A DNA stretch of 64,000 nt. It comes from Camelus ferus (Eukaryota). Numbering within the stretch: the stretch's first letter is position 1; every line of letters starts with the position of its first letter. This document shows positions 1 through 64,000 of the stretch, one piece after another. The notes under the pieces were generated by a model. The model had not been told where the DNA came from and searched no databases. It saw only the letters and a list, made by a program, of their open reading frames with translations. The DNA lies in assembly GCF_009834535.1 (NCBI RefSeq), contig NC_045696.1, forward strand, positions 72,418,001-72,482,000, written 5' to 3'. Made by a program: the position numbers and the translations under genes.

Positions 1-8
1 TCTTTACC

Positions 9-528
9 TTCACAGACAGTTCCATCCGCTAAGAGAATGAACCCCTAATGTTTGGCTAGGTGTGCCTGGGAGTTTTTCTTTGAAGACATTATGTTCCATT
101 GTAATTGAGTCTTAATTGGACCTATCTCCCTCATTCTCAGAGAATCCTGAACATCTTTTAGAAAGTAGATTTCCTTTTAAACAAAAGTAGTATAAAACAA
201 CCGCAACACAAACAAACATATGAAGCAGAACTCATTTTGAAGATTTTAGTAACTATGGTTTAATTTTTCAGAAATCATTTAATTACCTTTTCTTCAAGGA
301 GACAAGGTAGGGAAATCAACCAACTTACACGGATTTGAATAAACCAAGAATTTCTCTCTGCTGGTTTATATAGATCTAAAAGGACATGAAGTGGATATAT
401 ATCTTGGAGAAATTATGTTGGATAATATGACGTGTTCAGAAGACTTCTAGGTTTATAATTAACAATATACTTACATTTGAAATGTTCTCTTTGGGCCCCA
501 CTCTCATCTCTGACCATGTGTTGGGCAT
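9..528 (-). other. Cluster of candidate short exons of an unidentified (possibly decayed) minus-strand gene
   Basis: Three closely spaced AG/GT-bounded segments on the minus strand: ttaattttccaccccag|ATGCCC...TTCAAAT|gtaagt (~528-475), tgtccttttag|ATCTAT...ATCCGT|gtaagt (~375-329), ttttgtttaaaag|GAAATC...GTGAAG|gtaaag (~173-9). They join in compatible phase (AQHMVRDESGAQREHFKYLYKPAERNSWFIQIREIYFLKDVQDSLRMREIG...) but hit a TAG in the last segment. Protein not recognised. Confidence 0.3.
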
Positions 529-1194
529 CTGGGGTGGAAAATTAACCTAAGCTTCTCTTCTAAACACATCTTTATATTTGTGTTAACCAAAATATTAATT
601 TATTAAGTATAAGTTTCTAAATTTTCAGTCAGTTTAAAAAAAATGAGGGACAGATACCCATACCCTGATATACTGCAATGCCAAATGCATCTCTCATTGT
701 TTTCCCTCTTGTACTTCCTTATCCCTTCTCTGTCGATTTTGCTTTTTACTAACAGATGAAACAGGGTCATAAATTAACACCATCAATTTCATTTCTTCCC
801 TGTGACCTCTCCATTTGTCTAGCATTTTTATCAACTGGAAGTGATAAGAAATCCAAACTTAAAAAAGTCACTTTAAAGTAGCAGTAATTTATTCACAACT
901 CAGACTCTGGGTTCTTTTATTTTAAAATACAAAACTCACCATCTGAAACACACACTATGTGACAGACATGTCACTTCCCTAAGTTGTATTCTAAGAAAAC
1001 CTACACCTGTTTTAATTGGCCCTCTCTTCTCTGACTGATTTGAAGGTTGCTACACATGCCAATGATGAAGTGACATGACCAAAGCTTTCTAGGAACACTG
1101 TTGCTGTATGTAGCAGATTATTATTCTAGGGCTATTTTAAAGGATACTGAGTAAAAATAATGAAAATAAATGAAATAATTTAGGAACAAAAACA

Positions 1195-1400
1195 ACCATT
1201 TCTTGAGTACCTACTTTGTACCAGATGTTTTATACACATTTTCCCATTTAACCCTAATAATAACTTTATAAAATATGCATTATTACCTTATTTCATAGCT
1301 CAAGAATCAGAGGTACAGAGGCGTTGAGTAATTTGTGAAACAGAAGAGCTGGGATTCAAACCCAGCTATATCTGACTCTGGAGCCCATGCTCATTCCATG
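1195..1400 (-). mobile_element. MIR SINE
   Basis: ttgagtacctactttgtaccag...tcagaggtacagaggcgttgagtaatttg...gctgggattcaaacccagct matches the reverse of the MIR core. Confidence 0.8.
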
Positions 1401-1971
1401 TGACAGACTTATTAGGAGGAAAGCAGTGACACATTTTATTTTTATCAGTGGGGGAGTCATGTGGATCAGCCCAGTCCCTGTCATTGGATCTCACTTTTGC
1501 CAAATAAGTCAGCAAGGATAGGAATGATAGTTTGAGTGGATCAGCCCAATTATGAAAAGGAAATTACTGTACCAGAATATTTACATATCTCTAGAGCACC
1601 AATATACAATGTTTACTGTTCATAGACTTTTAATCTAACTTAACTTATATATTTAAGAAAAGAACACCTAACATTTTAGGAACTTTCATATCATCTGGTG
1701 ATTATCTCTAGCCTATAATGAATGAAGAAATTTTATATTATGTTTTTGGTTTGATGGAGAGAATAGGACCTGTGGACTCACATATCTATGTTTTGGAGAT
1801 ATTTTTCAGGAAAGATACTGGGACAAAAGAAAGGGAAGAAGAGAAACAAGTCCCACAGAAATGATCTTGAGTGCTCACACATTCTCCTTAATATTCATAT
1901 GGCAGATGTTTAGTAGGCGTTTGTGGATCAAAGAGAAGTTTAGAAAGGCAAAGAAAAAATGAAAGGAAGCT

Positions 1972-2773
1972 CTCCTGCGCATATATCCAGAGGGAATCTT
2001 AATTCAAAAATATACAGGCACCCCAATGTTCACAGAAGCACTATTTACAACAGCCAAGACATGGAAACAAACTAAATGCCCATCAACAGATGACTGGATA
2101 AAGGAGCTGTGGTATAATTATACAATGGAATACTACTCAGCCATAAAAAATAAGATAATGCCATTTGCAGCAATGTTGATGGACATGGAGAATGTCATTC
2201 TAAGTAAAGTAAGCCAGAAAGAGAAAGAAAAATACCATATGATATCACTTATTTGTGGTATCCAAAAAAAAAAAAAAAGACAAATGAACTTATTTACAAA
2301 ACAAAAAGAGACTCACAGACATAGAAAACAAACTTATGGTTATTGGGGGGAAGGGGCTGGGAAGGGATAAGTTGGGAGTTCGAGATTTGCAGATACTAAC
2401 TGATATATATAAAATAGATAAACAACAAGTTCATACTGTATAGCACTGGGAACTATATTCAATATCTTATAGTAACTTATGGTAAAAAAAGAATATGAAA
2501 ACGAATATATGTACCTTCCTACATGACTGAAGTATTGTGCTGTACACCAGGAATTGACACAACATTGTAAACTGACTATACTTCAATAAATATACATTTA
2601 TACATATAAATATATACACAAATAAATATATATTTATATATAATATAATATAAATAATATAAATACATATACAATAAATATATATATATATACACAAACA
2701 CAAAATAAAGTATCTAAACCAGCCCTCTCAATACTGGTCACTTAAGAAAAAAACTTTTAAAGAAAAAAAAAAG
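1972..2773 (+). mobile_element. Young 5'-truncated L1 (ORF2 C-terminus + 3'UTR) with extra 3' sequence
   Basis: ORF 2026-2370 is L1 ORF2 C-terminal (TAKTWKQTKCPSTDDWIKELWY..MEYYSAIK); the 3'UTR ends tatacttcaataaa at ~2590; exact 14-bp TSD aatgaaaggaagct at 1958-1971 and 2774-2787. Confidence 0.95.
2590..2700. repeat. AT-rich (TA)n-like microsatellite derived from L1 tail
   Basis: Degenerate TA/AAT runs directly after the L1 polyA signal. Confidence 0.85.
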
Positions 2774-3929
2774 AATGAAAGGAAGCTTATAGGAGAGGCA
2801 AGGATACATGGTGAGACGGTCAGGAGGAGTTTGCTGTTGCTGTGCAATTAATATTCTGAATTTGTGTCTCTACCACCATTGTGACTTATTGAGCATAATT
2901 ATGTGATATAATGTGATGGAGGGGATGTTTAGAAAGTAAATCTTAATTATTACATATTTATTTCATTAAACATTTTCATTAAGCTTTAATGTCTAGGACA
3001 TTGTGGTAGGCACTTATTGGATGTGAATTAAAGGAGGTACATATTCTGGTTCCACCTGTCAAAGACAGCTCCATGGAGCACACGAAAAAGACAAAACAAG
3101 TAATTAACATTTATTTTGGTGGTCCTCAGGGCATAGATATTGTATAACAGGATGCATATACAGGGCTTTTTCCTATTTTGGGAAGCAAACTATCTCTTTT
3201 TTCCTTCCACAGACTTAAATTAGAAACTCTGTTGAGAATACTAAGAGAACCTGTAATTCAAGCAAATACTTTTAACAGATATGTAAATGTAAGTTAGTTC
3301 CTCACTTGAAGTCAGATAAAACATTTTTTGGAAAGAGGACAATAAACTTAATAAGGTGTTATATAATACGTAGAATAAATATTAGTACAGTATATGAACC
3401 TAAATGACAGCAACAAATTATAAAGGTTAGCATGCAATTAAAATCGCTAATGGAACACTGTATGGAGAGAATGTGTTCATTCTTAGATCAGTCAAAGAGC
3501 AGCTATTTGGTGTCAGAGCTACCACTTGAACTAATGACACCTTAAACTTATTTTGAAACACTGTCATGTGATAGTTACAATTTACGGGTATCTTCAGTTC
3601 AGTCTTTCAGCATATGTTGTATATGCTAATAAAATGTGCCCTCAAGGCAGGATGGTCCTCATGGCCAGAGTCAACAGTCAGATCTATGCTTAAGTAAATT
3701 TTTCTGATGTCAAACTTACAGACAGACAACAATAGTAGTATATCTTCTAGTGACTGGCAGGCCAACAGTGCTTTAGATTTCAAACTTAGGAACCAAAAGC
3801 TACCTGAAATTTGTCAGTTAAATTGCTCCTGCTGCCCTGAGAACTATAAGCTCTGAGTTTTTGTTTTTTACATGGTTGTGCTTTCCTGGCTATGCTCTTG
3901 GGCATATGAGTCTATCAGTCAATGTCATT

Positions 3930-4210
3930 TACCTCATCTTCCACATGTACAAATCTTACTCATCTTTAAAGACTTAAATTAAATGACATCTTCTCCATGA
4001 AACTCTCCTCCAGCTCTCTCAGTTTAAATTAATCTTTCTGTTCTCTGAACTTCCATTGCATATATTTGTACTTCCATTAGCACTTTTCACTATCTACATC
4101 ATAGTGTTATTTGACTATTATATATTTTGCATATTTTAAACTATGTATATATAAAATATATATCATATATATTTGCATATGTGTTTTATCCCTTATTTTA
4201 GACTAATAGA
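3930..4210 (+). mobile_element. L2 LINE 3' fragment
   Basis: aaatcttactcatctttaaagacttaaattaaatgacatcttctccatgaaactctcc is typical of the L2 3' region. Confidence 0.6.
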
Positions 4211-4298
4211 GGAAAGAAGTGTCCCAGATTAGGTATGGAAACAAAGGGATGCCACTTTTGGTGTACCGGCTAGACATGGACATATACTGAAAGTTTAC

Positions 4299-4490
4299 CA
4301 CTCAAGCAGGAGATATTTGAAAAATAATGGAATGACTTTGTAGTCTTTGATGACTGGCAATAGAGTTGCCCTTTCTATGTGTAATTCAAAAAGTTGACAT
4401 CTGTCAACTCTCTTGGTGAATGAAACATTCACATAAGTGAAAGGTTTCAAATTCATGCCCACATTTGAATAGGAAGAAAGGAATAATCTC
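4299..4490 (-). other. Candidate 192-nt symmetric internal exon
   Basis: Acceptor ttttctccttgaatacag|GAGATT and donor GAGTG|gtaaac; 192 nt, phase 2-2, open in one frame (RLFLSSYSNVGMNLKPFTYVNVSFTKRVDRCQLFELHIERATLLPVIKDYKVIPLFFKYLLLE). No homologue recognised. Confidence 0.4.
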
Positions 4491-4607
4491 CTGTATTCAA
4501 GGAGAAAATAGTTCATAGAGTTCATGGTAGAAATGGAGAGAGAAAATTTAGTATTGATACTGGAACTGATCTACTCATCATTAGAAACAGGGAGCTTTTC
4601 AGTTTCT

Positions 4608-5068
4608 ATGGCCGTGGAGGTGTGCCACTCACTCCTCCATCAAGAAAGAAACTGCCTGAGAGTGTAATTAGCAGACAGCCTTCAGATGTTGCAACTTTGG
4701 GATCCACCACAGTTTTCAACTCCAAGTTCATGCTCTTTTAGGGCTGCTCACAGCCAGTAACAGCACAGGAGGTGTTCTGTGAGCCAAGTACTACAAAACC
4801 AGGTCATTTCTGACCCATGTGGGACTCCTCTAAACTTTGCACTGGGGTTCCCCATTGGCCTGACTGGAACTTTCTTGAGCTACACTGCAGTCAGAGGCTC
4901 ATCCAACCCAATCCTCCTTCCTTTCCTCTCTTCTTTCACAAGTGTCAAATCAGCATTGTGATACAAAGGCTTTTCCTTCCTACTATTCACAGCAATTTAT
5001 TTCCTCTAATACATTTCTTGCATTCTATCTTTGCATTTGCCTTTGCCAGGAGTGTCTGAACTGACACA
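4608..5068 (+). mobile_element. Solo ERVL LTR (LTR16-like)
   Basis: Contains tgacccatgtgggactcctct and ends with degenerate polyA signal ...aatacatttcttgca...ctgaactgacaca, characteristic of LTR16 3' ends. Confidence 0.7.
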
Positions 5069-5400
5069 GCTTCAGACTATCATGTTGAGCAACCAGCATG
5101 ACAAAATTGGATCCGAGTAACCACACTCATGAATTTAGTCATCTATTCAATTTATTTTACAAATATTTTTGAGCATTGACTATATGCCAAGCACGTATAG
5201 TGAGTGTCCTAGATACCAGCAATATAGGAATAAGTAAGGCAGACAAGATGTATGTTTTGAATAGAATCTACATTTCTAAGGAAATTAATTAAATAATTAT
5301 TGTTTTTTACTTATCTTTTATCTCATAAGGTTGTATAGCTCATGATTATTTCTCAATTCTTAGCAACTTGATGTCTCAAAAGATTTCTTTATGTCCTTGG

Positions 5401-5538
5401 CCTTTCCCTCCCTCCCTTCTTCCCTTCCTTCCTTCTTTCTTTCCTTCCTTTCTTTCTAGCTCTCTTTCCCTCTTTCTTCCTTTCCTTTTTCCTTCCTTCC
5501 TTCTTTTCATTTTCTTCTTTCTTCCCTCCCTCCTTCCA
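5401..5538. repeat. Polypyrimidine (CTTC/CTTT)n low-complexity tract
   Basis: Almost exclusively C/T over ~135 bp. Confidence 0.9.
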
Positions 5539-6994
5539 TCAGAATAATTAATAATCTATGTTTCTGATGAAAGAAAACCTATAGATGGTAGTAGATTTGG
5601 AGACTGTACTTTAACCTCAATGAAGGCAAAGCACATACTCTCAACTTGGACAGGATTAAGGAAGGCTGATAAATTATCAGCACACAGCAGTGGAAAGAAG
5701 GAGGAAATCTGGGCTGTCAAAATATGTGGTTGGCTTTTTATTGGAGGGGTTGGTTTATTTCATATCCCAGGGAATTTTGCAGGTAGAAAAAAATTCAATA
5801 CTATGTTTCTTTCTTATTGTCAAATTTGGATCCCAAATTGGGTATTGTCTCACCACTGTGATATATTGATCTAGTTTTAGTATTACTGGAACCAAATTAT
5901 ATATCAAATCAGTATTTAATTTTAATTAGTAAAGTTACTTAGAGGTTTTCTCTACCAGACATCAAGGCATCAAGTTTGCTCAATTAATTCTCTTCTTTGG
6001 GATTTTGGTCTGATTATTCATTATGTAACACATCGTCCACCCCTTTAAAAAATTTTTGTTGTGTATGGTCATAAGGCCTGATCAGCTGATACATGCTTTT
6101 TCTAGTTTGTTATTATCTGTGGCCACTGGTGTTTTTCACTCCTTGTTGTTGGTACTGTAATTACCTTTTATGGATCTGTATGACTTATTCAAGTTTCTTA
6201 TGTTCACTCTTTTCTGTTCACATAGATAGAAACAAGTACATTAAAAATACACATACAATTGTAGAAGTAAGAAAAAGTGCCCACTTATATCAATATTTCA
6301 CTACTTATTAACATAAATAAAAATACCATTTTTGTATTAGAATTACTTTTGTATACCTTTTATTTTTATTTTTTTCTTACTTTAAAACATTTGAACCCAT
6401 GGAAAATTCACTACTCTAATTAGAAATAAGCTATATTCTCTTGGTGCTTTTTCTTGACAAATCTGTATTGCTCCAGCAAGTAAAAACAGATTGCCATTAC
6501 AAGTTCCCCCAAGAAGTTAACTTGCTATAGATTTGTACCCTTTCAGTTAATGTCCAACATTCAAAGATTTTTACTGAAAGAGCTCTTCTAAATAAGAATG
6601 TTACAAAGTAATAGTTCTAAAAGTACATATTACAAATGAAAAGGGAGGATAGACACATTATTTTGATATAGCCATTATCAAAAGTACTAGAAAATGTCTA
6701 CAAAAAGGTAAAGACACTCTGCTTAAAAGCCTCTAGATGCAGAATTCTTTGCTCTGGGAGATCCTGCTGAATTCCACTTTCATAATATTTGATTTGAAAA
6801 AGACCCAGATTCTCTTATATCTGATATCTAGAACTATCATAATCTAATATTACCATAAAATCAAGTTTTTATTGCCCTAATTTTATTCTAATCTAAGAAA
6901 ATATTTTTAAACATCAAGTACATTTTATTTATTGAAGCACTTTCATGTAGATTATATCTCAAGTTTTTGTCAGGAAGATAAGGTAAATAAGGAA

Positions 6995-8360
6995 GAGCTT
7001 ACAAAAAAAATCAATTATCATTCCCCTACACCACAACAACAAAGTGGAAAATATAATAAAAATGCAAAATCACAATAGCAATAAAAAACTAAAGCACCTA
7101 TGAGCTAATATAATGAATGCACAAGATCTTTATAGAAAAAAGTAAAGCTTTAAGAAAGGTATTATAATTGGATACTCATATAATAAAAAAGGAATCTTGA
7201 TACATATGTTACACTCTACAGATACACACAATATAAATATAAATGTAAAAGGAAAAACAATAAAGCTTCTAAAATAACTGGAGAATTTCTTCATGACCTT
7301 GAGGTAGCTAAAAATTTCTTAAATAGGACATTAAAATACTATCCACAAAGGAAAAACAAATAAATTGGACAAAATTAAAATTAAAAACCCTATGCATCAA
7401 AAACCACTATTGAGAGAGTGAAAAATAAGCCACAAACCTGAAGATATTGTAGTACATGTATCTGATAATGACTTATATCCAGAATATGTAAAGAAGTCTT
7501 ATAGATGAATGAGACAAGACAATTCAACCTCCCCAAAATGGGCAAGTACTTACACAGGCACTTCATGAAAGAAGAATGGTCATCAAACTTACAAAAAGGT
7601 GTTTAATTTCATAAATACCAGGGACATGAAAACTAAAACCACAGTATGATACCACTAAAGACCCAACAATATGGCTAAAATGCAAAAGAGAAAAAAGCAA
7701 GTGTTGACAAAGAAGTAGAATGACTAGAACTCTTACGTGCTGCTAGTGGAATGATCAATCAGTACAACCATTTTGGAAAACTTTTGGTAGTATCTACTAA
7801 AACTGACTATAGGTGAACCAAAGCTGAAACAGGCAAAAAAACCCCACAGCTCAGCACTTCTAGTCTTCTACCCAACAGAAATGCACATATTTGTTCACCA
7901 GAAGATATTTATAGGAATGTTCATTGCAGCACTTTTCTTAGCAGTCTCAAACTGGAAATAACCCAAATACCCATCAACAGTAGAATAAGTAAATTGTAGT
8001 ATATTTATACAATGGAATACTACATAGCAACAAGGTACACTCAACTGTATACAACAGAATGGATGAATCTCACAAAGATAATGCTGAGTGAATAAAGCCA
8101 GACTCTAATATTTATTGCATGATTTCAGTTTTATAAAGTTCAAAAATAAGCTAAATAGAAATCAGGACAGTGGTTATATAGGAGACGGGGGAGAGGGATA
8201 CACAATGACTGGGAGGATAGGTAAGGGTGGCTTCTAGAGTTCTGATGTTTTTTGATCTGCATGCTGATTAAACAAGTGGGTCTACTTTGTGAAAATTTGT
8301 CAAGGTGTACACTTACAATCTGTACACTTTATGTATATTATATCAATTAAAAATTTAGAT
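6995..8360 (+). mobile_element. Old L1 (L1MC/ME-like) ORF2 3' part and 3'UTR
   Basis: Degenerate ORF2 motifs (aactggaaataacccaaatacccatcaacagtagaat; tatacaatggaatactac) and an old-type 3' end (gtgaaaatttgtcaaggtgtacacttacaatctgtacacttt). Confidence 0.85.
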
Positions 8361-8419
8361 GAGAAAGAAAAAGCAAAACATACTGGATTCCAGATCTCCA
8401 AAGAGGCAGAAATAATTTT

Positions 8420-9700
8420 TAACTTAAAAATCACTAAAAGGGACATAAATGAAGACCTAAAAAATTGGTGAAATATGTTTATGGATGGGATAACTTAACA
8501 TTAAGATAACTATCCTCCCTAAATATGTAAATGCAATGTCATTCCACCAGCATTTTTTTGAGGAATTCAACTAATGCATCCTAGAACACATACTGAAAAA
8601 TAAAGATGCATGAATACCCAAGACAATTTTGAAAAACAAAAGCAGAGGGACTCCTTATCAAATATTATGACATACCACAAACAGTAATAAAAACAGTGTG
8701 TTTCTGGAGCAGAAGCAGACAGACTAATGGGATACTAAAGAAACAGACCCATTTATATATGAGAAGTTGATAAAGAATGGATTGTTTAATATATAATTGT
8801 TGGGAAAACTGATTCACTGTAAGTATAATAATTAAGGTGGCTCCCTACCTTAAATCAAATAAAAAGGCAAACTCTATATACTTGAAATACCTAAAAATAA
8901 GCTATAAGGCAAATAGAACAACATGCAGAAAAATGTCTTTAGGAAAAATGTCTTTAGATTCAAAATGCATAAACCATAAGGTGAAAAACTGACTAGAAGA
9001 GTTTGTACAACAAAGTACAGCATAAATAAAGTTAATGGATGACAGACTTGGGAAAAGATACTTGAAAAGTCGAAAAGAGGCTTATAAACTAGGATATACA
9101 AGGTACTCTTGGGGAAAAAAGATAGGAAATCCAATGGAAAATTGGGTGAAGATTATAAATAAGAAATTCACAAAAGTAGAAACTCAATTTGCTAACAAAT
9201 ATATGAACAGAAGCTCAACCTCAATTAGTAAATAGAGAACTATAAGTTAAAACAAACCCAAAACACAAAATATCCCTTTATAGCTATTACATTGGCAAAT
9301 ATTTTTAAACATTAGATAGTACCAATTGCTGGTGAGGATATGGAGGAAACAGGAATTCTTGTGAACTGTCATGGGTAGGGTAAATTGTTATAATGATTCT
9401 GGGGAGCAATTTGGCAGTACTTAGTGAAACTAAGTGTATGTGCATATAGTATGATCTAGCACTCCACTCCTGAAAATATTTCCCAGAGAAACCCTTGCAA
9501 AGGTCCAAAAAAGGATTAATGAGAACATTCATCATATAAACAGCAGGAAGTTAGAACCAACCAGTGAGTTCATCACTGGAAGAATGGTCTATATACACAG
9601 TAGGTTCATACCATGGATTATGTAATTAAAAGCAATCAATTACACATAAATACAGGTACATGGATAGATCTATAAAATCACCAATGAATGACAATTAAGA
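8420..9700 (+). mobile_element. Old L1 (L1ME-like) ORF2 fragment
   Basis: A-rich degenerate ORF2 (gaaacagacccatttatatatgagaagttgataaag; ggagcaatttggcagtac), interrupted at its 3' side by a young L1. Confidence 0.75.
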
Positions 9701-9710
9701 ACAAGAATGA

Positions 9711-10384
9711 CCTCAAAAGAATAAAAATAGACTTATCATATGATCCAGCAGTCCCACTCCTAGGCATATATCCAGAGGGAACCTTAATTCAAAAAGACAC
9801 TTGCACCCCAGCGTTCATAGCAGCACTATTTGCAATAGCCAGGATATGGAAACAACCTAAATATCCATCGACAGATGACTGGATGAAGAAGTTGTGGTAT
9901 ATTTATACAATGGAATACTACTTGGCCATAAAAAATAATAAAATAATGCCACTTGCAGCAATGTGGATGGACCTGGAGAATGTCATTCTAAGTAAAGTAA
10001 ACCAGAAAGAGAAAGAAAAATAGCGTATGATATCACTCACTATGTGGAATCTAAAAAAACAAAGACAAATGAACTTATTTATAAAACAGAAACAGACTCA
10101 TGTACATAGAAAACAAACTTATGGTTACCAGGGTTGGGGGGAGGGAGTAGAAAGGGATAAATCGGGAGCTTGAGATTTTCAGATACTGACTGGTATACAT
10201 AAAATAGATAATAAGTTTATACTGTATAGCACAGGGAACTATATTCAATATCTTGTAGTAGCTTATGGTGAAAAAGAATATGAAAACAAATATATGTATG
10301 TTCATGTATGACTGAAGCATAGTGCTGTACACCAGAAACTGACACAACATTGTAAACTGACTATACTTCAATAAAAAAAGTAAA
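9711..10384 (+). mobile_element. Young 5'-truncated L1
   Basis: ORF 9688-10023 is ORF2 C-terminal (YDPAVPLLGIYP...WKQPKYPSTDDW); 3'UTR and A tail; exact 14-bp TSD aagaacaagaatga at 9697-9710 and 10385-10398 after a TT|AAGA endonuclease-type site. Confidence 0.95.
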
Positions 10385-10459
10385 AAGAACAAGAATGAGA
10401 TCTACAATAACACAATACTATCTTGTAATTAAAAAGCACAAATTTAAAAAGCATACAGA

Positions 10460-10850
10460 TATAAGTCAGCCAGAAGGACAAATGTCATATGCTATCACCT
10501 ATATGTGGTATCCAAAAACAAATGAATAAATAAAACAAAACTGAAATAGACTCACAGAGAGTACAAACCAGTGGTTACCAGTCTGGAGAGGGAAGGGGGA
10601 GGGACAAGATAGGGGTAAGAAATTAAAATATACAAACCACTACTCACAAAATAAATATGCAACAAGGACATAAATGCACAGCACAGAGAAATATAGCTAC
10701 TATTTTATAGCATCTTTAAATGGAGTATAATCTATAAAAGCATTGAATCATTATGTTGTACATCTGAAACCAACAGAACATTGTAAATCAATTACACTTC
10801 AATAAATAAATAAATAAAAATAAAGGAAATAATAGCAAATACAAAAATAA
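10460..10850 (+). mobile_element. Intermediate-age L1 3'UTR fragment
   Basis: ataagtcagccagaaggacaaatgtcatatgctatcacctatatgtgg ... acattgtaaatcaattacacttcaataaataaa followed by an A-rich tail. Confidence 0.85.
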
Positions 10851-11426
10851 AACAAATTTTTAAAGCACATGTACAAAGCAACACTGTACAATTTATAAAG
10901 ACATACACATATTTAAGAAATTATACCAAATACATCAGTGAGTGCCAGAGGGTGTGTGGGATAGGAAGGGGGCAGTGGGATTACTATAAAGTAGAAAAGA
11001 AGTAAAATGAGTAAAATAAAATGAGAGAGGCCTTGAGCAGCCCACTGATGACATCATGCTATGAACTGATTAGAAGTTTTGAGTGACTCAACTCCCTGTT
11101 CTCGAAGTCCCCTTAAAAAAGCTCACCCTCATGAAAAAACCAAGTTACAATAATATAAATTAACCTACAAAAAAAGTTGATAGAGGTGCTTAATCAGCCC
11201 TCTACTGATAACTTTTAACTGGCCAAGCTACGGCTAAAGAGAAACTTGATTTTACACAGCTTTCACAGCTTCTCAACATCCACATACCTGCAAAAATGAG
11301 AGAATTTGTATATCCTTCCGTGTGAGTCCTCGTGATTCATTCAGGCTGTAGTTTAAGTAGGATCAGCATGAGCAAGCAAAGCACGATCCAAAAGGAGGAA
11401 GAAGCAAGATGATGTTACGGAAGTAT

Positions 11427-12200
11427 CTTTCTGCAGTCCCTTCTGTCGTTGTAGGGCCCAGGGGAACCTTTCAACGTAGGTGCTTGGCAACAAGTCGGCT
11501 GAGATAGGCTGACCTTGGAGCTTTCGTAGTCTCTCCTGTACAGCACTGGTCAGGTCTACACAAGCCTCATCAACGCTGGCACATTCAATAACAGCAAAAC
11601 GAGCTATTCCTCCATTACTTCCACGCTGGTTTCCCGGTACTTGGGGAGGTTAGCTTTCACGGACTTGTGCCAGTAGAAGATCTGAATATAACTTCTTAGC
11701 ATCATCTGCCCACATATTTCTAATGACCCCAAAGTACGAGCTTCGTAACTTACTTCAACGATTCCATAACCCTTTTATGATCTGTCCCGTCAACTGCACA
11801 AGGATTATTCCTCAAATGAGGATTTTGCCGCGGCTCCATGTGAACCAAAAAACAGCCCAAGTCCACTAGAGCAACTACCGGGTCCTGTTCGTTTCAATGT
11901 GACAAACACCCGGGCAAACTGCAGCCCGTGGGCGCTGCCGATACCGGGCTTGGTGTCCACCAGAGGGAAGATGAAAGGGTCTTGAGTATCTGTCCCCTTT
12001 CCGGGAGCTGGAGAGTCACTTCTGAGAGAGATTTATTCCCCATAATGACGGAGAAAAGGACCAAAGGCCGCAGACGACTCTTGCCAGGGAAACGGCCCGC
12101 GAGCCGTGTGGACCGCCCTCCTGACAGGGATGAAGGGTCGCGTGCACCCGCGCTCGACGCCGACGTCCGCTGACGCGCCTACGCACCGCGGCCCTTACGT
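11427..12200 (-). pseudogene. POLH: Processed pseudogene of DNA polymerase eta (POLH): 5'UTR + N-terminal ~160 codons
   Basis: Minus-strand translation across frameshifts gives QDPVVALVDLGCFLVHMEPRQNPHLRNNPCAV / VSYEAR / FGVIRNMWADDAKKLYSDLLLAQVR / KANLPKYRETSVEVME / RFAVIECASVDEACVDLTSAVQERLRKLQGQPISADLLPSTYVE / GPTTTEG..QK, collinear with the Pol eta N-terminus as I recall it (QDRVVALVDMDCFFVQVEQRQNPHLRNKPCAV...RFAVIERASIDEAYVDLTSAVQERLQKLQGQPISADLLPSTYIE). No introns, ATG lost, several frameshifts and stops. Upstream ggtgtttgtcacattgaaa and gggaataaatctctctc resemble the POLH 5'UTR. 5' boundary approximate. Confidence 0.95.
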
Positions 12201-12240
12201 CTCCTCAGTACGTCTTCTAACTTCTGTTTCCCGGCTGTGA
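11820..12240. promoter_or_regulatory. CpG island / candidate promoter
   Basis: Densest CpG cluster in the window (e.g. gtcgcgtgcacccgcgctcgacgccgacgtccgctgacgcgcctacgcaccgcgg); includes a TGACG CRE half-site and GC-box-like ccgccc. Elevated CpG extends left to ~11300. Confidence 0.75.
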
Positions 12241-12833
12241 AGAATTCCACCTTCTACAGACTCAGCCTTTCTAATTAACCAGAATTGTTATTATATATAT
12301 ATTTGCTTCGGATGCTTGAATCATCACGGCTTGTGAGTAGCATCTCTCTCAGCGGGATCTGTTTGTTGTCTTTTCAGCACGTCCTGCCATCGTAGGAAAA
12401 AACCGATTTTCTATAACCATAGGAGGTTACTACCATCACCATCCTAATTTTTTTCTGTCCTAAGACATGACTTCTGGTACCTTGCAAAGAGTCCTGGTTC
12501 CTTTGAGTGTAATTTGGAACCGTAATCTGTGCTTTATGAGGGCTCATGATGGCAAGTTGTGGACACGGGTGATGATTTCTGCTGTTGTGGGTAGAATGCT
12601 GTTAGTGGCAGGTCTGGGAAATACATATTTTTTTTGAGCGTATGAGCTTACATCAGGTTTTTTTCTAAATTAAAAAATTTTAATAATGTAAGTTTTCATG
12701 CTGCATTGGCAGTATGAACCGAATTGCACAAATGGGTTTCATAAATCAATGCTTGTTTCTGTTCAGAACCAATATTCTCTGAGATGGGCTACCTTGGAAT
12801 CTGTGATTCGCGCAGCAACCCTTCCCCTTTCTT

Positions 12834-13228
12834 TGTTACTAACACTCCGGTTTTGCTTCTGGGGACTTCGCTTCCCTCCTTCCATATTGTTCTGGTGGGA
12901 GAGACATGTGCACTGTCCTCACACTTCTTGGACACATGTCTGAGGTAAGACTGTTCCTACCCTCCCGGGAGTTTAAGTCTTCAGTGAGTGTACATTGACA
13001 CAAAGCACTGAAGTGGGTCCTTCCAATGGCCAAGCCCTGAAGAGAGTCTTTTAATACCTCTTTCCTAATTTCTTGGAGCATCTTGATCCTGTTCTTCCCA
13101 AGGCCTGATTGTTCACTTTTTCATTAGAGTCTGTAGTTTATTTAATTTTTTAAAGATTATTATTGCTATTTTGCTTAAGTTAACCAGAGTTGGTTTCAGT
13201 CACCTACAACCAAATAATCACTGATGCA
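12834..13228 (+). mobile_element. MaLR LTR (MLT1-like)
   Basis: 3' end gcttaagttaaccagagttggtttcagtcacctacaacc...ctgatgca matches the MLT1 terminus. Confidence 0.7.
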
Positions 13229-14039
13229 GTCATCTTTGTGGGTGGATATGTGGGCTTCCAGTAGCTTCTAGTGTAACTATGTTGGATGCCTCAGAATTTT
13301 TTTTTTTCAGAAAATTATTTGCATGATGACTTGATCAGTTTATTTAGAGAAGGTTTCAGTCAGTGACAAGGGGTCTGGGAAAAACGTGAGTCCTTTTTAT
13401 TTACAAAACAGGTTGGTTTTATTTTTGAGACACATTTTGTTTTTCTATTTGTTTTACGTGTTTGTAGGTACAACCATTTTCAGACTTGTTTATTTTTATG
13501 TGAAAAAGATTACTCATAACTTGTCATTTTCAGAAATCAAGAACATAAGACCTTCTTTAAGAGAAAGACCTATATAACTTTACCACCCTGGTCCCAAGGT
13601 TGTCTCAGGTTGTATATCCTGTGTTTACAACACAGTTACTCAGCTTCTGTCTTTATAAGGAAGAAGGTCAAAGGTATCTTTGGGTTGTTCTCTTTGATAT
13701 CTTAGTATGGAGATTTGTTCATAGATTGTGACTTTAGGCCATCAAATGTTCAAACTTATTTGAGTCAAACTGTAACTCCTGCCATCAGGGATGCTGTGTT
13801 TTCCCCATCTATGAAGTGCTTTTCTCATTTCTTATGTGCAGTAAATGATAATGACCGACCTTGAATTTTGCTGGCTGAAGTGCTGGGTAAACAATAAATA
13901 ATACCAGTGACTCTATGAGATTACCGTCTAGGTTGGGTGCCCTCTGCATTCTTCAACACTTCATTGCTGATTCAGTTTTTGAAAATTGCCAACTTGGTCT
14001 TCAGATCATGTATAGTAAGTCACTACAAATCATAGGTAT

Positions 14040-14200
14040 AATAGCAGCTATCATTTATTGAGTATATTATGCCAGACACTATATTGGATGGTTTATAAAA
14101 AGTGTGTTCTGTTTTCACCAATATCTTGGGTACTATCATCATCATTTATAGACAAGGGAACTGGGATTCAAATTTCTGTGATTTGATAAAGGTTTCCTTA
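14040..14200 (-). mobile_element. MIR SINE
   Basis: atagcagctatcatttattgagtatattatgccagacact...atttatagacaagggaactggg. Confidence 0.7.
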
Positions 14201-14319
14201 TTCTACTTTTTGACAATTTATTCAAATAAAAGATATCCTAGTCCTGCATATTTCACACAAGAACCTTCATAAATAATGGGATAAACATAATACATGCGCC
14301 TTTGTTGCCCTTGTTTCAA

Positions 14320-14560
14320 TGATTTTCAAATCTCCAACTCTTTGCCCCTATTCTTTCATCATGTCTGGCATCCAACAGCTTCTCCAAGTCAGAAATCTGA
14401 AATATCACCCTTGATCTTTTCCTCTTTTTATTCCCTTTTGTCAATCAGTTATTAAGTCTTGTCAAAAATATATTTTGAATATGACTATATTTTTCCTTCT
14501 TATTGTCACTGCTATACTTTAGTTCACCATTATCTCATCATCTCAATGATTCTAGCTGTA
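14320..14560 (+). mobile_element. L2 fragment
   Basis: ccaagtcagaaatctgaaatatcacccttgatcttttcctc...caatcagttattaagtcttgtc. Confidence 0.6.
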
Positions 14561-15338
14561 CCTAAAAGGAAATGTCTCAGTTAATCTATGCTTATTCAGT
14601 CCTCTTGGAGACATGGACTTTTTGGAATGATTTATGGTCCTGGACAGATAAAGAGCAGAGTGGGACTGGGTGGTAATGAGTAGTCACAGACTTGGATGAG
14701 AGATCATCTATAGGGAAAGAATATAGATTGGGTTGGTTCAGTTTAGTAGTAGGCTAAAATCATTATGGAACTTTTTTACCAAGGGTGAGAGATTAAACCA
14801 ATAAGCAGGAATGGAGCTATCTTTGGATTCTGGGCACAACAAATCAGTATGCCACACTGTAAATGCTAGGTGAAGGTATTAAGGGAACAATAAGAGGTCA
14901 GCAATATATTAGGAAAAAGAGCAAGATAAAGTTGGAAAGGTAAGATGGTTACTTTCCTAACATTTACCATGTTCTATGTAGGACATGCTTTGTTTTGTTT
15001 TTGTTTTAGTTTTTTTGAAGTGTACAAAGGCTATATTCTTGTTTATCTGGTCTAAAGATCTTCCCAGGTTGAGGGTAGACTCAAAGTGGCTGGGTGAATA
15101 TAGACCTTTAGGAGCCAAGGGCTTGAGGCCTGAGTATCAGTTCTGTGAGTTTAGTAATGCCTTTTAGTCATACCTTTTCCTCAGCTAGAGATTGGAAAAT
15201 GGCCAATTTTATGCCCAAGCAGGTTGAGTCATGCCCATTTTGGACTGTCCAAAGGCAGAATATAAGTAAAAAAGATCAGGTGATATTTTGAAAAAGATAA
15301 AATGAAAGAAGGCAGCATCATATGAAAAAGACCTTATA

Positions 15339-16657
15339 TATTTGCAAGCAATGCAACTGACAAGGGCTTAATCTCCAGAATATATAAACAGCTCATACGA
15401 TTTAATAACAAAAAACCAAACAACCAAAAATGGGGAGAAAACCTAAACAACGAATTTTCCAGTGAAGACATACAAATGGCCAATAGGCACATGAAAAAAA
15501 TGCTCAATATCACTAATTATTAGAGAAATGCAAATCAAAACTACAAGGAGGCATCACCTCACACCAGTCAGACTGGCCATCATTCAAAAGTCCACAAACG
15601 ATAACTGCTGGAAAGGGTATGGAGAAAGGGTACCCTCCTATACTGTTGGTGGAAATGTAGTGTGGTGCAGCCATTATGGCAAACAGTATGGAGATTCCTT
15701 AAAAAACTAAACATAGACTTACCATGAGATCCAACCATCCCACTCCTGGGCATATATCAGAAGGGAACTCTTAATTTGAAAAGATACGTGCACCTCAGTG
15801 TTCATAGCAGCACTATATACAATAGCCAAGACATGGAAACAACCTAAATGTCCATTGACAGATGACTGGATAAAGAAGGTTTGGTATGTTTATACAATGG
15901 AATAGTACTCAGCCATAAAAAAGAATAAAATAATGCCATTTGCCGCAACATGGAAGGACCTAGAGATTGTCATTCTGAGTGAAGTAGGCCAGAAAGAGAA
16001 AGAAAAATACCGTATGATATCACTCATATGTGGAATCTAAAAAAAAAGAAAAAAGGAGAACACTAATGAACTTATCTGCAAAACAGAAACAGACTTGCAG
16101 ACATAGTAAATAATCTTATGGTGGTTACCAAGGGAAAGAGAGTGGGAAGGGATAAATTTGGGAGTTTGAGATTTGCAAATATTAGCCACTGTATATAAAA
16201 ATAGATTAAAAAATAAATTTCATCTGTATAGTACAGGGAACTACATTCAATATCTTGTAATAATCTTTAATGAAGAAGAATATGAAAATGAATATACGTA
16301 TGTATATGCATGATGGGACATTGTGCTGTACACCAGAAATTGATACGGTGTAACTGACTGTACTTCAATTAAAAAAAAGAAAACAAATGTATGATTACTG
16401 GAGGGGGCAGGGGGTGGGAAGGGATAAGTTGGGAGACCAAGATTTGCAGATACTACTATATATAAAATAGATAAACAACAAATTTCTACTGTATAGCACA
16501 GGGAACTATATTCAAAATCCTGTAGTAACCTATAATGAAAAAGAATGTAGAAACAAATGTATAGATGTATATGTATGACTGAAACTTTATGCTGTATGCC
16601 AGAAATTGACACAACATTGTAAACTGACTATACTTCAGTTAAAAAAGAAAAGAAAAA
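15339..16657 (+). mobile_element. Young L1 with two tandem 3'UTRs inside one TSD pair
   Basis: ORF2 C-terminal ([22 protein letters not shown]) and 3'UTR #1 ending at ~16378, then a different 3'UTR #2 at ~16380-16640 with A tail; exact 15-bp TSD gaaaaagaccttata at 15324-15338 and 16658-16672. Confidence 0.93.
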
Positions 16658-17026
16658 GAAAAAGACCTTATAAGCAGAGAGATCAGTCACCATAAATGAA
16701 ACAGTGTTAGATGGAATTCGCAAGACTGTGGCCAATGGTTTTTGCTAAATCACTATTATATTTACCCAGAGTACCAGTTCACTGAGTACTAGATAGGGTC
16801 TTGGGGAACAAGAACAAACTGTGGGTTCCCTATCAAATAGCACAGTTAGCCTGGGAGAGAAACAGAATGGGTCTCTCATAGCCAGAATGAAACAGTATTT
16901 CATTGAAAACGTTCTCGCTCTAAACTCACAGGGATCCTGATTTCTAAACTGGTTTCAATTAAATATACTTTTTTTTCCCTTCTAAGAAAACAACATACAC
17001 CTATAATCTCTTCTAACTATTGGCAG

Positions 17027-17102
17027 ATCTGTGATGCTATAGCACTCCACCCCTTCCCAGTGGCTGCAATTACACACATCAAATTTCAGGATGGACGACA
17101 AG
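17027..17102 (+). other. Candidate 76-nt non-coding exon
   Basis: Branchpoint-like ttctaac, acceptor tattggcag|ATCTGT, strong donor CAAG|gtaaga. Confidence 0.35.
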
Positions 17103-18589
17103 GTAAGATTCTGGAAGTAAAAGGCTACCACTTATGGTCCCCATTTTGCTCTCATGTGTCACAGCCTTTTATTGTCGGGAGTTATTTAGAGAAATAGTCA
17201 TCAGCTAACAAAACCATCTGTTAGTTAACAGCAGCAAAATATGAGGCTATTTCAAAATAACATGGGCATTTCAAGTTAAGGGCAGATGAGTGCCAACTAT
17301 TTTTTTCCCTTCAGTCTTTCCTTGTTAAAAAAGAATGCATTTGTTATCAAAGCCAGTTTGGCTAATGTGCTTTCACCTCATACGTATCTAGAAATCAAAG
17401 CTGCCTAGAAAGTTATTTGAGGGTATGTTCTCCCTTTGGAGCCCATCTTGCTCCAGTCATGCTAATAGGAATTTCATGTGTGTGTCAAGAGGACAATATA
17501 GCCTTTATGCAATTCAACCAACACGTCCTACTCAGAACATGGTAAATGTTGGGAAAGCAAAAATGGTCTCACTGTACAGATTTAGTAAAATTCCTCACCT
17601 TTGTGCTTGTCTGCACTACTCCATTACTTTTTCCATCTGGGGGAGGGGGGTGGGAGATGAAGAATCTCTGTACTCCTTCTTTTCCCTTGGCCAGATAGTA
17701 TCCCAAATCAGCTAAATATAACTCCATTTATTGTCATGCTAAAATGTTCTATTTAGCTGTGTTTAACTGGATATCATGATTCCATGGGCTGACCTTTCAC
17801 TCCTGGGAAGTCGTTTTAAATTCAATCCCTGCAAAGGAAAATCCTTCCAATTCGTTGGCTGTGAAAGGTCACAAGTGAAATGTGTTTTGATGGTATCTGC
17901 CTATGGCTTAATTCTCAGTAAACTTGAGCACTAACTGGGCCTCAATTGTGCTTTGTCTTGGGAATCTGAGTTCTAAGAAGCCTGGGAGAGCTGAGTGGGA
18001 GATGTGAGGCTGAGTTGCTGGCATCAGCCACAGGTACACAAAGGTACCAGCTGAAAGGTAAGGCATATGGTGCTAAGTTAGGTCAACGCTGCCTCCTTTC
18101 TGAGCTGACGGGGAATTCAGACTGAAATATATAGTTTCTCCCTCTGTTTCATTTGATCTCTTTAAGAGGGGCATTTCCCACTTTCTGGGAGGCAAAGAGG
18201 GCTTAGGGTGAGATAGAGAAGGAACTAGAAGTGTGTGAACCAGTCAAGAGGAAATTGGAGTATCCTGAAAATTTAGGCATTTCAGGGTCCAGAGCATAAA
18301 CTCAGCATTCCAAGTCTGAATGTTTTTCTTTTACAGCCTTTTTCTCTTCATAGTTGAGTAGCACTTCAGTTTCCAGTGAGTTACTCACTGTCATCATTAT
18401 GCTGATTTTTAACTGAATTAAAATAGTTTTATTACATCTTATCAAAGAACCCCTTCCCCATTTAAAAATCATATTTTACCAAGCAATATTAGGAATTTTG
18501 TCAGAGGTTTTTGAAGAGTTCAACAGATGAAATACTGAAGTTGCTGGATTTTTGTTTTGTTTTTACTCTATTTCAACTTTTTAGAGAAC

Positions 18590-19050
18590 TATGCCATAGT
18601 CATTCAATCAACAAGTACAATATCTGGCTCCTTCTAACTGAGAAAAAAGCCCAGAGAACAGTCTGTCCTCCCCACTACCCCATTCCTCTTTCACACGCAC
18701 GTTATACTCTACTTCAGTGAGTATTCAATGTTTCCTGAACACAACTTGCAATTCTCTACTTCCATGCCTGAGTTTGTGTTGCTGCTTCTTCCTGGAATGT
18801 ATTCATCTTTTCATCAAAGTTCTACTCATGCATAAAGGCCACATGTCACTTCTTTCTGTAAAGCCTTCAAAAGGCTTGCTTCCTTCTTCTTACCTGTGGC
18901 AAAGGAAAGCATGGCTTCCATACCACTTTGTCTATGCATCTATTATACTTTTTCTGCTGTGATACATCTGTTTCTCTCATTCAGCGCAGCTCCATGAGGG
19001 CAAAAGTTGGGCCTTTTTCATCTCTATACCCAGTGCTTAGCTCAGGGATT
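18590..19050 (+). mobile_element. L2 fragment(s)
   Basis: ttcctgaacacaacttgc...ttcctggaatg...gtcacttctttctgtaaagcctt...ctccatgagggcaaaagttgggcc...atacccagtgcttagc. Confidence 0.65.
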
Positions 19051-19699
19051 ACTCCAAGAAGAGTCTTTAGCCATCCCATCACAGGTATGTGAGCAGTTAG
19101 GCCTTTGATATCAAGATGAAGAAATGAAATGTTTCTTATAACAAATATATCTTGAGAGTGCATAGCAGCCACAGGAATAAGCAGAAAGAGAAACACTTTC
19201 TCTAAAAGCAGTAAGGGCAGTTCCTGGTAATAAATGAGAAAATCTGTGCTTCCCTTTTCCCTTTTGCTTTGTGTTGTCAGTTCCTCTTAGAAATACCTGG
19301 TTGCAGAGAAAACTCTTTGAATCTTAACACTGAATTCAGAAAGAGGGAAATAGAGGTGGCTCTGAAGATAGGGTGGAGGCAGTTACACTTGGTCTCATTC
19401 CCCAGCTTCTCTTTTTCTTCTCCCTTCCTGGGTCTTCTGCCTGGCAGACTGCAGGCCAGCTCTGACTCCTGAGCTTTCTTGAGAGAGAAAACAATATACG
19501 ATTTGCAGAACCTGAGTTAAGCCACGTTCTGCAGAAACAGCATTCAGAGGTCAGGCACAGCTGATAGAGCAGCTGCCTGCCCTGCCTCTTTTACCATCAG
19601 TGACATCCGGCATGTAGTGACCCAGGGTGGTCCTGGGTGTCTGTGTCAGTCCCAAATCACAGCACACTCTGTCCCTCCTCGAGTGTGAGTCTTTCTCAG

Positions 19700-20245
19700 A
19701 TATTGGTCTGATCCATTATATCTCTCAGGATTGTTGGTTGTGAGAATCCAGTAAAGCTGGTTTAAAGAGAAAAGCTCCCCCACTTCCTGGTGTCCCAGAG
19801 ACTCTGGCTTGAATGCTACACAACTAGGAACAATGGGCAATTATGCTAGAAGGCCCTTCACTGGCAAAGGTACCACCGCTGGCATGCATGCCTCAGACTT
19901 CATAGCTGAGCGAAGGGCAGCTATCACCAGTGACATAAGAGACTAGACACTAGGACCTTCCTCTTTCCTGCCCTCCAAGACTTGGATACATTTGCCACAT
20001 GTTCTCTAGAAGGTGACTTTCACAGGCCGCCTTCTTCACATTGTTTTCTTTTGAAAACAAGTCTCTTGTGGCTGCATTTGATTGGTGGATCCTAGGTCTC
20101 ATGCATACATCTTAGCAGCTGAGTTGTTGAGGAGATTTGTTTTCTAGTTTCTGCCTTGAGAAATTGAAACTCATAAAGGAAAATGTTTTCCAAGTATTTC
20201 AAGGGCTCTCAAAAAGTGCTGAACAACTAGAAAATATGACAAAAA
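19700..20245 (-). mobile_element. Old MaLR LTR (MLT1-like)
   Basis: ttggttgtgagaatccagtaaagctggtttaaagagaaaag and gcatttgattggtggatcctaggtctcatgc resemble reverse MLT1. Confidence 0.55.
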
Positions 20246-20869
20246 TCTACTATATCCTGTAGGGCATTAATATTTTTATTTTAATTAATATAAAACCATG
20301 TGACATTATTATACCAGTTTCCTCTGTCTGGTAACTTAGTAATATGTGAAACTATTTTTTTCTGGGATTTGAGACTTAGATCACTTTTCCCATCCCTGAT
20401 ATCTCCCTTTCCTAATGAAGGACCTTATGCTTTATTACCTTCCTCATATTGTCTCTTCTCCCAAATTCAATTTCCCGCATGTTGGTGGGGACCTTGATGC
20501 ACAAGACTTGTCTTCTGCTGGTGACTTCCAATTGGGACCTTACATACTATCCCTCATGGTCACGGCCCAGCCTTGAGATGGGACCTTCAGTTGCCAATAA
20601 TTTTCTGAGCCATGCTTCAGTTCACGACTCTGTTTGACTGCCATATTCTTGATTCTCTGGGTTGCCCTTAAGACCAAACATTAGGGCCAAGTGAGTTCAC
20701 CTTCATCCTGGGCTCAAGCCTTTGTGAGAGGATCTAAGTTCTGATATAGCTTGATTTTTCTCCAGAGTGACTCCATCTTGACAGTGGTCAATGTACCTTG
20801 CTTATGAGAGGTAGGCATAAAAATAGAGAGCTGCCAATGCAGATTTTTCAAATTAAAATAAATTTATGC

Positions 20870-21025
20870 TGTCTAGTGATTTCAGATATGCTGTGAGTTC
20901 CTCAAAGGCTAGAATCGTAATCATTAATCATCTTTGTATTCCCAGTGCTTGGTATGGCATTTGACATGCAGCAGGCCTGCAATTCATTTTAGCTGAATGA
21001 ATGAATGAATGAATGAATGAATGCA
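20870..21025 (+). mobile_element. L2 3' end with (GAAT)n tail
   Basis: tgtgagttcctcaaaggc...tctttgtattcccagtgcttgg...tgaatgaatgaatgaatgaatgaatgaatg. Confidence 0.8.
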
Positions 21026-21159
21026 AATTGCATAAAGACCACCAGTATATTTCAGCATCACAGACTAATCATTCATTCATTTAGCAAATATTTTTTGAGA
21101 AGTTGCAAAGCATTATACTAGATACCATAGAAATCTGAAATAGCCCTAATGTTATTAAT

Positions 21160-21325
21160 AATTATAACTATAGTCAACATTTACTGTATACTTACTAGAT
21201 GACAAGCACTGAGCTAACTTTCATGAACATTCATTCAGTTCTCACAACAACTCTAAGACAAACGTACTATTATTATTATTCCCATTTATGAGGGAAAGAA
21301 CTGATTTTCAGAAAGGCTAAGTATA
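21160..21325 (-). mobile_element. MIR SINE
   Basis: aacatttactgtatacttact...ctcacaacaactctaag...tattattcccatttatgagg...aggctaagt. Confidence 0.7.
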
Positions 21326-21689
21326 TGAGAACAAGTTGGGGATATGATGTTTACACAGTAGAGTTGAGAAGGTACAAGAGCCATCTGGAATGTCTTAAAT
21401 ATCACACGGCAACACATTTGCAGTACTCAAATTCCATTCAGAGTCCTTGAGTGCTAAATGGATACAGCTGGGGAATCAGAACTTACCTGGTGACCTTTAT
21501 GCAACTTGTGTTTTAGCATTAAGGAACTCTGCTTTATTCACTCGGCAAACATGAATGGCATGCCTGCTGTGTACTAGAAACTATACTGAGCACTGGGGAC
21601 AGGGTAGGGAGAGCTGGAGGAGAGGAGACAAACATGTCAGAAGATCATTGCAATTCATAAGAGCTGTAATAGACGTGTGAACGTATTTC

Positions 21690-22985
21690 AAAGGAATATT
21701 TTTAACATTTCACCATTAAGTATGACATTTACAAGCACTTATGGTTACCCTCTATTAAAAAAAGTCCTTTTATTCCAGTTTGCTAAGGGTTTTTATTTCA
21801 AATGTTTTTTTCTACATTTGTTCAGATGAATTTTCTATATCTGTGGAGATTATTTCTCTTATTTATTAAGGTGGATACTTAACTTTTATCTGTTATGAAT
21901 ATTTTCTAATATTAAAACAACCTTGCATTTTTAAGGTAAAACATACTTTTATACTTTTATAGAACTATTCAGATTTTCTTTTATTTAAATTTAAAAAAAT
22001 TCTCCATTCACTTTTGCTAAATTGCTTATTTGTAGAATTTATCTACTTCACTTATGTTTTAAAATGTATTAGCATAGAATTATTTATACTATCAATTTAT
22101 TAGCTTTTACATTTATATAACATCTGTAGTTATGGCCTCTTCATTAATATTGTTTACTTATTCCTTTCCCTTCCTTGATTAACATTACTAGAAAACTAAA
22201 TTTTACTAGTTTTTTCAATGACCTCATTTTGACATTGTTTGATTCTAAATATTTTCTACTTTCATATTATATATTTAACTCCTTAACTCTGAGCCTTTTT
22301 TCCTACTGTAAGCATTTAAAGCTATATTTCCTTCCAAGAAATGCTTTAGCTGCATCCCTCAAGTTTTGATATGTTAATTTTTCATAGGTAATTCTTTTGA
22401 AAATTATATAATAATCTAAGTTCCATTGTGATTTCTTTTTTGCCCTGAATTATTTAAAATATATTAAAAAATTCTAATGAAATAGATTTTTATTTTGTTC
22501 TTTTTGAAAAGTTATGTTTATTACTTTATTGCTAGAAGATGTAGCCTATCAAGTGCCTTTAAAATGTATTAGACTTGCTCTATAGCCTAATACATGGTTA
22601 ATTTTTGTAAATAGCACTTGTGTGTTCAACAAGTAGTTGGATGCAGTGTTCTATAATATGTTCTTTGTACTAGGCTTGTTATTTTGTGTCAAATCTATAT
22701 CCTTGCAGTTCTTTATTCACTTGATCTATCAATTACTGAGAGAAATGTGTTGAAGTGTGTGAACATATGAATTTCTCTTAACAGATATCTCAATTTTGTA
22801 TTCATACATTTTGAAGGTATAACACATACCTAAGAGTTTAAAATTGTTATATGTTCCTTGTGAATTGAAGCTTTTATTATTATGTAGTGACCATTCTTAT
22901 TTCTAATAATGCTTTTTACCTTGAAGTCCATTTTGTGTGATAATTTAGCTACACCGACTTTCTTTTGGTTAGTATTTGCTTAGAA
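21690..22985 (-). mobile_element. Old L1 (L1ME-like) fragment
   Basis: T-rich degenerate ORF2 antisense (tttcaccattaagtatga; aatgctttagctgcatccc; gatctatcaattactgagagaaatgtgttgaag; cttgaagtccattttgtgtgata). Confidence 0.85.
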
Positions 22986-23764
22986 AGAAATGGGTTCAAA
23001 TGGTTAACAGTGGTTAATGCTGGATGATGAGATGAAAGGTAATTGTTATTTTCTTTATGCTTTCCAGTCTTTTCCAAATTTTCTTTAATAAGTATACACT
23101 ACTTTCATGACTAGGAAAAATTATACTTAAAAAATTTGCTAAAAGTGAACAGAGATCCTCCTTTCTGATCAAGCTTAATACATTGGGGTCATATTCTCAA
23201 ATAACCAAATATATATACAACAGAGTTTATATGTCATACAAGCAGCTTTTTGCACTGAAACTTTATGAGGGGTTATAGATGAAGAAAGAAAGAAAATCAA
23301 ATAGAGTGCTATTCTATTCTGCAGACTGGACTATTTATTATCAGGGATGATGAAATGTGATGTCTTACCTAACTCTTCCAGGCAAAGTTAGTTGCCTTCT
23401 TCTAGATTTTGGTCGTACTCTCTAAAGACTCCAGTCCAGCACTCACCACTTTACCTTGTGAACTTTGATTTGCTGGTGGGCAGAGACCTTTCTCTTTCTG
23501 GATAGGACCATGCTATAAGCCAGCAAGGTCCATCAGACAGGAGGGGTGGTTTGCTGAAGTGACTTCCAGCCACAGGGCATTGGAAGGTGTCTGGGGTTGT
23601 AAGGCTGGACTCCTGTGCTAGACTCCGTGTCTTTGGTACCCAGTGTTAGGGCACAAGGAATGCTGGCCAGGGCAAGCCAGCGTTTACTAAGTGGAAATCT
23701 CTTAATCAATGCCAGTCCCTGTGAGAACCTTGTGAGGGATGCATTGTTGTCTCTTGTGGCAAAT

Positions 23765-24146
23765 TGTGTGGATCAGCCTGCTCCACGTGTTCCAACCCCT
23801 TCTGGTGTGCCTTCCTGACCTACAGAGGCTGTACGACTAAAAAAATCATTTTCCACATGCCCTTGCAGCTGTGATTTTTGATGCAATTTTTGTTTTATCA
23901 CTTTTACTATCATAAGACTTGAACTAGTCACAGGGTTAAATACAGGGAGAAAGATTAGTTATGAGGCATGTATATTGCTAGCAAGGAAAATGCCAGAGGT
24001 TAAATGGTTCTAGGTCTGGGAGCTGAACCTAGAAACTCAACCTGGAGCCTGGTCATCTAGCCCTTCCAATTATTTAGAAAACTATTCATACTCAGTAGTA
24101 AACTCCTTTTTGTTTTAACAAGTTAAAAGTGGATTTTGCTGCCTAT
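23765..24146 (+). mobile_element. ERVL-class LTR (LTR16/LTR33-like)
   Basis: cattttccacatgcccttgcagctg ... agtaaactcctttttgttttaacaagttaaaagtggattttgctgcc. Confidence 0.55.
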
Positions 24147-24654
24147 AGTTGTGGTCTGACAAATGTGCCCATTGTACAGCACAAGAAGTTGAGACTAGAG
24201 CTAGAAAGTGACCTACTCCAGCTTACACAGCTAATGAGTGGAAGAAGTGGATGGTGAGCTTGGGTCCTTTGATGATATGCCAGGGTGCTTTCAGCAGCAG
24301 GGCAAGCAGTAGACTCAGGGATCAGATCCTGGGAGTTTCCAGGGTCATTAAGATAGCACTGAGAAACCACACAGGCAGATCCAAGGTCAGGGTGCCACAG
24401 CGACATTTTGACTATATTACCAAGTAAGAGCTGCTGCGACTCCCCACTGGCCTGGGTTGGAAGTAGGTGACTTCCCACTAACCGCGCTCCCATTACTTGC
24501 TCCTTCCTATGGTCTTTTTTGGTCTTTCTACTAAGTGTATTACTTGCCTTCCTGTACTTCTGTGTTAATATTGGGATTCCACACAGTTTGGGTTGATCAT
24601 TCAGCTGTGTCCACATTGTACTATGTGCCCCTTTACTATTCTTAGTATATGTAT

Positions 24655-26950
24655 ATTTTTTTCCATTTTTTAAATTGAAGTATGATCAGTTTACAGTGTT
24701 GTGTCAATTTCTGATGTACAGCATAAAGTTTCACTCATACATGAACATGCATATATTCTTTTTCATTAAAGGTTGTTACAAGATATTGGATATAATTCCC
24801 TGTGCTATACAGTAGAAACATTGTTTATCTATTTTATATATAGTAGTTAGTATCTGCGAATCTCCACCTCCCAATTTATCCCTTCCCACTCCCTTTTCCC
24901 CCTAGTAATCATAAGTTTGTTTTCTATGTCTGTGAGTCTGTTTCTGTTTTGTAAATAAGTTCGTTTGTCTTGTTTTTTTTCCCCTTGATTCCACATATAA
25001 GTGATATCATATGGTATTTTTCTTTCTCTTTCTGGCTTACTTCACTTAGAATGACATTCTCCAGGTTCATCTACGTTGCTGCAAATGGCGTTATTTTATT
25101 CTTTTTATGGCTGAGTAGTATTCCATTGTATTAATATACCACAACTTCTTTATCTAGTCATCTGTAGGTGGACATTTAGGTTGCTTCCATGTCTTGGCTA
25201 TTGTGTATAGTGCTGCTATGAACATTGGGGAGCATGTGTCTTTTAGAATTAAAGTTCCCTCTGGATATATGCCCAGAATTGGGATTGCTGGATCATACGG
25301 TAAGTCTACATTTAGTTTTTTAAGGAATCTCCATACCATTTTCCATAATGACTGCACCAAACTACATTTCCACCAACAGTGTAGGAAGGTTCCCTTTTCT
25401 CCACAGCCTCTCTAGCATTTATCATTTGTGAACTTTTTAATGATAGCCAGTCTGACTGGTGTGAGGGGATGCCTCACTGTAGTTTTGATTTGCATTTCTT
25501 TAATAATATTGAGTATTTTTTCATGTGCCTGTTGGCCATTTGTATGTCTTCATTGGAGAATTGCTTGTTTAGGTCTTCTGCCCATTTTTGGATTAGGTTG
25601 TTTGATTTTTTTTTGTTATTAAGTTATTAAGTATGAACTGTTTGTATATTCTGGAAATTACACCCTTGTCAGTCACATCATCTGCAAATATTTTCTCCCA
25701 TTCTGTAGGTTGTCTTTTTGTTTTGTTTATGGTTTCTGTTGCTGTGCAAAAGCTTATAAGTTTAATTAGGTCCTATTTGTTTATTTTTGCTTTTATTTCT
25801 ATTGCCTGGGTCAACTGACCTAGGAGAACTTTGCTAAGATTTATGTAACAGAATGTTTTGCCTATGGTTTCTTCTAGGAGGTTTATAGTGTCTTGTCTTA
25901 TGTTTAAGTCTTTAAGCCATTTTGAGTTTATTTTTGTGTATGGTGTAAGGGAGTATTCTAACTTCATTGATTTATATGCAGCTGCCCAGTTTTCCCAACA
26001 CCATTTGCTGAAGAGACTGTCTTGACTCCATTGTTATGTTCTTGCCTCCTTTGTCAAAGATGAATTGACCAAAAGTTTGTGGCTTTATTTCTGGGCTCTC
26101 CATTCTCTTCCATTGATCCATATATCTGTTTTTTTGAGCCAATACCACACTGTTTTGATTACTATAGCTCTGTAGTATTGTCTGAGATCTGAGAAGTTTG
26201 TTCCTAAAGCTTTGTTTTTTTTTTCTACAATATTACTCTGGCAATTCTGGGGCTTTTGTAATTCCGTATAAATTTAGGAGTATTTGTTCTAGTTCTGTGA
26301 AAAATATCCTGGGTTATTTGATAAGAATTGTGTTAAACCTGTAGATTGCTTTGTTAAAATGGCCATAGCTTTCATTCTTCCAAACCTAGAGCATGGGCTA
26401 TCTTTCCATTTCTTTGAATGATCTTCAGTTTCCTTAATCAGTGTTTTGTAGTTCTCCACATGTAAGTCTTTTGCCTCCTTTGTCAGGGTTTTTTCTAATT
26501 ACTTTTTTTTTTGGATGAAATTTTAAAAGGGATTTTTTAACTTTCTTTTTCTTATATTTCATTTTCACAGTGTAAAGAAATATAAATGATTTCTGAATGT
26601 TAATCTGGTATTCTACTACCTTGCCGAATTCTTTTATCAGCTCTAGTAGTTTTCATGTGGAGCCTTTGGAATTTTCTATATATAGTGTCAGGTCATCTGC
26701 ATATAGTGACAGTTTTACCTCTTCTCTTCCAACTAGGATCCCTTTTATTTCTTTTTCTTGTCTGATTGCTATGACTAGGATCTCCAATACTATGTTGAAT
26801 AGAAGTGGTGAGAGTGGGCATCTTTGTATTGTTCCAAATTTTAGTAGGAAGGCTTTAAGCTTTTTACCATTGAGTATTATGCTGACTGTGGGTTTGTCAT
26901 AAATAGCTTTTATTATGTTGAGATATGTCGTGGCTACAACCACTTTGGTA
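24655..26950 (-). mobile_element. Young L1, ~2.3 kb, 5'-truncated within the RT domain
   Basis: Minus-strand ORF2 fragments: [49 protein letters not shown]...KLSLYADD (26653-26943), [29 protein letters not shown]; 3'UTR and T tract at ~24660. Confidence 0.97.
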
Positions 26951-27129
26951 AGATGTTCTTAGACTATTTTATTGCTTCTTTAAAACTTTTTTTCAGAACG
27001 AAGAAAGGAATTACAAACCTATAGCTTGATAGGCAGATAAGCAAATATTGAATTATAATTATCAGATTACTTTTCTATCTCCCACTAGATTATCTAAAGT
27101 AGATGTCCTGTCCATATCAGTCCATTGTT

Positions 27130-27340
27130 TTCTCATTTATGGCTCTCCTCATAATTTGTAATTATTTAATTTTTGGGGGGGTTATGTTTGTTTTCTTTTA
27201 TATTTAATATACTAGGAAATAAGTTTTATGATACCAGGGTCCAAGTCTACTTTGACCAGGGCTGTGTCTGCAACCACTGACCCAATCCTGACATAAAGCA
27301 AGTAATTGAAAATGTTTATTAAGTGAATGGATGAATGATG
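27130..27340 (+). mobile_element. L2 3' end
   Basis: cataatttgtaattattt...aagttttatgataccagggtcc...aaatgtttattaagtgaatggatgaatga. Confidence 0.65.
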
Positions 27341-28069
27341 AGCAGGGACCATGTCTTGTCTTTTCATATTTGTATCTTAGTGTCCAGTTTGAACCTGATA
27401 TATAGAGGATGTTGACTCATTTTAATTGAAAAAGAAGCTGTACTCTGTGCACATGACCTACATTCATGAATACAAATTTTATCTTTTTCTTTTCAATGTC
27501 TTCAAAACTGGAAACTTTAGGTTGTTCATCATTCACTTGCTATTTATTCAACAAATATTTGTAGAGGGAGTTGACATAAAGAGAAATAAGTAATAAACAT
27601 TTCATACCTTCAATTTTGGCAGATGATCTAGCATATTACATATCTTTAATACATTTTCTAGAGGAAGAAACAAATGAATGAAAGAATGTTAAATTTGTGG
27701 GGCTTGGTATTACCTGCAGAAAAGAAACAGCATTTTCAGGCAATAGGGTAACTTCAGCTACACTGCATTGATTGGATTCTCCTGATGTCTTTCTACGTGA
27801 GATAGTATTTCCTAGATGGCATTCTCTTTGATATTTCTTCTCTGGCTGGTCATGGAGATCAAGGATCTGAAACATCTTTTTCTCTGAGTATTGCTGGAGG
27901 GCCTTTGGGCGCCACTCACAGAGCTGAGGCACTGGCGAGAGAGAGTAGAGAAAAGGGGAATGAGGAAATAAGAAGAAAAGAAAGAAAGGAAATAAGAGAG
28001 GTCAGAGGATGAGAACAAGGGAGAGAAAGGAGCCTAATTTGGAAGAAATAATGGTGATAATGCCAGTGA

Positions 28070-28295
28070 CACCAGCTAGTTATGAAATGCCTTTTATAGA
28101 GATTCTATATTCTTTTCAACACATACATTGTATCTGATTTTCATAACCCAGCCAGCAAGGTCAGTTAACATTTATTACTTTCATTGTGTAGATGATCAGG
28201 CAGGCTCAGAGATGTTAATAAGTAACCAGTCACACACTGCTAAGAGGTAAAGCCTGGATTTGCTCTCAGGAGTGTCTGGCTCAAAGCCATAGTAT
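28070..28295 (-). mobile_element. MIR SINE
   Basis: ttcattgtgtagatgatcaggcaggctcagagatgttaa...gtcacacactgctaagagg...tgtctggctcaaagcc. Confidence 0.65.
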
Positions 28296-29429
28296 GTTCA
28301 CCTGGTGAGGAATGACAGAGAGGCACCACCGGGGACCTGCATGTCTTCCAGACCTGCATGCCTCCCACTGAGCATTTGGATTACAGAGTGTCAACCTCCC
28401 ACTTTAGGTTGGGTATCTAGATATCAACACTTTAAAGTAGCTGTCTGTTTCCTGCTGATTCACACACACACATGCACACACACACTCAACCAGAAAAAAG
28501 AAAAGAAAAATTTGTTAATATTTGTGTACACTTTGATCAGAATACTTAACAGAAAAGAGGCATAATGGATGACAGAGAGGCCACATTCTCAAATGCCATA
28601 ATTACAGAAATAAAGCAAAACCCCTGACTCTAGTCTCACCCCCCACATATAGTGAGTAGAGTCAACAAAGCCACATAGACCAAAAAAAGTAACAGGAAAA
28701 TAACAAATAAAATTGAGGAGCCATGTAAATACTTTCTGACTGTCCATTCCCTAAAGGGTTGAGGTCAGGCATATGGTTCTATTCATCAAACCCTAAACAA
28801 AGGACTTGGGCTATTTTATGCCCTGGTCATTATTGTTGGTTAAATTAAATAAAGCATGATCAAAAAAAGTATAATGGAATATTAGTTTTGGTTACTGTAG
28901 CTAATTGAAAACATAGCAGGAGTTGTGACTGTAGAAAATAAAGTGAGAACACTCAGATGCACGTCCAAGTCTAGCTTACCCTTTTCAAGTTGGGCAGTAG
29001 CATATTTTTGAAAATGATCATTATCCCTAGGGTCTATACTTAAGTGCATCAGGAGAAAGACTTGGCCTGGGAAAAAAGAAAAGTAACCAACTCTCAGCTA
29101 TCAGTAGACTTCAGAAATTCAAATTCAATTTGAAAACTATCAGTTGTTAATTTGTTCACATAAAAGACATTGCAAAAACACATAATTCCTGTGAAGCCAA
29201 GGACTGTGTGGTTTTCATCTTGCTGCTCCCAGTTTGAAGCCTACATCCTGACATCTAGGGGATGCTCATCAGTAATTGTTGAGTGAATGAGTGTATGATT
29301 ATTGATGACCTTTGTTTACTCTAATAAATGAGAGGGTTTTCTTTCTCAGATGACTGACCTTTTTCCTAAGTGAAAGTGCAGACTGACAAGATTTGGGAGA
29401 GAAAAGACAGCTCTACTTTAGCTTGATAC

Positions 29430-29545
29430 ATAAACGTAAGCAGGAATTTTTGTCTGTTTTGTTCACTACTGTATTTCCAGTGCCTGGAGTGGTATCTGGC
29501 AAATGTGAGATACTCAACAAATATTTGTTAAATTAATGAATAAAT
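29430..29545 (+). mobile_element. L2 3' end
   Basis: gcaggaatttttgtctgttttgttcactactgtatttccagtgcctgg...ctcaacaaatatttgttaaattaatgaataaatg. Confidence 0.8.
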
Positions 29546-32069
29546 GCTCAGCATGGAATTGGAAGAAGAGAGCAAATTAAGCAAAGGAGGCAAAGGTGGA
29601 GAACTCAGAACTTCACAGTGTATTTTATTTCTCTGCTGATTTATCAATTTTCGAATGTTGGGCACACTCTTACTTGATGAAAGTACAGGAATCCTCTCCT
29701 CAAATCAATATAATCTGCCTTGTAGGATTAATCAGGTTTCTCTTTATTAACATGAAGGACTGGGATAATGCTTTTAAAGGCATCGGTTCCAGCAACTAAG
29801 TGAAAGTTGCTCTAGAATCACTTAAAATGCAAGGGGGATATATTTGGGCAATGCCAGTCATTCTCATGTTACAGGGGAATGGTATGTTCTTAAGGAGAAT
29901 TTGCATTAGATTTCTGAACTTTGTGCCCTCCACCTCCATTACCTACTTACACTCGTTGATTTTTCCTAGAAGAGGCTTATTCTACTCATTTTTCTTCAAG
30001 CAAAGATACTTTACTGATTATCAAAGGCCAATGACACAGAAGATGTACATGAGAGGCCATGTTTAAGTAGCACTGAGAGAAATGTTCTTATGAAGAATGC
30101 TCTTAGAATGTGTCCTTAATCTATGCTTAACAGCATAATGGAGGGAAACACTGGCAAAAAACAAGCTGGACGTGCTTTAGCAGGAGTAATTTGTATAGGG
30201 TAGAAAAAATGTCATCAATATTCACTAGTTATCCTATGTGGCATCTGACTTTTTTTTCATTAAGTGACTGTGTGTGGTATTCTGTGTATGTGGGTGGCAT
30301 TTTTTTTTCTTTTTCAGATGAGTATGTATATGTTGTTTGTTGTCCTCCTTTTGTCACACACTTAACCATCAATTTAAAGGGGGAAAAAAAGATTGTTGAA
30401 ACAACATTTATTTTCATTTAGACAAGTACCACATTTTCTGAATCCATTTTGAATTCAGTTCAAGTGATGGAAAGTTGGTGAAATTTTGCATAGAATCACA
30501 AATTGGAAAAATTGTCACAGAGTTTAGTGTTTCTCTGTTGTCCCTTGATCATACATGGGAGCCAAAATCATATACTTTTGAGCACATTTCTTTTGAATTG
30601 AATTCCCAGAACTGTGGTGCAAAGATGCAGGCAGCAATTTTCACATAGTAAGGAAATGTTCAGTAGGCTCTTGCATTTTGTTCTACCTAAAATACTATCT
30701 GAATGTGACTCTTTTACATCACTGGTTGAAGCTCTCTGGTATTACCCCACACAATGGGGCTCTCTTCAGCAACTAAGAGGAGGGGAAATGTCATAAGAGG
30801 GCAAGCAATAAAGCCAAGGGGAACATGGTTTATGTATGCAAAACTTACAGTAGAACTTTAGACAGGAAAAAAGTTGATGATGCAAGTTAAAGCTGGCCCC
30901 AGGCAGCAGTTACTTACTGAAGTGGCATTTATTTGGCTGATAACCCAAGGTTTTGCTGAACTTGCTAGTAGAACAGAGGTAATCTTTATGGAAGAATGAA
31001 TTACAATAGCAGTTTGCAGTAACATTATTTGATCTTTCCCTTATATAGAATAATCTTGTAAGCTCCCCCCAAACTTTTAAGTTCCAACTTTCTGCTGTGT
31101 CTTAGAAACTGAAATAGGAATCTTCCTATATATCCCCAAAGATTTTTCCAGTAGGTTTGCAGTATATCTCACCTGCAATAGATTGAGTGATAAGGGTATA
31201 ATGTGAGATTTGATCTCATAAAGTAACTGAGCTGAAAGTTAGATGGGGTAGGATATTGACATTCTGAGAAGTAAAATGACTCACTCAGAGTCACACAGCC
31301 AGGTGACCTGCTTCAGGTGCTGACTGTAGCTACTATTTCAGAGCTAATTAAACAGGCTCAGATCAAGAAGTCTCAAGATGAGAGAGGATTATAAAAAGAT
31401 TGCAGTGCTTTTCTGAGAAGCGTGGGTGTCATGAGAACAAGATGAATATTGAATTATTTGTAAAGATTACCTTTCCTTTCTTTTGTCTTCTCTAATTACT
31501 AATAATATTAATGGGCATTAAACAATTTTGTAGCTGAAAGTTTGAAATGTATTTACAAGGTACTGAGAATCTTTAATGCATTTTGATGAAAATATATATT
31601 TTTGTTTAGGACACATAGAGATTTATGGGAAGAATGAAACTTCATCATATTAGATTTAAGACATACAGTTTTCTCTTCCAAAGCATATGCACTTTTTCTT
31701 ATACACTCTCTGAATGCCCAGCAACATTTGATATGGGTGGGGTAAAAATGTGGCACCACACCTGGAGAAATGCTGAATCATCCATCAGTTGCAGTTCAGG
31801 TATTTGGAGCTGGCTGGAGGCATAATGATGAGGCAGGGATCCTCGCCCCTTCCAGTGTCTTCCTCCAACCTGGAAGCTCCAGTTTGGGGACATCATAGGT
31901 GAGGTGGAGAGAAGTGAGAAAGAAGACTAGAAATAACAAGCCAGTGTCAGTCAGGGAGACCTTGAAAGTCTTTCTCTCTCAATTTGCCATTTTTTCTTCT
32001 CCACATACCATCACAACTAAGTCTCTCTACTCATCAAATGAAAGAGCACATCTGTATTCCCTTAACTAT

Positions 32070-32800
32070 TGCCTTTTCTCTTTTCCCCTTCACAGCTTGA
32101 GTCATATCTGAAGATTCTTTCTTCCCCTGTGCTGGCTCTTATACTTTTCAACCTAATGTGGCCTGACAGTTGCCTCTGCCTTGCTTCTGAAACTGCTCTC
32201 ATTGAATTCATTAATGACACAATTGCCAAATCCAGTGGCATGTTGAAGTTCTTACATTAGGCAACATGCTTATAGTTTAACACTGCTGACTTCCCCCTTA
32301 TTCTTGAAACTTCTGCTTGGCTTCCCTTCTTGCCCTGCTTTCCTTCTATTTCATGAGTCTCTTCCCTTTCACATTGGTGCTCTCCAGTGGTCTCTGGGTC
32401 CTTCTTCTGCTCTTACTCTTCATAAACCATATCTTCTATTCATATAATTTTAAATGCTTTCCCATGAGCTCTGGACCTATATTTTCAATGGCCTCTTGGA
32501 AATCTTTCAGTCTGCACTGTAGACACCACAACTTAATGACATCCTAAGGTGAACTGACTGTCTCTCTTCCAGAATTAGTTCTTGTCTTATATTTTTGATT
32601 CTGCTTAAATAACTCCACCATACACCTGGTCCCCCATGTTAGAAATTTGGGAATAATCCATAATACTTTTATTTTTGCTACTTGTATAAATGTCATCAAA
32701 TTTTCTTGATTTTGCTTCTTAATCACTTCTCAAGCCTATTTTTTCCTCTGTCTATTGTCACTACTATAGTTTAGCTACTCATCATTTTTTAATCCTAGCT
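32070..32800 (+). mobile_element. L2 fragment
   Basis: tctgaaactgctctcattgaattcattaatgac...ttgccaaatccagtgg...ttcttgaaac...cttaatgacatcctaaggtgaactg. Confidence 0.7.
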
Positions 32801-32859
32801 GATTGATATCAGTTGTGAAAATTGTTATGGAAAAAATATAAATGGCATGACGTGATGGA

Positions 32860-33500
32860 GTTTCTGGGACCATCTCTGATGAAGTGATCTTTTGGCCAGA
32901 TGCCAAGGAGCTACCCTAGAATGATCTGAGGGGCAGAAAGTTCCAGGAGGAGAGAAAATAATACACAAAAGCCCTAAGGAGAGAACAAATCTGATGGGTT
33001 TGAGGAGCAGAAAGAAGGCTGGAATGGCTAAGTCACGGTGAGCCAGGGGAGAGTACAGGGGGATCATGTCACAGAGATTACACATAAGAGTTTTTGGCCA
33101 TGGAAAGGGTATAATACTTACAATTTCTTGTGTCATAATAGTTCATTGGCCATGGAGAGAGAAGAAATACTCATGGCCTTGGGACATTAATGACATATCT
33201 ATTGAAATGAGGAAGTTGAGAAGAAGGGGCAGTTTGATGGGGAAAGAGCATCTTAGTCTGAGGAATTAGTAAATGGCTCTGAAAGTTAAAAATGTGAGTT
33301 TAGGGACTGAGGAATTCATTGCTTAAAGATTAAAGTAGATCCTCTGGATTTGATGTGATTACCAAAGAAGACAGTAAAGATAGAGATTCCTAAAGAGAGA
33401 GGACTAAGGAAGAAGGCTAAAGATAAAGCCTTGGAGAAGTGAAAATGGCGGTAAAAAGAGAAGCCTCCAAGGAAATTTGGAAGGATAAGGGAGAGCTGGC
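32860..33500 (-). mobile_element. L2 fragment
   Basis: agaaagttccaggaggagagaaaataatacacaaaagccctaagg...tttgaggagcagaaagaaggctggaatggct. Confidence 0.7.
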
Positions 33501-35134
33501 CATGTTCTCATACATATGGATAGATCCACTGCAGAAAAGATAGAAAATGCTGCTAAGATAAGTCATGATAGACTCTGGATCAAGGTTAGCTGGGACTAGG
33601 TAGCAACATATGGACCATGAACTGCCAAGTTTGAGGCTGCCTTGTGAGGATGGGACACATAGGTGGAGACAACTTAGGAGAACTACATGGGCTGGACCCA
33701 GCTAGGCCAGCCAGGCAGGCCAAAGCCCAGGTCTAGTTTGGTCAAGGATCAGTGCAAGGGGTGTATGCTGACTGACCTTCCTCAGTGAAGTAGGCCTGAA
33801 GTTCACCCCCTGTGAGGGAGGTTAAGTTGAAGGAAGTCAAAGGGTGGGCCCTTGAGGATAGATGTTTAAAACAGCTAATGTGGCTTCCTATAATAGTCAA
33901 CAAGGGATGTGTAAAACCATTCCTGAGGATCAGTGAGAACTCAGCTGAGGTTAGAAAGCATTGCTTCGTGGTGGCCTAGTTTCCATGGTTTCCTTTTTCA
34001 TGCAGCTTGGGAAAGGAGAAAGCAGAGAAAACCAATTATTGTCTACAATAAGTCTAGGTTAAGAAATACTAGCTTGATGTTAGAGGCTACTATATTTTTC
34101 CCCTAGTGCCACAGTATTATTTTGAGTTCTGTAGTGAAAAAAAATGGAAAGGTTGTAGGTCAAATTGAATTTTGTTATTTTTTATATTGAATAAATTATG
34201 TATGATTTAGCCCAACTTTGAAAATCTATCTGCAAAAAGTGGAACCAAGGGTTTACATTAATAAGCCTGCAGTGATTTATATTTAACTCATTTTACAAGA
34301 AATTTGGAAACTTTGTACCACTGTTATAGTGATTTGGGCTCTTATCTAGCAAGCATGTGCTTTGGAGACCAAGAATGTACAAATAAATAGTAATGGTATA
34401 ACACAAATTTCAAATTTTTTGAGTGACACATTAACAATGTGAAGTTTTCCACTGACTGATATTTTAACGTCACACCCCCCAACAAACCTATAATTAAAGT
34501 TATTTTGGCATTTTCATCTCGAATCCCTGCTTTTGGGGGGTGGGCAGGTTATAATTCCACTTTTAAAATGAGTTTCCAGATACAATTTGACATAAAATAC
34601 AAAGTCTTATCTTAGCAACAATTTCCCCTCCACCTTCCATCATGAAATATAGGAATATGTGGTCTTTCAGTTTTAAAAGTTATAACGATATTTAAAAAGG
34701 GAAATTGAACCTGTTTTTATTTGTTTATTTGGATTTGTTGACCACAGTGTATATATGGGAACTGAAGCCTCGCTGTAGAACAATTCACACAAACATCAGA
34801 GGTCATAGCCTATAACAGATAGTTCTGGGAGAAGACAGTAGTCCCATTTATAATGCTTGTCTTCTTTTAATAAAACATTAATTAATTCCTATTTTTCTTT
34901 GAGAGAAATAATACTTGCCCTGTGATTATTCCCAGGAAAAGAGTTTGGGTCTATAGCTGCACACTTTAAACAGCATATGAATAAGTTAGAGCAATAGCAT
35001 CAAAATAGAAACAAACAAAAAGTCAAGATGGAATAAGAATCATCTCTCTTTTTGTACATTGTTCCTTTCTTTTAATCTCTTGAGCATGGAAATTTTATAT
35101 GGAATTCTAATAATTTCCCTTCATACTCATTAAT

Positions 35135-35216
35135 TTTATATATACATATATATTACACATATGTCATATATATGTATTTATTATATATATAATGTATTAT
35201 ATATGCATATATATAA
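35135..35216. repeat. Degenerate (TA)n microsatellite
   Basis: tatatatacatatatattacacatatgtcatatatatgtatttattatatatataatg. Confidence 0.85.
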
Positions 35217-36629
35217 TCAGGGAATAAATCTCCTGAAGATTTATCTTCTGGGCCTTTCCCCCCCTTGAATATGAGTTCTGACTTAGCAGGGGGAAAGCTT
35301 TAGATACTTCTGAAGCAGGAGTTTAAATTCTTCACTGGAATTCAGAAAGTAAAAGGAAAGTGCTTGGGAAGAAATCTTATGCTGAAGTGGGGGGTCATAG
35401 AAAGGCCATTCAATTCTTGCAGGAAGGTCATGGGGGCAGTGGGAGGGGTCATAGACCAAGGATCATTTGAAGAATGCCATCCTTTAAGTAGGCTTTAGGC
35501 GTATCATTGGTTGGGAAACATCAATATGGTCTTTCTTGCACAAACAATTCTAGGAAATGCCTCCCAAGACACTTTATAGCCCAGTGTGGGGGTGAGGAGA
35601 GGGGTGAAGACTGAAACAACCATTATTTATTCCCATCAGAATAAGTACTGAATCACACATAAAAATCCTTTCTGAAACTCTTGGTCATTTCACATGGGTG
35701 AGGGCTTGACTTTGCCTTAGGAGAGACATTTTTCTTATCAACCCCTTTCTTTCTCTCCTCCCTAGACACATATAACCTGATTTCCTCAGAAATAACAAGA
35801 GTCCAAGTTTCAAATACTTCCAGAGGTTTTATAGCTCCCTTTTTAAATTTTAAAATTCTCTGGTGTCACCATCATATATATATAAATACGAAAGAAAGGA
35901 GCGACATTAGGGACTACTATTGAGCTAAGTGTAATATTAATTTAATGCAGGTCTTGATAAACCTCTATGGCAAATTAGAGGTTTCCCACTTCCCCAGTCA
36001 GCTGCCCATAAGATGTTGGGAGGTTCTTTGTTTTTTTTTTTTTTCCTTTAACACAAGGATCTTAAGAATTTGTAGCTACGTATTTTTAATACTGTCAATA
36101 AACAGCTTCCTCAAGACTCAGAGGGGCAATAATGGAAGCTGTTAACAAAGTGTGAAAAGCAACGGGCTAGCAAAGGTTAATCACATGGCTGCCCACTAAT
36201 GACCTCTACAGCCCTCAGTTTAAACCCAACAGCACTTGTAAAGACCAATCACGTGAATAATTTCCTGTCTGAGGTAGCCTTTATGGTTAAGAATAAAAGC
36301 AGAGCTGATTGTGAATAGAAAGCCCCTGGCAGGGGAGGTGGTTATTATTTTTAAGCTGATCTAAACACCTGGGTTTCCCACTGGACCCTATTAAACTTCC
36401 TCCATTATGTCTAAATATTTCAGTCATTTCTACAGCAGTTGTGAATGAGTGCATTACTAAGGTAGGCAAGAACTAGGAGAGGGGACAGGTTGCCGAATGG
36501 CAGAGCCCCTTCCTCCACGTGACGACACTCAGGTAGGGAGAATTTCAGGCTTTGGGAAGGGAATTAGAGGGTCATCCTTACCTCTGTAGCTCCCTGACCC
36601 CACCCCGTCTCAAGAAAGACCACACGTAA

Positions 36630-36830
36630 AGCCATTCAGACCAAGAAAATTTTACTATTTTAAAGGCCTGTAGATGAGGAGATTCTTTAGTTTGCCCTGG
36701 TAACCCATCTCATTGTTTAACAGCCCTCACTATCAGCCAGCAGTTTTCCCATATAAAGGACTTAAGTAATTTCTGTTGTGGTTTAGACCCATTTTCCCTG
36801 CTCTGTCTTTGGATGGCTGTTTTGCTGATC
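36630..36830 (+). mobile_element. L3/CR1 3' fragment
   Basis: gatgaggagattc...ccctggtaacccatctcattgtttaacagccctcactatcag...tgttgtggtttagacccattttccctgctctg resembles the CR1/L3 3' region. Confidence 0.55.
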
Positions 36831-37169
36831 CTTCCACATTTTATTATAGTCTTGGTTAAACATTACTCCCCTCCAATAAAATTGTTAAGTCTTAACCTCT
36901 AGCTTATAGATCTGAACATATTTAAGTGAGGAGCACTTATCTAGTAACAATGGCATTTTTAGGTTCATGGCAAGGACAGGATTTAAAAGCAGTAACAAGG
37001 CTTCAAGATTCCAATGTGGTAGAACTGGGTGGTCCTTTGGGCAATGGGTCAGTCCATACTCAATACTTCTCTCTTTTGTCACTCCTTGTTTGCATCAGCT
37101 CATATCCCATTATATTATTTGTATAAATATCTCTCTTCGAAATTGTGTTATAAGATCCTATAATGAGTA

Positions 37170-37385
37170 ACATGTAGCAGAAGAATAAGATTGTGATATG
37201 CAGTCAGGTCTAAGTTCAAATTTTGCCTCTGTTCTTTCTTGTGAGAACATGGACAAGTTGCCAATCACACCAAGACTCAGTTTCTTAAAAGCAATACCTC
37301 CTTCCTAGAGTTGCTATAAGAGTGAAAGTAAGTAACTTGTGTATAGCCCCTGAAATGCACTAGGTACTCAATATATGTTAGTTCT
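37170..37385 (+). mobile_element. MIR SINE
   Basis: gtctaagttcaaattttgcctctg...ggacaagttg...ctcagtttc...taggtactcaatatatgttag. Confidence 0.7.
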
Positions 37386-37459
37386 TGTCCCTTTCTATTT
37401 TATTAGTAACCCTGAATCCAGCACAGTGACTTATTCATGATAAAGATCCACAGGAGGCA

Positions 37460-37985
37460 TTCACCTTTAGCATATTGGGAATAATTTGGTTCCAGATGGC
37501 AGGCACATAACTTGAACTAACTTGGACAAGAGGGAGATCTACTGTTTCACCTAACCAGTCAACAGGAAAGATTGTAAGGGTAGCTTGATTTCAGAGATGC
37601 CAAGAAATAAGGACTCTCTGGGATGATCACCAGGACATTCTTCATCGTTCTTCTCTGCTCCTCTCTAGGTCCTCAGTCTTATTTTCTCAGACCAACTTCT
37701 ATTTGGCTTGAAACATGGCCTTCTAATGCTCTCAGGCCCACATCCCCCATCTTTACCATCACAGAGGGGCAAGTCCTCTCTGAGCTCCAGATAGAAAATC
37801 ATGGGGTAGGATTCACGTTGGCCCAAATCTGTGCTCATTTCCAAACCCAACAATTGAGATTGGGAGTTGGGAGGGGAAACTGTGATCATCACATTCTATC
37901 AAAGTCATATGATTGAAGCAGTGGTAGGGTTAGTTCCCTGAAAGAAGAGGGACTATTTCTAGAATAAGTTGGGCAACAGAACAAT
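37460..37985 (-). mobile_element. MaLR LTR (MLT1J/K-like)
   Basis: ttggttccagatggcaggcacataacttgaactaacttggacaagaggg ... ttggcccaaatctgtgctcat ... gttccctgaaagaagaggg. Confidence 0.6.
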
Positions 37986-38533
37986 AAGTATTCCCTTCAT
38001 TAGGAATCCTAAGGGACCCCTCTTCACCTATGTCATTACTGCCACAAAGGTGCTATGTATAATTCCATAGCCAGATGACCTTGGCAAAAGATTTAAAAGA
38101 GGATATTTTTAATATGTTTTTGTGACTGGACATTGATAATGATGATGATAAGAGTAACCAGATTCTTTACATTTGCACAATGCTCTGAAAATCTATCAGG
38201 TTCCAGATCATTTTAGAACCATCCTATCTGATTTAGAGTTCTGTGGTATAACTGGACCAATCATATTTTTCCAGTAAAAAATTAGAACATATATGGTGAT
38301 TCTGTTTTTACTCTTTGTGCTTCTCTGAGCTTTTCAAATTTACTATAATGAACATGCATTATTCTTATAATAAAACAAGTGTTGTTAGAAATAAATAGGG
38401 CTTGTGGTCTTACACGTGAACTTTCTAAGCTCATCTCACCTTCAGGTCTTTCCACATGTTCTTTCCATGGCCCTGGAGTTTCTTTTCTTGTGAATATTTC
38501 TTCACTTTCCTTGGGTTTCAGCTGAAATCTCAC

Positions 38534-38582
38534 CTTTACCAAGAAGCTGTGACCAGAGTCAGGTCACAGCTTCTTGGTAAAG
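38534..38582. repeat. Perfect 21-bp inverted repeat with 7-nt spacer
   Basis: ctttaccaagaagctgtgacc-agagtca-ggtcacagcttcttggtaaag. Confidence 0.97.
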
Positions 38583-38585
38583 AGA

Positions 38586-39478
38586 AGGTTTTGTGGGACC
38601 TGAAGCTTATATAATTCGGTGATTTTCTTTAAGAAAAAAATCATGAATATAAATTTATACTCAGAAGTGAATATTTATTTAGATAATAAAAGACATCACA
38701 AAAATGATAAATTTAAAAATGTAACTAGTACCATAGCATAAGTAATGCTTTAATCATTTTCCCCTTATGTTCTTTGGCTATATGTCTTTTTTCTCCCATG
38801 GTGAGATAGAAAGATAATTTAGTGTTTTTCTATAGTAATCAAAATTTGCTTTTTATATTCGACAGTTTAGAAAAGTTTATTTCAGCTTCACAGTGTTTTT
38901 ATTAGTAATGCTATGCAAATGTTTAGTAGTAGTGTTTTCACACAGGGCAAAAGCTCTGTCTTGCCCTTGCATTTCATACTTGGTTTCTCCCCAACTACCT
39001 ATCTACTTCTGGTGCCAGGCAATGGAGGACACAGTCATATCAGGTGATACCCTCTAGGCCTAAACCCTTGTGTCATCCTGCTGTAAGAGTTGGTAAAAAG
39101 GCTAGGAGGACTGTTCCTGGAAATCTTTCTTACATTGGGATGCTCATAGTAACTTTACAGTTTGTAATATGTCCCACCAAACCCAGCTGAAGTGTATCCC
39201 CATCTCAATTTTCCCCAAACTAGATCCCAGAAATGCCCACGGCCCTCCAGATTCACACAACATAAGGGGAAGTATGACAGAGGAAATCAGAGTGGAAAGA
39301 GACAGCAGTCTTTATTGATTGCAGTTAAAATATTTTCCATTTGCAAATTTTGCAAAAACATAGCTGTACGAACACACTGTAGGGGTCCCCCTATCTCCAA
39401 AGCCTAGGAGGGAGCCCACGCAAATAAGAGGCTTTCAAGCAAGCTTAAACTTCATTAGTTTTAATGTATATTTACTTT
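38586..39478 (-). mobile_element. hAT-Tip100 DNA transposon relic (Zaphod/MER115-like), internally deleted
   Basis: Reverse strand reads aaactaatgaagtttaagctt...tttttgcaaaatttgcaaatggaaaatattttaactgcaatc...ctgtctctttccactctga, matching my recollection of the Zaphod terminus; the other end is ggttttgtgggacctgaagcttatataatt. Confidence 0.75.
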
Positions 39479-40644
39479 TGCACCCACTCCAAAAGGTAGG
39501 CTCCATCATTTTCTTATAATCTATTGTTTTTTTCCCTTTAGCTCTTAGCATGTTTTAAAATGAAATATTAATATGCTTGCTTGTTTAATATTTGTCTCTT
39601 ATACTAGGATTGTGTGCTTCATTAGAGGAGGTGCTTTATCTGCATTTACACCACTGCATACCAAGACCTGTCCTAATGCTAGCACATTCTCAGTACTCAG
39701 TAAACCCTACTTAAAAACAACAACAATAAAAAGATGAATGAGTAAACTTAAGGGACAACAGGATTGAAGGCTGACACTAAGTTACATCATTACATTTCCA
39801 CCCCTGCTGCCCAGCTCCTAGGCTTTAATTAAGTCACTTCTCCCTGGTCTACCTTCTCCAGGCTGCACCTGGTTCCAGTCTGAGGCCCATGATTAAAATC
39901 TACCTGTCCTTTCCAATTTCTCTTTCCCTGAGACCATGTCTTCTGTGCGACCAAAAGCTGACCTGATAAATGATTCTGTGTTAATAATATTTTTTGTATG
40001 ATTTACAAGGCATATTCCCATGCATGAAGCTAATACGCTAACGGGAAAAGGCAAGTGAAACGATAACAAGCATTATTGCAAGGGTTTTCTGAAGACGCTA
40101 TGTCTAGCCCACCCTTACACCCACCTTAAATACACACAGATATATAGAAACTTACATGGCAAGAATTTCAAGCCAGTTTTGGAAGGAGGGAAAGATTTAT
40201 GGGGAAAATTTTTTGAGGGTCTTGCAGTTCTGTCTGGAAATCACACTATTTGTTGATAGGAAGCCACCGACTTCATTTAATCCTAGCCCCTGCTTTAATC
40301 TCCTGATTCTGAGACAGTTTATGTTTGTTCTTATTGGTTTGGAGTTCATGATTTCATGACATTATACTAAGGATGCAAAATCTGGAGAAGGGTGGTTAAT
40401 TAAAAAAATTTACTTTTAATGCCATCTCACTTCATTTTTATTGGCCTTACAAGGCCAGTAGCAGAGGCACCAGACCTGTATAAGTTCATGCTATAGAGTG
40501 AATGCAAAAGTAAGACTGTCCTAGACCCTGAGCATGTTGCTCTTTCTTACCCTGTATCAATCATGTCATCTCTGTGCTAACATCTCCATCACTTATTTGA
40601 AGGCAGACTTGCAGCAGAATGTTATATAGTCACACTATATATAT

Positions 40645-40910
40645 CCAATTCCATTAGCATTTATTAAGTACCTACTATGTATGAGGTAGACGCTGTCTTA
40701 GACATGGGGGATTCTGAGATGAATAGGACAGAGTTTCTATCAAGTTTCTTATAATCTAATAGAGGATACATGTAAGTAAATAAATTACAGAATGGCGCCT
40801 CATAAATACAGTAGAATATTTGAAAAAGAGGAGATATGGGAGAGAGACTAATGAACTTGGGCAGAGGTGAGGGAATGAGGAGAGGCTTTAACAGGGAAGT
40901 GGCATATGAA
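40645..40910 (-). mobile_element. L2 3' end
   Basis: agcatttattaagtacctactatgtatgagg...gagatgaataggacagag. Confidence 0.65.
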
Positions 40911-40999
40911 TTTTATATCTCATTCTCCCACACTGTAGCAAGAAGGTGATCCATATGGCAGTAACGCTTCACTAATGACATGAGCCTGAGTTCATTGAG

Positions 41000-41205
41000 A
41001 GGTCTCTATTCCAGACGCTGCCAGGGTGCAACATTTAGGATCTCATTAAATCCTCACAATGCTTTGAGGTTAATACTTAACACTTTATAGATAAAGAATA
41101 TGAGGCTCAAAGAGTGAAACTTGCCCAGGGTCATACAGCTGCTATGAGGCAGGAGCAGGATTCTAACTCAGGTGGCTCTGACTCTGGACCTAAACTCTTG
41201 ACCAA
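41000..41205 (-). mobile_element. MIR SINE
   Basis: tctcattaaatcctcacaa...tgaggctcaaagagtgaaacttgcccagggtcatacagct...gcaggattctaactcagg. Confidence 0.8.
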
Positions 41206-42409
41206 ATTATATGTGTGTCAGTAATTTGATAGCTCCCTCCCATCCTCACTCTGAGGTCATCCCATGGAGAAAGATTTCTCACTTCCTAACCACTCTTCTC
41301 CCACCAGGTGGGTGCTTCTTCATTGGTGTTCATATTATTCTGTGCATATTGCTTTTTCTGTACTCATCACATTGGATTATGATTAGCTGTTATTATGTCT
41401 TTCCCACTGGACTGAGGGATCAGAAATTACCCATCTGGTAGTCCCACCCCTAGCATAGTTGTGCCTGCCACGAAGGAGGCACTCAGTAAATATTTGTAGC
41501 ACTAATGATTAAATGAATAAGTGAAGTTTTGAATCGTAATTCTTAAATGAAACCTTGTTATAGAGATTGGACAATACTTCCGATAGAAGCTTTTTTTAAG
41601 TAAGCTTGAGAAGACCAAGTGCTGTCTATAGCACTTGGGATGTCACATCATGATACACATCAGTTTATTAATTGCTCTCAACATTTTGCTGTAAAATTTG
41701 CTCAACTTTGTTTTATACAGTGTATACCAGGTTCTGACCACAGAATCGTACTGAGGAACACTGAAGTAGTATCATAAATGAGGAAGTGATGCTTTAAAAG
41801 TTAAAATAAAAATATGAGATGTCACAAGGTGTAATTGATGTCAGATGAATTATGCTACAATCTGGTACCAATTTGTAAAGAAGAAAGATTAGTGTGAAAC
41901 AGTCTGCAGAGCCTTCTTGAAGGAAAACAGAAGCTTGAAGGACAGACTAAATCTGGCTAGGTGGGAGGTAAGGTAGTACCATGGTTTTTCATCTTTTTCC
42001 TCCTGGCATCTGATAGGACACACTCCCATTAACAGCAGTGTGTCACTGTGGCTTGTGGGTTTGAATTTGGAGGAAGGAGTTAACGAGCAGTTCAGAAACT
42101 TGGCCCACATCCCATTTTCCTTGGCGATTCTGACCCCAACCTTACATGATGCACCTTGAAAAATACTGGGACTTTAAAGATGGGTGAATGGTCAGAAATT
42201 CCAGAGGCTTCATGACTGACAATTCACTTTTATTCTTTTAGACTCTTTTGAGATTTTTCAGCCTAATTGAAGAGCTTCCATCAAAGCTGTGAGTTATTGG
42301 GATTCACCTCTTTGGGGATTTTAATCATGGCAGTGGAAGAGGAATAGATATCTCCTTATCTACCAAGTGGTGCAAGATATATTATCAGTCTTTTCTGATT
42401 CTACCCTTG

Positions 42410-42570
42410 GAATCACAGGATTTTGGAATTGGATGACATCTTTGAGACTATCTAATAATTCACCTTTCTCATTTTGTAGATGAAAATACTGAGGTCAGAG
42501 AGAGCAATGTATATAGTCTTTAGGCCACTCTGAGTTGAGGTTGAGACTTGGGATTCTTGCCTCCCAGGGT
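42410..42570 (-). mobile_element. MIR3-like SINE
   Basis: gaatcacaggattttggaattggatgacatctttgagactatcta...ctcattttgtagatgaaaatactgaggtcagagag. Confidence 0.7.
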
Positions 42571-43874
42571 TAGTCCCTTCCTCATTTCCACTAGGGAAGA
42601 TCTCACCTTGAATCTGGCCTCATTCTGAGTGGGCAGCAAAGCTTTACCCATTTACTGAGGGGAAACTAACAGAGGGGTACAGGTAATTCCCACTTCTGTG
42701 ATGGACAAAATTGTCCATCCTTTATTTCATATTTTACCTAAGGCTTACAGGCTTTTAAAAGGGGCATGGTTTTACTGGTACTGATAGGTATACCCAATGT
42801 TCCTGGCTTACATTCCTTTTGAACTCTGTTTTTGACCCCAAATTAAGTGCTTTCTAAACAGTATACCATGGTTCAAACCCCTCAGTTGCTCAAATTACTC
42901 TTTGAAAATACAGATGTGGTGAGACATTTTAGCTTCATGCTCACACGCTTGAACTCTTGCCTCCCTTTCTGTGACTCATTTATATTTTCAGACTCTAAAG
43001 AATGATTTAGTTAATTTTCATGTCTTCTTAATTTGCACAGTTGGCTTTCTTGTTCTACTAAATAGTCTTTGTATCAACCTCAGGTTTATGTAGAGTAAAA
43101 TGCTTATATTTCAAATAGATTTTATTTATATTTTGTCAGATAACTGATGCATTTGGAGTCTTTGCTGGGGGCAGGGAGTATAATCTAGGAAGTTGAAAAA
43201 ACTTGTTCTCATTCCTCTAAACTTCTGCTTAGGTTGCTAGGTTGAATAAATTTTCAATAAAAGGGAGAAGTGTTTCTAAGATTCCAAAGATAGAGCCTTA
43301 CAAATGCTTTCCTATTTTTCAGTATGAATTATTTCCTTTTGATTTTTTAAAAGCAAGCAGGGACCAGGCCAAGCTTATTTGCAAATCGGTTTGAAAGTAA
43401 GTGAATCTGGATCTAACAACAACAAAAAAGCCGTTTCTGAGACACTCAAGCATATCATTCACTGCTAACTGTGTGTTATTATGTAGTATGGATACAAACA
43501 TATATGATAGATCACATGCTCAAAGACCAAGTAATAATAGTATAGTGGGATAATTTATCCCTACCATGGAAATAGAAATCCTCTAAGTAAAAATTCTGGG
43601 GAACAGAAGTTGTAGTTTGCACAATGACCCGATGTGAGACATGGGTATTTATTCTTTTGTGTGTGTGTGTTTTGTTTTTAATAAACCGTATGGAGTTTTC
43701 CTGTAATACTGGAAAAGTTCTGTGGATGTGCATGTATCTGTGTGAATGTGTATAAAAAGCTTCATGTAGGCTCTTTTCTCGCCTTTGGTAAAGGCCTTCT
43801 TGAAGCAACTTCCTCTAGTCTTCTTCCTAATGAAGGAAAACACAAATTCAAGTCGATGTTGGGGAGGAGCTGTC

Positions 43875-43893
43875 CGGTGCTCTCTAGTGGCAC
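43875..43893 (-). promoter_or_regulatory. CTCF-like motif
   Basis: Reverse strand TGCCACTAGAGAGCACCG resembles the CTCF core CCASYAGRKGGCRS. Confidence 0.45.
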
Positions 43894-44099
43894 ACGCTTA
43901 CAACTCACTTTAGAATAAAGTGTAGTGCAAACACCTAATTTTTAGAGAACTGCTTGTATTGGGAGTTACTAATTAAAAATCCTCACGCTTTCCCTTCTTT
44001 TCCTGTTCAAATCTTCAAGGTTATTTAATTGAAGTCTTATTTTGTGGGTGCAGATGCATGATGTGTTTGAATCATCAAACAGATTTAGTGTGTTTTGAT

Positions 44100-44640
44100 T
44101 GTTGTGTGTGCCTCATTGCTATTCCCAGAATGTCGAGCTGAGCTTATGCTCCTCTGGAAGACTTAGCCGCCTGAAACAGTAAAAGAGTCCTTTCTTCTCC
44201 TACCGCCCCCTTGCCCCCCATTTTCCTTGAAACTTTGCCAATATCAGATCGCGCTCTGTCTGTTGCTGCATTAAAATGAAGTCATTCCCTTCCTCTCGCC
44301 ACCGTCCTCCCTCCCACCCCTACCTTTCCCCCTGCTCTCCAGCTCCGCGATTTTCTCACTAAATGGGGGAGCCGCTGTTGCTGTCGGGGACGAACTTTTT
44401 CAGTTTTATTTTCTTGAGCCTTTCTCTCCTCACCGTTTTTTCTCCCCGTTTCTCCCTCTTCTTAGACATGGTTTTTGGACTGGGGGCTGTGAAAGGGAAA
44501 GAGAAGGGGCCTGTTTTCCTCTCGAGGTAAAAACAGCCTTGGAACCGGCAGGTGCACGGCCCCCAAGCAGCTGCTTGCGCTTCGCAAGCTGAAGCGTCTT
44601 ACTTCCCCCTCCAAGCCAAGAGCACTTCATATAATCCTCT
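44100..44640. promoter_or_regulatory. Weak CpG-enriched, repeat-free promoter/enhancer-like element
   Basis: Local CpG excess (gatcgcgc, ctccgcga, gtcggggacg, ttgcgcttcgc), C-rich GC boxes (ccgccccc), CCAAT at ~44238, splice-like signals on both strands. Confidence 0.5.
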
Positions 44641-46969
44641 CATGCAATTCACACTGTAATTGCAGAAACCCCGACTGCTTGGGCTCATCATCATATTATT
44701 ATTACGATTATTGTTGTTGTTGTTGTTTTTCACTGATAACAAGATCTTCTGCAAATAGGAACCTGTCATGTTAATTAGTTTTTTTGTGTGTAAGATGAGC
44801 TGCTTCTCCAGAAGCAAAATTTTTCCTTTTTTGTCTTGCTCTTAGCCCTATTCCCCTGCCCCCTTCCAGCCCTTACCCCCTTAAAGGCCACTCAGGGAGT
44901 AGCACATGTGGAACTTTTATATGGTTCTATAGTAGGCCTTTTATTACCCTGTGGGCCTCCTACTCCTCTTAAGAAAGGGGCCGGTGGTTAGGTGCTGGCA
45001 ATGAAAATTATTTTCTTAAACACCAGCTTGTTTTCTCAAGGTTCTGTTTATTCCTTTGGTAATTATGGGACTAAAGGATCCTTTTTTTCTTTTTTTTTTT
45101 TTGGTTGATCCGTGAGCACTATAGTCTATAGAACAATCATTTCATGGTTTTGAGGAAGAAAGAACTAGGAATGAAAGTTTGAAGAGATTCAATTTTTTTA
45201 AATTCCCTTAAGAAATATGTAGAGAATAAATGAAAATGTTTTTATTGCTGACTTAAAGAAAACCTGGTATTTTGAGGGGTCAGAAAATATAAACTATTGC
45301 TATGCCTAAATCTAATTTTGTTCTGTAACTTTGGTCTGTTTTTTTGTTGTCTACCAAATTCAGCAATTCATGACTGCATCATGGTTTTTTAAATCAGAGC
45401 CATACACTGCCTGTGCTATTATTTAAATAACATTTTCTTTTTATGGACTTACCTTTTAAGTGTAGTTTACTTGCAAGGGAAACTATTTACTATGAACATA
45501 TCAGTCCTATAAATAGTAAACAAATGTGATAAACCATAAAGAAGATGTAACTATTAAAGGAAACAAATGAAAACTATTCAGTTCTTTTGTGTTAGACAGG
45601 GTGTTATGAAGTATAGGAAAGGTGTTCAAGATTAGCACTTGGACTTTTTAGTCTTACTGTAATCAGAAAGACTGAAAGACAACTGATAGGAGAATAACTT
45701 TCCTACTCACTATGTGGACTGCTGCTGTTCAGCACCATGCCAGTGTACTGCCTGCACAGGCTCATGTCCGGCAGTGTGGCCACACATGGTATGTGTCCTA
45801 CACTTCGGGAAATACTGGCCCATTGTGTGGCTGGGGGCTCAGGTGGTCCAGAATCAACTATGGATATTTGGTTCTAGGATGGCTGTTATTTAGGTTGGCT
45901 CTTGATGTATATGAAATATATATTTCTAGTATAAGAGAAGTGAAAAAAACCCTGCTCTTTCAGAACAGTTCGTCTAGTAGTGAAATTAATCAAACATTAA
46001 GCATAAGAAACCAAAGTTCTAAAAGAACATCCAGGGGCAAAGCAAGAAAAGCTAAGTTCCAGGATCTGTGATGGGAACCAAAAATAGAAGCCAAAATAGG
46101 ATCTAAAGTCTGAACAAAGTGGAATGGGCATAAGGGTAAAAGTGAAGTGAGATAGGTGTTCCAGAAAAAAGTGTGTGTGATCAGAGCTGAGGTACTGAGA
46201 TTTTCCTTTACTGACATGTGATGTGCGGGAGGGTCTGGCTGGGTAAAACCTTGGGCAAAATCAGGGTTGAGGAGGCTATAAAGAAAAGCACTTTTAAATA
46301 ATTGGTGTGAGTCATGAGACAACGATGAGGACTACCCATCTCACCTTCATACACTCACACACACACTGCGAAGCTACATGGGTTGGAGAACCTCACAGTT
46401 TCTATTAGTCATAAACAAAATATTTTTAAGAGATTTATGTCCCAAACTCTTTCACACAACCAATTACCATTTCGATATCTAAACATTCCTGATTACTCCT
46501 AATGATTCTGTGCTCCTTGTCTCCCCACAACACTCTCCCTCACTGTTCTCCAGCCTTTAGGATGGAAAGGGCAGCCTTGAAGATGCATAAATAACCTACC
46601 AAATTTTTCTTCCACAGAAGTTTAGTAGTCCTTCAAGGACCTCTCTGCAATGTCCATGTTTTAATTTACTCTCCAGAACAGCGTGGGGAGAAAGTGAGTG
46701 TTGATGTGTTTCTTTAGGACCTTCTGTGGTTGGCTAGTTAATGACAGTTTCTAATGTTGATGTAGTCTATTAAACATGACTTTTATAATCCATCTACCTG
46801 TTTTATGTTGGAACTGACGATGATTATATAAAAAGTACTCTGATAGATATAAAAGAAATTTGTTTGACAGATATTTTCTGAGGACTTCATATGTGAAAGG
46901 CTCCATTCTTGGGCCAGAGAGTATGATCATAACCCAGCCCCTGCTGTTAAGGAATTGTTTATTTGGAGT

Positions 46970-47560
46970 AGGACAAATAAGCACATAGCCTACTACAATA
47001 ATATTTGATAAAAATTCTGATAAGGGTGAGAACTAGAATGCCATGGAGACATGTGTACTCACTAACCAAATCTTCCCTAGTCAGGAAAGGCTCCCATGTA
47101 AGCTGAGAACTTAAGGCCAAATAGGAATTAGCTATGGGGCATCTGAAGGAAGGGGTTCAGGGAGAAAGAAAAAGAATATCCCAGAAAAAAGAGAACCCTT
47201 GAAGACCTGGAGGTGAAGCTGAATATGGGAAGTTTTGAGAACTTTCAGTAGTTCAAAACAGCTGGAGGTTGGGTGTTGGATGGAGGGCCAAGATGGAAAT
47301 TGAGGCTGAAGAAGTAAAGAAGGATCTGGAAATCCATGTGCAGTTTAAGCTTGATGCCAAATGAAATAGGGAGCTACTGAAGGAGTGAAAAGCACAAAGT
47401 GAAACCTGCGAAGAAGAGACAGCCCTAAGGTGAAGTAGGTGGAGGGACCATGTAAGCAATGGTACAGAGGTGAGGGTGAATTGGGCCAGACTGGGCCTGA
47501 GGGTACTGGTGGGTGGGTTGCATTTGTCAGCTAGGACAGGAGGTAACCTTGTGATGATCC
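46970..47560 (-). mobile_element. L2 fragment
   Basis: gtcaggaaaggctccc...taagctgagaacttaaggccaaataggaattagc...gagctactgaaggagtgaaaagca. Confidence 0.65.
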
Positions 47561-47869
47561 CTAGCAACTGATTCTGAACGTGTGGGTAACTACCATGCCA
47601 GCAGAGAGGACTGTTCATACGGCTGAGTCCCATAATAGTGGCTTGGGGTGGGATCATGCAGAGGAGTAGGGTAGGACGTATGGAAGTTTTTTTTTGTTTT
47701 TGACTGAACAAGGTATTTTTGGAAGATAATTTGGATGCTATTTGGCTAAGTGTTTTGGATTACTTTCTTATTTCTGGTGTGCTTCATATATTTGTCTCAC
47801 CTTGAGATGGGCTTTTAATGTGAAGGGGAACAGTGATTTCCATGTAGAAGGTATTAATAAGAGATCTTA

Positions 47870-48090
47870 TTAATGGAGGACTTACCTTGGGCCAAACACT
47901 GTGCGGAGCATTTGACATATACTATTTCATTTAATCCCTGCTCCTCAGACTCCATGAGGTGTTATTATTATGTTCATGTTACAGATGAGAGCACTGAGGC
48001 TTAGAGAGGATAACTGATACAATAACTAAATGGTGGAGGTAGGATTTAACTAAGGGTTGATTCCAGAGCATGAGCTCAAAACCAAATCAC
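47870..48090 (-). mobile_element. MIR SINE
   Basis: tatttcatttaatccc...ttacagatgagagcactgaggcttagagaggataac...ggtggaggtaggatttaac. Confidence 0.85.
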
Positions 48091-48529
48091 CATAGTTAAG
48101 GATGTAGTATGTTAGACATAGAGTCTAGTGAATAACTGTGGACAGAATATAATTTTTTAAAGAAAGGAAAATTTGTTAGAAGGTTTTTTGGTTTCTTTCT
48201 GCATCTTTCTCTTGGAATTATGCTGCAAGAAAAAGCTTTGATTAATAAAGGGTTATGATTGCTCATTCCCAATTAAACATGGTTTTATTGAACAAATGAA
48301 AACAAAGGGAAAACCAAACAGGGCATTTTTTCCCCAGGTTTTTATATTTAAAGTTTTGGAGTAAATTTGCCAAAACAGTAAGTGTGTTTTCTTTTTATAT
48401 TTCACATATGGATTCCATGCTTCCTTAAAATTCTTATGTTGTAAAAGATTCACAGAATTAATCTACACTAATATTTAAGTAGCCATTACTCTCCATTGAA
48501 AAAACAAAATGTGTTACTAGAATTATTAT

Positions 48530-48715
48530 AGCATCCCAAAGTGAACAGAGTTTAAAGATCAACACCTAGTATACCGTCTCATTTTACACATGAGGAAGCT
48601 GAGGACCAAAGCAGCTAGAGGACATACATGCTCAGAACCATACAGTAAGTCTGATTGAAGGCTCAAGATCAGAGTCCCTGAACCTTAAGGAAGGCTCACT
48701 GATTGCTGTACCATC
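48530..48715 (-). mobile_element. MIR/MIR3 SINE
   Basis: ctcattttacacatgaggaagctgaggaccaaag. Confidence 0.65.
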
Positions 48716-50769
48716 TCACCCTGGATAACAGTATTTCAAGAGATTAACATGATGCATCTTCCTGGAGTATCAGTTTTACTCTAAGATTTAAAAGCAAGCA
48801 AGCAAACTAAATAGTTTGTAATTTAGATAATTTTTAAATTAAAATGAACATGGCCATATTCTGCAGTAAAAATCATAGGGATCTAATAAACAAAACAGGA
48901 GACTTCCAAGAAATATCCCTTTTTTGTAAAAGAAGGAAGGGGAACAAGGAGAGGGGCTACTTTAGCATTTACTCGAAGATGTCTTGTGGTTCAAATGTAT
49001 TCTCTCCGCCTTTAGAGATTTTTTTAGAGGGAAAGTTTTCTGAAACACTCTGGCATCCCTTAGAGTGTATGATGGACAATAGTGAACTACCAATTAATAA
49101 CATTGTTCATAATTATGCTGTTAAATGACACTGTGTGATGCCAGAAACATACTTTGCAATTTCCATTAATATATAATTTTTAATTGCCTAAATACATGTT
49201 AACAGATCCTTTAATGGAATATTTAAATTTTTTATCTGAGAAATTTAATTTTTAAGCTAATTTCAATAGAAAATGTCCTTGATTTGTTAGAAATGTATTC
49301 CATGAATGAATGCATTTTGCTACAAAGCTTATCTTTGAAATGATGTGAATAACCTGTTTTATGCCCACAAGTACTATGAATGCTAACACTTCATTCTGAA
49401 CTCATCTAGTTGTCATTAGGTAAAGCAGCTGATACAATCTTCCATTAAGCAGTCTCAGAACTGTGGGTGGTCTTGGAAACTATACCATATGAACTGTAAT
49501 ACACAATACAGTGAGTTAGGGATTTTTTTTTCCACTTTAATTCTGAATCTTGCAGTTCCTATTGGTTGAAATTGAGCAAAAAAATAAAAGGAACTTGATT
49601 TTATCATCAATCTATATTGATGCAGAGCTGCTTATATATTCATTGTTTAAAGAGTTTAAACTTACTGCAGTCATTTTTTTTCTTTTTAGTTTTTTCTTCT
49701 ATTTGAGTTTATTTACTTAACTAAAGGTACTGAACCGACGGTGCTAGCAAACAAGGACACTGTTGGCTATTTACATTTTTAAAACCAGATCCTAATAAAA
49801 TAAACTAATAAAAGGAAAATGGTAATACATTTTAACCATACTTTTGATTGAGCCAGCACTAAGTTTTAGTGGGACATTTTGGAAGTGTAGCACACAACTG
49901 ACATCAATACCAAATTGGCTGTGTTTGTTGTGGTATTATTATAAAGGCAGTTAATTCATAAGGTTTGGAAACAATACCACTTTAAAAGGGCTGAAACTTA
50001 ACAGTTATATATATATATTTATGTTTCTTTATAAAATAATATAAAATGCCTTAAATATAATAAAAGCTAAATAAATAGCTATTGATTTGATTTCCATGAG
50101 AAATATAGTGTATTGGAAGCCCAGAATGGAAGGAAAATGCAAAGTAAATTAGTAATAATTTTGGATTAACTAGGTGGGGATGGAAGCAAGTGGTATGTAT
50201 GGTTTTAGCAGCTCAAGAAAGAGAAATCTGCTCATGGATCTCTACAAAAGTAGTCATTTGTTAATCTCAAGAGAAATATTCTTTAAAAAAACTAATCTTT
50301 GATACACAAAGACACATGCATTTAAAGAAAAAATCTTTCAAAACACAATTGGAATGACAAGCAAACTTCATTTGTAGTAAATGAGCTACAAATGTGTGCG
50401 TTTACAATTTTTTTCAATATTCAAATGAGAACTCTGTAACCACAAAGAAGTTAAGTCTGAAAAGTGCTACCTTTTTTTTCTGGCATAGATGGTCCCCAGT
50501 CTTTTTCATTATAGTCTAGAGTCCTAATAGAGAAACCACAAGCCATACTCTGTCTGCATAGAGCATTTTAGCTCCCAGCTGTAATTTTGGTTTTAGTCTA
50601 ACAGGCAGACAGTTTATAAAGTTTTCTATCTCCCATCCTATTTTGTTTCTTAAAATCTCTCAAATCTTAAAGGATCTAATTGTAGTGCTGTACATTTTGT
50701 ACCTTCCATCTCTACCTGCTACGTTAGTTGTTTGTAATGGTTTAGCCCTAATACTTCAAAGTTCAACTG

Positions 50770-50895
50770 CTCTCCCTCCTTTTTCTTTTTCTTTTTCTCC
50801 CCTCTCCCCTACCCCCTTTTTCTCTTTTCTTCCTTTCTTCCTTCTTCCTCCTCCAGCTCCCTCTCGCGCCACCCGCCCCCCCCACCCCGTCCCCT
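50770..50895. repeat. Polypyrimidine / C-run tract (G4-forming potential on minus strand)
   Basis: ctctccctcctttttctttttctttttctcccc...cgccacccgccccccccaccccgtcccc. Confidence 0.8.
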
Positions 50896-52239
50896 TTGGA
50901 AGCCCCTGGGATGACACTGTTCATTGATGCATCTCCCTCATTAGCATTGCTGCAGCTTGGCTCTGAGGTTTCAGAGGCAATCCGTCATGAGAAAACTGAA
51001 GAATGTGCCCCATTTGCATGATTCTGTGCCAGAATGCAACTTTTTCTCAGCTGTTCTTTGTGTAATTTCCCCTTGAGTGTTCAACTTTCCCATGAAGTCC
51101 TAGAAATCATATTACAGATTTCCAACCCAATTGAAATGCTCCTCAGATTAGTTTTACATACTTGCTTCCTTCCCCCAACAACTTCATAGTTCTTTGTAAA
51201 CAGAGCAAATTTGTACACAAATAACAGGTTTCACCTTTTATTGTTTGGAAATGAGGACACATTAAGTAAATAACTTTGCTTTGAAAGTGCAGGGGTACAT
51301 GTTATATGTGCAAATGTATATTTATTACACATGTCCAAATGAGGCCACAGTGCTAATAAATACTTAGACAATCTCTGCTTCCTAGTCATTTAGAGCCACT
51401 GCAAACAACATTTTGTAACCTACAGAGAGACTCAGAGCAGAAACACAGCAAAAAGCTGGACAAAGTACTCAATGTTTAGAGTTAAAGAGAACTTCCCCCA
51501 TAAGTGGAGGAGATCTACTTTGCAGCTCTTGGGTGAGCACATTTTAATAAATGAATAAATTCATAGTAGCTAACTAACTGCTAATTAAATAAGTATTCTC
51601 ACAATATTTTTTTCCTAGATAAAAAATGATGATGACACCGATAACACGGGGACATACAACCTGTTACCAAGATTTACGTTTTCCAGAAATTAAGATAATG
51701 TGCTACACACACAACACCCTACATTCCAGAAGAGAAAATGCTCCATTAAAGTATGTTCATTACATTGCATTTGAATTAACAATAACAAAAAAAAAAAACA
51801 ATTTACACACAGACACAAGACACACACAGTCTTTAGCCCTTTTTAATGACATGCTGTTCTTCTCAGCGTCATTATGTACAAATCAATATAGTCTTTTCAT
51901 TCCCTCTTGCCTTTTAGGGCAGTTAGGCATAAGAATAAAAACTTATTTTTATTATTTCCATTCTAAAAACTGTAGAATTTTTTTTTTTTGATTACCCCTT
52001 GATTGTTGGTTGGAATGTATCCATTTGGGTAAAATAATGAAGATATTCTAAAAGTGCTTTCATTATAACTACTTGAAATTTTAAATTATGTCATAATCTT
52101 TTAGAATGAAAGTTACTTTAGAATGAGAAGGCAGAAGTACCAAACTTACTGAGTTCTGAACAAAATTAAAATGACTTAAAGATAATTCCCTGCACTAACA
52201 GAAGAAAATAAAGCTTTTAAAGTTCAAAACTTTGGTTGT

Positions 52240-52700
52240 TGGAGGAACGCTCGCTCACACGGTGATTAGAATTAGGTTGCGGAAGATTTCATTAATTATA
52301 GGTGACTGATTTTCCCTGAGCAGACAGCTCAGGTCTCCCGGCCCCTCCACCCGCTCCCCCACCTCCACCCCAATCCCAGCTCATCTCAAACTGTTGTCTA
52401 ACCTTTCCCTTAATCCATCTCATCTTGAGCTGATGGGAACTGCTTTCATTCCACCTCTTGTGGAGGTAATGAAACAATCTTCTTATTCACTTGGTTCCTC
52501 TGAGCCAGTGACATGCAACAACAACAAAAAAAATCGAGCGCCCTGATTAATGGCTGCTAATTAGCAATGTTAATGACCAGGTGTCCGAGAGCACGGCCAG
52601 CTCCTCTCAGCATGGAGTGATCGCTCAATGAGGGCCCTGCAAATCCATTCCCAGTGACCCTTCCCCTCAGCTGCCAGTAATGAAGGCTGCTTGCTTGTTA
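52240..52700. promoter_or_regulatory. Candidate developmental enhancer (homeodomain-site cluster with CpGs)
   Basis: Dense TAAT/ATTA sites (gtgattagaattagg, tcattaattatag, ctgattaatggctgctaattagcaatgttaatga) in repeat-free DNA with retained CpGs. Confidence 0.5.
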
Positions 52701-54639
52701 CTCCTGGGAGAGGCACAGGAGGAGACCCGGGGCCTGGGACCCAAACCCTTGCCTGGGGTCTAGTGGATCTTCCATTAATTAAGGTTAGCGTTTCTGGTCC
52801 CCCAAAAGCTCAAAGGTAAAAGAGTGAGGAGCAGGGAGATGAACTCAAAGCCTCTTTTCTCAGGAGGAGATTCTTTTCTAAATGGAACCAATAATTAATT
52901 TGAACTATCTACATGTATATCTATAATTTTGACTCTTTGTTAGGCTACACACAACATCTTCTCTGATTCTGTTATTATCCCAAGATCATTCACATGGGTG
53001 AACCGTATTTCACACTAACTCTCAAATACAACTTTCTGTCTGGAAGGTTTACATTGTTTTTGCCATTCAGTGCAGATGAGCGGCAGCAGAAACTCAGAAC
53101 ACCTAGATCTGTGCTTAAAAAAACAGTAATCTTTTAAAAAATGTTTTCCTGGTTAGGAGGTGGGTTGAGTGTGCAAGTGCTCTTAGCTCTCATGTAGGAG
53201 CAAGGGAGTTATATTATCCTAAAAGAAAACAATACAAAACAAAAGCAGGCTATTCCAAGAGCTTTCTAGAGAAACAGCTCTATAAAGACCTGAAAAATTA
53301 TTTTACTAATTAGAGTTGGTTCCTTTTTTGAAATGCTGACCAGAAAATTGAAAAGTGACAAGAATAAAGTCTTTGCAGATAATTAACCATTAACTGTATT
53401 TGCCAATTTGTGACAAGCTGATTCTATGAGTTTACACATTTATTTTCTGCCCACTGGTGAATGGTCTTGTGCCTTCTCCAAGAAGGGGAGGAATAGATGA
53501 TTCAGTTTGGAAGAAACAGACTAAAATGAAAGGAGGTATGCCATGTCATTGCTCTTGTTTTAGCAGGCTTTTTCACATATATATCCTTAAGTGAGGATAA
53601 TACCTTGGTTAATTTAGAAATCTCCCTCCCACCTTTAAAAAATCTTTTTACTTGTTCAAATGTCTTATGTTTGATACCATTGTGATAAGTTTCTGTTTTT
53701 GACAGCATTGTGAAGAACATATAATTTATTTCAGAAGAATAAGTGCTATTGCAAAAATTACCAACTAGTCATAGGTGATAGAATACCACCCATGTACTGT
53801 ACCTAACAGCAGGGTTTGGAAAATTATGGTTACTAGGTTGTCTCTGGCCAGTAGGTCCAAATGAAATTTGACGAGAAAAACTTCAGTGCTTTAGTCCAAG
53901 TGTGGACAAGGCCAAACAACATTGCCTCATAAGCTACAAAAGGAGGCCGCCTAGACAAGAGGGTGGCTCCTCTGTTATTGGATCCCACCTTCTGCTGCAG
54001 TAATATTTGATGTAGTTTTTTGGAAGGAGGGGTAAAATTTTTCTCCCTATGGTTGGAGAATTTAGTAAACACTTTCATTGTAGAAAATTTAAAAAAACAT
54101 GCAAAGCACTTGCACACATGCATTTGCATGCATTCACGCACATACAGCACGCACAATCCTAACCAGAGCTATCCACCGCCAGCATGTGGCTGTGTATTCT
54201 ATCCACCTTGTCCGATGCACAGTCAGAATTCCTCTGTTAACAAAATTGTATTGTACTGCATGTATTTTATAAATTGCTTTTAAAATTAGCAATCTAACAT
54301 AAATCTGTTGTGAAATATCCTTCTTCAGTGGCATATTATGACAACCTCTACTGAGAGCCACGTGTCCACCATTAAACATTCATGATTAATGCAGATTTCT
54401 AGAGTTATTACAGAGCCATATTACTATGATGGTCCCAATACTAAAGGGAAAGGCACAGGCACCACCCTGGCTAGTCCTTCCTTCACAGTGAATGTTGAGG
54501 ATTTGTTGAGAATTGAGTTATATTCCTCCATTAGCTCAGCTCCTCCTGTGTTCTCTCCATAGCTCATAGAGCAGTGCTAAAGAGTAAAGAGAAAGAATGA
54601 GTTTATAAGTGGTGCCCTGTATCCAGTTAATTATACAAA

Positions 54640-54785
54640 GAAGGGGCAAAACTGTATGAACATAAGCTTCATGAGAGCAGAGAACTTGTATATCTTCTCA
54701 CCTATATATCTGCAGTGCCTAGAACCATACCTGGCACATTGTAAGTACTCAGTAAATATTTTTGAATAAATGAATGAGTGAATAG
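54640..54785 (+). mobile_element. L2 3' end
   Basis: aacataagcttcatgagagcagagaacttg...cagtgcctagaaccatacctggcacattgtaagtactcagtaaatatttttgaataaatgaatgagtgaat. Confidence 0.85.
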
Positions 54786-55332
54786 TTAAAAAGTAATATG
54801 ACCATATTCTAGTTTATTCACTTATTAGATTCTGATGTTTTTTCTTTAGTGAGAGTGATGGATTTTTAGGTAGTGCCCTGGGTGTGCTCACAGAGCATAG
54901 CTCCTGGGAGAACTCATCTCTCTTGCATGTTACATGTGGTACTGACAGAAATAAACATGAGCAGAGACATGGCCGTATATTTCTAGGCAGAATAACCCTG
55001 AAATCTATTGCTTGCTTCCATGTGTCTAGTCCTGACTGCTCCTCTATCAGGTTAAAACAATCTGGCCAAAAATTTTATACTTTTGAGCCCTAAGATCATT
55101 AGTTTGGACTTGAAATTAACATGAATTCTAAAGGAAATCTGGCAATTTAAAGATTTAAATATTTTTTGTATCTCTTTTATCCATTTTTAGGTTTATGAAA
55201 CAAAGTCCATTTGTAGATAGAATGTATACTGGCCTAGAAAATGAATAAATAAGTTATTGATGGCAAGGAAATTACTTGCATTTAGTGAGACTCAAAGTTA
55301 AAAAGTGTAGGGCTGAAAAAAAAGCATGGTTC

Positions 55333-55410
55333 ATGTATAACTGAAAATTGTGCTCTACACTGGAATTTGACACAACATTGTAAAATGATTATAAATCAAT
55401 AAAAAATGTT
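55333..55410 (+). mobile_element. Minimal (~80 bp) young L1 3' tail insertion
   Basis: atgtataactgaaaattgtgctctacactggaatttgacacaacattgtaaaatgattataaatcaataaaaaatgtt; flanked by aaaaaaaagcat[g/a]gttc at 55316-55332 and 55411-55427. Confidence 0.88.
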
Positions 55411-56869
55411 AAAAAAAAGCATAGTTCTTGTTAGTTGCATTTTTTTCTTTTATAACTTAAAGAAGAATTACCCTAAGAATATGATGAAGAAATAATAGAA
55501 AATAACCACCTTGCCTCAAAAGATGTTTTGCAGCAATTAGTGGAAGAAGCAGCCCTTGTCTATTGTGTGCGGTAGGGATGGCTGTTCCTTGACCCTCTCA
55601 CTCACCTACCTCTGGCGCTTTGTTTAGGCAGCAGGGGCAGAACAGACCCCTTTGGTAAATTTAGCCTGTTGGAATAGCAAATGGAGAATGCTATAATGCA
55701 TTCACTCTTTCTTCCATCCATCCATCAATCGTTCTATTAATCAATCAATTGAAAAGCCTGTTTAAGCATCTCTCCACAGCCCATTATCCACAGTGAGTCA
55801 AAGAAACTCACTCCACTTTACAGGCTCCTCCACTTTACAGCTTGTAGTTTTAGAAAAAACAACAATGGAGATAGGCACAGAGGATAAATAGACACCAGGT
55901 AAAACACTGAGTAAGTATGTGGTATGAAAAGAATAAATAATATTAACATTGTCAATCAATTAACAGGTATTTATGATATGCTAATTACATGTTCAGCACT
56001 GGCCTGGGTGCTCTACAAGTGGAGTGGCTGATCAGGAAGACATATTATAAATCACATTTTTAAGTAATGAGAAACTAAAGAGGTTTACTTTCTATTCTTT
56101 ATAAGACTTTGTGCAGGCAAGTTTATGGGGGAGCAGGGTGTACATTCTCATTTTGGCACTTGTTGGAAAAAACAGAATGCCTATGATGCGGTAGGGAGGA
56201 AGTAATAGTTTAGAAAGTTGGATTTTATAACTTTAAAATGAAACATTGCAAAGTTGAAATGGGCCTGAAAAATTGATTTTTCATTTCTTTGCATTCTGTG
56301 TTTCATTCCGCCTAAAACATAGAGGCCTACTTAGGGATACATTTGTATATAGGGTCACGCTGGCATGAGAAAAGCCATTCAAGGGATGCAGATGGAAACA
56401 TAGGAGGTGAAGTCCTCCTTGGTTGTAATTGTGACACGGATGAGGTTTTGGAAGCCATTCACAGGGTTTTATTTCTTATTTGTAATAAATCTTAGAGGAG
56501 AAAAGGGTTAATATAGTCAAAACCCCCAGTAGAGGTCTCTGTAACAACAATAGAAGGCAGTTGAGTGAGGAAGAAATTGTAGTAATCCAGGCAAATGGTA
56601 CCCAAGGCCTATATTATGCTTGTCTTGTTCCTATAATTCATGCCAAATCCTTATTACCAAAATTTTATTTGAGGCCTAGGAGTATTAAATCCCAAATCTG
56701 CATCAAAATTTGCTGAAATTGGTATCATGGCTTAACATATGTCATTTCATTTTTGAAATCCAGGTAAAAGGTTAAGTAAATACTTTTGGATAGATTGGAC
56801 TAACTAGAATGATTATAGCATTATTTTGAAATATCAGAGTTGAGAAAAAGACAAATCTTTGTTGACTAT

Positions 56870-57070
56870 CAATACTACGGTTGTTATTGTGTTAGACACT
56901 CTGTACATTGTCTAATTAATCACTATAGTCCTCAAAATAAAATAGTAGTATTCCCGTATTACAGACACCAAGGCTTAAAAAGTCAAATAACTGGACCCAA
57001 ATCCCACAGACACTGAGTAATGAGGGGTGGGTCTTATGACATCAAGCCACTGTTTTTACCATAGCACCAT
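56870..57070 (-). mobile_element. MIR SINE
   Basis: tgtgttagacactctg...tattcccgtattacagac...aaggcttaaaaagtcaaataactggacccaaatcccacag. Confidence 0.6.
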
Positions 57071-57092
57071 GCTGTCTCACATAATTTGGGCT

Positions 57093-57117
57093 GTTTTGTT
57101 TTGTTTTGTTTTGTTTT
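57093..57117. repeat. (GTTTT)5 microsatellite
   Basis: gttttgttttgttttgttttgtttt. Confidence 0.9.
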
Positions 57118-57329
57118 AGTTCTCTTCCCTTTTGATATATATTAGACCAGAGTTGGATGAAGTCAGTATTTCTCATCAGTGCACTCATCTTTGCCACAAT
57201 TTATCTGGCATACAAGTTATGATTGTTGAGTGGGTATGTGGTCTTTCCTATTTTTAGATTACAATCGGGAGTAGTGTCATGAAGCTATGGATATCCAGAA
57301 AGTCTTTATGCTCAGGACCTTGTAAGGAG

Positions 57330-57915
57330 CCAAGTTAGCTAAAATCCTTGAAGCATCAAATAAAAGTATGATAGTAAAAGGTTTTCTTACCAGGGAGGAT
57401 AATCTCAGAAAAGAGCTGAGGCTGTTGACAAAGTATCTTGGACCCCTATCTTGCTGTTCTGAAGTCAAGTCCCAATTTTAAGAGTGCCAATACTTTAATT
57501 TGTACTTCCAAAGTTCTTCATAATAAGCCTGGGTTGCGATTTTCTGGTCATATTTGCCCTGAGGTTTTGTATCCCAGGCCCATATGATCATGTCCTTGAA
57601 GGTGCTGAAAGAGACTGTACTACTATTTCCATGGTATATGAGAATTTCTTCTACCATCTTTTAGGAGTGTCATTGTGAGGAGTTTTCAAAAAGGAAGTTC
57701 TCCTGGGAGTTACTTGGGATCAGTTTTTTTCATGAATATATTGATGGCAGGTCACAAGATTATTGGAGCATTGGCCGACAGTGATTGCTTTTTGACGGAG
57801 GCAACAAGAGACTGCCTGGATTGTGGCCACAATCCAGGGGAGTATGTACAAATGGGCTTTCCATGACCAAAGCCTGCTGGGGTTCTATGAATGTGAGACA
57901 GTCCTGAGGATCCTC
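57330..57915 (+). mobile_element. Candidate very ancient non-LTR retrotransposon RT fossil (L1/Tx1 clade-like)
   Basis: Collinear degenerate motifs across frames: KLAKIL, GF.LPGRIISE, AEAVDKVSW, KVLHNKPG, GAERDC, GHKIIGALADSDCFLT, GEYVQMGF, echoing RT motifs KILAKIL, GFIPGR.ISDN, AEKAFDRVSW, LY..P, G.RQGC, HKISLYADD..L.L, F...SG. Confidence 0.4.
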
Positions 57916-58302
57916 GTAGTTTCACATCTTTTGAGAAATGTGTAGGCATTTTCAGGGGTCTCTGTAAAATCAGAATATCACATTTTTACTTAAGATTAAC
58001 AGTTATAGTGCAGCAGGTGAGAACATTGTGGGGGGGGTGGTGTTTTTCATTTTGAAGTCTAAAAAGAGCTAAAAGTTTTTCTCTGCTTTGTGTCTGGTCC
58101 TTTCAAAAGCTGTTCTGTCCAGATTATACCAATCTAAAGGAAGGTAGAGAATCAGAAAAACTAATATTTATAAAATGTATTACACCATGCCCTTTAGAAT
58201 GTTATTCAGAAACTGAAGCTCCAGGAAAATAATTGTCATAGAGGTAGTAAGTGTCAGGGCCATGCATTTAAGTCTAGGTGTGACTCCAAAACACTTTGTA
58301 AT

Positions 58303-58507
58303 GGTGCTGTCCAGCATGGTAGCCCTATTGGCCAGTATGGCTCTTTTAATTCAAATTCTAATTAAATATAATTAAATATTCAATTCCTGAGTCAAACTAG
58401 CCACATTTCAAATGTTCATTAGCTGTATGGGGCTAGTAACTACTGTATTGGACAGGGCAGATACAGAATATTTCCATCATCAAAGTAAGTTCTATTGGAC
58501 AATACTT
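58303..58507. mobile_element. MER3-like hAT-Charlie DNA transposon
   Basis: tgctgtccagcatggtagcc...actagccacatttcaaatgttcattagc...tattggacagggcagatacagaatatttccatcatcaaagtaagttctattggacaatac. Confidence 0.8.
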
Positions 58508-58714
58508 GTCTGTAACTAAGCTGAGAAATTTCCTTGGCATAAGCATTTATGGAAAATAACAATAATAAACATGTACTTTAATGGAGAATGGTGGGGGCAA
58601 AAGGAAAGATAGAATATGAGATTTCATATCTTGAAGACTTCATACACTTGGAAGATCTTTAAAGAAGAAGATAGTTTAATTGCAGATATGTTTCTATAGT
58701 ATAAACTAAACCAA

Positions 58715-58980
58715 TAGTAGTAATACCTAATTGTTAAATACCTCTTATGTGGTAGGTACTATTCTAAATTTGTTTCACATACAAACTCATTTAACCCTCA
58801 AAACTGTCTTGTGAAGTAGATGCCATTATTATCTCCATCTTATGGATAAGGAAACTGAGGCACAGTGAGGTTAAACGGTTAAACAATTTTTTAAGGGTAT
58901 CAGATAAGGAAAAGTAGAACAGGATTGCAACCATAGCCTGATTTCAGATACTGGGTGTGCAATCATTATTCTCTGTTCAA
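58715..58980 (-). mobile_element. MIR SINE
   Basis: ctcatttaaccctcaaaac...attattatctccatcttatggataaggaaactgaggcacagtgaggttaa. Confidence 0.85.
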
Positions 58981-60682
58981 GAGTATATTGTAGATTTACT
59001 TAGGAGAAAGTTGTGAGAGTAAGTTGCTAATTAGAAATGGAGGCACAAAAGGCAGTACATTATTTTTTAAAAAGAACAGCCTGAAATCCAAGCAATATTT
59101 CCTTTTGTGTGCTCTATGTGTGTATATATGTATGCATGTAAAACATGTACTACATATGTATAAAATACGTATTATATATTAATACACATACTTCTGAATT
59201 TCTACCTTTATGAGGCCAGCAAGTAAAATGTAGTGTTGTTAATGGCAAGTAAATGAGATAGAAAGGAGAGGCTATTATAATTGGAAAATGACAAATACTA
59301 TATAATTAACTTGGTAAAGTTTATTTTCCTTACCTGCTTCAACAACAAGTAAAAGAAACAGTGGTTAAGGGCAAACCCCAAATGGGAAAACCTTAATATT
59401 TTTGTAAACTTTCAAGTTTGCAAAGTAGATTTAAAGGTTCTTCATGTGTTTTAGGAAAATTCTGGAATGTGGGCTTCAGGTTTGACTTGAAGTACGTAAG
59501 TCAAATTCCTGTTACCTCTATCTGTGTATAATTTGTGCACTTGGAAGCTCTAAATTATTTCATAATCTGTGTATCAGATACATTCCTAAATGGTGTTCTT
59601 TTACCTCCCATCTCAGTTAACCTCACAGAAGATGGTAGTGGTCTGAAACAAGGACTGTGTTCCTGTTGGGGCTGTTGCCATCTCATGCATTGAGAGGCTC
59701 TATTGATATCTTACTGGTTTGGGTGCTTTAGTTTTGTGAATATAGCTTGTGTCTAACTAAATACAGAAAGTACTTAGAAGATGCTGGCACTTATGTTTAT
59801 AATTTTTAAATTAAGAATAATAATGTGGAAAACTAAATTAAATTTGCATTATTAACTAGATCCTTTAGTTCTCAAGTGGAATCAATTTAAAACTCAGTTT
59901 ATTTTGTAACATTTTAGCTAATGAGTGATTTAAAAAAGGTTTTAGTATGGGAAACTTACAGCTTTAAAAAATGGGTGTGCAACTAATACTTTCAATTTAG
60001 TTTGGTGTGACTTTCTAAGTTATTAGCCATGAAAATAAAAATCTCATTATCTTTTTGATGGTAGCCAAGAGTCAACAAATTGGTATGTGATGACAGACCC
60101 CATTGTTATGATAACCATATCTGAAAATTCTTTTGCCTTTATGACAGTTATAGTCTTACCTGTCTTCCCCATCAGGATGCCTACTGTAAATACATATTTA
60201 TAAACCAACTGAAAATTCTTCAATACAGAGTAATATGGAACAGAGAATATTTGTTTTGTAATTATTCAGACCAATATCCATTTTCCTCAAGAATATATAG
60301 TAAAATGCACTGAATATTATATTTAGGAATGTGGCGGTTTGATTTTTTTTTCTGTTTGAGCCATAATGTCCTTGTTGGAAAAGACTTAGAGGTCATCTAC
60401 CCAACTCCTCTTAGAAGTTTTGGTGGACCGACCCAACACCACATAGAGCCTGCTAGAGCTAAGCCTTGAACCTCAGTTCTCTCCCTTTCGAGGAGCCATC
60501 AACCAACCAACCCTTACCACCTTTTGTTCACTTTTTGACCTGATCTTGGACACACCAAATCTTGATCTAATAAACATTTAAATCACTTGAGAAAAAGATT
60601 ATCTTGCTTTGCTTGGCTTCTCCAATTAAGTATGTACTAAGTCTCTTGTGTGTATCATTCACGTAGTATTATACATATGTGA

Positions 60683-60850
60683 AACCACAGAACTGGAAGA
60701 GACCTTAGAATTATCTAGTTCTATCTCCTTGGGTGTCAGATGGAGAAAAGGAGAAGTTGAGAGACTGATCTAGGCCACACAGCTAGTCAGCAGCAGAGCT
60801 GAGTCCCTACTCCAGGTGGCCTGACCCTTGAGTCTGGTCCTCTTATTACT
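60683..60850 (-). mobile_element. MIR3-like SINE
   Basis: cacagaactggaagagaccttagaattatctagttc...cagatggagaaa...ggccacacagctagtcagcagcagagctgag. Confidence 0.7.
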
Positions 60851-61850
60851 ATGTTATTTCCAGTGCAGTGTACATTTCTGAGGGGACAGTCAGGTGTTCA
60901 AACAAGAATCCAAACATTGCCGAGGCCTAATGACTCTTGTTCCAGTTGCCTTATGGGTGGTTGAGATGGTGACAAAACATAAATATTTGCCAAAGAATCA
61001 TGAATAAGCTCAGCTGGGAATCAACTTTGATATGCAAATGACAAGGGTGGTTGTAAACATGAAAAAAAAACTTTCTTTCTTTAAAAAATTTTAAAATCAG
61101 TTATAAAACACATGGGATCAGACGAAGTGTTTAAGAGAATGGCATTCTCCACAATGTCTCATTGCTTTGGGAATATCACAATGGGATTGAGCTTTAATGT
61201 CTGTGAAGAATAAAGGCAAAAGGAAAGAAGGCTGCTTGTCTCCAGTAACCTGCAGACAAATGAAAACCCGGACTGTGTCCTGAGAGTTTTAGGTAATCCA
61301 GGCTCATAATTTGATTTGAGAAGAGCTACTCCAGGCTACTGTGTAATTATAGAAGCATTCACTCGGCTGGCTCCTGTTGGCTTCATCACGTTCTACTTCA
61401 TTGCCCTTTATGTTAAAGCCCCTGTTGATGAGAGGGCGGAAACAGTAAGTACAAATAAAGCAATTAGCAGGTGGGGAATGCTACCACTGTTTAAGGATAA
61501 CATCCAATCTTTATTGGTACTTATTAAGTAGAAGTCTAGAGCTTAGAGACAAAGGGAAATATTGCAAACCACAAAAATGAGAGAGTGTGGGAACAAAAAG
61601 AGAATAAGGGAAAAATTAGACCAATGTATCTATTTTATATTCCACAAATCTAATCACAAAGGCTAGTTTAAAAATAATATTAAACAACCAATATATTTAA
61701 AATATAGTGAGTTACAGTCTCATATAAACTTCACCTTCTTTTAAAGTTTTTTTGCTTCTTTTTTTACTATGTGGATTAACTTGAAAAATATTTTTAACAG
61801 TTACTATGTTCAAATGAGAAGAGAGTTTTTAGGTTGGGTTGTAGTTAAAC

Positions 61851-61869
61851 CCTCCAGCAGGGGGAGTTA
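61851..61869 (+). promoter_or_regulatory. CTCF-like motif
   Basis: CCTCCAGCAGGGGGAGTTA closely matches the CTCF core CCAGCAGGGGGCGC. Confidence 0.5.
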
Positions 61870-62262
61870 GGATAATTAGCAAACCTCTTCGACTGGGTCA
61901 TGACATCCAGGGCACAGATTCTCAGACACTATTGGCAGAGTTGAAAATGCCCCCTGTAGACAGGAGTATAATGGGCAAAAGGAGGAAAGCAAGAGGATTT
62001 CAAGAAAATAGGGTACAGGCTTTCTACTGCCCTCCATTTGCAGAGTAATCCATGCACTCTAATTCTCTGTTTAATTATCTGAACATAGGATAATAAAAAT
62101 CTGTCCATCCCGAATGCTATAATTCTCATTTCTCCGTGAGTAGCATTGCTCTTCTTGCTTCAGCCTTATTTTGTATGTCTGAGTAGTGAAATGGAGTATA
62201 AATAATTGTTCATCTCAGAGCATTGCCAAGAAGATGCCCCTTGTGTTTGATTTTGGACATGG

Positions 62263-63549
62263 AAAAGATTCATGCATCCTCTCAAGACTGGGAATCTTGG
62301 TATTTTGGGAATGTGGCAATGGCGGTGCTTTGGTCCTTGAATATTTTATCTGTTAAAGCTCTGCTGGCAGCTTCAGCTACCTAAGCAGGACATAACTTCC
62401 TATTTAAATAACAGAGTTCCAGCTAGTCAACTTAAAAGGATGGATGTTTACAGAAAAATCAATATGCTTTTCCTTTACCTTAGTGATGGGAGGGTACTGT
62501 GGAAGAGATATGTGCAGATATCCAGAAATCATCACTTGTAGTGCAGTTTTTATAGTGCAGTTCCTTATTTAATAGGACAGCAATTGATATTACAGAGTTA
62601 AATCTTTATCCTCATCCTAGGGAACCTATAATTTCTGTTAGGGCATATTTTTAGTTCTCACAGTTATACTTTCTTCCTCTCTTTCATCCTTCTATCACTT
62701 AGCAGCCACCTGAGACAGAACCAGAAGGTCAAAGTGGAATCTCTTGGTAATGATATTGAGAAGCATGTTTATTTCACTCTCTGACAGAAATCACAGGACT
62801 TAAATAGGGTGGGCAGTATTTCAGTCAGACTAAAGGTCTAAAAATGATCCTCACTTGGCCTTCCCAAGCATTGTTTATAGGCAAAGCAAAGAAAGAGAAC
62901 CTCCAGAAGCTGCAAATTTTGAGCATTTTGCATTGGTGTCTTTGTTACCTTTGATAAGAGAAATATGCATATCATGAATTTTCTTTTGAATGTTTAAAAT
63001 ATGTCTCATTCAAGGATCACCACTGTGCTTATAAACTTCTATTAACATCTCAGTCCTGGATGTCTAAGAATATTAAAATTCCCACATGACAAATATTAAG
63101 CCATAATTTCATAAATGTATGTAATTTCTACCTGCATTCTCTCATTGTCACCGTTATAATCTTCATAATTGCCACTGTTCCTTGAATTTGTTGTGGTGCT
63201 TCGTGTTTTTGAAGGCATTTTCATAGTCATGAATTCACTTAATTCTTCTCAACAATCTTGTGAATTTGACAGGTGAGAATATGATTCTACAGATAAGGAA
63301 ATAGACACAGAGAAGCTCTGTGACCCACTCAGGGTGGCACAGTTTGGAACAATATCCAAGTGTCTGGGTCAGTGATCTCCACTTGTTGTTAGTTAAAAGT
63401 ACAAATGCAAGAGACTGGAAATCCTTTCCAGTAATTATTCAGCCATTGGAAATTATTACTTTTTTTGTCAAAAGATAAAAAAATAGCAAAAGATTCATGC
63501 ATCCTCTCAAGACTGGGAATCTTGGTGTTTTAGAAATGTGGCAAATGGC
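62263..63549 (+). repeat. Dispersed ~60-bp direct repeat (62263-62323 and 63488-63549)
   Basis: 39 identical bases aaaagattcatgcatcctctcaagactgggaatcttggt followed by near-identical ..tttt..gaatgtggcaatggc / ..tttt..aaatgtggcaaatggc. Confidence 0.92.
63210..63385 (-). mobile_element. MIR SINE
   Basis: ttaattcttctcaacaatcttgtga...tacagataaggaaatagacacagagaag...gtgacccactcagggtggcacag. Confidence 0.75.
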
Positions 63550-64000
63550 AGGACAGGATACAAAGAATACGATTCCTCTTTTCATCCCTCCTCATTTTCA
63601 CCTCCACATTTTTCCTGTTGAGTCGGGTTAAAAAATAAATGGGCAAATCTGGATGGTTGCGGTTGGGTTCAAAGACTTGTGATCCTCACTGCTTAAAGCT
63701 ACAAAGAAGGGCTTCAAAAGGAACCACTGGAGATGCCTCTTTTCTCTAAAACTTCAGTTTCCTTCAAAAAATAAGAACTCAGTTGTACTAACAAGGAGGC
63801 TGTCAGGAATTTTCTACTTTGGCAAATCCATAGGCGCACCATTTCTGTTCTCCAGTTCATCCACTACAGCCCCTACTCATAGTGAACTCCTTTTCCTCTA
63901 CATAGTGAAATGAATTTCACGGTTGTCCAGTTCAATTTATATTTGACAAAAAAACTTTTCCGAGAACATACCCATCCACAGTTTGAAGCACTGAACAAAA

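What the first reader, a model, noticed from the sequence alone, without database searches (positions are those of the whole stretch)
11427..12240. Dead POLH retrocopy that appears to have become a CpG-island promoter
Seen: an intronless POLH copy with many frameshifts, stops and a lost ATG (so it is old), yet it is the most CpG-dense part of the window. Knowledge: methylated retrocopies lose CpGs quickly, and the POLH 5' end is a CpG island shared head-to-head with XPO5. Inference: the copy imported POLH's 5'UTR/promoter-proximal sequence, stayed unmethylated in the germline and now acts as a promoter. Retrocopy-derived islands have also become imprinted DMRs elsewhere (e.g. in RB1).
Basis: partly seen in the sequence, partly recalled or inferred. 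Interest (0 to 1): 0.75.

Follow-up and report, generated by a model that had tools for sequence, protein, structure and literature searches.

The report
CpG island in dead POLH copy
An old, broken, reverse-transcribed copy of the DNA-repair polymerase gene POLH in a camel-family genome has kept the CpG-rich start of the gene intact, as DNA does when it escapes methylation in germ cells; this is a known way for gene copies to seed new CpG islands, and promoter activity has not been shown.

Summary
A dead POLH copy lies on the minus strand (6 frame-breaking indels, one stop, no ATG). It is the window's CpG peak: 48 CpG in 814 bp, o/e 0.84, against 0.16 for the window. It is old: about 0.09 substitutions per site, shared with alpaca. 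Its CpGs have not decayed as methylated DNA would. In exon-1 blocks 8 of 8 CGN arginine codons are kept, in the coding part 5 of 6, and full-rate decay simulations never reach the observed count. Protection from germline methylation is therefore well supported. 'Promoter' is not shown: no start-site, strand, chromatin or methylome data were obtained, and the RNA index hits are weak. Corrections: the copy is not fully intronless, since it runs on into POLH intron 4. No XPO5-side sequence was recognised. Several breaks are absent from the alpaca copy. A candidate target-site duplication suggests a 5'-inverted (twin-primed) insertion. Dead POLH copies of the same exon-4/intron-4 shape occur in a capuchin and in cetacean-like records, with decayed CpGs. 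Verdict: a new member of a known kind (retrocopy-derived orphan CpG island). Interest 0.33.

The parts
11133..11153 (+). candidate left target-site duplication
   Evidence: 17 of 21 identical to 12396-12416; 1 of 200 control zone pairs reached 17/21, but the length was chosen after the fact and the 18-base score (14) was ordinary
11154..11426 (-). retained 5' part of POLH intron 4; the donor GT now reads AT
   Evidence: matches intron-4 read-through tails of POLH ORFs from other mammals, to 11276 with P0083 (E 5.5e-12), also P0003, P0021, P0024, P0085, P0089; 11154-11275 is inferred from the candidate duplication only; CpG o/e 0.48
11427..11893 (-). spliced POLH coding exons, codons 3-163, disabled
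   Evidence: 17 CpG, o/e 0.64 for 11427-11900
11894..12201 (-). POLH exon 1 / 5'UTR-derived sequence; start codon lost
   Evidence: P0008 extension matches 12081-11989 and 11984-11916 (E 0.007 each); P0090 matches 12100-11933 (64%, E 1.9e-19) and 12201-12148 (72%, E 4e-4); 11901-12240 has 31 CpG, o/e 0.98
12060..12240 (.). CpG-dense core with CRE-like, NRF1-like and GC-box words
   Evidence: 24 CpG in 181 bp, o/e 1.25, GC 0.66; CRE-core 4 vs 0.46 expected, NRF1-like 1 vs 0.01, of 11 recalled motifs tried
11692..12356 (.). CpG island by sequence criteria (union of passing 500-bp windows)
12202..12395 (+). unassigned segment inside the candidate duplication; proposed non-inverted 3' piece of a twin-primed insertion
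   Evidence: no match to the upstream part of P0090; 12241-12395 has 5 CpG, o/e 0.77; the assignment is inference
12396..12416 (+). candidate right target-site duplication
12417..12960 (.). CpG shore in the presumed pre-existing flank, with a donor-like site at 12944/12945 on +
   Evidence: 8 CpG in 544 bp (o/e 0.33) against 6 in the next 2340 bp (o/e 0.08); the donor-like word is one of 35 on + in the window

Best explanation
L1 machinery copied a POLH transcript that had its first introns spliced out but still ran into intron 4, and inserted it early in the camelid stem lineage or before, probably with the 5' part inverted. The copy lost coding function. Its exon-1 part carried enough CpG density and factor-binding words to escape methylation in the germline (the male germline at least), so its CpGs did not deaminate, and the protection fades outwards over the coding part and flanks. 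It works like an orphan CpG island: promoter-like, with at most weak, unstable or tissue-restricted initiation, and no shown role for a host gene. Shown: POLH origin, intron-4 retention, age, presence in alpaca, CpG retention beyond the methylated expectation. Inferred: germline hypomethylation as the cause, the role of the motifs, twin priming, and weak transcription.
For: Age: 28 minimal substitutions at 317 nonsynonymous sites, 0.094 corrected. At the 7 positions where camel POLH departs most clearly from other mammals (60, 88, 97, 105, 107, 108, 118) the alpaca copy has none of the camel residues; of all 12 listed positions it shares only V48 and S144, both seen in other intact genes. Retention: 8 of 8 CGN arginine codons kept in exon-1 blocks aligned to P0090, none decay-like; 5 of 6 in the coding part, against 4 of 14 in two other dead POLH copies (Fisher p 0.038; 0.080 if the alpaca R84H is counted as a loss); five new A/T-to-G/C CpGs at invariant residues persist. 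TpG/CpA o/e is 0.89 in the UTR part against 1.20-1.32 in the distal right flank, the old L1 to the left and five of six L1 copies. L1 copies in the window keep 15 of 101 dinucleotides at 26 putative ancestral CpG columns. Simulation at 0.09 with an 8- or 12-fold CpG rate: 0 of 60 runs reach 31 CpG for each of four starting densities. Graded o/e 1.25, 0.98, 0.64, 0.44, 0.11 leftwards and 0.77, 0.33, 0.08 rightwards resembles the sloping shores of hypomethylated islands (PMC4509998).
Against: No methylation data. A 5-fold CpG rate with a very dense start still reaches 31 CpG in 19 of 60 runs at 0.09 and 42 of 60 at 0.07. P0090 is an unnamed ORF, its blocks were found because they are conserved, and a looser gapped alignment with P0094 shows 2 decay-like positions. 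Some CpG-type losses did occur in the coding part (codons 111 and 152). The L1 control is not age-matched exactly. No poly(A) tail is seen at either end. RNA runs do hold part of the stretch, which fits a real transcript equally well.
Confidence: 0.5

Rival explanations
1. One reading: the island has been taken over as the promoter of a stable transcript, either a + strand long non-coding RNA using the donor-like site at 12944/12945, an upstream start for the promoter-like element near 44,200-44,530, or the copy itself (annotated as a coding gene in alpaca).
For: Six rows on record as RNA, from 2 studies, hold 0.37-0.63 of the words of 11120-13400. CRE-core and NRF1-like words are above shuffles. 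T>A and G>C skew on + is strongest right beside the island (0.133 and 0.063 in 12420-15300). NCBI lists an alpaca 'DNA polymerase eta-like' protein, XP_031537344.1. Unmethylated orphan islands show at least basal transcription (PMC5927659, passages).
Against: The four best RNA rows hold 831-939 million letters where the DNA rows hold about 1,980 million; if these figures are contig letters (my inference), those RNA sets cover over 40% of the genome anyway. Only 8 rows on record as RNA appear at all. Donor-like words are common (35 on +) and T>A skew is also present left of the island (0.057 in 2750-6900). About 3% of expressed retrocopies inherited a parental promoter (PMC4772013, passage).
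Confidence: 0.27
2. The island is partly methylated and decays at an intermediate rate from an unusually CpG-dense start.
For: A 5-fold rate with a starting o/e near 1.35 reproduces the count in 19 of 60 runs; CpG-type losses exist in the coding part.
Against: Starting o/e of 1.2 or less gives 0-1 of 60 at 0.09; 8 of 8 CGN kept in the aligned exon-1 blocks; no TpG/CpA excess.
Confidence: 0.09
3. GC-biased gene conversion at a recombination hotspot keeps restoring CpGs regardless of methylation.
For: Five of 11 A/T-to-G/C changes create a CpG; four indels separate camel from alpaca within 118 codons, which might reflect frequent break repair; earlier scan notes describe this in other retrocopies (unchecked).
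Against: Direction is balanced: 11 A/T-to-G/C against 10 G/C-to-A/T plus 2 CpG losses, with 3 ambiguous and 2 neutral, of 28. GC content falls to 0.39-0.42 directly beside the island.
Confidence: 0.07
4. An RB1-type maternal germline DMR: methylated in oocytes, unmethylated in sperm, imprinting a host transcript.
For: Sperm-only hypomethylation would leave the same sequence footprint (inference from male-biased mutation, recalled); precedent PPP1R26P1 in RB1 (PMC4122923, abstract and passages).
Against: No host gene was identified: 0 of 83 open frames tested (of 153 listed) hit Pfam. Only 5 of 104 comparable human intronic islands had intermediate methylation, and only RB1 is named as imprinted (PMC4122923, passages).
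Confidence: 0.05
5. A recent insertion whose CpGs have had no time to decay.
For: The alpaca copy still has an open 125-residue frame.
Against: 0.094 substitutions per site; shared with alpaca; lacks the camel-specific POLH residues.
Confidence: 0.02

Closest known systems
Retrocopy-associated CpG islands (Rademacher et al. 2014, PMC4122923; seen: abstract, introduction, part of methods, passages)
   Same: CpG island carried in by a truncated retrocopy; the paper counts 665 retrocopy-associated islands in human, and about 15% of its 104 intronic cases are unmethylated
   Different: Methylation here is inferred from sequence, not measured; no host intron identified; this copy is camelid
Retrocopies with parentally inherited promoter sequence (Carelli et al. 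2016, PMC4772013; seen: passages)
   Same: 5' sequence of the parent transcript imported with the copy
   Different: Those cases (about 3%) have CAGE-defined starts; none is shown here, and the sequence upstream of exon 1's matched block seems not to be included
[quoted passage not shown] 2015, PMC4509998; seen: abstract, outline, passages)
   Same: Explains CpG retention and a graded flank without any promoter function
   Different: That is a new transgene insertion in mouse; this is a natural insertion tens of millions of years old
PPP1R26P1 / CpG85 imprinted DMR in RB1 (PMC4122923 passages; PMC3839921 search listing only)
   Same: Island inside a truncated retrocopy
   Different: No host gene, allele-specific methylation or alternative transcript shown here
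Twin-primed (5'-inverted) processed pseudogenes (PMC12016303; seen: passages and one table)
   Same: The candidate duplication gives a TTTC/A cut on the bottom strand, one of the listed L1 sites, which would put the POLH part in inverted orientation; 3 of 23 processed pseudogenes in that paper are inverted
   Different: No poly(A) tail found and the non-inverted piece is not identified

Membership tests
L1-mediated processed pseudogene | introns of the parent removed | tested here: met
   intron 3 absent; codons 3-163 run without an intron-sized insertion; the positions of introns 1 and 2 are recalled; the start of intron 4 is retained
L1-mediated processed pseudogene | disabled coding sequence with an intact gene elsewhere | tested here: met
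   6 indels, 1 stop, no ATG; intact 713-residue camel POLH P0069
L1-mediated processed pseudogene | 3' poly(A) tail | tested here: not met
   only runs of 6-7 A or T near either end; loss with age or internal priming is possible
L1-mediated processed pseudogene | target-site duplication with an endonuclease site | tested here: inconclusive
   17/21 pair, 1 of 200 controls, length chosen after the fact
Twin-primed retrocopy | inverted 5' piece joined to a non-inverted 3' piece that follows it in the parent RNA | not testable with these tools
   parent intron-4 DNA not available; the metagenome scan found nothing
CpG island | at least 500 bp, GC >= 0.55, CpG o/e >= 0.65 | tested here: met
   windows spanning 11692-12356; best 500 bp o/e 1.01, GC 0.558
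CpG island | unmethylated in the germline | tested here: inconclusive
   indirect only: decay footprint absent; no methylome
CpG-island promoter | defined start site with H3K4me3 and open chromatin | not testable with these tools
   no CAGE, ChIP or ATAC data
CpG-island promoter | transcript starting in the island | tested here: inconclusive
   RNA index hits without strand or start information
Retrocopy-derived imprinted DMR | lies in an intron of a host gene transcribed in oocytes | tested here: inconclusive
   no coding exon recognised in 83 of 153 frames; long introns and non-coding hosts are not excluded
Retrocopy-derived imprinted DMR | parent-of-origin-specific methylation | not testable with these tools
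   no allele-resolved data

The most novel reading that the evidence does not exclude
POLH makes a recurrent germline transcript that stops in intron 4, and it has been retrotransposed more than once in mammals. The camelid and cetacean-like copies may be a single insertion from the root of the even-toed ungulates whose CpG fate then split: decayed in whales, kept as an island in camelids, where it now starts or boosts transcription towards the conserved-looking regulatory cluster 32-40 kb away. That would be a natural experiment on what makes an imported island escape methylation at one and the same locus.
Probability: 0.1. Interest if true: 0.65.

Novelty: new member of a known kind. Interest (0 to 1): 0.33.

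Why it matters
As it stands it is a clean, datable example of a known process: a retrocopy seeding an orphan CpG island in gene-poor DNA. Its added value is comparative. Other dead copies of the same POLH transcript shape have lost their CpG-coded arginines, so parent sequence is held roughly constant while the outcome differs. The shared shape also points to an intron-4-ending POLH RNA, which would encode only the first 164 residues of the polymerase plus a short tail. The searches showed no paper on this copy or that RNA.

Tried and rejected
No read-level result on strand, start or depth was obtained, so transcription stays open. A metagenome scan with P0003 for mammalian POLH DNA gave 538 pattern matches and no confirmed locus. 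Rfam gave 0 matches at gathering score and 5 sub-threshold matches at E<=1, none in the copy. Pfam gave 0 of 83 frames. The word-indexed protein search with the UTR frame found nothing; the HMMER search found one protein. A tree of 22 rows could not place the copies: 13 of 19 inner branches were open, and neither alpaca copy + cetacean-like copies (p-AU 0.40) nor alpaca copy + camel gene (p-AU 0.28) was rejected. I first read 11426-11288 as a cryptic or host exon ending at a donor-like site; rejected because intron-4 similarity runs through it to 11276. I looked by eye for the recalled XPO5 N-terminus in the + frames after 12240 and saw none; this was not a formal search. Strand skew does not show a start of germline transcription at the island. 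Strong GC-biased conversion was not seen. No camelid methylome appeared among 12 listed papers. Supplementary files of the papers were not read; retrocopy tables there could list this copy's relatives.

Full report
Observation. The minus strand of 11893-11427 encodes POLH codons 3-163. One frame hits human polymerase eta in the PDB at E 1.1e-19, and camel POLH aligns in three frames. A frameshift-aware alignment shows indels at codons 37, 56, 82-85, 102 and about 149-153, and a stop at codon 42; a sixth indel lies at 11436; no ATG is left in 11881-11960. The stretch 11427-12240 holds 48 CpG at o/e 0.84; the best equal stretch elsewhere holds 24 at 0.55; the window averages 0.156. It passes the stricter 500-bp island criteria over 11692-12356.

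Host and age. The best protein hit is an alpaca 'DNA polymerase eta-like' model, 96% identical to the window's frame (XP_031537344.1). It shares the copy's private changes, so the insertion predates the split of the two lineages. Earlier scan notes call the genome a camel (unchecked). Against a consensus of 50 intact proteins, codons 5-148 show 28 minimal substitutions at 317 nonsynonymous sites, 0.094 corrected; two positions seen in intact genes were skipped and codons at indels were not counted. Of 12 positions where camel POLH departs from the majority, the alpaca copy shares two (V48, S144), both common in other intact genes. I infer an insertion early on the camelid stem or before it, roughly 45-65 million years ago on recalled rates. 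The window has four deletions that alpaca lacks, so the count of breaks is a poor clock.

Anatomy. The copy is spliced: genomic read-through ORFs begin their POLH match at codon 92, and the window is continuous there. It does not stop at exon 4. The sequence left of 11427 matches the intron-4 read-through tails of several mammalian POLH ORFs, as far as 11276, with the donor GT changed to AT. At the other end, a tamarin POLH model's N-terminal extension matches 12081-11916, and an unnamed ORF, P0090, matches 12201-12148 and 12100-11933. The CpG core is therefore imported exon-1 sequence. P0090's first 42 residues have no counterpart, so the imported part appears to begin near 12,200. A 21-base pair of repeats at 11133 and 12396 (17 identical; 1 of 200 controls, length chosen after the fact) would bracket a 1,242-base insert. 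It begins with an A run on +, giving a TTTC/A cut on the bottom strand, a listed L1 site (PMC12016303). That orientation makes the POLH part an inverted 5' piece, as in twin priming. No poly(A) tail was found, so this remains inference.

Why the CpGs survive. In the two ungapped exon-1 blocks, P0090 has 10 arginines; the window has CGN at 8, AGR at 2 and a decay product at none. These blocks were found because they are conserved, and a gapped alignment with P0094 shows 2 decay-like positions. In the coding part 5 of 6 CGN arginines are kept, against 4 of 14 in two other dead POLH copies (p 0.038, or 0.080 with the alpaca loss). Five new A/T-to-G/C CpGs at invariant residues persist. L1 copies in the window keep 15 of 101 dinucleotides at 26 putative CpG columns (not exactly age-matched, and the columns are chosen by pattern). 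Simulated decay of the 340-base UTR part at 0.09 with an 8- or 12-fold CpG rate never reaches the 31 observed (0 of 60 in each of 8 settings); a 5-fold rate does so often only from a starting o/e near 1.35 (19 of 60). The fold values are assumptions from general knowledge. CpG o/e falls away on both sides. Substitution direction is balanced, 11 towards G/C and 12 away, which does not point to strong GC-biased conversion. The simplest cause is lack of methylation in the germline. This footprint cannot tell 'unmethylated everywhere' from 'unmethylated in sperm only': a retrotransposed island was hypomethylated in male germ cells and methylated in soma in PMC4509998.

Is it a promoter? Not shown. 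Of 24 rows listed for 11120-13400, 8 are on record as RNA, from 2 studies; six of them hold 0.37-0.63 of the words. None was laid, so strand, start and DNA carry-over are unknown. The four best hold 831-939 million letters where DNA rows hold about 1,980 million; if these are contig letters, such sets cover much of the genome anyway. The core has CRE-core and NRF1-like words above shuffles, 2 of 11 recalled motifs tried; the TATA-like count comes from an AT microsatellite. A donor-like site at 12944/12945 is one of 35 on +. No coding neighbour was found in 83 of 153 frames. I give 0.5 to an orphan island with little or no functional output, 0.27 to a true promoter, 0.09 to partial methylation, 0.07 to gene conversion, 0.05 to an imprint and 0.02 to youth.

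Comparison with what is known. Retrocopy-associated islands are common: 665 in human, and about 15% of 104 intronic cases are unmethylated (PMC4122923). About 3% of expressed retrocopies inherit parental promoter sequence (PMC4772013). Orphan islands are generally unmethylated in the germline and show basal transcription (PMC5927659). Earlier notes of this scan describe two similar cases in the same genome (unchecked, not independent support). Searches for POLHP1 and for POLH with intron 4 and polyadenylation returned 0 papers; the listings showed none on this copy. Subscription journals and supplements were not covered.

What is new. The specific copy, its intron-4 tail and its likely inversion. 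Also, dead POLH copies of the same shape exist in a capuchin and in a cluster that includes a porpoise entry, with decayed CpG-type arginines. They share at most 1 of 18 changes with the alpaca copy, yet a tree neither joins nor separates the camelid and cetacean-like copies (p-AU 0.40). If they are one insertion, one locus has two epigenetic fates. Verdict: observation confirmed with corrections, interpretation partly supported, new member of a known kind, interest 0.33.

Noticed in passing
proteins P0085 (cluster P0095-P0101) and P0087: Two other degraded POLH copies end in the same intron-4 read-through tail: a capuchin (Cebus imitator) model and a cluster that includes a Phocoena sinus entry. 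Each has lost 5 of 7 CpG-type arginines and shares at most 1 of 18 changes of the alpaca copy. Whether the cetacean-like copy is the same insertion as the camelid one is unresolved. The capuchin model has gaps and may not be a retrocopy.
   Followed up: partly
proteins P0002, P0006, P0040, P0083, P0084: Short POLH models with little degradation that end in intron 4 (bat, ground squirrel, bear and two without a species name). They may reflect a real intron-4-ending RNA or only annotation read-through.
   Followed up: partly
window 11436-11777 against P0001: The alpaca copy keeps a 125-residue open frame and is annotated as a coding gene (XP_031537344.1); the window differs by four deletions (1, 11, 1, 2 bases) and 8 residues plus the start codon in 118 codons. 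The lopsided indel count is unexplained.
   Followed up: partly
window 44180-44700: Second, weaker CpG patch (19 CpG, o/e 0.60) with a pyrimidine-rich leader, an ATG-led frame of about 20 codons and a donor-like end near 44,527 on +; looks like a promoter and first exon. Gene not identified.
   Followed up: no
window 50800-51100 and 52240-52800: Non-repeat stretches with raised CpG and many TAAT words, resembling conserved developmental enhancers (by eye).
   Followed up: no
whole window: Earlier scan notes place it 12.3 Mb after MUC13 and 16.8 Mb before IL12A in a camel genome. Interpolating with recalled human positions suggests the gene desert around SOX2, within about a megabase or two; unverified, and Rfam's scan reported no SOX2OT family here.
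   Followed up: partly
window 9696-10399: L1 3' end with a 14-base duplication on both sides (by eye), nested in an older L1 pile that runs from about 6,900 to 11,120.
   Followed up: no
window 62263-62323 and 63488-63549: 62-base direct repeat at 93.5% identity, 1.2 kb apart.
   Followed up: no
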